DNA of 64,000 nt from Terriglobia bacterium (GTDB lineage: Bacteria > Acidobacteriota > Terriglobia > 20CM-2-55-15), in NCBI GenBank assembly GCA_965198225.1, contig CBDAOY010000006.1:544001-608000 (forward strand), read 5' to 3'. The position numbers were made by a program, and so were the translations under genes. Below are positions 1-64,000 of this stretch, piece after piece; the stretch's first letter is position 1; every line of letters starts with the position of its first letter. Under the pieces are notes generated by a model. The model was given only the letters and a program-made list of their open reading frames with translations, made no database searches and was not told the origin of the DNA.

Positions 1-65
1 CCCCCTACCTTTTAAATCGCCGAGTGGCGAGCAACCGTCCTCCCGGAGTCGGTAAACGAAGCGGC

Positions 66-184
66 GTTACACGCGGGGAATCGCCGCGGCGGTGTTTTTC
101 CTTTCAAAATGTCTGCCCGTCGGGGTTACACGCGGGGAATCGCCGCGGCGGTGTTTTTCCTTTCAAAATGTCTGCCCGTCGGGG
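66..184. repeat. Perfect 59-bp tandem duplication
   Basis: gttacacgcggggaatcgccgcggcggtgtttttcctttcaaaatgtctgcccgtcggg occurs at 66-124 and again at 125-183. Confidence 0.95.
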
Positions 185-489
185 CATTTCTTTTCGGGCC
201 GGTAGTGCGGACTTCCGATTGGACGCTATCGGTAAATTGTCCAGTCGGGGGTAACACTGGCGCGGACTGACGCAATTCCCATGCGCTAACAAATACTCAT
301 TGCGAAACCGGTGTTGCGCTATTGCATCTTTTTCAAGCCCGCGGCCCCAGCGGATAAGAGTCGGCAACCACGCGACAATCGCGACAATGGAGTCGCGTCG
401 AGAACGGCTTTATCCAGTCGCTGCCCACGCATGTTGCTGAGGATGTTACGTCGTGAATTGCGCGCGGGCTTGCTTCATGCGACGCCTTC

Positions 490-1572
490 GTGGCTATCGG
501 CGTCGCATACCGGCCGCGTAATCCGGAAACGACAGTGCTGTATCAGGTCGTCGCGGAACAACTGGAAACTTTCCTCGCCAGACAACAGGAGCGCGACCGT
601 CCGGTCCTCCGGTTTGTTGAAAAAGAATTCCGTACCTTTTTGGATTGCGGTATTCTCGCGCGGGGTTTTCTGCGGCTTCACTGCCAGGACTGTGGACAGG
701 ATCGGCTGCTGGCGTTTTCCTGTAAAGCGCGCGTCTAGTGACCTGTAACAGTAGGCCTTGGAACTGAGGCCGACCCTCAACAAGCAGATCCCCTGTCAGA
801 AGACGATCCCGGTATGGCCGCTCTGCTGGCCAGTTCCGTCGGCCGCAGGATTGCGGTCGGCCGCAATGCCGGCCATGGCGTCGTGCGCATGGGAGACCAG
901 ATCGACCCAGACAGCATGGACGCCTTCGAGGGCCCACGCTGCGCCATGGTTTCTGGCTTCAGTGTGCACGCCAATATCTGTGTTGAGGCTCGCGACCGGT
1001 TGCGCCTGGAAAGGCTGATGCGCTATGCGGCCCGTCCCGCAGTCGCTACCCAACGCGTGACGGTACTCCCCGATGGCCGGCTCCACTACCGTTTGAAACG
1101 TCCATGGCGTGACGGAACCACCGCTGTTGTTTTCGAGCGCCAGGACTTTATCGCGAAACTAGCGGCCCTGGTCCCGGCGCCGCGCGCTCACCTGACGAGG
1201 TACCAGGGAGTACTTGGCCCTGCTGCAGCGTGGAGGTCCTTGATCGTTCCAGCCAGCCATGACAGTCGCAGGGAAACCGAAGTGAAACCGCGGCCTACCG
1301 CCCAACAATCAGCCGAGCTGACTGTTGCGGCTGAGCCCTGCACGGAATCATCTGCGCGCAATCGCAATTACACCTGGGCGGAGTTGATGAAACGTGTCTT
1401 CCTGGTGGACGTTCTTCAGTGTGAACATTGCGGCGGAAGGATGAAAATCCTTGCAGCAATTCGTCCGCCCACGGTCACAGTAAGAATCCTGGAGTGCCTG
1501 GGCCTGCCTTCCCGCGCCCCGCCTCTGGCGCCGGCCTCTTCCGACTACAACTGCCAGATGGACGCCTTCTGA
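490..1572 (+). pseudogene. IS91-family (rolling-circle) transposase with internal deletion
   Basis: 490-738 encodes the Zn-binding N-terminus (YRPRNPETTVLY...DCGILARGFLRLHCQDC...AFSCK); 814-1572 encodes the C-terminus (GFSVHA, RYAARP, PRAHLTRYQGV, CEHCGGRM); the middle is missing and replaced by an 18-bp MITE end at 735-752. Confidence 0.85.
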
Positions 1573-1712
1573 ACGTCGACGTCACGACGCTGCGGGACGG
1601 GTGTGTCTCCGCAAGACGGAAAACTGCCTTGAATCTGCCGCCTGCCCGGAACATCCTGCCTTGAATCCCCCGCGCGACGGCCTGCGGCCGCGCGCGGGTG
1701 TACATAACACCC

Positions 1713-3039
1713 CACTAGTGTCCGGTTAGAAGTCGAATAGAACCAGCTGGTTAGGATCTTGGAGTTCATTGAATTGGGAATCAGGCGCGTGAAAGGCCTG
1801 CAAAATGGGCTGTTTCTCAAGAATCGCAATGCTGAGAATCTGTAGGATTTGGTAAAGACTCCTATCGATGCCGAGGCGCTTCCGGATGATGGCGACGAGA
1901 ACATAAACCGAAATGGCGATCCAGATCTGGGTCTTCACCGCATTCTCGCTGGTGCCGTAGAAGGACTTGATTCGAAGGTGTTGTTTGATCCATTTAAAGA
2001 AAAGTTCCACCTGCCATCGCGACTTGTAGATCTGAGTGATGGTGAGTGCAGGCAACGCGAAGTTGTTGGTCAGGAACTTCAACCGCTTGTTCGTCCCGGC
2101 ATCGAAGTAGCTGATACGCCGCAACGGATCGGGATAGGTTTTGGCGGATTTGTTCGTTGTGAGGATGACCGTCTGGTCGGATCGCAATCCCGTGGTCGTG
2201 TCCACCCGACGGGAGTACCGCCGCCGCAGGACGACGTTCTTCTTAGCACGCACCACAAAGAAAGCGGAACAGAGGGAGAAGAGAAAGAGCCGTTCAAAAT
2301 CGATATAGGCGCGGTCCATGACGTAGAAGGCACCCGCTTCGGGTGCGATCTCATCGAGAACGTTGACGTCATGGACTTTCCCGTCTGTGACGTGGATAAA
2401 CGCGGGAATGTTGCCGTGAAGATCCAGCAGTGTATGCATCTTGACCGCGGCTTTGTGCCGGCGAAACCGGGCCCATGGGAATAGTGAAAGACACAGGTCA
2501 ATGGTGGTCGAGTCCAGGGCATACAGACCTTGATCCAACTCGACGCCGATGGGGTCTTCGGCATATAACGGCCGCGCCATGCCGATCAGGACCTGTGCGA
2601 AATCCGCATAGATCCGCCAGTCGCGCCGCTCGTTGGCGTCGGCCAGTGTCGTCCGCGCCACCTTGCTTCGGAATCCCATGTGGTAACGCTTTCTGCCGAG
2701 GGCGCGTAAGCAGGCTTCGATGTCGCGGAGGCTTTCACGATAGGTCAATTGGGCGAATGCCATCGCCAGGAACTGATCCCAGCAGGAAAACCCTTTCTGC
2801 TGGTAATCGCCCCGATAGCGGGCGACACACTTCTGAAACTCGTATCGGGGCGCGTAATCCATGACTTGTGAGAAGACGGTTTGGCCTGAGTTCATGCGCC
2901 ATTGGTATCACCCCTCTCACCGTAATATTGCTAAAAGTGTGATCGGCAGGTTCAAATCGAAAAATCGTAGAATGCCCTTCAACTCACTGTCCATCTATAA
3001 GTTGCCGGCGGCTGTTGCACCGTGTTCCGGACACTAGTG
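1713..3039 (-). mobile_element. Complete IS4-family insertion sequence
   Basis: Perfect 13-bp TIR CACTAGTGTCCGG (1713-1725 / 3027-3039); 9-bp direct repeat ATAACACCC at 1704-1712 and 3040-3048; encloses a transposase. Confidence 0.93.
1726..2895 (-). CDS. IS4-family DDE transposase (DUF4372-type N-terminus)
   Basis: 389 aa; LDSTTIDL, VMDRAY and YKSRWQVELFFKWIKQ (IS4 YREK-type motif). Confidence 0.93.
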   Translation of the reverse strand: MNSGQTVFSQVMDYAPRYEFQKCVARYRGDYQQKGFSCWDQFLAMAFAQLTYRESLRDIEACLRALGRKRYHMGFRSKVARTTLADANERRDWRIYADFAQVLIGMARPLYAEDPIGVELDQGLYALDSTTIDLCLSLFPWARFRRHKAAVKMHTLLDLHGNIPAFIHVTDGKVHDVNVLDEIAPEAGAFYVMDRAYIDFERLFLFSLCSAFFVVRAKKNVVLRRRYSRRVDTTTGLRSDQTVILTTNKSAKTYPDPLRRISYFDAGTNKRLKFLTNNFALPALTITQIYKSRWQVELFFKWIKQHLRIKSFYGTSENAVKTQIWIAISVYVLVAIIRKRLGIDRSLYQILQILSIAILEKQPILQAFHAPDSQFNELQDPNQLVLFDF

Positions 3040-3109
3040 ATAACACCCATACCACGACAATGTCCGTGCTGCCATCGTCGTCAGACCCTGCTTATACCGC
3101 TTATCCGCA

Positions 3110-3242
3110 GGTGAGCGCTTTGGACATCGTGACGTTGGCCGGGGCATGTGCCACTCTTCTCGCCGCCTCTATCGCGGCGGGATACTTACCTGGGCGACGC
3201 GCTGCTCGGATCGACCCGATGGCGGCACTCAGAGCCGAGTAG
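3110..3242 (+). pseudogene. C-terminal remnant of ABC/MacB-like permease (ADOP-like)
   Basis: ...AGYLPGRRAARIDPMAALRAE* is the typical permease tail; the upstream part is replaced by IS DNA. Confidence 0.75.
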
Positions 3243-3439
3243 CCCCGGTCCTAGCGCCAACGTGCAGCTCCATCAGGCGATAGGTCCTGCCTTGTCGCCT
3301 AGGGTTTACCATTTTTGCGGAAGTGAATGGCTCTACCCTTCGGCGTTACTCAGGACCTAAAGTCTTTCTTGTCTGGAAGTGCCATTCGTAGTTAACTTTA
3401 CCCAGATTCTCACGGTCCGCTTCAGCACGCACTGGCACC

Positions 3440-3541
3440 ATGGAACCTGGCACCAAACTCAGCCACTATGAAATCTTGTCCGCCATCGGCAGAGGTGGCA
3501 TGGGGGAGGTGTGGAAAGCCCGCGACACAAAGCTCGGCCGC
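3440..3541 (+). pseudogene. N-terminal fragment of Ser/Thr protein kinase
   Basis: MEPGTKLSHYEILSAIGRGGMGEVWKARDTKLGR closely matches the start of the intact kinase at 52606; similarity then stops. Confidence 0.8.
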
Positions 3542-3724
3542 AGGCCGTCGCGCGGACCTGAGCAGAGTGGTCGAGCTAGATCGAGTTGGGCGGCCTCCGT
3601 CATTACTATGTGTGTATGGCGGCCTGAAGGATCTGGGATGAATAAACAGGAACCACACCGGCCCCGGTTCGCCGCTTTGGCAAACCGGGCCGACGATACG
3701 AGTATACGAGAGCTTGACCGAAGG

Positions 3725-3815
3725 ATGAGTCAACACGAAACCATCATAGGGGAAGCGCTTTCGGAAGCTGATGTCGCTGAGTATCTGCGGAGTTACCCGG
3801 ATATCTTCGAGCGGC
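3725..3815 (+). pseudogene. Possible DUF484 (YigA-like) N-terminal fragment
   Basis: LSEADVAEYLRSYPDIFER resembles the DUF484 N-terminal motif; short match only. Confidence 0.35.
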
Positions 3816-3903
3816 TCCGCATGCCTCGCCGCTTCCTTTGCCCGACGACGCGGAGCTTTTCCGCTCCGTCATATTTATGACGTTCGCGCCGCAGCTCTGA
3901 CCG

Positions 3904-4761
3904 ATGCCGGAATGGGGTTCCCTGCTTGAATACGCGTCGGGCATGCGCTTGGACTCATCGCCGGCCCTGCAGCGGATCGAAGAGACCTTGGAGGACGTCT
4001 TGTGGCAGACGCGCGCTGGTCTGCCGCAGATGGTGATCTGGATTGGCGTAGCCGTTGTGCTGATCTGGCTTACGCAACGATGGCTTGAGGGCCATTGGAT
4101 CGCGGCGACGGTCCTATGGGTAGGCGTTGGCTTGATCGTGTTGATCGCATGGATACTCGTGAGCCTTCTGCTTGCCTTCGCGAAACACTCTATCGCGTTA
4201 TATCTGTGCTGCTATCTACTCTTCGATCAACACGACCGCGCAATCTGCGGTGTTCGATGGGCGCTCGAGCACCGTCTGCCCATCGTCTTGTATCTGCGCG
4301 GTTTCGGAGACGAGCAGGAATCGGCCGCGCACCATTTCGTCGAGCAACAGCTCGTGAACGCCGTAAGAATCAACGATGCGTTTATGCACCCTGTCGTAGT
4401 CGTCGCGCTCGGCAGCCCGTTAGTCGATCTGAGCGATTCCCTTTTCCCCATTCCGAGGCTCTTCGTTGGATCGCGTTGGGACGACTTCGTTTCTGCCCTC
4501 GTTTCTCGAGCAAGCGTTTGCGTCATCCTCAAAGGCGGCTCGGGCTCCGGTTTGGATTGGGAGATTGGCGAGATCGTCAAGCAGAATCGAGACAATCGAA
4601 CACTGCTCGTCAGGGTGGATTCGAAGGAGTCTCGAAACGCAGAAGACGGGCTCGAACGCAAAATTTCGCAAAGTGACATCAGGCAGTTCGATTTCCCTGA
4701 AACCGGTGAAATCGAAGCGTTGGAGCAGCTTTTCGGAACATATTCGCCGGATTCGTCATGA
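3904..4761 (+). CDS. Hypothetical membrane protein with C-terminal alpha/beta domain
   Basis: 285 aa; 2-3 hydrophobic helices, then PIVLYLRGF...GSGLDWEIGEI. Confidence 0.6.
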   Translation: MPEWGSLLEYASGMRLDSSPALQRIEETLEDVLWQTRAGLPQMVIWIGVAVVLIWLTQRWLEGHWIAATVLWVGVGLIVLIAWILVSLLLAFAKHSIALYLCCYLLFDQHDRAICGVRWALEHRLPIVLYLRGFGDEQESAAHHFVEQQLVNAVRINDAFMHPVVVVALGSPLVDLSDSLFPIPRLFVGSRWDDFVSALVSRASVCVILKGGSGSGLDWEIGEIVKQNRDNRTLLVRVDSKESRNAEDGLERKISQSDIRQFDFPETGEIEALEQLFGTYSPDSS

Positions 4762-5222
4762 AGCATGACGACCGAAAATCTCTCGCCAGAATCGATCTTT
4801 CCAAAGCGAACATCGAGAAGACGTCTGACAGGCGCCGTTACCGGCCCGCGCGACTGTTTCTTTACGGGCTGTTCTACGGGCCCAAGATTTCGAGGCTCGT
4901 CGACTACTCACGGTACGCGACGGGGCTGTTCTCTCCCGCCGAGTTCGATCCGCTCGAAACGATCCGCGATCTAGAGATGAGCAAACCACGGCTCCCTTCG
5001 CCGCTTCATCTGTCGCGGCCGCCGGACGAGAAAACGGCGAAAGCCCGCGGTTGGCCCGTGTGGTCGAAGACGGACATCGCCGAGATCGAGAGGTGGAACT
5101 GGCGCCAACTCTCGGCAGCCAGGCAGGATCGAGCCGCGGACATCCTCACGAATCCGAGGGCCTGGCTGAAGCTCCGCCGGATGATGCATCAACGGCGTAT
5201 GCGGGGATATGTGCAGCGATAA
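4758..5222 (+). CDS. Hypothetical protein
   Basis: 154 aa; ATGA overlap with the upstream stop suggests translational coupling. Confidence 0.45.
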   Translation: MKHDDRKSLARIDLSKANIEKTSDRRRYRPARLFLYGLFYGPKISRLVDYSRYATGLFSPAEFDPLETIRDLEMSKPRLPSPLHLSRPPDEKTAKARGWPVWSKTDIAEIERWNWRQLSAARQDRAADILTNPRAWLKLRRMMHQRRMRGYVQR

Positions 5223-5720
5223 GATCGGCTGCGGGGCGTTCGATCTCGTGGCCATGGCGGTCGCCAAGCTATCCGCCGGAAGTGGGGCAGAGGATAGTTC
5301 GACCGGATCACCTTAAGTTTCCAATGCGACGGCGAAGCGGCGGACTTATTCCGGAAACCTTTGTTTGCCCGTGTGTTTGAAGCCCCTGAACGCGGCGAGG
5401 CTTCACCATCACCATGGATCTTCGACTGCGCGTCGTCAGAATTCGCACGAACGCGCCTTTTTGTTCGGTGTGTGCAGGCCTTAAGTCTTGGCTACTGGCC
5501 GTACGCTGCAGACGCACAGAGGCATAGAGAGAAGCCCGACACCTGCAGGCGGTGGTAGCAACGTGCAAACTAACTGGAAAAGTGAGAACGATGCCGTGGC
5601 GAAACGCTGGATTACTCCTGCCTTGTCGCCTAGCGTTTAGCAATGGCGGAATCCAATTTGTCAGAAATCGGCCGCTAGGAGACCAGTCGTTCCCCAGAAA
5701 CGCCGTTCTGGGAATGCGTA

Positions 5721-7322
5721 TCATATGCTCAGTGAATCAGGCCGCCGTTGCCGTGACAACAACCATTCGAACAAGGTTCGCGACACAAATACCGATGTAA
5801 ACAAGTTGGTCACGAGTCCGATGGCAAGCGTGACGGCAAAGCCGCGGACTGATGCCGTTCCGAACAGGAACAATGACATGGCTGAGATCAGTGCGGCCGT
5901 GTGGGTATCGACGAGCGTGACAAAGACGCGGCCGAAGCCCGTCGCAACCGAAGACACCGGCGTTTTCCCCGACCGTAGTTCTTCCCGGATCCGCTCGAAT
6001 ATCAGAATGTTCGAGTCGATGCCCACGCCGATAGTCAGGATCACCCCGGCAATCCCCGGCAGAGTCAGCGACGCGCCAAAGTAGGCCAGCGCGCTGAAGA
6101 GAATGAGAATGTTCAGAATCATCGCCACGGTAGCGTTAACTCCCGCCATCCGATAGTAGAAGAGCATGAACAGAACAACGGCGACCAGTGCCACGACTCC
6201 AGCGAGAATCCCTTGCCGAATCGAGTCCGCGCCAAGCGATGCGGATACCTGACCTTCGGCCAGGTACTCGAGAGACGCCGGCAGTGCCCCGCTACGAAGA
6301 ACGAGAGCCAGGTCCTGTGCCTCCTGGAGCGTGAAACCACCTGAACCGCCCCGGATAATGCCCGAGGTGCTGATCCGCTCTTCAATGCGCGCCGCTGACT
6401 GGATCCTGTCATCGAGAACGATCGCGAGAGTCCGCCCGATGTTTTGTTCGGTAACACGTCCGAATCGTTGTGATCCGTCAGGGGTGAGCGTGAACCCCAC
6501 CGCCGGCCGATTGTTTTCGTCACGGGAGGTATAGGCGGATCGCAGGTCCCGGCCCGTGATCGCGGCCACGCGGCGCACTGCGTACCATGTCTCGGACGAA
6601 TCAGTTGCATCTCGTTCCCCCGACTCCATCAACTCCAAATCAGCCGGCAGCGTTTCACCGTAGGTCGCCCTGGCCGCCTGTTCGCTCGCGAAGGGGCCCG
6701 AGTCTGCGAGCTTCACTTCGAGAAAAGAAGTGGACTGTACGACTCCGCGAACGCGATCAGAATCCTCGACTCCGGGCAATTGGACGAGAATCTCATAGCG
6801 GCCGGAGCCGCCGTATCGCTGAATCACCGGCTCGGTCACTCCGAGCCCGTCAACCCGATTTCCGATTGTGAGCATCGCTTGAACGACGGCTTGATCACGG
6901 AAACCATTTTCCGCTGTGGCTTCCATCTGCACGACATACGTATAGGGAGGGCTTCCCGTAACGGATACGACGTTCCATTCTGGAAACTCTTCGTTCAAGA
7001 TCCGACGGACATCTCTACCTTTCGAGGAGTCGACGCCGGCGATCCGGAAGCGGTTGACTTCGAGGCGGGAGTCCTGCCTGAAACGGACGTTGTCCCGTTC
7101 CAACGCCTGGCGAAGACGTTCAATTGCACGGTCGGTCTCCGCTCGAACGGCATCGTCGGTGACGACTCCAAGAATGAGGTGGGTACCGCCTTTAAGGTCC
7201 AGGCCCAGTTGGATCCGCGCCTCCATATTGGCGAGGCTTGGCGGAAAACCCATGAGCAGGTAACTCGCGAAACAAGTGACACAGACGATAATCAGTAGAC
7301 GAGCTCGAATCCTCTTGTTCAT
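5721..7322 (-). CDS. secD: Protein translocase subunit SecD
   Basis: 533 aa; LGLDLKGG, GVTEPVIQ, ILVQLPG, LRSGALPA, TLPGIAGVILTIGVGIDSNILIFERIREE. Confidence 0.95.
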   Translation of the reverse strand: MNKRIRARLLIIVCVTCFASYLLMGFPPSLANMEARIQLGLDLKGGTHLILGVVTDDAVRAETDRAIERLRQALERDNVRFRQDSRLEVNRFRIAGVDSSKGRDVRRILNEEFPEWNVVSVTGSPPYTYVVQMEATAENGFRDQAVVQAMLTIGNRVDGLGVTEPVIQRYGGSGRYEILVQLPGVEDSDRVRGVVQSTSFLEVKLADSGPFASEQAARATYGETLPADLELMESGERDATDSSETWYAVRRVAAITGRDLRSAYTSRDENNRPAVGFTLTPDGSQRFGRVTEQNIGRTLAIVLDDRIQSAARIEERISTSGIIRGGSGGFTLQEAQDLALVLRSGALPASLEYLAEGQVSASLGADSIRQGILAGVVALVAVVLFMLFYYRMAGVNATVAMILNILILFSALAYFGASLTLPGIAGVILTIGVGIDSNILIFERIREELRSGKTPVSSVATGFGRVFVTLVDTHTAALISAMSLFLFGTASVRGFAVTLAIGLVTNLFTSVFVSRTLFEWLLSRQRRPDSLSI

Positions 7323-7465
7323 AACGCACCTGAGTCCCGGATGCGCCGATGCGGTCCGGATCGCCGATGCCGGGACAGGGAAGAATTGGTGGTTGGACCC
7401 GCAGGTGCCGAGAAACCAAACGCAGCTTGCGGCACTACGGAAGAACGGTCGTTTGAACTCGAGGT
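7323..7465 (-). promoter_or_regulatory. Structured secD leader with SD-sequestering and alternative hairpins
   Basis: SD-containing CAGGTGC (7332-7326) is complementary to 7408-7402; 7410-7405 can instead pair with 7435-7430; inner stem 7334-7340/7370-7376. Confidence 0.55.
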
Positions 7466-7786
7466 CTAGATCCGAAGAACGTGGTGTTTGGCGAGAATGT
7501 CGTCTGGAGCCCTCAGAGAGGCTGTTCTCTGGATGAAGAGCTCTTCCGTTGGATCGCCATTTGGCCTGGGTGTGTCGACACTGAATCGTGACAGATGAGA
7601 CTTGCAGTCATCGTTCAGCGTGAGATGCTGGCGAGGGTGCAGTTCGGGGGGAGCCAGCGGCGCAAAAGCCAGGTGGTGGTCGTCAGTGCCTTCCTGGGTC
7701 GCACTGAATTCGGTCCCGTACGTCGCAGAGCTGCACACGCCGAGGACCAAGATCAACATCAGTGCAATTGAGACACTACGCAACAC
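7466..7786 (-). CDS. Putative secreted leader/arrest peptide upstream of secD
   Basis: GTG start with upstream GAGGA; 106 aa; signal-like N-terminus (VSIALMLILVLGVCSSATYG); ends LRAPDDILAKHHVLRI*. Confidence 0.55.
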   Translation of the reverse strand: MLRSVSIALMLILVLGVCSSATYGTEFSATQEGTDDHHLAFAPLAPPELHPRQHLTLNDDCKSHLSRFSVDTPRPNGDPTEELFIQRTASLRAPDDILAKHHVLRI

Positions 7787-7919
7787 GAATTTATTGTGAT
7801 CCTCGCAGGTCGAAAACGCAATGTTATCGACGAATCCCAACGGAGCTCGGCGGTACAATTCGCTATGGGATAATCAACCGCGCCCACGCTTCTACGGCGG
7901 GCCACCTCCACTGAAGTCC

Positions 7920-8906
7920 ATGAAAGCGATCATCCTCACAACCTACGGGTCTCCTGACGATCTCGAGCTGCAGGAGGTCGAGAAACCCATTCCAAAACAC
8001 GGCGAGGTCTTGATAAGGGTCCACGCATCCGCGGTGAACGACTGGGAATGGGGACTCTTGCGAGGTAGGCCGCTCTTCATGCGCGCCTTTGGCGGTGTTC
8101 TGAAACCCAAGATCCGAATCATGGGTTGTGACGTGGCCGGGTGCGTTGAGGCCGTCGGTAGAGACGTCGAACATCTCAAAGCAGGTGATGAAGTGTACGG
8201 CGACCTCAGCGAAAGCGGCTTTGGCGGTTTTGCCGAGTATGTCTGTGCAGCTGAAGGATCGGTCGTGCTGAAACCGCGGAACGTCACCTATGAACAGGCT
8301 GTCGCGATACCTCACGCCGGAATGCTGGCCCAGCAGGCCCTCGCTGGCATCGGCCGAATAGACCGAGTGCAGACGCTCTTGATCAATGGCGCGGCTGGGG
8401 GCGTCGGCACGCTCGGTGTGCAGCTTGCCAGGCTGCACGGCGTTGAGGTAACCGGCGTCGACAGCGCCTCAAAACAGGACTTCCTGCGCTCGCTTGGGTT
8501 CGACCATGTCATCGATTACACACAGGAAGACTTCACCAGGACTGGCCGGAGCTACGATCTGATCCTCGATGTGAAGACCAATCGTTCGCCGTTCGGGTAC
8601 GCGCGTGCACTGAAGCCCAATGGGACCTATGTCACCGTTGGAGGCTCAACGCCTCAATTGTTGCAGTGCTTGGTGTTTGGCCGATGGATTGCTAGGACGA
8701 GGAATCGGAACATTCGTATTCTGGCCCTCAAGCCCAACAAAGGGCTCGATGACATGACGAAGCTCGTGGAAGCAGGCAGAGTCGTGCCGTCGATCGATGC
8801 CGTCTATCCGTTGAGCGAAGTCCCCGAAGCACTGCGACGCCTCGGAGAAGCGAGCCACAAAGGAAAGATCGTTATCAGTATGCGGGAGAATGTCGCCAAG
8901 TGTTGA
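7920..8906 (+). CDS. NAD(P)-dependent alcohol dehydrogenase / quinone reductase (MDR family)
   Basis: MKAIILTTYGSPD start, GGFAEYV, INGAAGGVG, HKGKIVI. Confidence 0.9.
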   Translation: MKAIILTTYGSPDDLELQEVEKPIPKHGEVLIRVHASAVNDWEWGLLRGRPLFMRAFGGVLKPKIRIMGCDVAGCVEAVGRDVEHLKAGDEVYGDLSESGFGGFAEYVCAAEGSVVLKPRNVTYEQAVAIPHAGMLAQQALAGIGRIDRVQTLLINGAAGGVGTLGVQLARLHGVEVTGVDSASKQDFLRSLGFDHVIDYTQEDFTRTGRSYDLILDVKTNRSPFGYARALKPNGTYVTVGGSTPQLLQCLVFGRWIARTRNRNIRILALKPNKGLDDMTKLVEAGRVVPSIDAVYPLSEVPEALRRLGEASHKGKIVISMRENVAKC

Positions 8907-9120
8907 GGATCTCCCTGGACTCGCTGCCGAGGTTATTGGGTTGGCAGACCGCCGAGCCGCAGATTGACCGGCTGCTCCAAAGAACTGGAATCGGTCACTC
9001 CTGGAGCGTACCTTCTTTGAGTCGCAGCGATGTCGGAGAATTGGGGACAGCTCTCGTCTCGAAGCTCGATCGATGTTATAGCATCCAGCCGACCGGGAAA
9101 CTCGCAGCCAGGAGGATGAG

Positions 9121-10461
9121 ATGAATAGGGGACCGGCGATTCGAAAAGCATCTGCGACACTTGCGATTGTCGGCTGGATCGTCACACTCGCCGCAGCAAC
9201 CGGATACGGACAGGCACTACACGTTCAGCCTTCTCTGGCTGATCTCGCGGCCACGACCGATTCCGACGGGATCATCCCACAGCCCTTCCTCGCACTCACC
9301 AACGCCAACGTCGTGGACGTCCGGGCCGGGAGCATTCTCGGCGACGTTACGCTCGTCCTGCGCGAAGGCAAGATCGAGTCGGTCGGCACGAGCGAGCCAC
9401 CGCCCGGGGCCGAAGTGGTAGACCTGAGGGGATTCTATGTCACTCCCGGCTTCTTCGACGGTCACTACCACGGGAACAGCGTCGAATCGGCGCGCCGCGC
9501 ACTGGCTTCCGGCGTTACCACGGCGCGAGGCGGGAGCGTCGTTGGATACAACGATGTGGCTCAACGGGAGATGGTCAAAGCCGGATACCTGGCCGGGCCC
9601 GATATTCTTGCCGCGGGCATCTACTTGAGCCCGGATCTCGGCCGCAGCGACAAAGTTCTGGCCGATCCCCGGCTCTACAAGTTCGTCAACCGGCCGCTCC
9701 GCGGGGAGGCTGCTGTTCGTGAGGTCGTGCGCATCAACGCGGACCGGGGGGTCGACTGGCTCAAAGGCGGATCCGGAGGGCTGTCATCGGACATGATCGG
9801 GCCCGATCCGCTCCTCCAGATTTTCACCGATGCGGAGCTTTCCGCCATCGTCGACGAAGGTTCCAGGTTCGATCTGTCCTTCGCGTGCCACGCCCATGGC
9901 GTCGAGGTGATCGCGGCGGCCATCCGGGCCGGATGCGCCAGTATCGAGCATGGCTCCTACATGAACGAGGAGAACCTTCAGATGATGCTCGACAACGGGA
10001 CCCTATGGGTTCCGACCTACATCTCGGTCACCGGCTTCGAGTTGCCTCACGACGATTACAACACCCCCATCGCGCGCCAGAGGGCTCCACACCTGCTCGA
10101 GAACATGCAGCGGATGATTCGGAGGGGGCACGAGATGGGAGTGACCATACTGACCTCGGTCGACACGAGCTATGGTCCCGACAGCATCTACAGGGTTTCG
10201 GGCGAGATCAATGCCTTTATCGAATTCGGAATGAGTCCGATGGACGCCCTCCGCGCCGCGACCGTGCGTTCGGCAGAGGCCTATGGGCTCGAGGCGCAAA
10301 CCGGCGCGATCGAGTCGGGACTCGATGCCGACCTGATCGTGTTCGACAGGAATCCCCTCGATCAGCCGTCGGTACTCCACAACCCTCTCCTTGTGATGAG
10401 CAACGGTCGGATCGGAGTCAACCGTCAGGTAGGAATGCGGAAGGTCCTGCCGAACCACTGA
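9121..10461 (+). CDS. Exported metal-dependent amidohydrolase
   Basis: Signal peptide; PGFFDGHYH, CHAHG, SIEHG, GLDADLIV; AGGAGG RBS. Confidence 0.88.
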   Translation: MNRGPAIRKASATLAIVGWIVTLAAATGYGQALHVQPSLADLAATTDSDGIIPQPFLALTNANVVDVRAGSILGDVTLVLREGKIESVGTSEPPPGAEVVDLRGFYVTPGFFDGHYHGNSVESARRALASGVTTARGGSVVGYNDVAQREMVKAGYLAGPDILAAGIYLSPDLGRSDKVLADPRLYKFVNRPLRGEAAVREVVRINADRGVDWLKGGSGGLSSDMIGPDPLLQIFTDAELSAIVDEGSRFDLSFACHAHGVEVIAAAIRAGCASIEHGSYMNEENLQMMLDNGTLWVPTYISVTGFELPHDDYNTPIARQRAPHLLENMQRMIRRGHEMGVTILTSVDTSYGPDSIYRVSGEINAFIEFGMSPMDALRAATVRSAEAYGLEAQTGAIESGLDADLIVFDRNPLDQPSVLHNPLLVMSNGRIGVNRQVGMRKVLPNH

Positions 10462-10604
10462 AAGGAAAGCCCTAGCAAAACCTGTCTGTCGATCTGCGCC
10501 GATCATCCCGTTAGACTCGCGGGCCATATCGGGCGTCCAGCGACGGTACGTGGGGTTTAGCGGCCGATGCGCAGTACGCAGTTATGGAACAGTGTTGGAC
10601 GCCT

Positions 10605-10900
10605 CTACAAGTCAGGCCCGTTTCCGCGGCTAGAATGCCAGCACACAGCACCTCGATTCTGCTTGGTTGAACCTGGTAGTCCAGAAAGTAACGAATGCGG
10701 CTGAGGTGGACACGACGAACTCCTTTGAGTTGCGTGTTGGAAGCCGTTGATCCGAAGGAGGGCTGTTGCGCGATTAGATCCAAGCTCCGCTCCAGATCTT
10801 CACGGAAGGCGGTTGGGGCTTTCGGACGATTCGCCTGCGACCACCTCGCCGCATCCTGAATGTGTAAACTCGACCGGCGGGTAATCTTGATCGGCAACAT
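10605..10900 (-). pseudogene. RelE/ParE-family toxin, frameshifted near the C-terminus
   Basis: VRRVHLSRIRYFLDY...IEVL; the expected tail WHSSRGNGPDL* lies in a shifted frame (stop 10605-10607). Confidence 0.7.
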
Positions 10901-10908
10901 CGAGCCGA

Positions 10909-11119
10909 CTATTGAATTTCCTCAAGAAGATCTTCTGCGTCGAGCAACTCGCCGCGATCGGCCTCGGCTATTGCTTCGAGAAGTTCATTTTCTTCTTCGG
11001 GGGTCAATTTGAACGTTCGTTTCATCGCTTACGAGCACGGTGACCGTCGCACCTTCGTCAAGCTGGTCCCCCTCGACCACTATCTGACCGCCAACGACTT
11101 TGCCTTTGGTGATGCGCAA
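10909..11119 (-). pseudogene. Cognate antitoxin, frameshifted
   Basis: MRITKGKVVGGQIVVEGDQLDEGATVTVLVSDE, then in a shifted frame RTFKLTPEEENELLEAIAEADRGELLDAEDLLEEIQ*; directly upstream of the toxin. Confidence 0.65.
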
Positions 11120-11238
11120 GCTTGAATTGCAGCTCCGATTCCGCCCGAGGTCGAAGATCTGATCTATTTGTCCGCCGACGGGAAGTGACTCGACGGTCTC
11201 GGCCCACTGGGTTTGAAGAGGACGATGGTGCCGGTCTC

Positions 11239-12168
11239 TTAGTTGTAGAGTGCGGCCACCCCTGTCTCGAGCTCATGGAGTCCGGAAACCTCCTCGTCGC
11301 TCAAGTCACGGCTGAAGATGGCAAGATCGTCGTAGAGTCCAGTGTAGTTGACGCCCAGACGGATAGCCGCCTTATCGAGGTCCCAGGTGAAGGGCTCTGT
11401 TATGCCCCCGCTCGTGCCCTTTAATTCGCCATCCAGGAAGAGTCTGGCGCTACCGCCGTCCGGCGAGTTCAACCCAGAGTAGGTGATGACCACGTGGGTC
11501 CACTGCCCGGTGCCGAAGGGCAAGTCGTCGACCACGACGAGACGTTCCTCGAACCCGGGGTTTTCGGCCGGCGGCAGGTTGTCGGCGTTCCAGACCTCCA
11601 GGTCACCGAACACACCCAACCGGAACTGGCGGGGATTCTCACTGGTGAAGTCGACCCACACTGCCGCGTCGTTGTACGCCACATCGGTGATCTGAACCGG
11701 ATCGCAGAACCCTGGTTCGAGGTCTACGGCGGGATCGAGGCTGAGCCAGAACGAAACGGACCCCGACATACTCATCGCGGAGTACGGGACATTGTCCTTC
11801 GCTTCGTAAAAGAGTGCCTGTGTGTTGCGGCTGCCGAACCGCAGGGCGTTTCCGAACCGGCCCGCGTCTGCCGCTATCGCGACATCAGGCACGTGGATGC
11901 CCGGCGTCGCCTCGTCGGTCTCGTCGTAGGACGGAGCAGAGTAGATGCTACGGGCCCCGGCCCCGAAATCCGCGTCGGGACCCTCGTCGAACGAGGCGTG
12001 GAAGCTCAGGGCTTCGGCCAGGGGAGCGCCTGCGTCGGGCTCCTCGACCATGGGCTGCGGCTCCTCTTCACTCGAGGCGCAACCAGCTCCGGTAAGGCTT
12101 ACCAGGATCAACGCAACGAAGGAAAGCAGACCAAAGTGCAAACGAAGGTTTAAAGGAGTTGATTTCAT
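11239..12168 (-). CDS. LamG/concanavalin A-like jelly-roll lipoprotein
   Basis: Lipobox-like GAGC; GRFGNAL, QWTHVVITY, LFLDGEL, DDLAIFSRDLS. Confidence 0.8.
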   Translation of the reverse strand: MKSTPLNLRLHFGLLSFVALILVSLTGAGCASSEEEPQPMVEEPDAGAPLAEALSFHASFDEGPDADFGAGARSIYSAPSYDETDEATPGIHVPDVAIAADAGRFGNALRFGSRNTQALFYEAKDNVPYSAMSMSGSVSFWLSLDPAVDLEPGFCDPVQITDVAYNDAAVWVDFTSENPRQFRLGVFGDLEVWNADNLPPAENPGFEERLVVVDDLPFGTGQWTHVVITYSGLNSPDGGSARLFLDGELKGTSGGITEPFTWDLDKAAIRLGVNYTGLYDDLAIFSRDLSDEEVSGLHELETGVAALYN

Positions 12169-12222
12169 AGTCCCCGACTCTATCTCGAACTACCGGCCGT
12201 TACAAGCGACGCGCCGACAGGG

Positions 12223-14085
12223 TCAACGGGGACTCAGTCTCTTCCCAGTTCGATACTTGATGGCTTCGGCCAGGAGAACATATTTGATGAGCACGATGCG
12301 GCCGCCCAACTCGGTGGCGGAGTTCACGTCCACCTCCAGCTTCGTGCTGAAAGATCCCCTAAAGGATTCCACTACTTCGTAGATCGCCCGCGCCTCGAGG
12401 ATCACGATCGCATCCGCGCCCGACTCGATCGCATCTGGAAGAATCACGTCCGCTAGTATTTCCCGCTGCACTTCGGGCGGCATCGGACCCGTGTCGTCTT
12501 CGAATCCGAGCGGAGCGGCCATGACTGCGTCGCCAACGTACTGAATGGATCGGATCTTCGTGTAAGGACGGTCGGGCCGCCGGTCGAGCACTTCCGGCAA
12601 ACGGTCTGGCTGTCCAGCGAGCAGCTTTTCGATCGTCGGACCGTTCAAGTTCGGCGACAGGGCGTTACATTCCGCCACTATCCCGGGGAGCCTTTCTCGA
12701 ACCGCGTTCCAGCGTTCAACACCGCTGATCGCATCGTCGACGATCTTCGTGTCCGCCCCAACATCCATGAGGTCGCACACCAACTGGGATCGGCCGGCGG
12801 AGCTGGCCCACATCAGCGGATACTCCCCGTCCCGGCTCCGCGCGTTCGGATCCGCTCCTGCCCTGAGCAAACCCCGGGCTGCCACAGCATTTCCTTCGCG
12901 CACGGCCAGCATCAGCGGAGACCAACCGTCGGTGTCGCTGGCGTCCACGTATGCCCCCTCATCCAGGAGGCGCTCGATGTCCTGGATCGATCCGATCCGA
13001 GCCGCCGTTCTGAGGCTTTCGCCGAAGTCGACAGGTTCGTCGTCGCGCGCGTAATACCCGGTTCGCGAATTCGCACTGTAGGCAGCGTCGGCAGGGTCGA
13101 TTCGAACCCGGCGAAAACCGCCGTCTCGTGCCGTGTTGGTCGGCACGTAGGACAACACGTACTGAGACCTCAGTGTTTCCTGGATCTCGCGAAAAGTCGA
13201 AGACACGTCCCGGCGCCGCTCTGGGAAGAAAACGGCTCCGCCAGTTTCATCCGCGAGCTGTCGGAGAACGATGTTCCCCTGTGCCTGGCGGAGGAGGGTG
13301 GGATCCGTGACCCGGATTGCTTCAGTGTACTCCTGCCGCCGTCGGCGCGCCCGAACGGAGTTTGTGCTGACGGCGTACACGGAGACGTCGTTCTTCTGTG
13401 CCGCGTCGATCGCCTGCTTCAGGGTGAACTCGCTGGAATTATCGACGCCGTCGGTGATGACGATCAGGATCCGCCGCCCCGCCTGACCGACGAGACTCCG
13501 AATGACGGTCAGGTAGATGCCGTCGAACAGCTCCGTACCGCCGCCGGCCTTCACCTTCGTCACTGCACCCGCGAGAAGGTCGGGATCGTCAGTGAAATCC
13601 TGCATGAGATCGACATTGGAATCGAAGGTGATGACCGATGCGGAGTCGCGGTCCGGCAGGAGCGTCTCGGAAAAGAAGTCCAGCGCCGCCTGCTGCTCGA
13701 AGCGCAGTTTGTTCAGGATGCTCCCGCTGGCGTCGATCAACAGTGCGATCCGAAGTGGGAGGTTGGTCTCAGTGTGAAAGTTTCGAATCTCTTGCCCGAC
13801 GTCATCTTCATACACTGTGAAATCGTCACGCTCCAGGTCGGTAATGAAACGGCCCTTCTCATCCGTGACGGTGAAGACGATATTGACGAGATCGACGTCG
13901 ACGCGCAGGGTTTGACTGTCGAGTGTCTGCGGACTCTGCTGTGCGGCGATGGCGGGCGCCGCCACGGTCAGGGCCGCACACAGCAGTCCGACGCGTAGTG
14001 CGCGAATCGCACAGAAAGGTCCTGGACGTCTTCCTGCCTTGAGAGCCATAGGCTGCGAATCCTGTCCCTCAGCGTACTTCGCCAT
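12223..14085 (-). CDS. Acidobacteria-type VWA protein fused to ankyrin repeats and a C-terminal domain
   Basis: LRVDVDLVNIVFTVTD, MIDAS DASGS, ITDGVD, LRSQYVLSY; ankyrin GWSPLMLA and GEYPLMWA; the true start may be downstream. Confidence 0.85.
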   Translation of the reverse strand: MAKYAEGQDSQPMALKAGRRPGPFCAIRALRVGLLCAALTVAAPAIAAQQSPQTLDSQTLRVDVDLVNIVFTVTDEKGRFITDLERDDFTVYEDDVGQEIRNFHTETNLPLRIALLIDASGSILNKLRFEQQAALDFFSETLLPDRDSASVITFDSNVDLMQDFTDDPDLLAGAVTKVKAGGGTELFDGIYLTVIRSLVGQAGRRILIVITDGVDNSSEFTLKQAIDAAQKNDVSVYAVSTNSVRARRRRQEYTEAIRVTDPTLLRQAQGNIVLRQLADETGGAVFFPERRRDVSSTFREIQETLRSQYVLSYVPTNTARDGGFRRVRIDPADAAYSANSRTGYYARDDEPVDFGESLRTAARIGSIQDIERLLDEGAYVDASDTDGWSPLMLAVREGNAVAARGLLRAGADPNARSRDGEYPLMWASSAGRSQLVCDLMDVGADTKIVDDAISGVERWNAVRERLPGIVAECNALSPNLNGPTIEKLLAGQPDRLPEVLDRRPDRPYTKIRSIQYVGDAVMAAPLGFEDDTGPMPPEVQREILADVILPDAIESGADAIVILEARAIYEVVESFRGSFSTKLEVDVNSATELGGRIVLIKYVLLAEAIKYRTGKRLSPR

Positions 14086-14242
14086 GTCTCGTGAAACTTA
14101 CTGAAAGTTTACGCAAGTCAGGGAGTCGGAAGCAATCAAACTGTCAATTGGCCATAGTGCCTCAAGCGGTCTGCCGGCATCGGTGGCCAGAACATCTCCA
14201 GGGAGGTCTCGGTCCCGAAGACAAGCGGCACTCTAAGATCGC

Positions 14243-14512
14243 GTGTAGGTGCGCTCTATGAAGCTGTGAACGAATTATGGGAACGGAAAATCGGGTGGCG
14301 GGGCTTTTCACGTGTAGGTGCGGTCTATGACCGCACAACTTGTGGTTCCGCGGGCATTTGTGCGCTCATAGAGCGCACCTACACTTGAGGATCGCAGGTT
14401 CTTCGTGAAAAACCCCGCCACTCGATTCTCAAACAAATGGCATTCGTTCCCAGCTTGTTTGAGCGCACGTGTTTCGGTTCGAAGAGTGTGCGGTCATAGA
14501 CCGCACCTACAC
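14243..14512. repeat. Nested GTAG-type REP cluster with internal inverted-repeat element
   Basis: REP units GTAGGTGCG(C/G)TCTATGA(G/C)CGCAC at 14312-14336, inverted at 14360-14384 and 14488-14512, plus a split unit at 14243-14260/14460-14468. Confidence 0.85.
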
Positions 14513-14564
14513 CTCCGTTTTGGACGCGGAGCTACTGTTCGACCGAATTGATCGACCTTCAGCG

Positions 14565-16166
14565 TCACGGCAGCGCGAACGTGAACAGCGTCGTGCCGGA
14601 GGGGATCAACAGATACTGCTTGCCGTCGAGCATATAGGTCGTCGGCGCGGCATAGATCGATGAACCCGTCTGGAAGTGCCAGAGGTTTTCGCCGGTCCTC
14701 GCATCGAACGCCATGATGTTGCCTTCCATGTCTCCCGCAAAAACGAGTCCCGCCGCGGTCGACATCGTCCCTCCCATCGGCGGGGTGGGGTACCGGAATT
14801 CCCACTCGATGTCGCCGCTGAGCGGATCGATGGCCCGTAGCGCACCGTACCCGTCCTGCTCGCGTTGGGCCGCGCCCCCGAAGTAGATTTCACCTTCGAC
14901 GAAATCTTCCGGCCAGGCGTAGTAGGTGGCGCACACCTCCCGGGCTGTGACGTAAAAGAGTCCCGCGTCGGGATTGAAGGACGGGGACATCCAGTTCGTG
15001 CCGCCCATGATATCGGGACAGGTGAACGCTCCCTCCGCGTTGGGGACATTGTCGGGCAAGAGAATCGGTCTTCCGTCGGGCCCGACCTCCTTGGCCCATG
15101 TCGTGCGGACGAATGGTTTGGCGACGATCACCTCCCCGTTGGTCCGGTCGAGCGTGTAGTAGAAACCGTTGCGGTTTGCGAACATCAACAGTTTCCGTTC
15201 CCTGCCGTCCACCTCCATGTCGGCGAGGACCGGGACCTGGGTGGAATCCCAGTCGTGCGTGTCGTGCGGAGTAAACTGGTAGTGCCAGCGCAGCTCACCC
15301 GAATCGGCATCGAGAGCGACCACGGAATCGGTGTAGAGGTTGTCCCCTTCCCGATCCGCGCCGTAGAGATCGGGCCCTGGATTGCCGGTGCCCCAGTAAA
15401 CCAGGTTGAGTTCCGGATCGTAGGTCCCGGTGACCCAGGTCGAACCGCCGCCGCGCTCCCACGAATCTCCCTCCCAGGTCTCGCCGCCGGGGGCGCCCGG
15501 TTCCGGGACAGCCCAGAAGCGCCAGGCGCGTCTGCCGGTCTCGGCATCAAAGGCATCCAGGAAGCCACGGACGCCGTACTCCGCTCCGGCGATGCCGACA
15601 ATGACCTTGTCCTTGACGACGAGCGGAGCGACCGTCGAGGTATAGCCACGTTCGTGGTTGTCGATAATCGAATCCCAGACGATGTTGCCGGTCTTCATGT
15701 CGAGCGCGAGGAGGTGCGAATCCAGCGTCGACATGAACAGCTTGTCACCCAGAACAGCGAACCCTCGGTTGACGGCGCCGCAGCAGATGTTCAAGCCCTC
15801 CGGCAGCTCCCTGCTGTAACTCCATATCCGCCTGCCCGTTCGGGCGTCCAGGGCAAACGCATGGTTGTCCTGAGCCGTGATGTACATGACTTCGTCGATG
15901 ACGACCGGCGTGGCCTCGAATTTCCCCAGCACCCCGGTCTGGAACGCCCACTGCACCCGGAGCTGATCGACGTTGGCCGGCGTGATCTCGGTCAGTGGGC
16001 TGTGCCTCTGACCAGTGTAGTCGCCGGTATAGGTCAGCCAGCGATTCGGGTTCTTCAAGCCGTCCAGGAGCTCGTTTGAGGTGATCTCCTGTGCGGGAGA
16101 TTTCGGGCCTCCGATGAGCTGGAGGGTCAGGACGAGAATGATCGGGATGAATCTTGCCTGTGTCAT
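14565..16166 (-). CDS. PQQ-dependent dehydrogenase, methanol/ethanol family
   Basis: Signal peptide; QRHSPL, vicinal CCGAVNRG, GAEYGVRG, WGTGNPGP, PHDTHDWD; Trp-docking repeats. Confidence 0.92.
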   Translation of the reverse strand: MTQARFIPIILVLTLQLIGGPKSPAQEITSNELLDGLKNPNRWLTYTGDYTGQRHSPLTEITPANVDQLRVQWAFQTGVLGKFEATPVVIDEVMYITAQDNHAFALDARTGRRIWSYSRELPEGLNICCGAVNRGFAVLGDKLFMSTLDSHLLALDMKTGNIVWDSIIDNHERGYTSTVAPLVVKDKVIVGIAGAEYGVRGFLDAFDAETGRRAWRFWAVPEPGAPGGETWEGDSWERGGGSTWVTGTYDPELNLVYWGTGNPGPDLYGADREGDNLYTDSVVALDADSGELRWHYQFTPHDTHDWDSTQVPVLADMEVDGRERKLLMFANRNGFYYTLDRTNGEVIVAKPFVRTTWAKEVGPDGRPILLPDNVPNAEGAFTCPDIMGGTNWMSPSFNPDAGLFYVTAREVCATYYAWPEDFVEGEIYFGGAAQREQDGYGALRAIDPLSGDIEWEFRYPTPPMGGTMSTAAGLVFAGDMEGNIMAFDARTGENLWHFQTGSSIYAAPTTYMLDGKQYLLIPSGTTLFTFALP

Positions 16167-17002
16167 GGTGTCCTCCGCTCCGAGAGTGCCGACTCCGCCA
16201 CGCTACGAAGGTACCGGATCAGATCGTCCACCTCCGTATCGGACAACCTGTCGGGACCGTAGCTGGGCATGATGGACTGCCCTCCGTCGATGACTTCCCG
16301 AAGGTCCTCTTTCATGAAGGTCCGTAGACGTTCTCCGGTATCCATCATCTGGATCGAGAAGGCGTCGTGATTCTTGCGGATGCCACGGATGCGGTTCCCG
16401 TTCTCTGTGACCAATGTCACGGGATCGAATCCGCGCGGGATGTACTCACTGGCGGTCCGTATTTCGCGGATGAAAGCATCACGGGACCGCGCCGTCCCGA
16501 CTCGAGAAAGATCCGGGCCCAGTCGTCCTCCCTTGCCGTTGAGCATGTGACATCGTGAGCAATTGGCCGAGCCCCAGAAAAGCTTCTCGCCGTTCTCAGC
16601 GTTGCCCCGATCCTGGTCCGCTTCGGCGGAGCCGCGGAGGGTGCGCAAGTAGGCGATGACCGTCCAGAGCTCATCATCGGGCATCCGGGTCGGTCGCATT
16701 TCGGTTCCCGGGACACCCCGCCGGATGACCCGGAACATCTGCACGTCACTGTCTCCGTGGCGCGATTGCCCGCTGGTCAAATCGGGTGCGCGATAGCCCG
16801 TCGCATCCATACCGTGACAGAGCGCGCATCGGGCGCGATACCGGCTCATGCCCAGTCCGATTGCGTCGGGATCTCCTTCGAACGGATTGCCTTCGATCTG
16901 CTCGGCCTCCGGCGCCTGTCCGGCGGCGGGAACGGGAAGGAAGACGCAAAGTACAATGATCAGAGCCAGGGGAATCATTTGAGGCCGTTTGCCTTGAGGC
17001 AT
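16163..17002 (-). CDS. Di-heme c-type cytochrome, partner of the PQQ dehydrogenase
   Basis: Signal peptide; CALCH and CSRCH; 4-bp overlap with the dehydrogenase start. Confidence 0.88.
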   Translation of the reverse strand: MPQGKRPQMIPLALIIVLCVFLPVPAAGQAPEAEQIEGNPFEGDPDAIGLGMSRYRARCALCHGMDATGYRAPDLTSGQSRHGDSDVQMFRVIRRGVPGTEMRPTRMPDDELWTVIAYLRTLRGSAEADQDRGNAENGEKLFWGSANCSRCHMLNGKGGRLGPDLSRVGTARSRDAFIREIRTASEYIPRGFDPVTLVTENGNRIRGIRKNHDAFSIQMMDTGERLRTFMKEDLREVIDGGQSIMPSYGPDRLSDTEVDDLIRYLRSVAESALSERRTP

Positions 17003-17163
17003 GGCTCCTCCGTGGTCGAGTTGTTGTGGGTCAGGAAAACAGCGAGATTATAGCCCACTACCATCTAGCGGGCCAACGGCAAGACATCCCGTTTTCACGA
17101 GGCGGCGTACCGACGAACTCGATGGTGTGATTTGAGACCTGAACGTAGTCAGAGGAATCGAAA

Positions 17164-17348
17164 TTGGGAGTGGATTGGGTTCAGCGCTTCTACACGAAGC
17201 AGAATGAGTGGGCGGGCGTCTATGACGCCGATATCGGCGAGTCGCATCGCAGAAATGCTGCCACCATTCAGCGACTCTGCAGGGTAAACTCGGCGACTGT
17301 TCTGGAATTGGGAGCCGGGGGTGGGCAGAACGCGGCTGCAACTGCCAC
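17164..17348 (+). pseudogene. Truncated class I SAM-dependent methyltransferase
   Basis: TVLELGAGGG motif I, after which similarity is lost. Confidence 0.6.
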
Positions 17349-17464
17349 GACCAAAGCGTACTTGCGCTTGGGGCACGAGTTGTTGGGTAGCCTCCGTGGG
17401 ATTACCCGGCATCTGGACTCCTTCTGTCAAGTGGCGTAACTCTCCTGTCTTCTTTTTCCGAAGA

Positions 17465-17650
17465 TCGTCGTCGCCGGACATTTGGAAACCTTCCTGGCTC
17501 GACAACGTGAACGCGATCGCAACGGTCACGGTTTTGTGGAGCGCGAGTTCCGCGAGTTCTCAGACTGTGGCGTTTTTGGGTCGGGGCTTCATTCACGTGC
17601 ATTGCGATGCAAGCGGACTGACCGTGTGGTCCCTTTTCGTGCAAGAAGGC
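17465..17650 (+). pseudogene. Second, degenerate IS91-family transposase N-terminal remnant
   Basis: VVAGHLETFLARQRERDR...FVEREFRE..DCG..GRGFIHVHC across frameshifts; paralogous to 540-730. Confidence 0.75.
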
Positions 17651-17726
17651 TATAGAGTATATTCGCCTAGTTTGAACAATCCAGTTTTGCTATCGAGCTG
17701 CGGTCAAGCTCGCGGCCCTGCGGGGC

Positions 17727-17850
17727 TTGTGTACAAAAGTACTTATTAAGTTGATGGACTCATAAGTAAACTTCGATAAGGCAAATCTATGCGCTCACTT
17801 GCGTCAATTGTGTACAAAAGCCAGTAAACTTCGATAAGGCAAATCTATGC
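17727..17850 (+). repeat. AT-rich interleaved direct repeats
   Basis: ttgtgtacaaaag at 17727 and 17808; agtaaacttcgataaggcaaatctatgc (28 bp) at 17765 and 17823. Confidence 0.9.
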
Positions 17851-17977
17851 TAGCCAGTAGCCGGGCCCAAACAGATAACCAACATCGACGACAGTCGACA
17901 CGTATTCCACATGTTTTGCCGTCCCTCAGTGGTCACTTCAAAACCGGCCAACGGGGATGGCCCGGGACGGTGTTGTT

Positions 17978-18733
17978 CTACCTCTTTGGGACTGGACTCG
18001 GCAAGCCCGTTTTAGTCCTCCAACTCCGAGGGCCGCATTTGAGGATGTGGCCGTGATGGAGCAGCCGGTCCAGCATGGCTGTGACGGCGGCGCTATCACC
18101 CAGTAGTTTTCCCCAGTCTTGGACGGGTCGATTCGATGTCAGTAACGTACTGGTCCGTTCATAGCGTCGCATCACGATCTCGAGGAGTTCCTCTGCTGCA
18201 GTGGGAGGAAGCTTCCGCATCCCCAGATCGTCGATGATCAGCAGCGGGACCGTCGCCAAAGCTTCCATGCACTCCTTTCGGGTACCGTCAATGGTGGCTT
18301 CGGCGATGTCGTCGAGAAGCGCATGAGTTTCACGGTAGACGACCCGATAGCCCTGCTCAATGGCAGCCAAGCCGATGGCCTGAGCCAGATGACTCTTGCC
18401 GGTGCCAGGAGGACCGAGAAACAAGGCATCGTCGTGCCTGGAGATGAAGGCGCCCGTCGCCAGGTCGAAGACCAGACTACGATTCATCTTCTTGTTGAAA
18501 GTAAAGTCGAAGGAGTCGAGCGTCTTCTGGGGATCGCGGAACCGGGCCTGTTTCCGACGCCGTTCCAACAACCGGATGCTGCGACGGTCCAGTTCATCCG
18601 AGACCAGACGAGAGACCAAGTCGATCGGCGCCATGGCTTCGGTCTGGGCCTGGTGGAGGCGTGTTTCCAACACCTCGGCAATGCCGCCGAGCCGGAGTTG
18701 TCGGAGAGCCCGCTGGAGTTCGATCAGATTCAT
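17978..18733 (-). CDS. istB: IS21 helper AAA+ ATPase IstB
   Basis: GPPGTGKS Walker A, LLIIDDLG Walker B, LTSN, LDRLLHH. Confidence 0.95.
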   Translation of the reverse strand: MNLIELQRALRQLRLGGIAEVLETRLHQAQTEAMAPIDLVSRLVSDELDRRSIRLLERRRKQARFRDPQKTLDSFDFTFNKKMNRSLVFDLATGAFISRHDDALFLGPPGTGKSHLAQAIGLAAIEQGYRVVYRETHALLDDIAEATIDGTRKECMEALATVPLLIIDDLGMRKLPPTAAEELLEIVMRRYERTSTLLTSNRPVQDWGKLLGDSAAVTAMLDRLLHHGHILKCGPRSWRTKTGLPSPVPKR

Positions 18734-20370
18734 GAGTGTTCCTGCTCCTGGATTTTGAGGTTGATGAGATCGCGATACTGAGTCAGTTCGCGAATGAGAG
18801 GATCGACCTGACGCAGGGCGAGTGGAGGTCGCCGCTCCAGATAGCGGCGGACGAAACGATACTCGTAGACGTGGAGTTCCAGTGCCGCAGCCGAAGCATC
18901 CTCCACGGCGGAGACACCGTACTTCTTGGCCAGGGAGAGCACACCCAGGATGCGGCGGACCGCAGCTTCCCCTTGTCGGCGGTGAATGGCGTCACAGAGT
19001 GTGCCGATGTGGGTGCCAGCGCGGCGGGCTCGGGCCAGCAGTTGCACCGTCGTTAACGGGGTTTTCTTCGGGTTGTCTTCAGCACGGACACGGTATCCAC
19101 CCCGCTTCTGGCGGACATGCTCGCGGAGGAGTGGATAGGTGTTTGGGTCCAGGATCCGGACGTGAAGCGTGTCCCACTGGACCTTGACACCCCGTCCGAT
19201 CCAGCCCGGCGGTACACTGTAATAGGCGGCTTCGACTTCGACGCAACCGTCGAGATGGACGACACGTTCACCGAATTGGTAATAGCGAAACGGTTCGATC
19301 GGCAGCGGCTTAAGAGATGGTTTCTCTTCGGCGAACATGGCCGCCACCTGCCGCTTGGTCGTGCCGTGGATGCGGGTGTCGGCCCATCGGACTTCCCAGC
19401 GATCCAGATACCCCTGGGCCTGGTCGAGGCTCTCGAAGCGCTGTCCCTTCAATGGGGTCTTCTGGGCGTGCCCGACACCGGATTCGACTTTGCCTTTGCG
19501 GTCTGGATCGCGCACCCGGCATGGCATGGCCACCACGCCGTAATGGGTCAGGACATCTCGAAACAACGGATTCAGGGTGGGGTCGTAATGGTCCGGGACG
19601 ATCACGCCTTCGCGCAGGTTATCCAGCACGATGAGGCGGGGAGTGCCGCCGAGTCGGCGGAACGCGGTCTCGTGCAACTGGGCCCAGATGCGGGAACTGG
19701 ACTTGAACGTCAGCAGCCGGACCGATTTGCGGCTGTAGCCCAACGTCATCACGAACAGCCGCGTCCGTCGGTACTTGCCCGTCTTCGGATCCCGGACCAT
19801 CGGTCCGGTCCCGTAGTCGACCTGCGCTTCCTCTCCAGCTCCGGTCTGGATGATTCCGACCGCTTCCGGGGATCGCACTCCCCGGAGTTTGCGAACGAAA
19901 CGCTTGACCGATTCGTAGCTGCCGACAAAACCGTGATCCGTGACCAGGTCCTGCCAGATCGCCATCGCGTTGCGGCCACGCTCCAGCGCCTGTTGGATGG
20001 TCTCCCGGTACGGCTCGCAGGAACTGCCCGACGGTGGGCTTGGAGGGGGAGCCGACGACTCTGCCGAGACCGGATTCTCGGCCTCCGGGTCGGTGGTCAC
20101 TTCGTTGGCCGGTTTTGAAGTATCGGAACCGCCAAACCCCTCAACGACACCATTTACGCCGTCCGGGTCGGTGGTCACCTCGTTGGCCGGTTTTGCCGGT
20201 CGCCGGCCCCAACTCCCGGGCGGCCGAATGGGGATTCCGGCCGCTCTCAGATACGCACTGGCCGTCTCACGACGCACGCCGGTGGTCTGTTCGATCCGAC
20301 GCAGCGGCCATCCAAGCCGCCCCAATGCAACAACTTGCTCTCTCTTTTCTGTGCTCAAGACATTGCTCAT
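18730..20370 (-). CDS. istA: IS21 transposase IstA
   Basis: AQVDYG, LDNL, KGKVESGV, RIHGTT; ATGA overlap with istB. Confidence 0.95.
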   Translation of the reverse strand: MSNVLSTEKREQVVALGRLGWPLRRIEQTTGVRRETASAYLRAAGIPIRPPGSWGRRPAKPANEVTTDPDGVNGVVEGFGGSDTSKPANEVTTDPEAENPVSAESSAPPPSPPSGSSCEPYRETIQQALERGRNAMAIWQDLVTDHGFVGSYESVKRFVRKLRGVRSPEAVGIIQTGAGEEAQVDYGTGPMVRDPKTGKYRRTRLFVMTLGYSRKSVRLLTFKSSSRIWAQLHETAFRRLGGTPRLIVLDNLREGVIVPDHYDPTLNPLFRDVLTHYGVVAMPCRVRDPDRKGKVESGVGHAQKTPLKGQRFESLDQAQGYLDRWEVRWADTRIHGTTKRQVAAMFAEEKPSLKPLPIEPFRYYQFGERVVHLDGCVEVEAAYYSVPPGWIGRGVKVQWDTLHVRILDPNTYPLLREHVRQKRGGYRVRAEDNPKKTPLTTVQLLARARRAGTHIGTLCDAIHRRQGEAAVRRILGVLSLAKKYGVSAVEDASAAALELHVYEYRFVRRYLERRPPLALRQVDPLIRELTQYRDLINLKIQEQEHS

Positions 20371-22252
20371 GCCGACGGAGCCTGTTTCGGCTTCCCGTCG
20401 GTGTCAATGTCCCGGGCTTATCTATGTTCGTTGGCCGGTTTTCAGGTGACCACCATTGGCCGGTTTTGGGTGACCGCCGAGGGTCACGAGTTCAGGCAAT
20501 CCATACCGTTTCTTCCCCTGAAATCACTAAACCCAAATGTGCTTGTGGCGGTAGTTGCCCAAGTTGTCGAAGTGAAAATTCGATCCAACCGAAACTAAAT
20601 ATCAGCCAGCCAGGTGATCCATATGAACAAGAAGCCGATCAGGTAGCGGAACAAGTCATGCGCATGCCTGCCCCTGAAGTGCAACGACAAACGGACATTG
20701 AAAGAGACGACGGGATCGTTCAGACAAAACCATTCGCCGACACAACTCCCCAGCTTATTCAGCGCCAGGCAGAGGAAATTGAAGACGAAGAAGAGTCTAT
20801 CCAAGCCAAGTCTAGGTCAAATCAGCCCAATGCAATCGAAGCCAAGACCTATTCTCAGATCCAATCTCTTAAAGGTGGTGGTCGTCCTTTGCCGGAATCG
20901 TCACGCGCTTTCTTTGAGCCACGGTTTGGCACTAACTTCAGCCAGGTACGTGTCCATACGGATAATGAGGCAGCCATAGCTGCAAGAAACATCAATGCGC
21001 GGGCCTTCACGGCCAGCAACAATATCGCCTTTGCCTCAGGTGAATTTTCGCCAGAAACGGCAAGCGGCAGGAAACTATTGGCCCATGAATTAACACACGT
21101 CGTACAGCAGCGGGCTATGCCGAATCTTGCGACTGGGGCGATACTCCTGCAGCGTCAGCCCGGCACATGGGCCTCGGCCGGAGATGTTCTCGCCTACCCC
21201 TCTTATGATGCACCCGGCGATGCCCCCTTTATTCCGGTAGCGGCGTTCGGATCGCTCAATCAGACAGACTTCCAAGACCTGCTGCTGGACTGGGGCCGCG
21301 AGCGCTACTCGGGCGATGTGTGGAAAGCCTACAAAGATCAGATCAAGGATTTCAGCGCTGCGATCCTCTGGCGGCAGTACCGGCAGTGGGTGCCCCGGGT
21401 TCAGGCATTCAACCAAGACGCCCAGCTGCTCGGACCGCTCGAGCCGGGGCCCTACCCATGGGTTACCGGAATTTTCATTCGGCTGATGTACAACCCTGTC
21501 GAGACCGTATGGCGGCCCATCGAGATGGGCCCCGAGATCGTGGAACGTCAGCCCGGCGCTCCGACTACACCCCCGGCGCCTCCTGGCGGGGTGCAACCGG
21601 ATCAGCAGTCTTCCGAATCTGGTGTCGGTGCCGGCAATCCAGACTTGCCGGCCCGGGGGACGCTGCTCCATCAGGGATGTAGCGTGGCTCAAGTCAACAT
21701 GATTGGCGCCGATATCGCCATGGTCCACGGCATGCTGGAAACTGCCAATCAATGGTTGGACTCGCCTCGAGGGAAGGCCGATCTGGTCCTCGCAGCAAGC
21801 TTTCCGATGGTCGATCCCGAACACACCCGCAGCACGGTCCGGGACGAGATTCGAGATGCACTGTTCGTCCTCAATAGGATCGCACGTGGCAGGACGAGCG
21901 TTCTGTGTTCGACGGCCCCGAACTGCTGCCTGGGAAGACACCCGGTCTGTCACCCGTTAACTCAGCCGGAAGCGATTCATTTCTGCGCCAACTACTTCGC
22001 CATGCCTCCCCCCGGAAACCGTGCTGGCATCCTGACCCATGAGATGTTCCACGTAGTCCTGCCCAGGGACATCGCCGCTATGCACGCGGTGCAGTTTCTT
22101 GGCTTTGTTGCCGGTCTCGATTGCTCGACCGACCTTGGGGCCGGGGTCCAAGCCGCAAATCTCGATCCTTTCCACGTCGTCGATCTTTTTACTCGTACAG
22201 TCTGGTGTCTATCCCGCCAATAGTAAGAATAAGAGGTCAAATACTGACGGGC

Positions 22253-22308
22253 TGTGGATAACACCTGTTTCATGGGCAGCTTCCAGGCCTTCAGCGATTT
22301 GTAAGCGC
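22253..22308 (-). pseudogene. Internal fragment of Ser/Thr kinase
   Basis: LQIAEGLEAAHETGVIH versus LQIAEALEAAHGKGVIH in the intact kinase. Confidence 0.65.
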
Positions 22309-22503
22309 GCAGCTTTCGCGATTCTGCGAAGTGCATACTCGATGCTGATAAGCCAGCCTGTTTTCGACGGCCCCGTCGTCAACCGAACGCGCTGCTCCAG
22401 CGGTCCCACTCTGTTAGGAGCGACTCTTCGAGGATGACAATCGTCAGCTCGCAGGATACTTTATATTGCAGAGTACTTGGCAATGCAATATCATTCCTGC
22501 TCA

Positions 22504-24006
22504 ATGCGACGGTACTTTCGAACGGCCAAGTTCATCCTGCCCGCCCTCACGGAAGCAACCAGCCCCTACTGGCGCCCAATCAAGTATTCACTCTTTCCAC
22601 CTCTCGGACTTGCCACACTGGCCGCCTACCTTGATCCGAACATCCAAACAACGCTGGTCGATGAGCACGTGGAACCCCTTTCTCTCGACGACACGCCCGA
22701 CCTCGTTGTGATCCAGGTCTATATCACGAACGCCTATCGTAGTTATCAGATTGCCGACTACTATCGGAGTAAGGGGTGCTACGTGGCGCTTGGTGGCTTG
22801 CATGTGACCTCGCTACCTGACGAAGCGGAGGCCCATGCCGACAGCATCTTTCTTGGTCCTGGGGAGGAAACGTTTCCGCAATTCCTGAAAGACGTAGCGG
22901 ACGGACGTCCGCAACGTCGCTACTTCTCATCGCTCCGGACCCTCGAACAAATTCCCCCGATTCGTCGCGCTTTGATCAAGCGTTCGCATTACCTGGTGCC
23001 CAACTCGATCGTTGTCACCCGAGGTTGTCCTCATCATTGCGAGTTCTGTTACAAGGACGCCTTTTTCGCAGGCGGCAAGTCCTTTTACACGCAACGTGTG
23101 GACGACGCGTTGGCAGAAATCGAGTGTCTTCCGGGCCGACACCTGTACTTTCTGGACGACCATCTCCTGGGGAACCCCCAATTTGCCCGGTCCCTGTTCG
23201 ATGGCATGGCTGGCATGGGCCGTCTGTTTCAGGGGGCAGCCACGGTGGATTCCGTACTGCGGGGTGATCTGATTGAACATGCAGCGGAAGCGGGGCTGCG
23301 CAGTCTGTTTGTAGGTTTCGAGTCGTTGAATCCCAGGAACCTCCGTCAGAGCAACAAGCCGCAGAACCTGGGTCGAAGCTACCAACAGGTAATCCGTCGC
23401 CTGGATCAACTCGGCATCATGATCAATGGAAGCTTTGTCTTTGGGTTGGATGATGATGATCCCGACGTTTTTCGACGCACCGTGGACTGGGCACTGGACC
23501 AGGGCATCACGACCGCCACGTTCCACATATTGACACCATATCCGGGCACGGCTCTGTTCAGGAAGATGGAAGCGGCCGGCCGCATCGTCACATATGACTG
23601 GGATCGTTACGACACGCGCCACGTCGTGTACCGAACCCGCGGCTTGAGTGAGCCACAACTAAAGGCTGGTTATGATTGGGCGTATGAGGAATTCTATCGC
23701 TGGACCAACATCGCCAGAGGCTCTCTACATCACAGAACGTTCAAACATTCCTTAAAACACTTCTTCTACACAGCTGGCTGGAAGAAATTTGAGAGTGTGT
23801 GGAATCTTGCCATCAGGACCCGCCAGCTAGGGCATATGCGTCCCCTCCTCGAAGCCGTCCTTTCCAAAGTCACGGCTTCAGGCAGCAAGCCGGATGAACT
23901 TGGCCTCGGCAATAAGCCGCCTTCCGGGATTGGACCGGCATCCGGGAAGCTAAATTCTACAAAGAGGAAACCCTCGCTCAATGACGCGACCGCCGCCTTC
24001 GAGTAG
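22504..24006 (+). CDS. B12-binding-domain radical SAM protein
   Basis: FPPLGLATLA, GGLHVT, RGCPHHCEFC (CxxxCxxC), FVGFES, TPYPGT; start uncertain. Confidence 0.88.
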   Translation: MRRYFRTAKFILPALTEATSPYWRPIKYSLFPPLGLATLAAYLDPNIQTTLVDEHVEPLSLDDTPDLVVIQVYITNAYRSYQIADYYRSKGCYVALGGLHVTSLPDEAEAHADSIFLGPGEETFPQFLKDVADGRPQRRYFSSLRTLEQIPPIRRALIKRSHYLVPNSIVVTRGCPHHCEFCYKDAFFAGGKSFYTQRVDDALAEIECLPGRHLYFLDDHLLGNPQFARSLFDGMAGMGRLFQGAATVDSVLRGDLIEHAAEAGLRSLFVGFESLNPRNLRQSNKPQNLGRSYQQVIRRLDQLGIMINGSFVFGLDDDDPDVFRRTVDWALDQGITTATFHILTPYPGTALFRKMEAAGRIVTYDWDRYDTRHVVYRTRGLSEPQLKAGYDWAYEEFYRWTNIARGSLHHRTFKHSLKHFFYTAGWKKFESVWNLAIRTRQLGHMRPLLEAVLSKVTASGSKPDELGLGNKPPSGIGPASGKLNSTKRKPSLNDATAAFE

Positions 24007-24088
24007 GGACGGTTTGATGGACATAGGTGGCCATATCGGTCAGGATATCGCCCAGACGAGTTTGCGCGTCGAGAGAGAGGAGCGAATC

Positions 24089-25060
24089 ATGGTCAGCAAC
24101 CTCCCGCAGTTCACACCAACGCTGCTTCTCTTGCCTCTCATAGTCTCGTTCGCCATCAGTGGCTGCGCCGACGCTACTCCGCCACCCCCAGCTGAACCGG
24201 AGGTGGCAGACTCGGGCATCATTCGGAGCGGGCAGTTCGACCTCGAGTACAGGATCGAGGGCACCGGCCCGACCGCCCTCGTCATCGGTTTTCCTAACTA
24301 CTACTCCCGGATCTACTCCGAGAATCTCCGCTCACACCTGCGGATGGTGTTCGTGGACCACAGGGGTTCGGCCGCCTCGCCAGGCCCGGTCGAGAGGACT
24401 GAGTTCGACCTGGAGAGGCTGATCGAAGACATCGAATTGGTCCGTGAGAATCTGCGCCTGGGTCCCATCATCGCGATCGGCCACTCCGGCCACTCCTACA
24501 TGGCTCTCGAATACGCCAAGAAGTACCCGGACAATGTTTCGCACGTCGTCATGATCGGTACCGGCCCGGACCTGGGTGCATCGAGCCGCGACGCGAGGGA
24601 CAGGCACTGGGAGGAATTCGCTTCTGATGAGAGGAAGGCAGCGTTCGAGGAGAACCGACGGAATATGCCCGACGAGCAGCTTGCCGAGCTGCCCCCCGGA
24701 GAAGCCTTTATCAAGAACTACATCCGGAACAGCCCACGAGGTTGGTACGACCCGCACTTTGATTCAACTCCACTCTGGGAGGGCGTCGACGTCAACATGG
24801 ACATGTTCGATTACGTCTGGGGGGAGCTTTTCCGGGACATCGACGTGACTCGTGGGCTGGAGACCTTCGATCGACCCGTGTTCCTGGCCCTCGGCCGCCA
24901 CGACTTTCTCGGGGCGACGCCTTCCGCCTGGGACCCGATCACGGATCGCTTCGCCGACGTCACCGTTCGAATCTTCGAGGAGAGCGGCCACACGCCGCAG
25001 TTCGATGAGCCGGAGTTGTTTGACACGGAGCTGCTCGCCTGGATCGAGGAACACGAGTAA
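24089..25060 (+). CDS. Alpha/beta hydrolase lipoprotein (proline iminopeptidase-like)
   Basis: RBS GAGAGGAG; lipobox ISGC; DHRG, GHSGH elbow, GRHD, ESGH. Confidence 0.82.
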   Translation: MVSNLPQFTPTLLLLPLIVSFAISGCADATPPPPAEPEVADSGIIRSGQFDLEYRIEGTGPTALVIGFPNYYSRIYSENLRSHLRMVFVDHRGSAASPGPVERTEFDLERLIEDIELVRENLRLGPIIAIGHSGHSYMALEYAKKYPDNVSHVVMIGTGPDLGASSRDARDRHWEEFASDERKAAFEENRRNMPDEQLAELPPGEAFIKNYIRNSPRGWYDPHFDSTPLWEGVDVNMDMFDYVWGELFRDIDVTRGLETFDRPVFLALGRHDFLGATPSAWDPITDRFADVTVRIFEESGHTPQFDEPELFDTELLAWIEEHE

Positions 25061-25170
25061 GGAGCGGGACGGAGCCCCACGACCGCCGCCGGACGCCAAC
25101 CGCCGCTTCGCTCCGGGCCGCACCCCGACTGCCTCCCCCGCGTTTGTTTCTGGCGTCGGCAGAGCCGCGT

Positions 25171-26781
25171 CTAGGCGATTCTTTGAATGGAGGGTGGGGG
25201 AGGAATCGGACCCAGCACCGTCTCCACGGCGATTCCCAATCCCAATATCCGGCTGTCGTCGCCCGGCAGACCCTGCAACGACAAGCCGACCGGAAGCCCC
25301 GATGTCAGGCCGGCAGGCACGTTCAGTCCGGGAGTGCCCAGTCGAGAGCCCCAGAACACGTTCGTGATGATGAGGTCGAACTCATCAACCCAGGTGCCAT
25401 TCACCAGGATCCGCTGTCCTGGCGTATCTCCGTTGGAATTGATCAATGGCGGTGGAATCAGTACGGTCGGAAAGGCCAGAGCGACGATGTCGTTCGATCG
25501 AAAGACATCTGCGTATTGACTTGCTGCCTGCCTGACCATTGCATTTCCCTCCTCGGCTGAGAGCGGCGGAGGAGCGTTTCCCGATCGAACCCTCGGCGGG
25601 TAGGAGTTTCGAAAGCGGTTCAGGTCTTCGACCGTTACTTCCGGAACATTCTGCTCGAGCCATTCGGCGAGGCGATTGTCAGGCCTCCGCATCGCGGCGC
25701 CCAGTCGATCTCCCGCGTTGAGCTCCAGGAGGGCGTTGAGATCGATCTCGATCAATCGAGCGCCGGCATCCCGTAGCCTGGAAAACGCCCCCTGCACGGT
25801 CTTCTCCACTCCCGGGTCGAAGATTCGACCTTCCCAATAGTCCGCGCGCGGAATTCCGATACCCACATCACGCAGACTGATCTCGGGCACCGCCTCACCG
25901 GTGATAACGGCGTCCAGGAATGCGACGTCTGCAACCGTGCGCGCCATCGGGCCAATCGTGTCCAACGGCCGTGCCGGCGGCACCATTCCGTCACTGGAAT
26001 ACCGCTTCCGTGTGGTTCGGGCCAGGAAGTTGTCCGGCGAATACGTCGAGGGCCGGAGCCCGGCGATACCCGAGAACGCGGAGGGAAGACGAACCGACCC
26101 GCCCGTGTCTTCGCCCAGCCCCGCGGGAACGAACCGCGCCGCAATCGCCGCACCGTTCCCACCGCTGGACCCGCCGGGAATGCGAGTGAGATCGTACGGA
26201 TTGCGGACGAACCCGAAAAATCGATTGCTCGATGTCACCCCGCCCGGGCTGACACCACCGACCATCGAATGACAATTCGCTTTGGCAAACACGATGCCGC
26301 CGGCTTTGATCATGGTATCGACGACCGGTGCACTTACCCGGGGGACATATCCCTTGATCATCGCGTTGCCCGCTGTCGTCGGATAGCCCGCGACATCGAT
26401 CTGATCCTTGACGATAAAGGGTAGACCGGAGAGCGGGCCGAGCCGATCGCCGCGGGCCCGGGCTTGATCGACCGCACGGGCATCCTGCAGCAAGCGCGCT
26501 TCATCGATCGTGATGATCGCGTTCAAATCCTTGTGGGCGTTGTACTGCTTGAGAAGTTCCGCGGCGTAGAATTCCGCCGACATATCTCCCTGTTGAATGT
26601 GCTCGACTGCGGAGCGCGCGCCGAGTTCGGGCACATCCTCCCTGCCGGTCTGGGCGTATCCGTGGAGCAGTCGCATCGCACTGCCTGTCACGCAGAACGG
26701 GGTTGCCCATGCAGCTGCTTTGAGCAAACGGCGCCGCGACGAATTGACTGGCTCAGGTGGTATCCGGTTTCCTTCTTTCAT
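25171..26781 (-). CDS. Tat-exported amidase (amidase signature family)
   Basis: SSRRRLLK Tat motif; VKD, PGGSSGG, EDTGGSVRLPS. Confidence 0.9.
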   Translation of the reverse strand: MKEGNRIPPEPVNSSRRRLLKAAAWATPFCVTGSAMRLLHGYAQTGREDVPELGARSAVEHIQQGDMSAEFYAAELLKQYNAHKDLNAIITIDEARLLQDARAVDQARARGDRLGPLSGLPFIVKDQIDVAGYPTTAGNAMIKGYVPRVSAPVVDTMIKAGGIVFAKANCHSMVGGVSPGGVTSSNRFFGFVRNPYDLTRIPGGSSGGNGAAIAARFVPAGLGEDTGGSVRLPSAFSGIAGLRPSTYSPDNFLARTTRKRYSSDGMVPPARPLDTIGPMARTVADVAFLDAVITGEAVPEISLRDVGIGIPRADYWEGRIFDPGVEKTVQGAFSRLRDAGARLIEIDLNALLELNAGDRLGAAMRRPDNRLAEWLEQNVPEVTVEDLNRFRNSYPPRVRSGNAPPPLSAEEGNAMVRQAASQYADVFRSNDIVALAFPTVLIPPPLINSNGDTPGQRILVNGTWVDEFDLIITNVFWGSRLGTPGLNVPAGLTSGLPVGLSLQGLPGDDSRILGLGIAVETVLGPIPPPPSIQRIA

Positions 26782-26977
26782 TGATTTCCCCTTGGAACTT
26801 GCGTGAATGGTACGAAAGGAAAGGCTGGGACGCAAACATTGAGTCACTTGCGTTCCAACCGAAACTCGAGGGGCAGAGGGTCGATGTATGTCATTCGGTC
26901 TTCGTCACAAGAAAGAGTGCCGAGTTGACAGCGGGGCATGATATACGTCGCAAATCCAATTCAGGATGGAGGTTTGC

Positions 26978-27856
26978 ATGACACGACGCATCTTGGTCAT
27001 ATGGTCGCTAGTTTTCGTGTGGTCGGGGACTCTCGGCAGTGCTTTCGCGCAACAGCCTGCGCCACCACCTCCGGAAGACGCGGTGTTTACGGATAAGTTC
27101 AAGTCCGCCGCCCGATCTGGAGAACAGCCGAAGCCCCTCGCCTACAGGCAGGAATGGATGTCGGGTTGGGATATGTACCCCGATGGCACAGTTGAATTCA
27201 AGGGTGTGAGTCACTATCCTCAGGAACCGCTCAGTCAGGATCATGTAAAGAACCCCAATCTGGAACTCAAGATGTACGGCGCGTACAAGCCGAAAGACCC
27301 GTCAATCTTTGAAGACGTGCCTCCATGGGACCGGCCGGCCCTCTTGTTTTCGCATCAGTTCGAGGAACAGGTGCCGCACACATGGAATGGAATGTGCTCG
27401 CCCAACTGCGCCGCCACTTTCAGAGAGAGAGATCATTATGTTGATCTGTCAGGCAACGCGAGTGTTCGATGGATCACAAAGGTCCTGGGCACCGGCCATG
27501 AGATTCGCCTGATTTTGAAACTGGCCGATGGGACGTGGATGATGAGCGACAATTGGACGACCGGCTATTCCTCAGATTACGTCGTGTCCGAGGTCGCCCT
27601 TCGCGACATCATCTGGAAGCATCTGAACGTGGACTACAAGATTCCGGCCCATGTTCCGGACGAGCACGTTTACTCGTCTTCGGTTGGCGAACACGCCGAT
27701 GGCCGGTGGTTTGTAAACCCCGACTTGAGCAAAGTCGACGAAATTGGCTGGACGGACTTGACTCCGGGGCTCGGACACGGACAAGGCGGAATGGTCGCCG
27801 TCGGCTGGATGGAGGTTTACGGGAACCTGGTCGAACGGACTTCATCGAAGAACTGA
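26978..27856 (+). CDS. Secreted hypothetical protein, paralog A
   Basis: GGAGG RBS; signal peptide AFA-QQ; long identical blocks shared with 28023-28904. Confidence 0.85.
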   Translation: MTRRILVIWSLVFVWSGTLGSAFAQQPAPPPPEDAVFTDKFKSAARSGEQPKPLAYRQEWMSGWDMYPDGTVEFKGVSHYPQEPLSQDHVKNPNLELKMYGAYKPKDPSIFEDVPPWDRPALLFSHQFEEQVPHTWNGMCSPNCAATFRERDHYVDLSGNASVRWITKVLGTGHEIRLILKLADGTWMMSDNWTTGYSSDYVVSEVALRDIIWKHLNVDYKIPAHVPDEHVYSSSVGEHADGRWFVNPDLSKVDEIGWTDLTPGLGHGQGGMVAVGWMEVYGNLVERTSSKN

Positions 27857-28022
27857 AGTGTGCGAAAGGCACGAGGCCTTTCCAGGCAGCGGTGGTTGTC
27901 GGCGCCTTGTCCGATTCCACCGCTCTCATTCCTTGCTCGCACAGTTGAAAAGAGGCGGGCGAATCACACAAATGAAAGGGCGAAGGGGACGTCACCGGTG
28001 CGGTCGGCGTCCCCGACTCGCG

Positions 28023-28904
28023 TTACTGCTGGGCCGAATCGCGCTTGACCAGTGTGCCGTAGACCTCCATCCATCCGACGACACTTGGCGCAGACCTGCC
28101 TCGACCATGGCCCGTTCCTGGAGTCAAGTCCGTCCACCCAATTTCGTCGACCCTGCTCAAGTCGGGGTCCATGAACCAGTGTCCATCCGCATGTTCGACA
28201 ACTGAAGACGTATAGACATACTCATCTGGAACATAGGCCGGGATCGTGCGATCCACATCCAGCTGCTTCCAGAGGATGTCCCGAACCGCGACCTCCGATA
28301 CAACATAGTCCGAGGAGTAGCCGCTCGTCTTGTTGGCGCTCATCATCCACGTCCCGTCGGCGAGTTTCACGATCAGGCGGATCTCATGGCCGGTGCCCGC
28401 GACCATCGTGATCCATCGAACCTTGGCGTTGCCTGACAGATCGACGTAGTGATCTCTTTCCCTGAACGCGACAGCGCAGGTGGGCGAGCACATTCCGGTC
28501 CATACGTGCGGCACCTGTTCCTTGAACTGATGCGAGAACAACAGCCCAAGCCGGTCCCATTGAGGTACATCCTCAAAAATCGAGGGATCGACCGGCTTGT
28601 AAGCGCCGTACATCTTGAGTTCCAGATTGGGGTTCTTTACATGATCCTGAGAGAGCGCCTCCTGGGGATAGTGTCTTGTCCCTCTGAATTCTACGTAGCC
28701 CGGCCCCGTGTCCCACGCCGACTTCCACTCTTGCCGGTAAGCCAGCGGCATCTGCTCTCCCCGTCGTGTCGTGCTCTTGAATTTAGCCGTCAGCGCCTTG
28801 TCTGCCTCTGACTGTGGCGGCGAAGTCGTTTGCGCGAAAACGCTGTCGACAACCCACGAACATGCCAAACACAGCGACAATATGACCAACATGCGTCGTG
28901 CCAT
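28023..28904 (-). CDS. Secreted hypothetical protein, paralog B
   Basis: GGAGG RBS; signal peptide VFA-QT; shares LSQDHVKNPNLELKMYGAYKP, FRERDHYVDLSGNA, VDEIGWTDLTPG. Confidence 0.85.
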   Translation of the reverse strand: MARRMLVILSLCLACSWVVDSVFAQTTSPPQSEADKALTAKFKSTTRRGEQMPLAYRQEWKSAWDTGPGYVEFRGTRHYPQEALSQDHVKNPNLELKMYGAYKPVDPSIFEDVPQWDRLGLLFSHQFKEQVPHVWTGMCSPTCAVAFRERDHYVDLSGNAKVRWITMVAGTGHEIRLIVKLADGTWMMSANKTSGYSSDYVVSEVAVRDILWKQLDVDRTIPAYVPDEYVYTSSVVEHADGHWFMDPDLSRVDEIGWTDLTPGTGHGRGRSAPSVVGWMEVYGTLVKRDSAQQ

Positions 28905-29207
28905 GCAGACCTCCCATTGAATGTGGATTCGTTAGGCGGGCCACTATATAGCAAGCATTGCGCAAACGCAAAAAAGGGGGCAGAGCCCCCATTACCCTAA
29001 TTCTTTCGCCACTTATTTCAGTCTGATGAGGGAGGGCACTTCGGGGCCGGCTTCCAGGAACTCTTTCAAGCTACCTTCGGAGGGCCGTCAAGAGCCGTGG
29101 TCATGAGCGCGTAAAGAACAAACCTGGCAATGGCTGGCGCCCCAAGTCGTGAATCGGGCTACGCCTTCCAGGGGTGGGGCATCGGTGCTGCAGCCCTGGA
29201 CGAAAAA

Positions 29208-31448
29208 CTAGAACCGAAACAGGCGATTGAGTTTGACGATGAATGCCCGGTTCTGAAGGTCCGGGAAGCCGCCCGTATCCCGCGTGTCGTTGTAGACGAT
29301 GAAGAGCTCGCTGCCGGGTTGATACTCCCACCGAAACCGTACGTTCGCGGCGACTGAATGGCGGCTGGAGTTGTACTGCACCAGCCCGCTGACGAACATC
29401 TTGGGCGTCAGCGTGTATGTCAATCGCGAACCGACCAGGTTCGTCGTGAACGATCCAACCGGCAGCGTCACCCGGTTCACCGACACGCTCGGCTCGATGG
29501 CCAGCTGCGGGCTGATCTCCACTCGGCCTCGACGGTAGCCGACCGTGGTCTTGTCACCGCCGAAGAACGAGCCGTGTTCGATGGACAGAATCCCGGACGC
29601 TTTACGGTGCTGGCCCATGGTCAAACGGACCCCGAGCGTGCCGAAGCTGTAACCGCCCACGGGAATCGTCACCCCCGGCGTAATCCGGAAGGGCTGCTTG
29701 AGGAACTCGTAGGTGTCGGTGTAGCTCACGTTCAAGGCATCGCTGTTCTCGAACTCGATCCCGAACTCGCCGCGGCTTTCGCGCGTTTCGAGCCGTCCGG
29801 GACCGTCCTCGATGTAGTTGAGCGATCCAATCCAGGAGAACTTGCGTACGCGCGCGATGGAGGCGGGTCGGGGACTGAAACGTAATTGAGCGAAGCTCTT
29901 GCGCACGTCATCGCGGCGGAGGAACCCAATCTCGGGATTGAAGTTGTCGCCGATCCTCAACCGTTCCAGCTCCACACCGTAGCGATCTCCGTCGTAGTTG
30001 AGGTCCAGGCGGTAACTCGTGTCGTCCCCCCGCAAGCCCTCGGTCCGTGTCCGGGCCCAATACGTATTGATGGCGAAATTGTTGAAGAATGCAAACGTAC
30101 CGTCGACTCCGTAAGTGTCGTTCGAACCGACACCGTTCACGGCGACGGACCGCCGCGCGAAGATCCCGCCGATCGAGCTCCGGCGCAGCAGATCGCGTTT
30201 GACGCGGAGGACCGAGAAATTCGTCGACGGGGTGTTGAAGACCGCGTCCTCATCGGTCGTGATGCTGAGCGCGCCTACGCCGAATGCGCCGACACGGCCC
30301 GTGAGCCGGCCCCCCGCCTGGATGTCGATTTCCCGTCCCCGGTCGAGGCCGATCCGGCGACTGAAGAACAGAATGGGCGTGTCGCCGACACCGAGTCTCC
30401 CGGTCACGCCGGCAAATTGAAACAAGCCCTGGTTTTCCAGAAAGAACTCGCGCTTTTCCGGAAAGAAGAGGCTGAAGCGAGTGAGGTTGACCTGCTGTTC
30501 GTCCGCCTCGACCTGCGCGAAGTCGGTGTTGTAGGTGAAGTCGGCGGTGAGGTTTTGCGTCACGCCGTATTTCACGTCGAGCCCCGCGTCGCCTCCAGGG
30601 TCGTTGGAGATGGCGGGAGAAGCGGTGATGTCAGTTTTCAGATCCGAGATCACGTAGGGTTTGATTTCGAGATTGCGAGAACCCGGCGGAGCCTCGATGC
30701 CGACCAGCGTCGCGGCCTGCGACGTCTGGAAAATGCCTCGTATGCCCAGGGCGTTCGGAACGCGGGTCACGTACGAGATCTCGTTCTTCCACCGGTTGAT
30801 GCGGCGGGCGTTGAAACCCCAGACCTGGTCCCGCCCGGGCCGATAGCGCAGCGACTTGAACGGGACCGCGGTCTCGAGCGTCCAGCCGCCGGCGAATCGT
30901 CCGGTCGCATGGTCCCAGATGGGGTTCCAGTCGGGGTTGTACTGACGTTCGTTGGTGACCTGGCCATCCAGGCGTCCGCCAATCGCGTTGATGTGGAACA
31001 GGACACCGTTCCGACGGTCGTAGTACGTGTCGAGAATGAACGCGACGGTTTCGTTCTGGAGGATGTTTGGGGTGCTGTCACGCCGCATTTCGTTGACGAT
31101 CATCCGGTCCGGCTCGCTTTCCCACACCCGGAACGCGACGTACAGGTTTGTCTGATCGAACGAGACCCACACTTCCGTTTTTTGCGTTGCGGGCGCTCCG
31201 TCGTTCGGTTCGACCTGGATGAAGTCCGAGACCGGAGGCGTGGAGGAATACAGTGACTCGTCAAGTTGCCCGTCGATGCGTAGCGGGGTGGCGACCCGGG
31301 TCGCACGAATCGTAGCCCTGCCTTCCGTATCCCGTGCGATCGTGGCCGGGGGGTCCGGTGGAGGTGGACCGTCGACTTGCTGCGCGTGTGCGCCTGCGGA
31401 AAACAGGAGGCCAATCAGTAGCCCGACACCAGTTGTTGTTCGATCCAA
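29208..31448 (-). CDS. DUF5916 / CBM9-like outer-membrane protein
   Basis: Signal peptide; IDGQLDE, TYNTDFAQVEAD, FFPEKREFFLE, LFFSRRIG; C-terminal Phe. Confidence 0.88.
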   Translation of the reverse strand: MDRTTTGVGLLIGLLFSAGAHAQQVDGPPPPDPPATIARDTEGRATIRATRVATPLRIDGQLDESLYSSTPPVSDFIQVEPNDGAPATQKTEVWVSFDQTNLYVAFRVWESEPDRMIVNEMRRDSTPNILQNETVAFILDTYYDRRNGVLFHINAIGGRLDGQVTNERQYNPDWNPIWDHATGRFAGGWTLETAVPFKSLRYRPGRDQVWGFNARRINRWKNEISYVTRVPNALGIRGIFQTSQAATLVGIEAPPGSRNLEIKPYVISDLKTDITASPAISNDPGGDAGLDVKYGVTQNLTADFTYNTDFAQVEADEQQVNLTRFSLFFPEKREFFLENQGLFQFAGVTGRLGVGDTPILFFSRRIGLDRGREIDIQAGGRLTGRVGAFGVGALSITTDEDAVFNTPSTNFSVLRVKRDLLRRSSIGGIFARRSVAVNGVGSNDTYGVDGTFAFFNNFAINTYWARTRTEGLRGDDTSYRLDLNYDGDRYGVELERLRIGDNFNPEIGFLRRDDVRKSFAQLRFSPRPASIARVRKFSWIGSLNYIEDGPGRLETRESRGEFGIEFENSDALNVSYTDTYEFLKQPFRITPGVTIPVGGYSFGTLGVRLTMGQHRKASGILSIEHGSFFGGDKTTVGYRRGRVEISPQLAIEPSVSVNRVTLPVGSFTTNLVGSRLTYTLTPKMFVSGLVQYNSSRHSVAANVRFRWEYQPGSELFIVYNDTRDTGGFPDLQNRAFIVKLNRLFRF

Positions 31449-31670
31449 ACCTATAACCTGCCCGACTTCAACGCCTTAGAGACGAAAGGAAAGTATCGCA
31501 CAGTCTACCAGACCAACGGGGAAGGAGCGCCGGTCAATCAAGCTTTCCCGAGAATTAAGATGCGGGGACGGGGTCTTTGACGGGCCGGAGGTGGCCCCAC
31601 CGGGATGATATTCCCTCTCGTCCGGGATCGAAATGCCGGTACCATACGGCGAAGCGAATGGAGGTGTTCC

Positions 31671-32822
31671 ATGTCCCGGCCAACAACAACGTTCCCAAAC
31701 CGCCGCACAACCACCGCCGCCTGGCTCGGGGTGGTCTATCTCGCCGTGTCCTTCGTCGGCGCCGGTTCTGCCGCCGCGCAGACGTATCCTGGCGAGTCGT
31801 GGTCCAAGGCGGCATCGCCGGAGGCCGTCGGCTGGTCCTCGGACAAACTGAAAGCGGCGCGGGCGTACACCGACACCATCTCGACCGCGGCCGTTATGAT
31901 CGTCCATCGCGGCACCGTCGTCGACGAGTGGGGCGAAACGACCCGCAGGTTCAACGTTCATTCCGTCCGAAAGAGCCTGGTCAGTGCGATGTACGGAGTC
32001 TACGTGGACGATGGAACCATCGATCTGGAAAGCACGCTCGAGGAGCTCGGCATCGATGACCGCCTCGGACTAACGAAAGCGGAGCGCCAGGCGCGCGTGG
32101 TGGATCTGCTGGGTTCGCGCTCGGGTGTGTATCACCCGGCTAACCTCGTCAGCCTGGCAAATTCCAGGAGTTGGCCGAAGCGAGGGAGCCACGCTCCAGG
32201 CACGCACTGGTTTTACAACAACTGGGACTTCAATGTAGTCGGGACGATCTTCGAGCAGCAAACCGCAATCGGCATCTTCGAGGCATTCGACCGGCTCATC
32301 GCGAAGCCTATCGGCATGCAAGACTACGAGACATCCGACGGCATGTATGAGCCGCGCAGTGGCTTCGACGGAGCGCAAGGCAGAAGCGTTTCGGACCATC
32401 CCGCCTATGCCTTTCGCATGACCGCCCGGGATATGGCGAGGTTCGGGTATCTTCTGCTGCGCAATGGTCGGTGGAACGGCAGGCAGATTCTTCCCCGGGA
32501 TTGGATCGAAAAGACCACGAAAACCGACCGGGCGATCGGTGAGTACGGTGGCTACGAGTTCTTATGGTGGATCTCTATCGACGGTCGCCTTTATCCCAAT
32601 GTGAATGTGGGAAACGGTGCCTACGCGGCGCACGGAGCCGGCGGACATCGAATCACGGTCATGCCCGAGCACGATCTTGTCGTGGTACACCGAGTCAATA
32701 CGAACGGGCGCACTGCGCCGGTCGGCGGAACGGAGCCGGGCGAATCGGTGTCCGGGGCAGAGTATGGAGAGCTGCTGAGGCTCATTCTGGCCGGGAAGCC
32801 CGCGAGCGAAACGAAGCCCTGA
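31671..32822 (+). CDS. Exported serine hydrolase (class C beta-lactamase-like)
   Basis: GGAGGT RBS; SVRK (SxxK), YNN, TARDMARFG, HGAGG. Confidence 0.88.
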   Translation: MSRPTTTFPNRRTTTAAWLGVVYLAVSFVGAGSAAAQTYPGESWSKAASPEAVGWSSDKLKAARAYTDTISTAAVMIVHRGTVVDEWGETTRRFNVHSVRKSLVSAMYGVYVDDGTIDLESTLEELGIDDRLGLTKAERQARVVDLLGSRSGVYHPANLVSLANSRSWPKRGSHAPGTHWFYNNWDFNVVGTIFEQQTAIGIFEAFDRLIAKPIGMQDYETSDGMYEPRSGFDGAQGRSVSDHPAYAFRMTARDMARFGYLLLRNGRWNGRQILPRDWIEKTTKTDRAIGEYGGYEFLWWISIDGRLYPNVNVGNGAYAAHGAGGHRITVMPEHDLVVVHRVNTNGRTAPVGGTEPGESVSGAEYGELLRLILAGKPASETKP

Positions 32823-32898
32823 TGTCGGGTTGATGCGGCCTTCCCCGGAACTTACGCCATAGATCACATAGGGTCGCTGTGATCGTGGGCGATCCGAG

Positions 32899-33371
32899 TC
32901 AAGAAAAGGTGTTTCTGACTCGCACCGATTCTTTGAAGTACTTTGTCCAGACGATCGCCCATCCCAGCGACACGGACACTATTGCCGAGAGCGTCACTAC
33001 TACGACAAGCAGTTCCTCACGACTCATCTCCTCACCACTCACCGGCATCAAAACGACACTGATTGAACGTAGAGTCATCAAGACAGCGACGATCCACAAC
33101 AGCGCGATATTCCACCGCGGTGCTTTAGGGGATTTCAATAGAACGAGCAAAAGTGGAACTGCGAGCAAGAGGAAGATCACGACCATGAGAACAAAGGGAT
33201 AGTCGAAAAACCACCCTGAGAGGCCCATTGAATAGACCATCAGGAGAGGGATCGAACAGATGAGGTAACCGATAGCCAACCTCTTATGCCTTCCACGCTG
33301 TCTTGTTCCATCAGAACTCTTTTGTAAACCGATAGCCAACCTCTTATGCCTTCCACGCTGTCTTGTTCCAT
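32899..33371 (-). pseudogene. DUF2569-like membrane protein, frameshifted with duplicated 5' end
   Basis: MEQDSVEGIRGWL (ATG 33311 and 33371) is out of frame with IGYLICSIP...WTKYFKESVRVRNTFS*. Confidence 0.6.
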
Positions 33372-33385
33372 CAGAACTCTTTTGT
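33267..33385. repeat. Tandem duplication with 60-bp period
   Basis: aaccgatagccaacctcttatgccttccacgctgtcttgttccatcagaactcttttgt at 33267-33325 and 33327-33385. Confidence 0.95.
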
Positions 33386-33444
33386 TAGTTACAGGCCACT
33401 GGAAGCTCACTGGGTTCGTATTTCATGTCCACCGGGGGGCACCT

Positions 33445-35115
33445 CTACCGGGCGATCAGCATCGTCAGCCGATGCGGCTCGGTGGTGGACGGGTGATGCA
33501 GGAGGACGTCTAGCTTGCCGTCCTTGTTGAGGTCCGCCAGCCAGGTGTATTCCTCGTCGTTGGGCACGGCGACCGCCACCTCTTGAGGCCGCCGGGCGAA
33601 AAGGTCCGACCCCGGTACGCCGTCATAGACTTGCAGTGCCCTGTAGGTCCGCTCGATCAGCAGGTCTGAGCGGCCGTCGCCTGTTACATCACCGATGAGA
33701 AAAGTCGTGTTGAACGCGCGCAGGTAACTCTTTTGAGTCTTTCGTCTTTCGTGCGTCCCGCCTCGAAGCACGATGTCCAGTGGCACCCACCCCGGCTCGC
33801 GAATGCTGGGGTGGCCGTCTAACTGTCTTCTGAGAGTGACGCTGGGTTTGTCGGGGTAGAGGCCCCCTGCCATGCGGTAGAACTCGAGTTCCAGCCAGAC
33901 GTCATCGCCCATGAACCCTTTGATTCGCTTCCAGAGGCTGCTCTCGAGGTACTCGACGTCGATTGTTGTGAACATCAAGTCGACCTGACCGTCGCGATCG
34001 AAGTCGTGCCGGTCCATCCCAAGCTGAATTCTGCCGTCCGACTGGAACGCAATGTCGACGCCCCGTGTGAACGCGGTGCCGCCCTCGGGTGTAGGCGCGC
34101 CGAAGTGCACCTCGTAGGTCGAACGCTTGTTCGAGATGCTCGTGCCCTCCAGCGAGAAAACGACCAGGTCGGCGACACCGTCGCCGCTGAGGTCAGTCAA
34201 CGAGTGCAACACCCTCCCCGTCATGTCTCCGGTGGCGAGCGAGGAGAGATCGTCGGAGTCAAATGCCACTTCTGTCGTGAAGGTCTCGGCCACCGGGGCA
34301 AACAGCCCGACATCGTCCTGCAGATGAACCTCGAAGTGGCCCTCGTCCCAGGACACCAGGTCGCGGCGACCATCCCTGTTGTAGTCCACCTCGTGGACCC
34401 GGCTCTGACCCCAGGGGTCATATCGATATCCGTCTGCTCCGAGGATCCTGCTCATCTCGGTGGAGGGGCCGAGCTTCACTGGATCGGCGAACCGGCCGTC
34501 GCTCATCTGGATGAACACCCAGAAGCCGTCGACGTCCGGCACGACCAGGTCGTCGCGGTCGTCGTCGTTCACGTCCCGAGTGACGTCGACATGGGGGATT
34601 TCGACTCCGAGAGGCGGGTTGAAGTTGGAAGTCACCGCCACCAGCGCCCGTTGGATCGCCGACGCGGGATCGAACCAGGACAGGCGGCCGCGCTCGTAGG
34701 TGACCAACCGGTCGCGTCCGCCGATGTTGGCCACGTCGACGAACCGCACTTCGGGACCGAGCGCTGCCTCGAGTCTCGACACCCAGATGCCGCCCTCGAA
34801 CGCGTAGATGCGCAAGCGGCCCTCGTCGTTCTCGTCGAAGTTCAACACGGCAAGCTCGGCGACCGCGCCACCGAGTAGGAATCCCGTCAAAACGGTCTGG
34901 CGTTCCGCGGAGCCCGTGACGACCTCGTACTGCTCGAAGGTGAATCCCCCGGCGTCCTGCGGGTTCGTGCGCGCTGTCAGGCATCCCGACAGGAACACTC
35001 CAAGCGCCAGTATGGAGACCAGGCTCCGTCGATATGTAAAGATACCCCGCTTGATTCTGATGGCACGATCCCGGGAAATCCGTCGATCCGTCATGTCCAT
35101 GGCTTCACCCTGCAT
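33445..35115 (-). CDS. FG-GAP/VCBS-repeat lipoprotein
   Basis: Lipobox LSGC; repeated DxNxDGxxDL motifs (DVNDDDRDDL, DYNRDGRRDL, DLSGDGVADL, DVTGDGRSDL, DLNKDGKLDV). Confidence 0.85.
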   Translation of the reverse strand: MQGEAMDMTDRRISRDRAIRIKRGIFTYRRSLVSILALGVFLSGCLTARTNPQDAGGFTFEQYEVVTGSAERQTVLTGFLLGGAVAELAVLNFDENDEGRLRIYAFEGGIWVSRLEAALGPEVRFVDVANIGGRDRLVTYERGRLSWFDPASAIQRALVAVTSNFNPPLGVEIPHVDVTRDVNDDDRDDLVVPDVDGFWVFIQMSDGRFADPVKLGPSTEMSRILGADGYRYDPWGQSRVHEVDYNRDGRRDLVSWDEGHFEVHLQDDVGLFAPVAETFTTEVAFDSDDLSSLATGDMTGRVLHSLTDLSGDGVADLVVFSLEGTSISNKRSTYEVHFGAPTPEGGTAFTRGVDIAFQSDGRIQLGMDRHDFDRDGQVDLMFTTIDVEYLESSLWKRIKGFMGDDVWLELEFYRMAGGLYPDKPSVTLRRQLDGHPSIREPGWVPLDIVLRGGTHERRKTQKSYLRAFNTTFLIGDVTGDGRSDLLIERTYRALQVYDGVPGSDLFARRPQEVAVAVPNDEEYTWLADLNKDGKLDVLLHHPSTTEPHRLTMLIAR

Positions 35116-35378
35116 TCTAGACTTCGTCCCCGGGACCAGAGCCTCTACTGTCGCAGTTTTTCGACTGTCACAATCAGTTTCTAGGCGAGAGCCGGAAAAT
35201 GACGCGCTAACGGAACTGGCCGACGCCGGGGGAGATCGCCTGTGGGCACATGGCTGAAGAACACGAATGCCGTGTCAGTTCAACGCATACGACTACTCGT
35301 CCAAGTGATTCTTCCCGATCGCCGGCTCGATCGATTTGATGGACATGGATATTCGGATCGATCAGCATCTGAAAGGCC

Positions 35379-36389
35379 ATGAAGGCGATTGTCCAGGAAA
35401 AGTACGGATCTCCTGATGTTCTGGAACTCCGAGAAGTCGATAAGCCGGCGCTCGGTGATGATCAAGTCCTGGTGCGGGTCCGCGCGGCGTCCCTCCATCC
35501 GGATGTGTGGCATTTCGTGACCGGACGGCCCTATCTGCTTCGCCTCATGGGATTAGGTTTCTCCACACCCAGGAATCCGATACCCGGAACGGACATGGCG
35601 GGGGTCGTCGAGTCCGTCGGCGAGAGCGTGACACGGTTTCGCCGGGGTGATGTGGTATTCGGCGAAACAGCCGTCGGCCATGGATTGACCACCGGGGGTG
35701 CCTATGCCGAATACGTGTCCGTTCGACACGATCAGCTGGCGCTGAAGCCTGAGAACATCACGTTCGAACAAGCCGCCTCGGTACCCACCTCCGGGTTCAT
35801 CGCCCTGCAGAATCTCCGCGGGGAGAGCCATGCACTCCCCGGGAGGAAGGTGTTGGTCAACGGTGCCGGGGGCGGCGTGGGTGTCCTCGCCCTGCAGCTC
35901 GCGAAGGCCTACGGCGCCGACGTAACCGCTGTGGACAGCTCGAACAAGCTCAGCATGCTCGAGTCACTCGGAGCAGATGAGGTCCTCGATTACAAATACG
36001 AGGACTTCACCCAACGCGGCGCTCGCTACGATCTCATCTTCGATGTTCCGGGAAACCACCCGTTCCGTGCCTGCAAGCGCGCTCTCAAACCGGATGGACG
36101 ATACGTGCTGATCGGGCATGAGGGGTTCGGAGCGGCCGGCACGCGTGCGTTCGGAATCTTCCCTCAGTTTTTTAGACTGGTGTTGCTCTCCCGCTTCGTG
36201 AAGCAGCTCCGAGGCCCGGGCATTCCGCTGCCCACGAGGGAAGACGCGATGGCCGTCCTCACGGAATTCCTCGAAGCCGGGAAGATCACGCCCGTCATCG
36301 ACAGTACCTATCCGTTGAGCGAGGTCGGCGCGGCCCTCCTGCACATGATCGAGGACGAACTCCAGGGCAAAGTTATCATCACCCCGTGA
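35379..36389 (+). CDS. NAD(P)-dependent alcohol dehydrogenase (MDR family)
   Basis: MKAIVQEKYGSPDVL, GAYAEYV, VNGAGGGVG; paralog of 7920-8906. Confidence 0.9.
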   Translation: MKAIVQEKYGSPDVLELREVDKPALGDDQVLVRVRAASLHPDVWHFVTGRPYLLRLMGLGFSTPRNPIPGTDMAGVVESVGESVTRFRRGDVVFGETAVGHGLTTGGAYAEYVSVRHDQLALKPENITFEQAASVPTSGFIALQNLRGESHALPGRKVLVNGAGGGVGVLALQLAKAYGADVTAVDSSNKLSMLESLGADEVLDYKYEDFTQRGARYDLIFDVPGNHPFRACKRALKPDGRYVLIGHEGFGAAGTRAFGIFPQFFRLVLLSRFVKQLRGPGIPLPTREDAMAVLTEFLEAGKITPVIDSTYPLSEVGAALLHMIEDELQGKVIITP

Positions 36390-36431
36390 AGGGTACTTGT
36401 CTGTTTATGAGATTAAAGGAGGTAATGACAC

Positions 36432-37310
36432 ATGATATGCGTCACAGGGGCCAGTGGGACCGTAAGCAGCGAAGTGATCCGGCAGCTTGCATCGTTAGAG
36501 GCACCCTTTCGCGGTGCCTACTTCTCGAACAAGAAGGCGGAAGCCGCCCGCGCGAGAGGGATCGAGGCCGTCACCATCGACTACGACCAGCCTGAGACCC
36601 TTCGGGCGGCGTTTCAGGGATGTCAAAGACTGTTCCTTCTCGGGCCAAACGCGCTGAACCAATCGGAGCTCGAGCGAAACGCCGTCGATGCGGCGAAGGC
36701 GGCGGGCGTGCAGCACATCGTGAAGCAGTCCGTAATGGGAGCCAGCGACGAGTCATGGAGCCTGGCGAAGATCCATCGAGCCGTCGAGAAAGCGATTGAA
36801 TCGAGTGGGCTGGCATGGACGTTTCTTCGCCCGAATAGCTTCATGCAGAATACCGTGACCTTCATGGGCCAGACGATACGGGCTGAGGCAGCGTTTTACA
36901 GCGCGAGCGGCCAGGCAAGAATCAGCCACGTGGATGTGCGTGACATTGCCGCGGTCGCAGCAAAGGTGCTTACAGGACCCAGCCATGAGGGAAAAGCTTA
37001 CACGTTGACCGGCCCGGAGGCCCTGACCTATGACGAGCTGGCGAGCGAGCTGTCGGAGGCGGTTGGGCGCCCGATCACACACATCAACCTCCCACCGTCC
37101 GATTTGAAGAACGGCATGTTGGCGGAGGGGATGCCGGAGGAGATCTGCAATCGAATGCTGGACCTGGAGCGATACTTTCGCGAGGGCCAGGCGAGTCGCA
37201 TCTCTGATGACATCAAGCAGGTGATCGGACGGGAACCGGGACGACTTGCGGAGTATGTTCGCGAGACCGCCGCCACGGGGGTCTGGGATGCCGCCGAGGC
37301 CACGACATGA
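36432..37310 (+). CDS. NmrA-like atypical SDR oxidoreductase
   Basis: AAGGAGG RBS; VTGASGTVS, LRPNSFMQN, VDVRDIA, TGPEAL. Confidence 0.88.
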   Translation: MICVTGASGTVSSEVIRQLASLEAPFRGAYFSNKKAEAARARGIEAVTIDYDQPETLRAAFQGCQRLFLLGPNALNQSELERNAVDAAKAAGVQHIVKQSVMGASDESWSLAKIHRAVEKAIESSGLAWTFLRPNSFMQNTVTFMGQTIRAEAAFYSASGQARISHVDVRDIAAVAAKVLTGPSHEGKAYTLTGPEALTYDELASELSEAVGRPITHINLPPSDLKNGMLAEGMPEEICNRMLDLERYFREGQASRISDDIKQVIGREPGRLAEYVRETAATGVWDAAEATT

Positions 37311-37786
37311 GCGACGGATTGCTTCACGCCCTGACTCTCATCTCGGCGCTCGGATGCGGGCTGGTGGGAGGTATTTTCTTCGCCTTTTCCACCTTCATAA
37401 TGAAGGCGCTCAACCGTCTCCCTCCGGCGCAGGGGATCGCCGCCATGCAATCCATCAACATTATGGTGATCAATCCGCTGTTCATGACGGCGTTTTTCGG
37501 GCCGGCTGCGGCGTGTGCCATCCTGGCGGGATCCACGTTGCTGGGTTGGCAACCCGGTGGCGCTTTCCTGGTCGCGGGCAGCCTGCTCTATCTCGTCGGC
37601 ACGATTCTGGTTACGGGAGTATTCAACGTTCCGCGGAATGACGCCCTGGCGGCCGTCGACCCGGCGAGCGACGAGGGGGCGCGCGTGTGGGCGGGGTACG
37701 TTACTGGTTGGACGGCCTGGAACCACGTGCGGACAGCCGCAGCCCTTGCGGCTGCGGCATTGCTCACCGTTGCACTCCTCCATTGA
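37307..37786 (+). CDS. DUF1772 / anthrone oxygenase family membrane protein
   Basis: GIFFAFSTFIMKAL, AMQSIN, NVPRNDAL, WTAWNHVRT. Confidence 0.88.
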   Translation: MSDGLLHALTLISALGCGLVGGIFFAFSTFIMKALNRLPPAQGIAAMQSINIMVINPLFMTAFFGPAAACAILAGSTLLGWQPGGAFLVAGSLLYLVGTILVTGVFNVPRNDALAAVDPASDEGARVWAGYVTGWTAWNHVRTAAALAAAALLTVALLH

Positions 37787-37796
37787 TGAGCGTGCC

Positions 37797-38333
37797 TTAC
37801 CGAGCCGGAGGCGGGCTGGAGGTATCGGTGCCATGGATGGGTGCGAAGACGCCCGCGAGATAGAGAAGCAGACCTGCCGCGAGGACGATGACGGAAGGGC
37901 CCCCGTCCAGCATTTGGAGCACGCTGTTCGTCCCCCAGCCGATCCGTGACGAAGTGAGATCGAGGGTCGATTCGCCAGAGAGCAACGCGTATGCCTGAGC
38001 CCCGAGGCCGACCACAACGCCCACAAGCGCTGCCGCCCACGAGAGTCGATCGCTCCGGGCAATAGCGACGGGTACCCGCGACTGAAGGCGGGAGGCGGGC
38101 GCACTCTCCTCGTCGATGCGTGCCGTGCGTGCGATGATGGCCGCGGCCAGACCGGCGGGTGGCGCAGGCTCCGGTTGGCGGCTCAGTTCGGAATCGAGCC
38201 ATTTCGCGTCCGCCAGAGCATGCCGACACTCTATGCAGTCTCGAGCGTGGCGCTCGGCGGCCGCTATTTCGTGCCGCGGGTACTCCGGGAGCGGCAGCGC
38301 TTCGATGAGCGTGAGGACGTGCTTACAGGTCAT
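37797..38333 (-). CDS. Zinc-finger (zf-HC2) membrane anti-sigma factor
   Basis: HARDCIEC (HxxxCxxC), two TM helices, immediately downstream of an ECF sigma. Confidence 0.8.
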   Translation of the reverse strand: MTCKHVLTLIEALPLPEYPRHEIAAAERHARDCIECRHALADAKWLDSELSRQPEPAPPAGLAAAIIARTARIDEESAPASRLQSRVPVAIARSDRLSWAAALVGVVVGLGAQAYALLSGESTLDLTSSRIGWGTNSVLQMLDGGPSVIVLAAGLLLYLAGVFAPIHGTDTSSPPPAR

Positions 38334-38334
38334 A

Positions 38335-38973
38335 TCAGCTCCTCGGGGGCTGGTCGGAGGTTTGCTTCACGGTGTGGCGCAACCGGCGGCGTGCGCGAAA
38401 CAGGAGTGTCTTCACTGTGCCGCTTGTGACCCCGAGTGCGCGGGCGATGTCGCTCACTTTCATTTCCTGACGGTAGTAGAGGAAGGCGGCGGTGCGTTCC
38501 CCCGACGGGAGCGCCGCAACCGCTCGCCACAAGTGCCGGCCACGCTCGTCGGTGATGAGCTGACCGAGTGGATCGGGGGCCGTCGCGGCAGGGTCGCGCC
38601 CGGGTTCAAGCGCAGTGCCTTCCCTCGTGGTCACCCGAACGTTGCGCCGCAGCCAGGTCTGCGCCAGCCGCACCGCGATTGTCGCGAGCCACGGATAGAA
38701 CGGACGATGCTCGTCGAAGAGATCGAGGTGCGTAAAGGCCCGGACGAAGGCGTCCTGAGTCACCTCCTCGGCTCCCGACGGATCACGAACCATCATCAGG
38801 GTGAGACCGAAAAGCCGCCTCTGATAGAGCTTCACCAGCCTGCCGAACGCCTCGTGGTCGCCGCCCCGAACCGCCCGGACCGCGGAGCGCACGGCGCTCG
38901 CCTCCGGCGCGATGACCGGAACAGGCTGGGCTCCCCCTGCGTCGTTTCTGCCGCCGGACGCGGGTGGGCTCAC
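38335..38973 (-). CDS. ECF RNA polymerase sigma-70 factor
   Basis: GDHEAFGRLV, AEEVTQDAF, WLATIA, GTVKTLLFRAR. Confidence 0.92.
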   Translation of the reverse strand: MSPPASGGRNDAGGAQPVPVIAPEASAVRSAVRAVRGGDHEAFGRLVKLYQRRLFGLTLMMVRDPSGAEEVTQDAFVRAFTHLDLFDEHRPFYPWLATIAVRLAQTWLRRNVRVTTREGTALEPGRDPAATAPDPLGQLITDERGRHLWRAVAALPSGERTAAFLYYRQEMKVSDIARALGVTSGTVKTLLFRARRRLRHTVKQTSDQPPRS

Positions 38974-39305
38974 GCGTTCGGCTGATCGGCATCATCGACA
39001 AGCCCGAGTCCCATTGAAACGTAGACCAGCTTTCGAGCGCCGTAGAAGAACGGGAAGAGCCCGATCAGGAGGAGCGGCGGAAAGAGAAGACCGAGGAAAC
39101 AGACGACCAGTCCCTGGAGTGTGAGATCCACGGCGTCCCGCTTCTCTTCGTCCGAACGGGGCACGGCGCGCATGTAGGCGCCAAACGACGAGTATCCTGC
39201 CCTGAGAGCTTTGCGCCGCAAGGATCTCCAGAGCGTCACGGTGACGCCGACGACGATGGCCGTCACAACCACGAAGCCCACCAGTGCGATGATGAAAACG
39301 CTCAA
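38970..39305 (-). CDS. Small membrane protein, first gene of the ECF operon
   Basis: AAGGAGG then TTG at 39305; hydrophobic segments; overlaps the sigma start. Confidence 0.6.
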   Translation of the reverse strand: MSVFIIALVGFVVVTAIVVGVTVTLWRSLRRKALRAGYSSFGAYMRAVPRSDEEKRDAVDLTLQGLVVCFLGLLFPPLLLIGLFPFFYGARKLVYVSMGLGLVDDADQPNA

Positions 39306-39469
39306 GAAATAGACCTCCTTACGATGTCGGTTAATGAGCCGCTCCGGCCCCCACGGCCGGTGGTCTCTACCGGTTATACGACACGAGCTTGGTCCCGGTT
39401 GACAAGAATCGCATCGAGGTTTCCGCGCTGGCGACATGCCGAACATGTGGATTCGCACGGCCCGTCGGT

Positions 39470-40789
39470 TCAGAATCGGCGCAGAAAGTTTCCGCTGGCG
39501 CCAGAGAGGCGTGAATTCACGACGCTGTCAAAAATCGAGCCGAAGGTGAAAGTCAGACCGATGCTGAACTGGTAGTCGTAGTTCGTAGCCAGACTTCGCC
39601 GGCGCAGGAGAACCTCCTCCTCAGACGCCCCACGTCGTGGAAGGTAAATCTGGTCGCGGATCAGCGATGCGCCACCACTGACGTCGAGTGACAAGCCCCG
39701 GACGAGGCGGTAGCCGACGGAGCCGAATCCAACTACGCGGTAGTTCCCCGGCTCGTCGATAAAGTGTGACGCTTCCAGTGATGCATCGAGCGTGCCCCAA
39801 GGCTGGCTGGCTCCGGCAAAGAGGTGAAAACGTCCGTCCGGCTTCGTCTCCTGTGTTTTCCCGAAAATGGTGGGTTCCCGGTATCGCAGGGCGCTCATAC
39901 CGACCGCGTAGCTGATCGTCACCTGGCGTCTCGATGACTCGTCGTAAGGATAGATGTTGTATTCGATCGAGGGAGCAAACCGGACTGAATTTCGTTGATT
40001 CGTGAACGTGGATGACACGACGGACCCGCCCACCCCGACGGCCCAGTGGCGTCCGAGGCTCTTGACAACCAACCCGGTCACGGCAGAACGACGAGAGACG
40101 CTGGTAATCATCTCGTCATCGAAATTGAATCGATCCAGGTCATACAGGGCATCCACGCCAACCTGTAGTTTCCAGGCCTCCGTCGTCCGACTTGCCAGTC
40201 CAAAGCCCGACAAAGACCTTGTGCTGCTGGACTCTTCGCCGCTCAAGTCTCCGAAGAAGCCCATCTCAAAAACCCAATAGTTCCACGGGTCCTCGGTTGG
40301 TCTTTCAGCCCTCGAGGGAGAGTCCTCGCCGACAACGAGTTCAACTCTTGACGCATCGGGAGTTCTCGCGATGTACCGTGCGAGACCGAGAACGAGAAGC
40401 CGTGCGTAGGACAGCCGAACTTCGTCCGGTGTTTCTACGGGCGAGGCCACGTGCCGCAGAGCATCGTCAACACCGGAGAAGGCCCCGCGTCCAATGAAGG
40501 TGAGGGTCGTTTCCTCGCCGCCATTGCCCGTTGGTTGAACGCTGAACAGGACGTGGACGTCGGCGACGAACCGGTCACGAACGTAGTCAACGAACGTTAC
40601 CTCCTGGCGGAGATAGTCCGTGTCGCAGCTCGTACAGTCCAGGAAGACTCGAATCGACCGGGCGGCCGGGGTTGGCGCTGACGGCTCCTGTGCGAGTGCC
40701 GCGATATCGAACGCAGCCCAGGTGCCGACGAACAGCCCGAACAGAACCAGGTAGCGGACGGACGAAGGCTTGGCTCGGTAGACGAACAT
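39470..40789 (-). CDS. Putative outer-membrane beta-barrel protein
   Basis: Signal peptide; VFLDCTSC N-terminal domain; alternating beta-strands after DPWNYWVF; C-terminal Phe. Confidence 0.75.
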   Translation of the reverse strand: MFVYRAKPSSVRYLVLFGLFVGTWAAFDIAALAQEPSAPTPAARSIRVFLDCTSCDTDYLRQEVTFVDYVRDRFVADVHVLFSVQPTGNGGEETTLTFIGRGAFSGVDDALRHVASPVETPDEVRLSYARLLVLGLARYIARTPDASRVELVVGEDSPSRAERPTEDPWNYWVFEMGFFGDLSGEESSSTRSLSGFGLASRTTEAWKLQVGVDALYDLDRFNFDDEMITSVSRRSAVTGLVVKSLGRHWAVGVGGSVVSSTFTNQRNSVRFAPSIEYNIYPYDESSRRQVTISYAVGMSALRYREPTIFGKTQETKPDGRFHLFAGASQPWGTLDASLEASHFIDEPGNYRVVGFGSVGYRLVRGLSLDVSGGASLIRDQIYLPRRGASEEEVLLRRRSLATNYDYQFSIGLTFTFGSIFDSVVNSRLSGASGNFLRRF

Positions 40790-40863
40790 GACGTGCAGCC
40801 ATGCCGCCAGGGAAGAACCCAGGGACAGGGTGCAATTCTACTTTCGGGTATGACCGTTCGAAA

Positions 40864-41193
40864 TTATGCGCGGAAGAGTCGTGGACCCTTCCGCGCATGG
40901 CTTTGAGGAATCTGCAAGATGCGGCCTAGTCGTCCCCACGGAGAGGGGGGATTCCGTGACCTCCTCGCCCCTGGTCCTGCCACGGTGATCAGATCGCCGC
41001 CTTGGCGTAAGCACCTCCTCCGTAAACGGTTGACGAGCCGACCACGTACGAAAAAGTCGCCATCATGGCCAGAAAAATGGCAGATTTCAGTCCGACGCGG
41101 AGGGGTATTCAACGGCTTCTGTCCGAAACTAGTCGGCGCTACTGTCGTTAGCGCCAATACCGCAATGATCAAGCTACCAAAAAACATTCTCAT
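40864..41193 (-). CDS. Small secreted hypothetical protein, possibly truncated
   Basis: GGGAGA RBS; signal peptide ending SFG-Q; EICH motif. Confidence 0.4.
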   Translation of the reverse strand: MRMFFGSLIIAVLALTTVAPTSFGQKPLNTPPRRTEICHFSGHDGDFFVRGRLVNRLRRRCLRQGGDLITVAGPGARRSRNPPSPWGRLGRILQIPQSHARKGPRLFRA

Positions 41194-41536
41194 GAGCGTT
41201 CTCCCTTCGTTATTGAGTCTTTCCGTTATTGAGTCTTGGCAGTCGGACGTACAAATAAACAACAGTGCCGCTTTCTTGTCCAGCGTTTTCCTAGGACAAT
41301 GTCCTTCTCATATCGCCTTTTCCCCTACGCGACGACAAGGACACCTCAAGAGAGCTTTGGCGTGACGACGGCCACCCGAAAGCCGGGACTGCCAGCACCA
41401 GTCGCAATCGACGCATAGCTTCTTCAGCGGCAGATAAGTGGGATTTGGAAAACCTGACCTGGAGCCATGGGAGGGGGTTTTCGGCGGTTGGAGCGATTGG
41501 TCAGCGAGACGGAATGATGCCCTAAGGCAGCGATTT

Positions 41537-43765
41537 TCACGGCAGCAGATCGAACTGCTGGACGTACTTGATGATGAACGCGCGGTTGACTGGGCCCAGG
41601 CCGTTCATGCTCTCCGTATCGTTGTAGACGACGAACAGTCCCGTGCCCGCCGTCCACAACCAGTGGAACCGCAGGTTGGTAGACAAGCGCTGGGTCCGGT
41701 CGTTGTACTGAATCAGGGTCTGCGCGAAGATCGACGGCGTAAAGTTGTACGTCAACCGCATTCTGCCCAGATTCGTCCGGAACGAGCCCGCCGGTAGATC
41801 GATGGAGCGGTAGTTCCAGGTCGCATCCAGCGCGAACGTGCCACCCTGCCGAACGATCGTCTGGAATATATGGCTGTTCTGATTGCCGTCGAGGAACCGG
41901 CCGACATCCCACTGATGGCGTCCGAACAGCCACTTCCTCCGGTCGGTGTTTGAGCGCAACGTGAAGCGCAAGCCCCCGTGCTCGCCCGGTGGAACGACGA
42001 TGTCCGGGAAGATTTCGAACGGCTCCTCCAGCCCTTCCCATGTCCCGTTGACTGCGGTGCTGATGTAATAGCCGTTCTCCCAGTCCCAATGATTGTCGAC
42101 GTGGAGATCTGCGCTCTGCATGCCCCCGCCGTCCAGGTAGTCGTAGCGCGTGTAGTTGATGTGGGGCAGGAACTCCCGAAATCCCCAGCTCCGGATCTTC
42201 TCCTGGCGCATCGTCTCCTGAATGCGGAAGTACCAGCGTTTGTACCCGAGCGTGTTCTGGAGAAAGCCGACCTCTGGGTTGAAATCTTCGCCGGTAATGC
42301 CGTAATCGAAGTCGAGCCGGGTCTTTCCATCGTCGTACTGCGAAGTCATGTTCCATGCATACTCGCGTCCGGTCAGCCCCGGTGTTTCCGTTTTCGCCGC
42401 AACCGCCCCGATGGACACCTGTTCGGCAATGCCGAGCCTTCCGTCGAGCCCCCACGTACGGTTCCAGTCGTCGGGTCCGGCGAATCGGCCGGTCGCGCTG
42501 CGGTTGACGAAAATCGCCCCGAGGCCGGAGCGGTTCGGCAGTTCGCGGCTCACGCGTAACGTCGTGAAGTTGTCTCCCGGGTCTGGCCCGACGTCGTCGG
42601 TCTGAATGTTCAGAAATCCGATGTTGTAGTTACCGGCTTTGCCGCTGAGACGGGCGCCGCCTTTGATCGGCACGAGGCTGCCGCTCTCATCGAGCCCGAT
42701 GCGCCGGCTGAAGAACAGGTCGACGTCACCGCTTCCGCCGAATCCCCCACCGCTGGCGCCCACCGCAAAGAGCTGCGAGTTCTCGAGGAAGAACGGTCGT
42801 CGTTCCGGGAATCGAATATTGAAGCGCGTGAGGTTGATCTGCTGGGTGTCGACCTCGACCTGGGCAAAATCGGTGTTGTAGGTCAAGTCCAGGTTCAGGC
42901 CTCCGGTAATACTGATCTTCGAATCGATTCCCCACGCGCTGTCATAATCGGTCTCGGCGTTCGGCGCGAAATTGCGGTTGGCGGATGCGACCACGTACGG
43001 CAACACCTTGATGCTCCTGGGTGACGGCAGTTCCAGCCCACGCAACTCTCCCGCGGACGACAGGCGTGACAGGTTGAATTGGCGTGGCAGGGGAGCCCAG
43101 TAGGTCCTCTCCCGCCGCCTCTGGATGTTGCGCATGAAGTTCACGCCCCAAACTTGAGGGGGCGGCCCGTAGCGAAGCGTACTCAGCGGGATGCGGAACT
43201 CCGCCGTCCACACGCCCTCGCCAAGTCGGGTCATGACGTCCCAACTTCCGTGCCAGCTCGAGCTCAGATTCCCTTGATTCCGGACCTGAGCGTCATGCTG
43301 AATTCCAGAAGCGGTCGTGCCAAACGCAAATCCGTTCTGCTGGTCCAGAAACGTGTCGAAAACGATCTGAAAGGAGTCCTGGTTCCCCAGGCCGGCATCG
43401 CGGCTCGTGTCGGTGATCACGATCAGCGACGTGTCGGAGTCATGGAGCCACACGCCGACGTAGATCGCCGTGTCGTCATAAAGAAGACGGACCTCGGTCT
43501 CCTCGCTGGCGGGCGCGCCTTCGAGCGGCTCGGCCTGGACGAAGCCAGTCAGAGGCGGGGCGTACTGCCACATTTCCTCGTCGAGTTGCCCATCGATGAC
43601 CGGCGCTTCAACCACCTGGGTGGCGTTGGCGACAGGCCGCGGAATCGCAGCAATGCCGCCGCCGTCGGGTGCGACCACCTCCTGCGGCAGGGCATTCCCC
43701 ACTATTGAGAAAGGTAGGACAATGGCCCAGACGAGCGCGGCGCGCTTGACAGATCGCGAATCCAT
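41537..43765 (-). CDS. DUF5916 / CBM9-like outer-membrane protein
   Basis: IDGQLDE, TYNTDFAQVEVD, FPERRPFFLE, LFFSRRIG. Confidence 0.88.
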   Translation of the reverse strand: MDSRSVKRAALVWAIVLPFSIVGNALPQEVVAPDGGGIAAIPRPVANATQVVEAPVIDGQLDEEMWQYAPPLTGFVQAEPLEGAPASEETEVRLLYDDTAIYVGVWLHDSDTSLIVITDTSRDAGLGNQDSFQIVFDTFLDQQNGFAFGTTASGIQHDAQVRNQGNLSSSWHGSWDVMTRLGEGVWTAEFRIPLSTLRYGPPPQVWGVNFMRNIQRRRERTYWAPLPRQFNLSRLSSAGELRGLELPSPRSIKVLPYVVASANRNFAPNAETDYDSAWGIDSKISITGGLNLDLTYNTDFAQVEVDTQQINLTRFNIRFPERRPFFLENSQLFAVGASGGGFGGSGDVDLFFSRRIGLDESGSLVPIKGGARLSGKAGNYNIGFLNIQTDDVGPDPGDNFTTLRVSRELPNRSGLGAIFVNRSATGRFAGPDDWNRTWGLDGRLGIAEQVSIGAVAAKTETPGLTGREYAWNMTSQYDDGKTRLDFDYGITGEDFNPEVGFLQNTLGYKRWYFRIQETMRQEKIRSWGFREFLPHINYTRYDYLDGGGMQSADLHVDNHWDWENGYYISTAVNGTWEGLEEPFEIFPDIVVPPGEHGGLRFTLRSNTDRRKWLFGRHQWDVGRFLDGNQNSHIFQTIVRQGGTFALDATWNYRSIDLPAGSFRTNLGRMRLTYNFTPSIFAQTLIQYNDRTQRLSTNLRFHWLWTAGTGLFVVYNDTESMNGLGPVNRAFIIKYVQQFDLLP

Positions 43766-43874
43766 CGCGCTACTGTAAAGAGGACCCGTTTCGGAGTCAA
43801 CTCACCCGTCGCGCGGTGAGGTGACGACCAAACCCGGGAGGTCTCGATGTCCAGAACTGACAGGGACTACTTGT

Positions 43875-44249
43875 CTACTCGGGACGGACGGTCAGCGTTT
43901 CGTCAACACTGATGCGTTTGGGTGCATTCGGATCCGGGCCGGAGTAGTTGGCGACGATCTCGAAGCCCGAATCGCTGGTCTCGGCAGAGTAGGTAAAGTT
44001 GGGGCGAGGGTCAGGGATGACGTCACCGTTCGCGCGCAGTTCATCCAGTGAGGCGTACTTCCCGTTTGTGGCAAAGTACGTGCGTTGAGCGTTGGCGATT
44101 GCGATCAGGTCCATTCGCACGCCGGTCACGTCGACGGAGGTTGTCGGTGCGGCGCCCCCCGGCGTGACGTCGCCGGCCTGCTTTGAGTAAAGATACCCGC
44201 CGATTGCCACTGCAACAATCAATGAGATGAAGCCAATGCCGCGTCCCAT
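43875..44249 (-). CDS. Pilin/pseudopilin-like small protein
   Basis: N-terminal TM helix; DLIAIANAQRTYFATNGKYASLDEL resembles a pilin head helix; no canonical GFTLxE motif. Confidence 0.55.
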   Translation of the reverse strand: MGRGIGFISLIVAVAIGGYLYSKQAGDVTPGGAAPTTSVDVTGVRMDLIAIANAQRTYFATNGKYASLDELRANGDVIPDPRPNFTYSAETSDSGFEIVANYSGPDPNAPKRISVDETLTVRPE

Positions 44250-44367
44250 GCCTCGGAGTGTAACTCGGGGCCAGCCCGTCAACCATCTTTTCGCCCAGAG
44301 CGGTGGGTGGGCCGGCCTGACGGTTTGGATGATGGACAGCGGGGTCTTGGGGTGCTATACGGAACAA

Positions 44368-44952
44368 ATGGGGAGTTCAGAGGCCAGAAAACTCATGCGG
44401 AGCGCCTGGGCGACGCGTCGGTCTTCGTTTGGCAGGTCGGCCGAGAAGAAATTGAAGCTGATCACGAAAGCGCGCGACGACCTGGTCAAAGCGGTCGCGT
44501 TGTGCCGTGAGGGCGCCGATCCCGTCGAGCTTGCGAAGGCCCTGCATCTGCTCGCCAACCTGGAGCACGACATGCGCAGGGATGGCCCCGCCCTGACGTT
44601 GTGGCTCGAAGCGGTTGCGATTCTGCGAGAGGCCGACAATCCGCTGCAACTGGCCCACAAGGTTCGACACATCGGCGATCTGCACCGGCACTGCGGGAGA
44701 CTCGATGACGCGGATGTCTGCTATGAAGAGGCTGTCGCCCTCTATCGGAGTCACGACAAGCCCGGGAGTCTGGACTACCCAAACGCGATTCGCCCGCTGG
44801 CAATCCTGAAGGAACAACTGGGCGACCGAAAGCAGGCGCTGGCACTCTGGCTAGAGGCGAGAGAGCTCTACGCGGGGGTCGAGGGGCTGGACCTTCAGCC
44901 TGCGCTGGATGAGTGTGACCAGCATGTAACGCGGCTGGAGGCGGCGTCCTAG
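44368..44952 (+). CDS. Tetratricopeptide-repeat protein
   Basis: Repeated helical pairs (LAKALHLLANL, LAHKVRHIGDL, YEEAVALYR, ALALWLEA). Confidence 0.75.
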   Translation: MGSSEARKLMRSAWATRRSSFGRSAEKKLKLITKARDDLVKAVALCREGADPVELAKALHLLANLEHDMRRDGPALTLWLEAVAILREADNPLQLAHKVRHIGDLHRHCGRLDDADVCYEEAVALYRSHDKPGSLDYPNAIRPLAILKEQLGDRKQALALWLEARELYAGVEGLDLQPALDECDQHVTRLEAAS

Positions 44953-45119
44953 TTTGGAGTCTCTTTGTCGCGGCGGCGGCCGCAGCCGCGACGACGATAC
45001 CGACACCGACTCACGCCATCAGGGGAACGAACCCCAGGGCGCAGCATGAGGGCAAGACACATAGTGCTTATCTGCGCCCTGGGTCCTCTGGATACCGGTC
45101 TTCCGAGCGCTTCCGGCTC

Positions 45120-45839
45120 TCAGCCTCTCTGCGGTGGCGCGGGAAGAGACGGCGTCGAGAAGGTCATGGCGGTAATCGCCTTGATGCTCCGGGCGCCGTA
45201 CCGGAACGGAACGATGACGCGAAGAGGCGCGCCGTGCCGGGAAGGAATCGGCTCGTCGTTCATCATCCACGCGAGCATCACCTGCGGGTGCGTCAGCGTT
45301 TCCAGTGAGTCGTCAGCGTAGCGCCCGTCGGATCCCACGATACGGCAATAGTGCACCCCGGGTAGCAGACCCAGCATGTCGACAAAGTCGGAGAAACGCA
45401 CCCCGGTCCATTTCACGATTCCGCGTGGGTTCGGTGCTCCACACTGCAGGAGAAAAGTCTTGGAAACACGCGGCAGCGGTTCAAGGTCCGAAAACCGCAG
45501 CGTTCCACCGAGTCTGGCCATGCCACGGGTATCGACCCGGATTGCCATCCGCCGGTAGTCGAACTCGACTTCTGGTGCCTGGCGGTCCGGGGTACGCCAC
45601 ATCAGCGGATCGGTAATGGGACCCGCCTCGCTTTCATCGTGCTCCGGCGCTGAACCGTCCGGGTTGAGTGGAAGCGGCGCCGGGAAGCCGTCCCGCATTG
45701 GTCGTTCCACCAGTCGGTCCGGCCAGTCTTCCTGCCGCGCAGCCTGAGCCGCCAGGGCTCCGGGCTTGACTACGCCCAAGGACAATCCTGCCAGCGTCGA
45801 GCCTGAAATAGCGATCGCCTTACGTCGTGAGATTGCCAT
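45120..45839 (-). CDS. Tat-exported molybdopterin oxidoreductase (sulfite oxidase/MsrP-like)
   Basis: ISRRKAI Tat motif; LQCG, WTGVRF, HGAPLRVIVPFRYGARSIK. Confidence 0.82.
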   Translation of the reverse strand: MAISRRKAIAISGSTLAGLSLGVVKPGALAAQAARQEDWPDRLVERPMRDGFPAPLPLNPDGSAPEHDESEAGPITDPLMWRTPDRQAPEVEFDYRRMAIRVDTRGMARLGGTLRFSDLEPLPRVSKTFLLQCGAPNPRGIVKWTGVRFSDFVDMLGLLPGVHYCRIVGSDGRYADDSLETLTHPQVMLAWMMNDEPIPSRHGAPLRVIVPFRYGARSIKAITAMTFSTPSLPAPPQRG

Positions 45840-46203
45840 CCCTAAACCTCCTTCCTTTGATAGAGCGGATTGTCTCACAGTTACAGCCACGCGGAAGGAA
45901 TTCCCTGGACAACGAGCAGGAACCCCGGGGAAGTCCACTGTCACTTTTCCGTATGGCTTCACGGGCATGTGACAGTGCACTCTTAGCGCTGGACCGATTT
46001 GATGGACATAGATGCTCGGATCGGTCAGCATAACGCGTAGACTTAGTCGTCCATGAAAGAGCCGGTTTCCATCGGATCACAGTCAACTGCGACGGCGTTG
46101 CCGGGCAGCAGAATCACGTGGTTCGAGTTGCCACGAAGTTCTGCCTAATACTAGTTTGGCCGACGGTTGATGTTAAGGACGCCGATATCAAGATTGAAGT
46201 AAC

Positions 46204-47403
46204 GTGAACGTACGTCACAGATCTCGAATCTTCCGGCATGGTTCGCTCCATGTGGAGACAGGTCCCCCCGAGAAGGCCGAGCAGAAACAGCAGTCGTCGA
46301 CAAACAATCGGCCAACCTCCTGGACGAAGCGACTGGTCGGCGTCATCGCCCTGGGGTTCCTGACCGTACTTTATGGGGGTTGCGCGGATTCTCCCTCCGA
46401 AAGGGACCGCGCCGGGACTGTGACGGACGGTGAGTCCGGCGGCGCGACGTTACTCCCCGAAATGGAAGTCCCCCCAGACAATCCGCTGACTCTCGAAAAG
46501 GTCAGGCTCGGTAAGCAGCTCTTCTTCGACAAGCGGTTGTCGGCTACAGGCGAGATGTCCTGCGAAAGTTGTCATCTGCCTGAAATGGGCTGGACCGACG
46601 GGAAGCAATTCTCCGTCACCGCCGGCGGATCCGTGAACAGCCGTCACACCCCGACCCTCTATAACGCAGGCTATTATCGGGAGTGGTATTGGGACGGTCG
46701 TGCCCCGACCCTGGAGGCACAGATTCTGGCCGCCTGGAGGTCTCAGATGGGGGCGGCACCGGAAGAAATCGCAGCGCGGATCGCCGAGATCCCAGGCTAC
46801 CGGGATCAATTCCGCCTCCACATGGGAACCCCGGTCGAAGCGGACTCGATCGTGAAAGCGCTGGCGACGTTCGTCCGGACGATTGTGTCGGACGATTCAC
46901 CCTGGGACCGTTACGAGCTTGGTGACCTAAACGCCGTATCTCCCGAAGCCGTGATGGGCTTCAAGGTCTTTAGTGAAAGCGACAAAGCGAACTGCACCCT
47001 GTGTCACCTTCCGCCCCTCTACACCGATACCCTGTATCACAACATCGGCGTCGGGTTCGACCAACGTGAAGCGGACCTCGGCCGGGGAGGGTTCCTTGCC
47101 CGCTCCCTGGCGGAACAGACAGTCGAAGCGGAGACCCTCCGCGGGGCCTTCAAGACGCCCACAGTCCGAAGCATCACCGAAACGGCGCCTTACTTTCACG
47201 ATGGCAGCGCTCGTACGCTGGAGGAAGCCGTCGACTTCGTTCTCGGAGGGGGGCACCCCAACCCGTATCTGGATGAGAAGCTGCAACCCCGAGACCTGAC
47301 AACCCAGGAAAGGGATGCTCTGATGGAGTTCCTGCGAGCCCTCACCCCACAGGAAGAGGAGTTCGAGCGGCCCATCCTGCCACAGCCGACGGGTGGATCC
47401 TGA
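46204..47403 (+). CDS. Di-heme cytochrome c peroxidase family (CCP/MauG-like)
   Basis: LGKQLFFDKRLS, CESCH, WDGRA, CTLCH, FKTPTVR, PYFHDGS; start uncertain. Confidence 0.88.
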   Translation: MNVRHRSRIFRHGSLHVETGPPEKAEQKQQSSTNNRPTSWTKRLVGVIALGFLTVLYGGCADSPSERDRAGTVTDGESGGATLLPEMEVPPDNPLTLEKVRLGKQLFFDKRLSATGEMSCESCHLPEMGWTDGKQFSVTAGGSVNSRHTPTLYNAGYYREWYWDGRAPTLEAQILAAWRSQMGAAPEEIAARIAEIPGYRDQFRLHMGTPVEADSIVKALATFVRTIVSDDSPWDRYELGDLNAVSPEAVMGFKVFSESDKANCTLCHLPPLYTDTLYHNIGVGFDQREADLGRGGFLARSLAEQTVEAETLRGAFKTPTVRSITETAPYFHDGSARTLEEAVDFVLGGGHPNPYLDEKLQPRDLTTQERDALMEFLRALTPQEEEFERPILPQPTGGS

Positions 47404-47555
47404 TCCGGACGTAGAGAAACCGTGGATCTGCATTGATCACCGCTCACAATCTAAGTTTAGTAACGGCAAGTCGCCTAGTTCCCTCGGCGCGAGACTCAAC
47501 TTCACGGAAGCGGACTCCCGGCTAAATCTGTCGGTGCGGGCCGGAACTCCATCAC

Positions 47556-49798
47556 TCAGAATCGCAGGAAGCGTGTGAACTTCACCGCGATGCCACGGTT
47601 GAGCAACTGCGGGAACCCGCGGCCTGCAGTGTCGCGACCGTCGGTGTAAACAACGAATAAATCGCTGCCCGGCTGGTACTCCCAGCGCCAGCGCACGTTG
47701 GTCTCGAGTGAGCGTGTTGCCGAGTTGTACTGCACCAACGCGCTAACGAACATCCTCGGCGTTATCGTAAACGTCGGCCGTGCGCCGAGCAGAGTGACCC
47801 TGAACGATCCCTGCGGCAGGTCGACCCAGTCGAGGGAGATTCTCGGCTCGACGGCGAACTGGGCGCTGAGGTTTGCCCGACCGGAGTAGCCGATCTGGGT
47901 GCGATTGCCGGTAAAGAAACCGCCTCGACCGACGTTCAGTGTCCCGCTCACGCTGCGTTGGGGACCAAGCTGGTAGCTTGCGGAAACTTCCTGGAACCGG
48001 TGCCCTCCGACGGGCACGGCCACGCCGCGGGCGACTTCGAACGGCACAGAGAGGAATTCGTAATTGCGCGAGTATTCGAAAGACAGCACGTCGCTGTTTT
48101 CGAAATCAATCCCGAAGCTGCCGGTTACCCGTTCGGTCTCGAGCACTTCGGCGCTGTTGACGAAGCGATCGAGTGTCCCCTCCCAATTCAACCGGCGGAC
48201 GCCGCGAATGGAACTCGGTCGAGGACTGAAACGGCCCAGCGCGAACGTACGACGGAAGTCCTGACGGCGCAGGAAACCGACTTCGGGGTTGAAGGCGTCC
48301 CCGACCTTGAGACGCTCCACCTCGAAGCCGTAGCGATCCGCATCGTACTGGAACTGCCCGCGATAACTTTCCGTGTCGCCGGAGAGCCCGGTCGTGTCCG
48401 AGCGAGCGTAGTAGCCGTTGATCCGCAGGTTTTCGTAGAACGCCATGTTCGCGTCCACCCCGTAGACCCGATTGGAGCCGCTCCCCGGAGTGGAGGGGCT
48501 TCGATTCGTTAGAATCATCCCGATATTGCTTCTTCGAAGCACGTCCCGCTTGACCCGAACGACGGAGAAATTGGTCGCCACGGCATCCGCTTCCGGTGCG
48601 TCCTCGGTCTGGATGTTCAGCACTCCCATCGATAGCCGCCCCACGCGGCCCATCAGGCGGCCGCCTACCTGAATCGGGACCGGCCTGCCTGCGTTCAGGC
48701 CGATGCGGCGACTGAAGAATAGAATCGGGGTTTCGCCGGGCCCCCCTCCCCGACGCGCTCCGGATCCAGCGAAGTCGAAGATGCCCTGTCCTTCCAGGAA
48801 GAAGTCGCGTTTCTCGGGAAAGAACAGGCTGAATCGCGTGAGGTTTACCTGCTGTTCGTCTATCTCCACCTGCGCGAAATCGGTGTTGTAGGTGAAATCA
48901 AAGGTGACATTGCTCGTGACGCCGCGTCCAGCCCGAACGCCGCGTCCCCATCGTTGGAGATCCCCGCCGGCCGGTCGGTTGTCAGAGTCGAAATGGCGTA
49001 CGGCTTGATCTCGACATTGCGAGAATTCTCCGGGGGATCGATGCCGACCAGCGTCGCGGCGGATGCGAGCCTGAAGATTCCCTGTCCCCCATAGGAGCGC
49101 GGCACCGGCGATAGGAGCGTCTCCTCGTTCTTCGACCGGACCACGCGCAGGACGTTGAAGCCCCATACCTGGGATCGTGTCGGTCTGTATCGCAGAGACT
49201 TGAAGGGGATCGCCATCTCCGCGGTCCAGCCGCTCTCGGATCGACGGCTCCGGACATCCCATACGGTGTTCCAGTCGTAGTTCGTCGTGGTTTCGTCGAC
49301 GATCAGCGCGTCACGGACGCCGCCGATCGGGTTGGTCTGGAAGAAATAGGCGCTCCTCCTATCGAAGAACGTGTCCAGGGCAACGATCACGTTGTCGTTG
49401 AGCCAGATGTTTCGGTTGTCGCGCCTCATCTCGTTGGCGACCATCTGATAGGGCCGGCTGTCCCAACAGCGGAAGGCGACGTACACGTGGCGGGTGTCGA
49501 AGAACACCCACACCTCCGTATCTTCAGTGGCCGGCTCGCCACTCCGCGGATTCTGCTGAACGAACCCTCCGACGGCCGGTACGGTGCCGTAAATGTTCTC
49601 GTCAAGCGCACCATCGAGCACCAGCGGCTCTTCGAGACGAACGGCGCGAATCGTGATCCGGCCATCCTCGCTGCGCGTTACCGTGGCCGGTGGTACGGGT
49701 GCCGGGGGACCATCGAAAGATACAGTTTCGCCTGTCTGGGCGGCCGCCGGCGCAGCAGTCAGCGCCAGCAACACGCACGCCAAAACAGCGATCGACAT
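47556..49798 (-). pseudogene. DUF5916 / CBM9-like protein, frameshifted near 48925
   Basis: N-half (MSIAVLAC...FGLDA) and C-half (GVTSNVTFDFTYNTDFAQVE...FLRF*) are in different frames; the KY of GLDxKYGVT is missing. Confidence 0.85.
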
Positions 49799-49942
49799 TT
49801 GTGAGGATCCCACGCTATGAGTTTCGCGTGCGTCCAGTGGAAGGTAAATCACGCAGAAATAGCAAAGCACCAGGCAGGAGACGGAGTCAAGACCCCCCGA
49901 CCCCCATCGGGACTCTTGAGGGAGTTTCGGATAGTTGGGACG

Positions 49943-52606
49943 TTATGGCGCCGGCACGAGTTCCTTCAGTTCCTCGAACCAATTCTGCACAACGATCACG
50001 CGCACCGAATCATCCGGATCTTCCTCGACCATCAGGAACCGTCCGTCCGCAGCCACGTCGTATGAGGTTCCCGGGCCGGGGCCCTTCCTGAATCGGTCTT
50101 CTGGGAAGAGTGGTTGCGGGGTTGAGTACCCCAGCGGATCCGTCGTGATTTGGACGGCCATCATCGTGCTGTCACTTCGATAGTAAACCTCTCTCCCGTT
50201 GCGCGCCCACACCGGATCGGTTCCACCTTCGCTCGAAATCTTGGTCCAACTTCCCGAAGTCGATGGGTACGGCTGCACAAAGATCTCGTTCCGGCCTGCC
50301 TCGTCTGAAACATAGGCGATAGACCTGCCATTGGGAGAAAACATCGGCGACATTGCGCCTGCTGGAGTCACGAGGAATTCCTCGACCCCGCCAGCCGACA
50401 ACACCAATATGCCGCTACCGATGCCCGTGCGAGTTCCCGAGAAGGCCAGTGTCCCGTCCGGCGAATAAGAACCGGGTATGTCCGTGCTGTCGTTCGATGA
50501 CGTCAATTGTCGGTCCCCACCGCTTCCATCCACACGAATCGAATAGATATCCGGCTGCAGGCCGGCTATTCTCTCGAACGTGAGCTCGGCTCCATCGGGG
50601 TTCCAGACGGGAAGCATATTAGCGAACCTGTAACCATCAGACGTGGCCCGCCGAGGGTCGCCGGTCACAAGATCGTGAACCCAGATGTCGAACGCCCCAA
50701 AGCCACCGCCGGAGAACCACGCGATGTGGTTGCCTTCCGGAGACAACCTTGGGGCGGCGTAGGGTCCAGCCGGTAGGCCGCGGACGAGCTCAGTCCTTCC
50801 TTCGCGATCCACCCAAACCAGCCTGTGTCGAGGTTCGGCAACGTCACCGGGTACGTACATCAACAGTCCGGTGTCGGAAAAGCTGAACTGCGAGACGCCT
50901 TGTTTTCCCCGCAAGACGTTTTCTACGACCGGGACGGGCGTTCCGGTCACTTCGAGTCGGGCCGGATCGAACGGAACAGCCAGGATCCGGTTGCCCTGGG
51001 CATAGACCAGGTGTCGGGTCGGTGCGTACTGCGGCTGCGTACCGGGCAGCAGAATTCTCGTGCTGGCATCGTCGAATGAGTAGACGGCGATCTGACCGTC
51101 TTCTCCACTCTGCTGTTCCGTCCATACCGTGAAGAGCACAGCCCGACCGCCGGGGAGAAACTTTGGGAGACGGTGACTGGTTTCCCCGTCGGCCAGCGTC
51201 GTCAACTCCTTGGGCTCACCGCCGTCAGCGGACGCCGTCCACAGGGCGGATTGTAAATCCGGTGCAATGACGAGATCGCCGCCCTCCCCCCACGTTATTC
51301 CGCCGAACGGATACGGTCCCGGGATGGCGACCGGAGCCCCACCGGTAATCGGCACTTTCATCAACCCGGTGTTGGTCCCCCTATAGGCCACCCATACTCC
51401 GTCGGGTGAAAACACCAGTGAGAAGGCTGCGCCGACCTCTATCGCTTTCATGTCAGGGGCGTCGAGAGGTCGAAGCAAAAGGCCTCCTGAATCAGGGAAC
51501 GTGCTGTACACGAAGTGGGAGCCGTCGGGAGAAACGAGTACGGCCGGATTTGGGGTCCGGATTGCCAACTGCTGCCTGATTGGAAGCACAAGCTCAGTGC
51601 GAACTACGTTGGCGGGGTCGGGTTCATTCCAAGTCGCGACTGCAGTTATGATGCCCCCGACAACGAGCCCCGCAAGGAGAGCTACTGCGGGTAGTGCGAT
51701 CCAACGGCGACGCTCCGTCGGCCGGTCGCTGTCAGAGGGAGCTTCATCGGCCGGCCCCGTTACCGCTTCGCCGATCTCGATGCGGGCATCCGCCATGTGG
51801 TGCAGGCGGCGATTCCGATCTTTCTGAAGACAGCGTTCGACGAGTTTCCGGACACCGTATGGAAGCGTCTTAGGCAGGGAAGACCAGTCGGGATCGTCGC
51901 GCATGAGGTGCGCAAAGATGTCTCCGACTGTCTCTCCCGCGAAGGCACGACGTCCCGTGAGCACTTCGTAGAGCACACATCCGAACGCCCAGATATCGGT
52001 ACGTGTATCGACCGGATCGCCTCTCACCTGTTCCGGGCTCATATAGGCCGGGGTCCCGCGGATCGTTCCTTCCAGCGTCGGTTCCGGAAGCGTGGCGGTC
52101 GGCATCCGAGACAGGTCGGCTCCGGATGCTTCGACCGCGAAGGCCTTGGCCAACCCGAAGTCCAGGACCTTCACCTTGCCTTCCGGTGTCACCTTGATGT
52201 TGGCGGGTTTCAGATCCCGATGAATCACACCCTTCCCGTGGGCCGCTTCGAGCGCCTCGGCAATCTGGAGAGCGAGTTTGAGGGACTCTTCGACAGGAAT
52301 GGCGCCGCGTTTCAACCGATCCGCCAGCGTGTCGCCTTCGACAAGTTCCAGGACCAGAAAACGTGTCCCGTCGGACTCCTCGAGTCCATGGATGGTGGCG
52401 ATGTTCGGATGATTCAGCGATGCCAGCAGTTTCGCTTCGCGTTCAAACCGGGCCAGCCGTTCCTCTTCCTTCGCGAACTCCTCGGGCAGGGTCTTGATCG
52501 CAACCTCACGTCCGAGCTTGCTATCCCTCGCACGCCACACTTCCCCCATGCCGCCCTTGCCAAGCGGGGAGAGGATCTCGTAGCTGCCGAGTTGGGTGCC
52601 GATCAT
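49943..52606 (-). CDS. Ser/Thr protein kinase with TM helix and TolB/PD40-like propeller
   Basis: GKGGMGEV, VAIK, HRDLKPAN, DFGLAK; repeated SPDG; VVQNWFEELK tail. Confidence 0.95.
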   Translation of the reverse strand: MIGTQLGSYEILSPLGKGGMGEVWRARDSKLGREVAIKTLPEEFAKEEERLARFEREAKLLASLNHPNIATIHGLEESDGTRFLVLELVEGDTLADRLKRGAIPVEESLKLALQIAEALEAAHGKGVIHRDLKPANIKVTPEGKVKVLDFGLAKAFAVEASGADLSRMPTATLPEPTLEGTIRGTPAYMSPEQVRGDPVDTRTDIWAFGCVLYEVLTGRRAFAGETVGDIFAHLMRDDPDWSSLPKTLPYGVRKLVERCLQKDRNRRLHHMADARIEIGEAVTGPADEAPSDSDRPTERRRWIALPAVALLAGLVVGGIITAVATWNEPDPANVVRTELVLPIRQQLAIRTPNPAVLVSPDGSHFVYSTFPDSGGLLLRPLDAPDMKAIEVGAAFSLVFSPDGVWVAYRGTNTGLMKVPITGGAPVAIPGPYPFGGITWGEGGDLVIAPDLQSALWTASADGGEPKELTTLADGETSHRLPKFLPGGRAVLFTVWTEQQSGEDGQIAVYSFDDASTRILLPGTQPQYAPTRHLVYAQGNRILAVPFDPARLEVTGTPVPVVENVLRGKQGVSQFSFSDTGLLMYVPGDVAEPRHRLVWVDREGRTELVRGLPAGPYAAPRLSPEGNHIAWFSGGGFGAFDIWVHDLVTGDPRRATSDGYRFANMLPVWNPDGAELTFERIAGLQPDIYSIRVDGSGGDRQLTSSNDSTDIPGSYSPDGTLAFSGTRTGIGSGILVLSAGGVEEFLVTPAGAMSPMFSPNGRSIAYVSDEAGRNEIFVQPYPSTSGSWTKISSEGGTDPVWARNGREVYYRSDSTMMAVQITTDPLGYSTPQPLFPEDRFRKGPGPGTSYDVAADGRFLMVEEDPDDSVRVIVVQNWFEELKELVPAP

Positions 52607-52618
52607 TGCGTGGTCCGA

Positions 52619-52670
52619 CTGTAGGTGCGCTCTATGAGCGCACACGGGCGGTCATAGACCGCCCCTACAG
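52619..52670. repeat. GTAG-REP inverted doublet
   Basis: ctGTAGgtgcgctctatgagcgcac-ac-gggcggtcatagaccgcccCTACag; same family as 14243-14512. Confidence 0.88.
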
Positions 52671-52766
52671 AAGAAGCGACGAAAACTGAAGAAATACTAT
52701 GGGAGGCCGGAGTTGAACGCAATAGAACGGTCACATGCCGGGCGATGGTAAGGACCCGCCCAGTAC

Positions 52767-54092
52767 CTAATCATCAAACAATCCCGATGTTGCGAGCTGT
52801 CTGGCTATCCGCAGCATCTCGTTCCTCTTCCCTTCCTCCGTATGAGTTCCGAACCACGCGACGACAACGTCGTTGGAGGGGGAAATATACAGGCCTTGAC
52901 CGCCGGACCCGCCTTTGTAGAAATCACCGTCAGACGTGACGATATCCCACTGGAAAGAGTTGTGGCGGAAGGAATCGTCTCCGAGTTGCGCTTGCCGCCG
53001 ACGCCGGCCTTCCGCAGAGGTCAGTTGGGGTCGTCCCCCGTTTTGAATCTTGTCTAGGTAGGCATCGGACACGGCCGGGGCGCTTCCTCCACGACCCGAA
53101 GGAGTGAACAACATCCCATAACGGGCCAGGTCGCGCAGGTTGGTGCTGACGCCGCCCGCTGACATGGCGTCGCCGTTTGGAGTGGTCGCGATGAGAGCGT
53201 CGGACTCCGCGCCGGTTCTCTGCCAGATCTCCCGTTCGACGAAGTCCGAGAACCGCTCCCCTGAAACGGTTTCGACAAGCCGATTGAGGACCTCCGTATT
53301 GACCGACGTGTAATCGAATACCTCGCCGGCCGGTCGGAGTGTTCCCATCTTCCGGACCGTTTCCATGGGATCGTCCTGCACGCGCGCAGCCATCGGCCAA
53401 CCGAAAGCATCGTAGAACCCCCAGAAACACGAATCGGCATCTTCGTGCACTTCAGGGCAATCGATACCCGACGCCATGTCCAGGATGTCGATAACGCGGA
53501 TGCCTTCCCAGGCTGTTCCGCTGAGCATCTCGAGGTAGGTATCGATGGGCTTGCCGACGTCGATTCGGCCGCGGTCTTCAAGGATCGCCAGGGCGGTTGA
53601 GACAAATGTCTTCGAAACCGAAAACCAGATGTGCTTATCGTTCGGACGCATGCGGGGGTAGTCTTCGAAGACGATCCTCCCTTCGTGAACAACGATGGCA
53701 CCGTCCACGGGGGAGTTTCTCACATACTCCGCGAGCTTCTTTTCGCCCTCCTCGCCCCCCGCCACGAAGTCAGCAATTGCCTCCTGATGGTCCACCCGGA
53801 GCTCTCTGGTTCGACCCTTTCGATTCAGAACGATGTGACCCCAGAACTCGGACATGTTCAGAAAAACGTAGCGGGTAAAATCCCCGCCCTGAGTCCAGGC
53901 GGTAAAGGGATAATCGAACAGTTTGTGGAATTTCTTCGCTTCTTCGAGCGTGAAGGACTGGTAGTCCGAGCCTTCGCAAGAACTCATGCCGGCACGGGCC
54001 GGGGCTTTCTGTCGTTCCGTACCGGAGCGCTCTGCTGCTGTAACAAGTGACGACGCCAGTAAAAGCAGAGTGAAAGTGATCGTGTATTTCAT
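52767..54092 (-). CDS. Exported serine hydrolase (6-aminohexanoate-dimer hydrolase-like)
   Basis: Signal peptide; FSVSK, LDMASG, FDYTS, LRDLARYG, GSGGQ. Confidence 0.88.
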   Translation of the reverse strand: MKYTITFTLLLLASSLVTAAERSGTERQKAPARAGMSSCEGSDYQSFTLEEAKKFHKLFDYPFTAWTQGGDFTRYVFLNMSEFWGHIVLNRKGRTRELRVDHQEAIADFVAGGEEGEKKLAEYVRNSPVDGAIVVHEGRIVFEDYPRMRPNDKHIWFSVSKTFVSTALAILEDRGRIDVGKPIDTYLEMLSGTAWEGIRVIDILDMASGIDCPEVHEDADSCFWGFYDAFGWPMAARVQDDPMETVRKMGTLRPAGEVFDYTSVNTEVLNRLVETVSGERFSDFVEREIWQRTGAESDALIATTPNGDAMSAGGVSTNLRDLARYGMLFTPSGRGGSAPAVSDAYLDKIQNGGRPQLTSAEGRRRRQAQLGDDSFRHNSFQWDIVTSDGDFYKGGSGGQGLYISPSNDVVVAWFGTHTEEGKRNEMLRIARQLATSGLFDD

Positions 54093-54235
54093 GACTTAAT
54101 AACTCCCAGAAATCGTCTTAGCGTGAACCCATCTCTGCCCGTCCTGGGGCGAGAGTCATAGGTCGCGAAAACCTGTCCCTCTGTGTGATCCGACGCCCTT
54201 CTGCTGAAGGATCAGGGAAGCTCGAATCGCAAGGA

Positions 54236-54608
54236 TCAAGGAACCCGCACCCGTTCCTTGAGTTCTTCAAACCAATTCTGCACCACGAGCAATTGCCTCG
54301 GCGCAGATTCTTCCTCCGTTTGCTCGGCTCGCTTCATCATCAGGAACAGGCCGTCAGGGGAAATGTCATAGTCTGGACCGTCGGCGACCGGTCTGGAATA
54401 GAACCGGTCCGGGAATAAGACCTCGGGGCTCCCTGGCGTGAAGGGGCTCGGTCTCGGTGCGGACCACCATCATCGCCTGCCCGCTGCGGTAGAACAGCTC
54501 TCGTCCCTGCGGTCCCCAGACGGGCGCTCCTCCCCCATCGCTTGAGATCGGCCACTTTCTTTCCTCCACATTGGTGAAAGGCCGAACGTAGACTTCAAAC
54601 CGGCCCGT
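54236..54608 (-). pseudogene. C-terminal remnant of a kinase-TolB protein
   Basis: EVYVRPF..WPISSDGG.APVW..GRELFYRSG..MMVV, YDISPDG.FLM, QNWFEELKERVRVP*, with frameshifts. Confidence 0.8.
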
Positions 54609-54708
54609 CTAGTCCTTGGACTTCCCGGGCCGGGCGATCCGGCGCAAGCGCGAGCGGTCTCGGCCAGGATTCTTCGTTCCTCGGCTACCGTCGTTTCGAC
54701 CCCCGGAA

Positions 54709-57249
54709 TCATCCGGATTGGTCGGAATCCAGCACGGCCCTGACCTCGCGGGCCAGCGATTCCGGCGTGAAGGGTTTCGGTATGAAAGGAACGTCGGGAT
54801 TCTGCTCACCCGCCTTGAATCCCTGGTCGTCATGGGCCGACATGAAGAGGCACTTCATTGCCGGGCGTCCGGCTCGGACCCTCCGGGCCAGCTCCGGACC
54901 CCTCATTTCAGGCATGACGATGTCGGTGAGAATCAGGTCTACCCGAGGCACCGAAGAGGCGGCCCGGAGAGCCTCGCGGCCATCCGCCGCCTCGATCACG
55001 CTGTATCCCTCCCGCTTCAGAATCTGAGCGATCAGGCCCCGGACGAACTCGTCGTCTTCGGCGACGAGAATCGTCTCGCCAGCCGATGCCGGGGCAGAGT
55101 CCACGGGATGGCGGGCCGGCTCCGGCTCGATCTCGTGATCGGTCGGGGGGAAATGCACGGACACGGTCGTGCCCCGGCCTGGCTCGCTGTCGATGGCGAC
55201 CCAGCCGCCGCTCTGTCGGACGATGCCGTGCACCGTGGACAAACCCAGACCCGTACCCGCTCCAGGCCCCTTCGTGGTGAAGAACGGTTCGAACGCCCTG
55301 GCCCTGGCCTCTTCGTCCATGCCGGTCCCGGTGTCGCGGACGGAAAGGCGAACGTAGGGACCGGGCGCCGCTCCCGAATCGCCGGCCCCCTCTACTCCCG
55401 GCTCGGTGTTCGCGGTCTCGATGGTGACCCGACCCCCTTCAGGCATGGCGTCCCGTGCGTTCACCACCAGATTCATCAATACCTGGTCCAGCTGGTTGCG
55501 GTCGGTTCGCACCCTGAGCACATCCGGCTCCAGGTCGGTCGTCAAACGCACGTCTTCTCCGATGAGCCGTTCGAGCATTCCGACCTGCTCAGTGACGACC
55601 GAGTTCAGATCCATCGCCACGGGGCGTAGGCGTTGTCGGCGGCTGAAGGCCAGCAACTGCCCCGTGAGTTCCGCGGCTCGGTTCGCCGCCTTCTCGATCC
55701 CGACGATTTCCGGCGCCGAATGCCCGACATGTCTGCGCAGGAGATCGACGTAACCGATGATCACCGTGAGCAGGTTGTTGAAGTCGTGGGCCACGCCTCC
55801 GGCCAGCCGGCCGATCGATTCCATCTTCTGAGCCTGCTGGAGCTCCTCCTCCAGGGCGTGACGCTCGGTGACGTCGATCCAGTAACCCACGATCTGGACC
55901 GATCCGCCGTCCGCCCCCCGAACGAGTTGGACCGAGTCGTTCATCAACCGGTATTCGCCGTCCCGTCGGCGGAAGCGATACTGATAGTTTCGCGCTCCGG
56001 TCTCGAACAGCTTCGCCCGCTCATCGAGCACGAGCACCACGTCCTCGGGATGGATCTTCTCCATCCAGAAATCGGGATGGTCGAGAAAGTCGTCAGGCTC
56101 GTAGCCGAGGTGGTCCTTGACGTTCTCGCTCATGAACGTCGTTGTCGCGTCGTCGCCGTAGCCCTCGACCGTGTAGATCATGGCGGGGCTGGACTGGACG
56201 AGCCGATGGTACAGGTCCACGGCCTTCTGCAACTCCCTCTCCGACTGACGCTGCGACGTGATGTCGGTCGCGGCGATGATCGTCCTGGAGTAGTCCGGGT
56301 TCCCCTCCGACACCGGCACAGCCCAGCGGGCGAAGAGTTCGATGTCGCGACCTGCGACCGTGCGGGCCCCGATCTCGTCCTCGAAACTCGTCGCACCCTG
56401 CCAGATCGCCTCGACGAGACTTCTCATCATCTGCCGCAGCCGATCTTCTCTGGGTCGAGGAAACCCGTTCTCCAGACTCTGCCTCGTCGGCGCCTCGAAG
56501 AGCCGCATGCAGGCCTCGTTGAAGGCGACCTGGCGGATCGTCGACACGACCTCCCTCCACTCTTGCGGTCGCTCGTCGATGTACTCGAGGATCCGGCTCA
56601 CACCTTCCGCCCGCAGTTTCTCGATCCAGCGCGCCACGCCCGAGTAATCGGATTCCCACATCGCCACAGGCGCGTGCTCGAAGAGTTCCCGGTACCGGGC
56701 CTGGCTGGCTCCCAGCGATGCTTCCACCACCTTCAGTTCGGTAACGTCCACGGCGGCCAGAAGGACCTCGGAGAGGTCGGGGCGACCGTCAACTTCGGTT
56801 ATCTGGATGGAGAAAACGACAGGGACCGAACGCCCTTTGAGAGTGAGAGCGTCGCCGTGAGACTCAAACCGCACCCGCCCTTCCCACAGGTTCTCGAGAA
56901 ACTCGAGCGTGCGACGGGGGTTGCTCCCGGCCGGTTGCGCCGGGAAGTTCCGGATAAACTCTTCCTCATTCCTGGCCTCGAAGAGCCCCAGCGCGGCCGC
57001 ATTGGCGCGGATGGGCCGGGCCTTCCCGCGGAGGGACCGCATTGCATCCGGATTTTCCTTAATGTAGGCGGCGAGATCGCGGACACCTCTCCGACGCAAT
57101 GCATCCATCCAGTCTCCGACGGCACTGAAGTCCGTCTTCCAGATCGCAACCGGAGCTTGATCGAACACCCGCCCATACTGCTCTGCACCGGCAGAAGGCA
57201 CACCTCGGGACGAGCCGTGCTGACCGGGTAACCGTTCGGATTTACTCAC
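54709..57249 (-). CDS. Hybrid multi-PAS sensor histidine kinase with receiver domain
   Basis: PAS repeats; GVAHDFNNLL, NARDAM, FFTTK, GTGLGL; ILVAEDD, LTDIVMP, KPF. Confidence 0.95.
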   Translation of the reverse strand: MSKSERLPGQHGSSRGVPSAGAEQYGRVFDQAPVAIWKTDFSAVGDWMDALRRRGVRDLAAYIKENPDAMRSLRGKARPIRANAAALGLFEARNEEEFIRNFPAQPAGSNPRRTLEFLENLWEGRVRFESHGDALTLKGRSVPVVFSIQITEVDGRPDLSEVLLAAVDVTELKVVEASLGASQARYRELFEHAPVAMWESDYSGVARWIEKLRAEGVSRILEYIDERPQEWREVVSTIRQVAFNEACMRLFEAPTRQSLENGFPRPREDRLRQMMRSLVEAIWQGATSFEDEIGARTVAGRDIELFARWAVPVSEGNPDYSRTIIAATDITSQRQSERELQKAVDLYHRLVQSSPAMIYTVEGYGDDATTTFMSENVKDHLGYEPDDFLDHPDFWMEKIHPEDVVLVLDERAKLFETGARNYQYRFRRRDGEYRLMNDSVQLVRGADGGSVQIVGYWIDVTERHALEEELQQAQKMESIGRLAGGVAHDFNNLLTVIIGYVDLLRRHVGHSAPEIVGIEKAANRAAELTGQLLAFSRRQRLRPVAMDLNSVVTEQVGMLERLIGEDVRLTTDLEPDVLRVRTDRNQLDQVLMNLVVNARDAMPEGGRVTIETANTEPGVEGAGDSGAAPGPYVRLSVRDTGTGMDEEARARAFEPFFTTKGPGAGTGLGLSTVHGIVRQSGGWVAIDSEPGRGTTVSVHFPPTDHEIEPEPARHPVDSAPASAGETILVAEDDEFVRGLIAQILKREGYSVIEAADGREALRAASSVPRVDLILTDIVMPEMRGPELARRVRAGRPAMKCLFMSAHDDQGFKAGEQNPDVPFIPKPFTPESLAREVRAVLDSDQSG

Positions 57250-57894
57250 GATTCGGCAACCTTCCCTTCACGCCATTCTAAGTCCTCTCGGGCCGCTGCG
57301 TCACGATCAGGAGCCGATCCGCGAGGTGTCGTCTCAGGTTCGAGTGAAACGGCCCGACGCCTGCCCGGGATCTCCGCCAAGCTTCCAGGACTCTCGACGG
57401 CCATGATTATCTTGTGGTTGTCCACCCTGGGAACCGACGCCACCACGATTCTAACGCGAATCGTTGCGCGCTGGAGGCGGAGGCTGCCATGCAAACAAAG
57501 AGACGCCGAGCGGCGTCGGAAGCAGTTCCGGAAGCGTAAGGTGGCTGTTTCAACAGAGGCGAGCGTGAACAGTGTCTCTAATGAAAGCCCGCCAGCGTAG
57601 GGTCGTTTGCGTGTCGAACACATGCGTCCATCAAATCCGCAGCTTGAGACCGCTCTCGACGTAGCTGTCATCGTTGCCGCACAGGCCACGATCCCGCTCG
57701 TCATCCTTCAGGAGCGGGAATTAGACGAATCATTCAGCCACGGCAGACGGATGCCCTACAGCACTGCCCTTTTACCTTGGCGGCCGTCCCGGGAATCCGC
57801 ATATAATCCGCTGGCGTGACTCTGAAAGCCCGGACTCCATCACAATCGCTTGGCGTTTCTTTGTCTCAACAGGTTCAAAGCGAAGGAGCTACTG

Positions 57895-60138
57895 ATGAAC
57901 TGCCGACGTACTTTCCTACTGCTTTTCGTATTGACCGTGCTCTCTGCCCGGTCGGGCGCCCAGCAGATGCGCCCCATCAGCCCGGAGATCGCCCTCGACG
58001 TGCGGACCGCGCGGATCGCGGCGGTCGCCGACGACGGCAGCCGCGTTGCCGCAACGGTGCAAACGCGGCGCGAGCGCACCGACGTGGACCACCGGCGCTA
58101 CGGCGATCCGACGTACATCTCGCCGGTCTCGACCCGATTGATGGTCATCGACACTCGTTCAGGTGATCAGACCTGGTTGCACGAGGAGCCGGCGAGGATC
58201 CGAGGATTCGCCTGGTCGCCGGACGGCATGCGCCTCGGCTACTTCATGGTGGAAAACGACCGCTACACACTGCGCATCTTCGATGCGGCTTCGGGAAATA
58301 CGACAGCCGTCGCGGTGAACACCGACAAGGAAATCGCGTCGTCGTCGTTGCTGGAGTGGTCGCCCGACGGCGCCACGGTCCTCCTCGGTCTGCGCCCCGA
58401 TGGATGGGCGGATGAGGCACGCCGGGCGTTTGTCGCCCTCACCGAGGCCGCGGTAATCGTGCAGGACTCGCGCAACGACTTCCTGGCCTGGGACCGCGTC
58501 CGCAACATCGCCGACCAGCAGGTCACGGCGCTGGTGTCCGTGGCCGACGGCACGGTGCGCGAAATCCTGAGTGATCGAACGCGGGGCGTGGGCTTCTCGG
58601 AGGACGGTGTCTACATCACCTACTCCACGGCGACCCGCACCAAGACGTCGTACACGCGCCGCGACGGCACCGACTACGAGATTCTCATGCTCGCCCTGGA
58701 CGGTGGCGAGCCGGCGTCGTTCCTTGGCCCGGGTGAAGAGCGCATCAACGCGTCGTGGACGGAGACGCGGGATGCCTTCGCCTACAGCGAAGACGGCTCC
58801 GTCTTCGTGCGGCACCTCGGCGAAGAAGAAGCGGTGGACGTCACGGCGGCGCATCGCGCCCCCAAGGAAGACGATGAGGCCGGCACGGCGGAGGTAGAGC
58901 CGGAGCCGGATCGCGAGGATCTGGAACCCGAGTTCTCTGTCAACCGCTGGAACTTCGCGGGCACCCAGCTCCTGCTCACCACCGAGAAGGGCTGGCATCT
59001 CCTCGATCTCGCGACCGACACGGTTCGGGACCTGCTCGTGCTGGAAGAAGACGAGGACGCCCGCCCCCGTCGCAGTGTGCAGGCGTGGAGCGAAGACGGG
59101 CGCTACCTCTTCTTCAGCTACTCGGCGCACGATCATTGGGAGCGCGGCTTGAAGCGCCTCGACGTCGAATCCGGCGAAATCGACGCGCTGTTGCTCGATC
59201 GGAACCGCTACGGCTCGTGGAACATCTCCGATGACGGCAACACGATCGTCTACACGATGTCCGACGGTGACCGCCCCGACGAGATCTGGGTCACCGGTCA
59301 CGACTACGCAGCGCCGAAGGCACTGACTTCTTCGAATCCCGACCTCGCGGACGTCGCGCTTGCCCGAACCGAGCTCGTCGACTACCTCGACGTCGACGGC
59401 AACACGCTCTACGGCATCCTCTATTACCCGGCCGATTACGAAGAGGGCCGTACCTACCCGCTGGTGGCTGAGATCTACGAAGAGTTCTTCGACAACGGCT
59501 ACAACGAAAACATGAACCTGATCACGGCCCAGGGATGGTTCGGCTTCCGGCCGTCGGTGCACTTCGAAGAGGGCTACCCCGGCGAGGCGTGGCTCAAGGC
59601 GGTTCCCAGCGCCATCAATAAGCTCATCGAGCGCGGCCTCGTGAACGAAGACAAGGTCGGCGTATACGGACAGAGCTACGGCGGCTACGCCACGAATTTA
59701 CTCATCACCCAAACCGACCGCTTCGCCGCCGCGGCGAACGTGTCGGGGAAGGTGAACATGGTCTCGTTTCTCGGTGACTCGCCGAAGATCACGACGCGCA
59801 ACTACGCAGCGGCCGAGGTCGGCCAGGACCGCATCGGCGCGACGTTGTGGGAGCAGCCGCAAAAGTACATCGAACACTCCGCGGTGATGTTCGCCGACAG
59901 GATCGAAACGCCCCTGCTCATGCTCTCGGGTGAAGGCGACTGGAACGTTCCGGCCACCAACCAGCGGGAGATGTACTACGCGCTGCGCCGCCTAGGGAAA
60001 GAGGTGGTATGGGTGCACTACACCAGCGGCGGGCACGGCGCCGGTCGCGCCAGCACCTCCGAGGACTTCGTCGATCACTGGCAACGCATGTTCGACTGGT
60101 TCGCCGAGCATTTCACAGCCGACGAGGGTGAGTCCTAG
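57895..60138 (+). CDS. S9 prolyl oligopeptidase family serine peptidase
   Basis: AAGGAG RBS; signal peptide; propeller; GQSYGG, GEGDWNV, GGHG. Confidence 0.92.
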   Translation: MNCRRTFLLLFVLTVLSARSGAQQMRPISPEIALDVRTARIAAVADDGSRVAATVQTRRERTDVDHRRYGDPTYISPVSTRLMVIDTRSGDQTWLHEEPARIRGFAWSPDGMRLGYFMVENDRYTLRIFDAASGNTTAVAVNTDKEIASSSLLEWSPDGATVLLGLRPDGWADEARRAFVALTEAAVIVQDSRNDFLAWDRVRNIADQQVTALVSVADGTVREILSDRTRGVGFSEDGVYITYSTATRTKTSYTRRDGTDYEILMLALDGGEPASFLGPGEERINASWTETRDAFAYSEDGSVFVRHLGEEEAVDVTAAHRAPKEDDEAGTAEVEPEPDREDLEPEFSVNRWNFAGTQLLLTTEKGWHLLDLATDTVRDLLVLEEDEDARPRRSVQAWSEDGRYLFFSYSAHDHWERGLKRLDVESGEIDALLLDRNRYGSWNISDDGNTIVYTMSDGDRPDEIWVTGHDYAAPKALTSSNPDLADVALARTELVDYLDVDGNTLYGILYYPADYEEGRTYPLVAEIYEEFFDNGYNENMNLITAQGWFGFRPSVHFEEGYPGEAWLKAVPSAINKLIERGLVNEDKVGVYGQSYGGYATNLLITQTDRFAAAANVSGKVNMVSFLGDSPKITTRNYAAAEVGQDRIGATLWEQPQKYIEHSAVMFADRIETPLLMLSGEGDWNVPATNQREMYYALRRLGKEVVWVHYTSGGHGAGRASTSEDFVDHWQRMFDWFAEHFTADEGES

Positions 60139-60428
60139 TGACCTGTTACAGGTCAAGTGGCCTGTAACAATGCTATCGGTACCATCGCCGATGGGTCTTG
60201 CGGGCGAGGTCGAGGAGGGAGACGGAAAGCGATGCTCTTTCATCGGTGACGGCTTCCGACAAAGAGATCGCCCGCAACCCCCATCGGCCCGAAGGGTTCG
60301 GCGGAACGGCGCCGTCTTCGTTGTCGTAACGCCCTCGCAATGAAACAGCATTGGCTCGGGCGTCACTCCTAGAATCCGACGCCGTTCCGCCGAACGCTGG
60401 TACCGATAGCACTGTTACAGGTCACTAG
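60135..60428. mobile_element. MITE-like element with CTAG ends
   Basis: agtggcctgtaacaatgctatcggtacca (60156-60184) is inverse to 60398-60426 (27/29); an extra end copy ctagtgacctgttacaggtca lies at 60135-60155; no convincing gene inside. Confidence 0.8.
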
Positions 60429-60519
60429 AACCAGCCCACGCGACACCCGCCAACGTCGAGGAGGCGCTGGCTCGGCGTCCAGGCGCGAACAGAGCCTGCT
60501 TCACCTGAGCGTAGTGGTC

Positions 60520-60912
60520 ATGAATCAAATCTTTCGGTTCTCCAGTGCGGTCAAGCGGGATGCAGCCATCGATGCCTGGATGAAAGAGCATTCGGGTGAC
60601 TTGGGGGCTATCGCGCGGCATTGGTTTGACGTCATGCGCGAGCGTGGAGACGATGTTCGAGAACTATTGCATGACGGCCATCCGACCGCGTGCGTAGCGG
60701 ACGCAGCATTCGCCTACGTCAACGCGTTCACGGCCCACGTCAATGTGGGGTTTTTCCGTGGCGCCGAGCTTGCGGATCCGGGGCAGCTGCTGGAAGGCAC
60801 CGGCAAGTACATGCGCCATGTGAAGCTCAGGCCCGAAAGCGACGTCGACGCTACGGCGCTAATCAAGCTAATCGATGCTGCATACACTGAGATGAAGGGG
60901 CGCCTCGACTAG
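60520..60912 (+). CDS. DUF1801 domain protein
   Basis: HVNVGFFRGAELADP..LLEGTGKYMRHVKL. Confidence 0.85.
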   Translation: MNQIFRFSSAVKRDAAIDAWMKEHSGDLGAIARHWFDVMRERGDDVRELLHDGHPTACVADAAFAYVNAFTAHVNVGFFRGAELADPGQLLEGTGKYMRHVKLRPESDVDATALIKLIDAAYTEMKGRLD

Positions 60913-61084
60913 GAAGAGTGAAACGCTTGCAGCGGTCGCCATAGGCGTGGAATCCACAGACGCCGAACCCGGTCTGGATCGTCGTCACCGACGATCCAGA
61001 CACGAGTAACGGGGCCCAATTCAGGGGCAGAGGACGCCCCAGGCGGGTGAGGCGATCAGAGTCGGCTCATCGCAGCGCGGGCCG

Positions 61085-62560
61085 TCAGGGCTTCTGCCAG
61101 CGCTGCCGCGGCGCCAGACGGCCGCTCCCCGCCTCGCTCAGGATCTGCCCGTTCTCGTAAACCACCTCGCCGCGGCGGATCGTGACGGTCGGCCAGCCGG
61201 TCACCTCCCGCCCGTCGAAGATCGAGAACCTCCCGTTCGACAGGATATCCTCGTCCCGGATGGTGCGGGTGAGGTCGGGATCCCAGATCACGACGTCGGC
61301 ATCGGATCCTACCGCGATCGTGCCCTTCTGAGGATAGAGACCGAACATCTTGGCCGGACTGGCCGAAGACAGCTCCACCATCTTCTCGAGCGTGATCCGC
61401 CCCTTGCGCACGCCTTCGGAGTAGAGCAGAGGCATCTGGTCCTGGAGGTAGTTAGCGGCGTTGCGGGACCGGAAGATGGAGTTCTCCGGGTCCATCTTCT
61501 CGGCGCGCGTGTAGCCGACGTGGTCGGTGTTCACCGTGTCGACGCTCCCGCGGGTAATCGCGCCCCAGAGGTAGTCCTGGTCGGTCTTGTCGCGCAGCGG
61601 GGGGGCGCCCGTGTAGATCTGGCCGTCGGGCTGGTTGAAGCGGTCCCGGGTCAGGTGCAGGTAGATGAACCGGACCTCCGTGAACACCGGCAGCCCGCGC
61701 GAACGGGCCTCCTCGGCGACGCGCATCGCGCGCTCCGACGACATGTGGACCAGGTAGATCGGGGCACCGGTCGCCTCGCTGATGCCGACCGCGCGCCGGG
61801 TGGCGACCTCCTCGGCGACCACGGGCCCGGCCTCGGCGAAGTTCTGACCCTCGAGGGAGGTCCGCCCTTCGGCCCGCATTCGCTCCCGCGTCGTTGAGAT
61901 GATCGCGGAGTCTTCGGCGTGCAACATCGTGAGCACGCCCGCGGCGCCCGCCGCGCGGATCAGGTCGACGTTGCCCGCAGCGTTCTCGTCGAACGCCGGC
62001 CGCACCATGAAGATCTTGAGGGTCACCTGCCGTTCGAGCAGGGTCGCCACGTCGGCCGGAGAGAGAGTCGTCGGATCGCTTGCCGTGTAGTGGAGAATCA
62101 CGTCGGCCATCGCCTGCCGCCGCGCGACCTCCATGGCCTCCCCCAGCGTGGTTTCCGCGCTGACGCCGGGCTCCTGGCTGATGAAGTTACCGATGGTTGT
62201 CACGCCGCCCGCGAAGGCCGACCGCGACGCCGACGTGTAGTCGTCGGCTCCCTGGGGGGTTTCAGGGTTCCGAACCGGCCTCAGGTGCACGTGCGGATCG
62301 ATGCCGCCAGGAAGGACCATCTTCCCGGCCGCGTCGATCACCCGGGCGCCGTCCGCTGGGGTCAAGTCCGGCCCGATCTCCGCGATCGTGCCGTTGCGGA
62401 TGCGCACGTCGCCCGGCGTGCGTCCCTCGGCGGTCACGATCAGCCCGTTGCTGATGAGGAGCTCTGCCGGCTGCTGAGCCACCGCGTTGCCGGCGAACAC
62501 CAGCGCGAGACACACGATCCAACCCGCCACCTTCGGCTGCCACCGCTTCGTCATTTCCAT
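61085..62560 (-). CDS. Dihydropyrimidinase/hydantoinase-like cyclic amidohydrolase with signal peptide
   Basis: PGGIDPHVH, GGVTT, LKIFM, LHAE, VHMSS, TDH, KGTIAVGSDADVVIWDP. Confidence 0.88.
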   Translation of the reverse strand: MEMTKRWQPKVAGWIVCLALVFAGNAVAQQPAELLISNGLIVTAEGRTPGDVRIRNGTIAEIGPDLTPADGARVIDAAGKMVLPGGIDPHVHLRPVRNPETPQGADDYTSASRSAFAGGVTTIGNFISQEPGVSAETTLGEAMEVARRQAMADVILHYTASDPTTLSPADVATLLERQVTLKIFMVRPAFDENAAGNVDLIRAAGAAGVLTMLHAEDSAIISTTRERMRAEGRTSLEGQNFAEAGPVVAEEVATRRAVGISEATGAPIYLVHMSSERAMRVAEEARSRGLPVFTEVRFIYLHLTRDRFNQPDGQIYTGAPPLRDKTDQDYLWGAITRGSVDTVNTDHVGYTRAEKMDPENSIFRSRNAANYLQDQMPLLYSEGVRKGRITLEKMVELSSASPAKMFGLYPQKGTIAVGSDADVVIWDPDLTRTIRDEDILSNGRFSIFDGREVTGWPTVTIRRGEVVYENGQILSEAGSGRLAPRQRWQKP

Positions 62561-62926
62561 CGTTCTCTCCCCCGAGCAGACGCTCGTGATGCGTACCGTA
62601 AGGTCAGAGAGCCGAGGGCGGCCCACCGTCCTGTCCTGCCGAAGGAGCATAGACGAAATAGGAGTCCCTTCCCAGATAGAAATTCCCCACTGACGGCCGC
62701 GCCCCGGAGGAAGGTCCGACCTCGTCTGAAAGCTCGAAAAGGGCGGGCCTTGTTAAGAAAGCCAGATGTCCTCCTTTTGGTAAGGACAGGTGTCCGTGGC
62801 TAATCTCTTGCTTTCCGTGCCGACCAGCAACTTCTTGCAGATTCGTCACCCGCTATGGCTGAATTAGCCATGTCCGCCGGAAAGAACGTCCGTCTGGTGC
62901 CGGATAACAAGATGAGGAAAACTAAA

Positions 62927-64000
62927 ATGAAGAGTGTCATGAGGGGTAGAAGTGCGCTGAGTTTGGTTCTAGCCACAATCGTCACCGCTGGAATTCATTT
63001 TGTGCTCGCCGGTGGGGTGGCGCTCGGGCAATCCCAGGAATTCGACCTCCACGAAGCGACGATCAAAGACATCCACGACGCTATCCAGTCAGGCCAAGTC
63101 ACTTGCCAGGGAGTCGTGCAGGCGTATATCAATCGCGCGAAGGCCTATAACGGCGTCTGCACGCAGCTCCTCACCGAAGACGGAGCACCGACTCGTCCGC
63201 CTTCCGGTTATGTTCGAGCGGGTTCGCCGCTAGTGTTTCCGACTGAGACTCGCTCTGTATCGAGCTTCCTACCGGACTTTGATCAGTATCAAGGTCTGCC
63301 ACTCGACCTTGGCAGAATGGAGCCGACCGCGTCGGACCCAAGCGTAGAGCAACAGTACGGCATGATTTCGGGTGTGCCGAATGCGGGCCAGCTCAACGCA
63401 CTTGAAACGGTAAACATACGTGGCGAGCGATCTGTCACATGCAAAGCCGAGTGTGACATGCATCCATCATCGGGCGGTCTTCCGGGATCGTGCCCGGCCG
63501 TCTGCGAAGAGTTTCGGCGGCAACCGGACGCCCTGGAGCGAGCTGCCGAATTGGATGCGCAATACGGTAGGAGTCCGGACCTCGGCCAGCTGCCGCTCTA
63601 CTGCACTACTTTCTCGGTCAAGGATTGGTATGACATCAAGGACATGCGCTCGACAGGTGGGAACGACGTCGCCTTTGCCATGGATGTCCCCCGGAAGGAT
63701 TCGAAAATTGTGGCGGACCTTCGTGATAAAGGGGCGATCATCTACGCCGTATCCATCGCCAACGAACTTCGCTATGGCGCGGATGGCCCTGCTGAACCAA
63801 TAAGGTCTTATGTCGGCGAAAGCGGCCTCATCAGGAGTAGTTGGGGCGGCCATGTTTGCAACCCTTATGATACCGAGCGCTCTGCCGGACCTTCCAGCGG
63901 TGGCGCGGGTACGTCGGTATCTGCCAATTTGGTGACCTGCGCCATCTGTGAAACGACCGGCGGTTCCTGTCGCGAGCCCGCCGATCAGAATGCGGTACCG
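62927..64000 (+). CDS. Exported amidase (amidase signature family), runs off the window end
   Basis: Read directly because it is absent from the ORF track: signal peptide, EATIKDIHDAI, SVKDWYD, PYDTERSAGPSSGG, ETTGGSCREPA. Confidence 0.85.
   Translation, partial: MKSVMRGRSALSLVLATIVTAGIHFVLAGGVALGQSQEFDLHEATIKDIHDAIQSGQVTCQGVVQAYINRAKAYNGVCTQLLTEDGAPTRPPSGYVRAGSPLVFPTETRSVSSFLPDFDQYQGLPLDLGRMEPTASDPSVEQQYGMISGVPNAGQLNALETVNIRGERSVTCKAECDMHPSSGGLPGSCPAVCEEFRRQPDALERAAELDAQYGRSPDLGQLPLYCTTFSVKDWYDIKDMRSTGGNDVAFAMDVPRKDSKIVADLRDKGAIIYAVSIANELRYGADGPAEPIRSYVGESGLIRSSWGGHVCNPYDTERSAGPSSGGAGTSVSANLVTCAICETTGGSCREPADQNAVP

Follow-up and report, generated by a model that had tools for sequence, protein, structure and literature searches.

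A candidate Sec-monitoring leader peptide and a predicted RNA switch upstream of a stand-alone secD paralog in Terriglobia

A stand-alone secD paralog (hereafter secD2) in the window analysed here, the whole stretch of 64,000 nucleotides, is preceded by an ORF for a predicted exported leader peptide and by a spacer, in which a long-range RNA helix is predicted to mask the secD2 initiation site. On the ground of sequence comparisons and RNA modelling, the most likely reading is that leader and helix make up a stop-proximal Sec monitor, to which we assign a probability of about 0.5; that translation of the leader unmasks secD2 is quite probable. The original prediction had pointed at an acidobacterial monitoring substrate controlling an accessory SecD. 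This idea is upheld by the homologs, by the predicted masking helix and by the leader itself, which displays the four features used in silico for monitoring substrates in section 6 of PMC10987492, but not in regard of RAPD as the arrest signal. Coordinates of the features are compiled in Table 1.

Table 1. Features of the secD2 cassette (positions in the window).
Feature	Position	Strand	Basis or details
Conserved cassette (ORF, spacer and secD2), ~2.1 kb	5721..7818	minus	3-way identity
Leader ORF (uORF), 106 codons	7466..7786	minus	GTG at 7786 to UAG at 7468-7466
Signal-peptide-like N-terminus, ~codons 1-21 (MLR, SVSIALMLILVLGV, CSSA)	7724..7786	minus	Hydropathy, AlphaFold2
Conserved C-terminal tail, codons 90-106, SLRAPDDILAKHHVLRI	7469..7519	minus	6-sequence alignment
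Predicted helix, 5' strand: last 3 leader codons, UAG, anti-TIR block	7447..7476	minus	Folds and conservation
Anti-TIR block, invariant 16-mer	7443-7458	minus	Alignment
Two predicted internal spacer hairpins within the long-range helix	~7441-7398, ~7376-7334 (7334..7441)	minus	RNAalifold consensus; hand-converted from alignment A3, approximate
Predicted helix, 3' strand: secD2 SD AGGUG (7331-7327), AUG (7322-7320), codons 2-7	7304..7331	minus	
secD2, stand-alone SecD paralog, intact, 533 aa	5721..7322	minus	ORF call, Pfam and TIGR01129

The product of secD2 matched the Pfam families SecD_1st, SecDF_P1_head and SecD_SecF_C and, as a full-length SecD, scored 401.8 bits with TIGR01129 (cut-off 244.4). 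The gene is under purifying selection (dN/dS 0.17-0.23, three orthologs) and its product is 68% identical to the housekeeping SecD encoded on contig C9. Fixed differences between secD2 and SecD1 were confined to just 9 alignment columns in comparison with 9 SecD1 sequences, and the GIDSN segment of the TM region, which presumably has a role in proton conduction, is invariant between the two. The lack of adjoining yajC and secF held up, as the flanking ORFs matched no Pfam family at all; the canonical secDF operon layout, with yajC upstream and secF or a fused SecDF downstream, is thus not found at secD2, and in the three-genome comparison the homology of the cassette stops at the secD2 stop codon. 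The second, housekeeping yajC-secD-secF, for which the original prediction had proposed to look, exists in one copy as tgt-yajC-secD-secF on contig C9, and this locus accounts for the sole YajC and the sole SecF matches of the genome.

The co-oriented leader ORF of about 106 aa was found where it had been described, and its spacer to the secD ATG measures exactly 143 nt. The GTG start is kept in all three loci; an alternative TTG at 7858 would extend the ORF to 130 codons, this TTG being non-conserved and located outside the conserved cassette, and the start codon is uncertain. A dN/dS of 0.40-0.45 shows the leader to evolve as a coding sequence, there is an in-frame 3-nt indel among the leader ORFs, and its frame is open in 3/3 loci and in three metagenome proteins; no Pfam or NCBIfam family was matched. 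Its signal-like N-terminus was also borne out: the best 13-residue Kyte-Doolittle window, VSIALMLILVLGV (residues 5-17), has a mean of 3.02, Arg precedes this hydrophobic core, and the segment is kept in five full-length homologs. By the -3/-1 rule, cleavage is predicted after SSA. AlphaFold2 returned a helix at residues 2-22 only, the remainder being coil with pLDDT of about 50.

The three parts of the peptide differ in constraint. Codons 1-24 are constrained, with 7, 5 and 10 of 24 sites variable at the three codon positions, and this N-terminal signal is the best-conserved portion of the peptide; the linker (codons 51-89) is near neutral, its first and second positions varying about like the third. 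In the tail, which was found as originally described, 8 of 41 sites vary in codons 90-103, against some 54% at neutral 4-fold sites, and third positions are rather conserved there as well (4/14 variable). Such a pattern of signal, neutral linker and constrained tail is monitor-like. The distance from signal to C-terminus is about 83 residues (from about residue 23 to 106), exceeding the 30 residues asked of monitors and lying within the range given for Sec monitors in section 12 of PMC10987492. Likewise, the leader is a small co-oriented ORF before a sec/yidC gene and has an N-terminal signal/TM segment, as monitors do by the criteria of Sakiyama 2021 and Fujiwara 2024.

The six-sequence alignment gave the tail consensus SL[RKG][AP]PD[DN][IL]L[AV][KR]HHV[LF]RI; PD[DN][IL]L[AV][KR]HHV[LF]RI occurs in five of the six sequences, and the distant locus G009b ends in VFRI-stop. 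With so small a family of close relatives (6 sequences and 1 distant), ‘conserved C-terminus’ is a weak statement. Moreover, the predicted helix takes in the last two leader codons (CGG AUY) and the stop, which pair there with conserved secD codons; RNA pairing by itself could thus account for some of the conservation of the tail. The terminal VLRI-stop, the other arrest signal originally put forward, stands in part: its geometry fits, but the conservation of the peptide at this place is confounded by RNA pairing of the last two codons. The tail carries no known arrest motif, as there is neither a C-terminal Pro nor RAPP, and V[LF]RI stands directly before the stop in place of NAP, NSP or DGMK. 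A rare stop codon was also considered and rejected, UAG being common here (851 of 2544 long ORFs of the genome).

The statement that the secD SD lies in a predicted stem was confirmed, with both SD and AUG paired in MFE and three-genome consensus folds. The same long-range helix appeared in the MFE folds of G000, G020 and G002, the three genomes with the cassette, its 5' strand reading UUCGGAUC UAG A CCUC ga GUUCA AACG ACC. The conserved block extends from the last three leader codons to 24 nt beyond the stop, and its sequence complements the SD, the AUG and the first codons of secD. Within the spacer, 12/45 positions are variable in the first 45 nt versus 45/83 in the remainder; the helix 5' strand is its most conserved part and the rest is about neutral. 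The post-stop block is conserved well above neutral: 16 consecutive nt are invariant, against an expectation of about 46% invariance per site, and this 16-mer has no second occurrence in the 6.4-Mb genome when up to 1 mismatch is allowed. The RNAalifold consensus contained compensatory changes at columns 96:138, 165:205, 166:204 and 177:193.

The energy of the single-sequence fold is unremarkable (z = -0.72; 46 of 200 shuffles are equally good), and the duplex of the whole spacer with the TIR is no better than dinucleotide shuffles, of which 271, 479 and 160 of 1000 reach the observed value. Complementarity between the conservation-defined 35-nt block and the secD initiation region, in turn, beats 98.5-99.7% of shuffles or random genomic 35-mers: the block-TIR duplex of -22 to -24 kcal/mol was equalled by 8, 21 and 8 of 2000 shuffles and by 6, 30 and 10 of 2000 random genomic 35-mers. 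Pairing fills 96% of cells in the proposed register, as opposed to 24-50% with the 3' partner slid. Covariation is minimal in the four sequences compared and indistinguishable from shuffles, 119-128 of 500 reaching it. A search of the spacer against Rfam gave no known RNA family at E up to 1. An intrinsic-terminator attenuator, for which a candidate site at 7439-7421 was flagged in G000, was rejected because its U-tract is kept neither in G020 nor in G002. A sigma-70-like TTGCGT-17-CACAAT in the conserved 30-nt leader, spotted by eye, is absent from the output of the scan that flagged this terminator and is not claimed as a promoter.

Placing the stop codon in the A site of a modelled ribosome increased the accessibility of the AUG from 0.34-0.36 to 0.73-0.77 in G000 and G020; the same model opened the TIR little in G002 (AUG from 0.34 to 0.37-0.39). 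The SD became no more accessible in this model (from 0.48 to 0.30 in G000 and from 0.44 to 0.20 in G020).

Another stand-alone secD, 59% identical, was found at the distant locus G009b. The layout is the same, and the upstream ORF is 21% identical to the leader, ending in ...SSIVKRQRVFRI-stop; apart from this tail, it is unrecognisable in comparison with the family. There, post-stop CUCCCG pairs with the locus' own, differing SD, CGGGAG (SD unpaired probability 0.01), and the last leader codons pair with secD codons 4-8. By comparison with this locus, C:G to U:A pairs are maintained by changes on both strands, and the masking helix is predicted in 4/4 loci. No close ortholog of G009b was found among 400 genomes of the class, the best match being 66% identical.

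The homologous ORF that had been expected before related secD genes is carried by 3/3 orthologs of the extra secD. Three-way identity is 0.4-0.9 within the cassette and 0.0-0.23 beyond both ends, and these boundaries enclose exactly ORF, spacer and secD2. The cassette occurs in 3/60 relatives, 3/34 genomes of the family/order and 3/400 genomes of the class Terriglobia, with a different neighbourhood in each of the three. In G020, it is bracketed by identical inverted copies of a 1270-nt IS, 2264 nt apart, and the gene tree of the cassette is in conflict with the species tree. The leader peptide was never found without secD2, neither in the genomes nor in the protein profile search; the latter, covering 1.84 billion proteins, added just P0003 and two tandem-repeat proteins, which were judged spurious as leader homologs. 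Metagenome contigs scanned with leader peptide patterns and a DNA pattern yielded no homologs, and contigs from four DNA runs contained the identical sequence only and hence no new variants. Together, this sequence evidence suggests that the cassette is a self-contained, horizontally mobile regulatory module. Since the unit is conserved, IS-bracketed in one genome and has a gene tree conflicting with that of the species, it also suggests that secretion-capacity modules may be moved with built-in regulation.

For the monitor reading, we infer the following course of events in vivo. The exported leader would be translated from the same mRNA as secD2, and in the resting mRNA the long-range helix would close the whole spacer of about 145 nt, the last three leader codons, UAG and about 20 nt that follow pairing with secD2 SD, AUG and codons 2-7. 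With SD and AUG held in the helix, initiation of secD2 would therefore be masked. A ribosome at the last codon or stop of the leader would occupy the 5' strand and free the secD2 start, and the tail, [IL][LV]x[KR]xxV[LF]RI-stop, may slow termination or the last steps of elongation. The Sec machinery, pulling at the N-terminus of the exported leader, would relieve this putative pause; poor secretion would thus prolong unmasking and lead to more SecD2, which may pair with the single SecF of the genome. A farther-reaching version, which we regard as possible though less probable, would make the leader a new arrest-peptide family with the motif [KR]xxV[LF]RI-stop, whose stop codon lies inside an RNA switch of about 145 nt; it would sense Sec activity and turn on a SecD that lacks its own SecF and takes a place in the housekeeping SecDF complex, the whole being an IS-flanked ‘secretion booster’ cassette moving between Terriglobia genera.

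Plain translational coupling, free of any regulated arrest, is the chief competing explanation, possible though less probable. Finishing ribosomes would transiently melt the helix and 30S would load on secD2, so that SecD2 output follows leader translation; the peptide would be a by-product, or else have a function of its own as a small protein, exported or anchored. The RNA evidence suits coupling as well as the monitor reading, conservation of the terminal RI-stop would be explained by its pairing with the Ile-Arg codons of secD, and the lack of a known arrest motif is in its favour. So is the leader of G002, where an apparent 1-nt deletion shifts the conserved UAG out of frame and the ORF ends 31 nt later: this frame-shifted leader is still translated through the anti-TIR strand, and coupling would therefore survive there, while a specific arrest at RI-stop would not. 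However, coupling gives no reason for keeping the N-terminal signal. That the peptide is exported to act as a folded protein in its own right is hardly in line with a mature part that looks disordered, a near-neutral centre and the divergence of the G009b leader in everything but the tail; its confinement to loci with secD2 also counts against this explanation. In classical translational coupling, translation of the upstream ORF melts a structure masking the downstream initiation site, and the coupled genes normally encode partners in fixed ratio, whereas the upstream product here is a predicted exported, apparently disordered peptide.

Improbable, in our view, is the lack of any functional link, with the ORF encoding either a partner subunit of SecD2 or a small protein unconnected with it, secreted or in the membrane, secD2 being constitutive and the helix a by-product of GC-richness. 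The unexceptional fold energies and the covariation, too sparse as proof of structure, would agree with it, but the post-stop block is conserved above neutral and its complementarity to the TIR falls in the top 0.3-1.5%. Furthermore, G009b re-creates the SD masking at the same place with other nucleotides, and the ends of the cassette enclose nothing beyond ORF, spacer and secD2. The leader is not a YajC in disguise either (no PF02699 match; hhalign probability of 0.2% against the YajC of contig C9), which also counts against this explanation.

We consider it very improbable that elongation is arrested in RAPP fashion at R-A-P|D (P-site Pro, A-site Asp) and the secD SD thereby uncovered, because R varies to K, G or I and A to P among the homologs, and a modelled ribosome with the RAPD Pro in the P site leaves the secD TIR unchanged in 3/3 genomes. 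RAPD itself is present in G000, G020 and P0003, its place being taken by KAPD in G002 and P0001, GPPD in P0002 and IAVS in G009b; the motif is thus not RAPP-like, as Asp, Asn or Ser would come to stand in the A site. It lies 13 codons before the stop, its Pro codon being 43 nt upstream of the post-stop strand. According to the passages on arrest motifs in PMC7897499, an A-site Asp still supports arrest in ApcA (RAPG) and ranks eighth for ApdP; in ApdA and ApdP, nevertheless, the three residues nearest the PTC are indispensable: replacing R, A or P singly abolishes arrest, and each substitution of the A-site Pro impaired it.

If the leader stalls, the monitoring substrates would gain a family from Acidobacteria whose stop-proximal motif is new and not based on proline, and which would help in learning how termination is blocked by nascent chains. 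If the monitor reading is true, this would also be the first case in our literature search with SecD alone as the regulated target, raising the question whether one SecF can accept a SecD paralog in exchange for the resident SecD. The full-text literature search returned no case from Acidobacteria, although related uORFs may figure among the candidates listed in the supplements to Fujiwara 2024 and Sakiyama 2021.

Among known systems, those in the cited sections of PMC10987492 and LudP (bioRxiv 10.64898/2026.10.26.761930) likewise have a small uORF with an N-terminal localisation signal directly before secD(F) and a conserved motif at the extreme C-terminus. They stall once the A site holds the stop codon, and no other ribosome position fits the modelled helix geometry here. 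In contrast, the tail here is V[LF]RI-stop and not NAP-stop or DGMK-stop as in these descriptions, the host belongs to Terriglobia (Acidobacteriota) and not to Bacteroidota and Firmicutes, the target is secD without secF, and the arrest is putative. As with VemP-secD2F2 of Vibrio alginolyticus (PMC7793623, PMC11470409), an exported leader, here a predicted one, precedes an accessory SecD(F) and a housekeeping copy is located elsewhere; VemP, however, controls a complete secD2-secF2 and arrests during elongation, whereas only SecD is present here, and the two leaders have no sequence similarity. ApdA, ApdP and ApcA (RAPP-like/RQH), from what is given on them in PMC7897499, PMC10987492 and PMC12992588, also are uORFs before a secDF gene, and G000 and G020 read R-A-P as well; here, the fourth residue is Asp in place of Pro or Gly, R and A are unconserved, and the motif is beyond reach of the predicted RNA switch. 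Finally, SecM-secA of E. coli, as summarised in PMC7897499, follows the same logic: the leader has a signal sequence and an element at its C-terminus, and a structure between the genes sequesters the downstream SD until a ribosome held near the leader end disrupts it. The motif of SecM is RAGP, whose Pro occupies the A site five codons ahead of the stop, and its structure is a local stem-loop, whereas the helix predicted here closes a spacer of about 145 nt and includes the stop codon itself.

The gene under study, secD2, is an extra, stand-alone secD paralog of the genome of the window (G000), since the sole SecF and the sole YajC of that genome are grouped with a second SecD behind tgt on contig C9. 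This housekeeping yajC-secD-secF locus came to light in the genome check proposed with the original prediction, and the claim that the window's secD adjoins neither yajC nor secF also held: the ORFs flanking the leader-secD2 pair have no Pfam match and no SecF is encoded downstream. The gene is intact and constrained (pairwise dN/dS 0.17-0.23, three genomes), and against nine housekeeping SecD (SecD1) sequences only 9 columns are fixed differently, mostly by conservative changes; a role in proton conduction would fall to its conserved transmembrane Asp. Because the genome encodes one SecF, SecD2 would most simply be assumed to pair with it. Read upstream from the ATG, the secD frame also meets no stop for 95 codons, giving a stop-to-stop frame of 628 aa with no ATG, GTG or TTG in the extension; this is not conserved (553 and 568 in the relatives' genomes G020 and G002) and was taken as chance in GC-rich DNA. 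In another relative, G021, two complete secD-secF pairs were observed (L031 on G021:C4 and L061 on G021:C20), and one of its SecDs is nearly identical to that of G003, from a different genus (tree branch lengths 0.002-0.006), which suggests MAG contamination or very recent transfer.

Coordinates of the leader-secD2 cassette and associated features (window positions unless a locus is named)
Feature	Position	Strand	Description
secD2	5721..7322	minus	533 aa; all SecD Pfam domains; TIGR01129 401.8 bits vs cut-off 244.4
Leader ORF	GTG 7786 to UAG 7468-7466	minus	106 codons; co-oriented, upstream of secD2
Predicted helix, 5' strand			UUCGGAU-(CUAGA)-CCUC-GUUCA-AACG-ACC; last leader codons, stop in small internal loop, next ~20 nt
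Predicted helix, 3' strand			GGU-CGUU-UGAAC-GAGG-AUUCGAG; secD2 SD, AUG, codons 2-7
Invariant 16-nt run in spacer	7443-7458		Unique in genome
Terminator-like hairpin, then UUUGGUUUCU	7421-7439	minus	Rejected candidate
Open extension of secD frame	7323-7607	minus	
Short ORF starting MEPGTKLSHYEILSAIGRGGMGEVWKARD	3440-3540	plus	Frame then degenerates
Transposase gene	814-1572	plus	Pfam Y2_Tnp
Transposase gene	1726-2895	minus	Pfam DUF4372 + DDE_Tnp_1
IS30-like transposase element pair, G020	L057 2566-3835 + 6100-7369 (also L027 245-1417, 3788-4597)	inverted	1270 nt each, 100% identical
Upstream ORF, second locus	L062 (G009:C64:1-2377) 3-299	plus	5'-truncated by contig start
secD, second locus	L062 416-2005	plus	

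The co-oriented ORF of ~106 aa noted before secD2, with its signal-like N-terminus (MLR-SVSIALMLILVLGV-CSSA) and the tail SLRAPDDILAKHHVLRI at its C-terminus, was present in all these respects on the minus strand, its stop lying exactly 143 nt before the secD2 AUG; an alternative TTG start at 7858 would extend it to 130 codons and falls outside the conserved region. The putative signal peptide was assigned by sequence features, with the general lipobox and cleavage rules. Pairwise dN/dS of the leader was 0.40-0.45 in three genomes, and an indel within it keeps the frame. As a neutral yardstick, 100 of 219 four-fold sites of secD2 were invariant across the three genomes (~54% variable). By codon position, variable sites numbered 7/5/10 (of 24 each) in the signal (codons 1-24), 22/16/18 (of 39 each) in codons 51-89, which appear essentially unconstrained, and 1/3/4 (of ~14 each) in the tail (codons 90-103). 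AlphaFold2 predicted a helix at residues 2-22 only, the remainder being coil with pLDDT ~50; this is weak evidence because the six-sequence alignment was shallow. The leader has no similarity to YajC and no protein-family match. What emerges is a putatively exported N-terminus, then a linker of ~83 residues with free sequence, and last a tail under constraint; the study as a whole comprised only 4 DNA loci and 7 peptide sequences.

Among 60 relatives, strong leader matches were confined to three genomes, G000 itself, G020 (64% identity) and G002 (55%), and in all three the ORF stands directly upstream of a secD2 ortholog (84% identical in G020, 77% in G002; other SecDs reach at most 68%), so that conservation before related secD genes, where it was looked for, was found in 3/3 orthologs. 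Profile searches took the sample to 34 genomes of the family/order and to 400 of the class, with hits again in three; when each species was represented by one genome, a scan for the sequence pattern recovered the two loci outside G000, which are both in Terriglobia MAGs. Three more homologs, the metagenome proteins P0001-P0003, were found in a search of 5.8 billion protein clusters; an exhaustive profile search of 1.84 billion proteins added no further credible leader homolog.

In a three-way DNA alignment, homology runs from ~30 nt upstream of the leader GTG (window ~7818) to the secD2 stop (5721), with identity at background on both sides, and the neighbours differ from genome to genome. In G020 the two IS30-like copies flank the cassette, 2264 nt apart, in a composite-transposon-like arrangement that may be an assembly artefact of the MAG; those of the window, two transposase genes, are found 3-5 kb beyond the downstream end of secD2, hence the region is rich in mobile elements in G000 too. 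The SecD phylogeny unites the three SecD2 sequences in one clade (100/100), whose sister group consists of housekeeping SecDs from several genera. Inside the SecD2 clade, G000 groups with G020, of another genus, apart from its congener G002. The bounded homology, differing neighbours, IS bracket and tree grouping therefore suggest that the cassette behaves as a mobile unit of exactly leader, spacer and secD2. The short plus-strand ORF of the window is possibly a gene fragment; its start resembles the glycine-rich loop found near the N-terminus of Ser/Thr protein kinases, and it had no Pfam match at E up to 0.001.

The SD of secD2 had been placed in a stem, and it is indeed paired in the minimum free energy (MFE) folds of three loci and in the RNAalifold consensus, in which the leader end and post-stop stretch pair with the secD2 start region (TIR) and two predicted hairpins are enclosed between the helix strands. 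Support for this putative helix comes from conservation, not from fold energy. The MFE is not unusual (z-score -0.72), and the best duplex of the TIR with the whole upstream region is reached by 16-48% of dinucleotide shuffles. Only 12 of the first 45 spacer nucleotides vary, the remainder (45/83) varying at the neutral rate, and the conservation-defined 35-nt block forms a duplex of -22 to -24 kcal/mol with the TIR. At the three loci 8, 21 and 8 out of 2000 shuffles attain this energy, as do 6, 30 and 10 out of 2000 random genomic 35-mers; owing to the homology of the loci, these tests depend on one another. A terminator-like hairpin within the spacer was rejected, its U-tract being absent in G020 and G002.

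A related layout was found on a 2377-nt contig of a further relative (locus G009b), where the secD is a long-branch paralog, 59% identical to secD2, with no secF-like ORF in the following 370 nt and no close ortholog among 400 class genomes sampled. The truncated upstream ORF is 21% identical to the leader and ends ...SSIVKRQRVFRI-stop (VFRI-stop), the DNA at the stop reading GUG UUU CGG AUU UAG AUCCUCCCG. In its MFE fold the last five ORF codons pair with secD codons 4-8, and CUCCCG, from 6 nt past the stop, pairs with the locus's own, different SD, CGGGAG (unpaired probability 0.01); the fold z-score was -1.74 and the block-TIR duplex was reached by 44/2000 shuffles. In the four-sequence alignment 96% of cells are paired at the proposed register, versus 24-50% with the partner slid; changes on both sides of a pair (C:G to U:A) number one or two, which with four sequences is indistinguishable from column shuffles (119-128 of 500 reach it). 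The predicted layout, in which the stop lies inside a helix that takes in the secD start and is followed by an anti-SD at no more than ~12 nt, is thus shared in different nucleotides, and this recurrence is the best single argument that the RNA structure may be functional. This contig is of cassette size only, as it would be if repeats bordered it.

The ribosome was modelled crudely, as a footprint whose limits, counted from the first base of the P-site codon, were -12 and +15 nt. In 3/3 genomes the TIR stayed unchanged when the ribosome was placed at RAP|D, and likewise when it stood four codons short of the stop; with the stop codon in the A site, AUG accessibility in G000 and G020 was 0.73-0.77, up from 0.34-0.36, the SD itself not opening and G002 barely responding, and accessibility of the G009b SD rose from 0.01 to 0.29. 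The model does exclude the RAPD position and points to the stop codon. The proposal of RAPD as arrest signal was also contradicted by homologs, which carry KAPD (G002, P0001), GPPD (P0002) or IAVS (the distant G009b). According to the available text of PMC7897499, R, A and P are each strictly required in ApdA/ApdP, arrest was weaker whatever residue replaced the A-site Pro, and Asp at the A site is tolerated only in ApcA; RAPD is thus not what is conserved here.

Leader translation to its end probably unmasks secD2 (probability roughly 0.75). That the leader is a secretion monitor stands at about even odds: its tail would slow termination or the last elongation steps, and export would relieve the pause. 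Termination arrest can also be induced by LudP, according to the available text of bioRxiv 10.64898/2026.10.26.761930. Plain coupling, in which each terminating ribosome briefly opens the helix, fits too and is the main rival, though we consider it less likely than the monitor; it offers no reason for the conservation of the signal peptide, and against it also speak the unconstrained, predicted disordered centre of the leader and its never being seen apart from secD2. The monitor is favoured on these grounds, loosely so, because the RI-stop codons are also the helix nucleotides that pair with conserved Ile-Arg codons of secD, and because a 1-nt deletion in G002 (L028 ~3236-3250), just before the conserved UAG, moves the stop 31 nt on, adding 11 codons into the post-stop block complementary to the TIR. 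The deletion may be genuine, or else an artefact of long-read indels or of assembly, the latter because P0001, near-identical to the G002 leader, retains HHVFRI-stop. Of the terminal VLRI-stop signal proposed originally, the stop position accords with the footprint model, whereas the RI-stop codons may be conserved as helix.

The available text of PMC10987492 gives four in-silico criteria for monitoring substrates; all four features were found in the leader, and its linker (~83 residues) is within the range given there for Sec-type monitors. Full-text searches turned up no account of an arrest peptide from Acidobacteria, though supplementary candidate lists may hold a prior listing; in their main text, PMC10987492 and PMC7897499 mention Acidobacteria 0 times, and in the available part of PMC12992588 they appear only in a motif-frequency figure legend. 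Distinctive here are a new leader family, the SecD-only target, the predicted spacer-spanning helix with the stop codon inside, and the mobile-cassette behaviour. The leader belongs neither to the RAPP-like family nor to the NAP/DGMK-stop clusters nor to YajC; functionally closest are VemP-secD2F2 and the '-stop' class of uDF peptides. Such peptides are already known to be widespread and patchy, and among them leader-secD2 is a case unusual in its features and easily testable.
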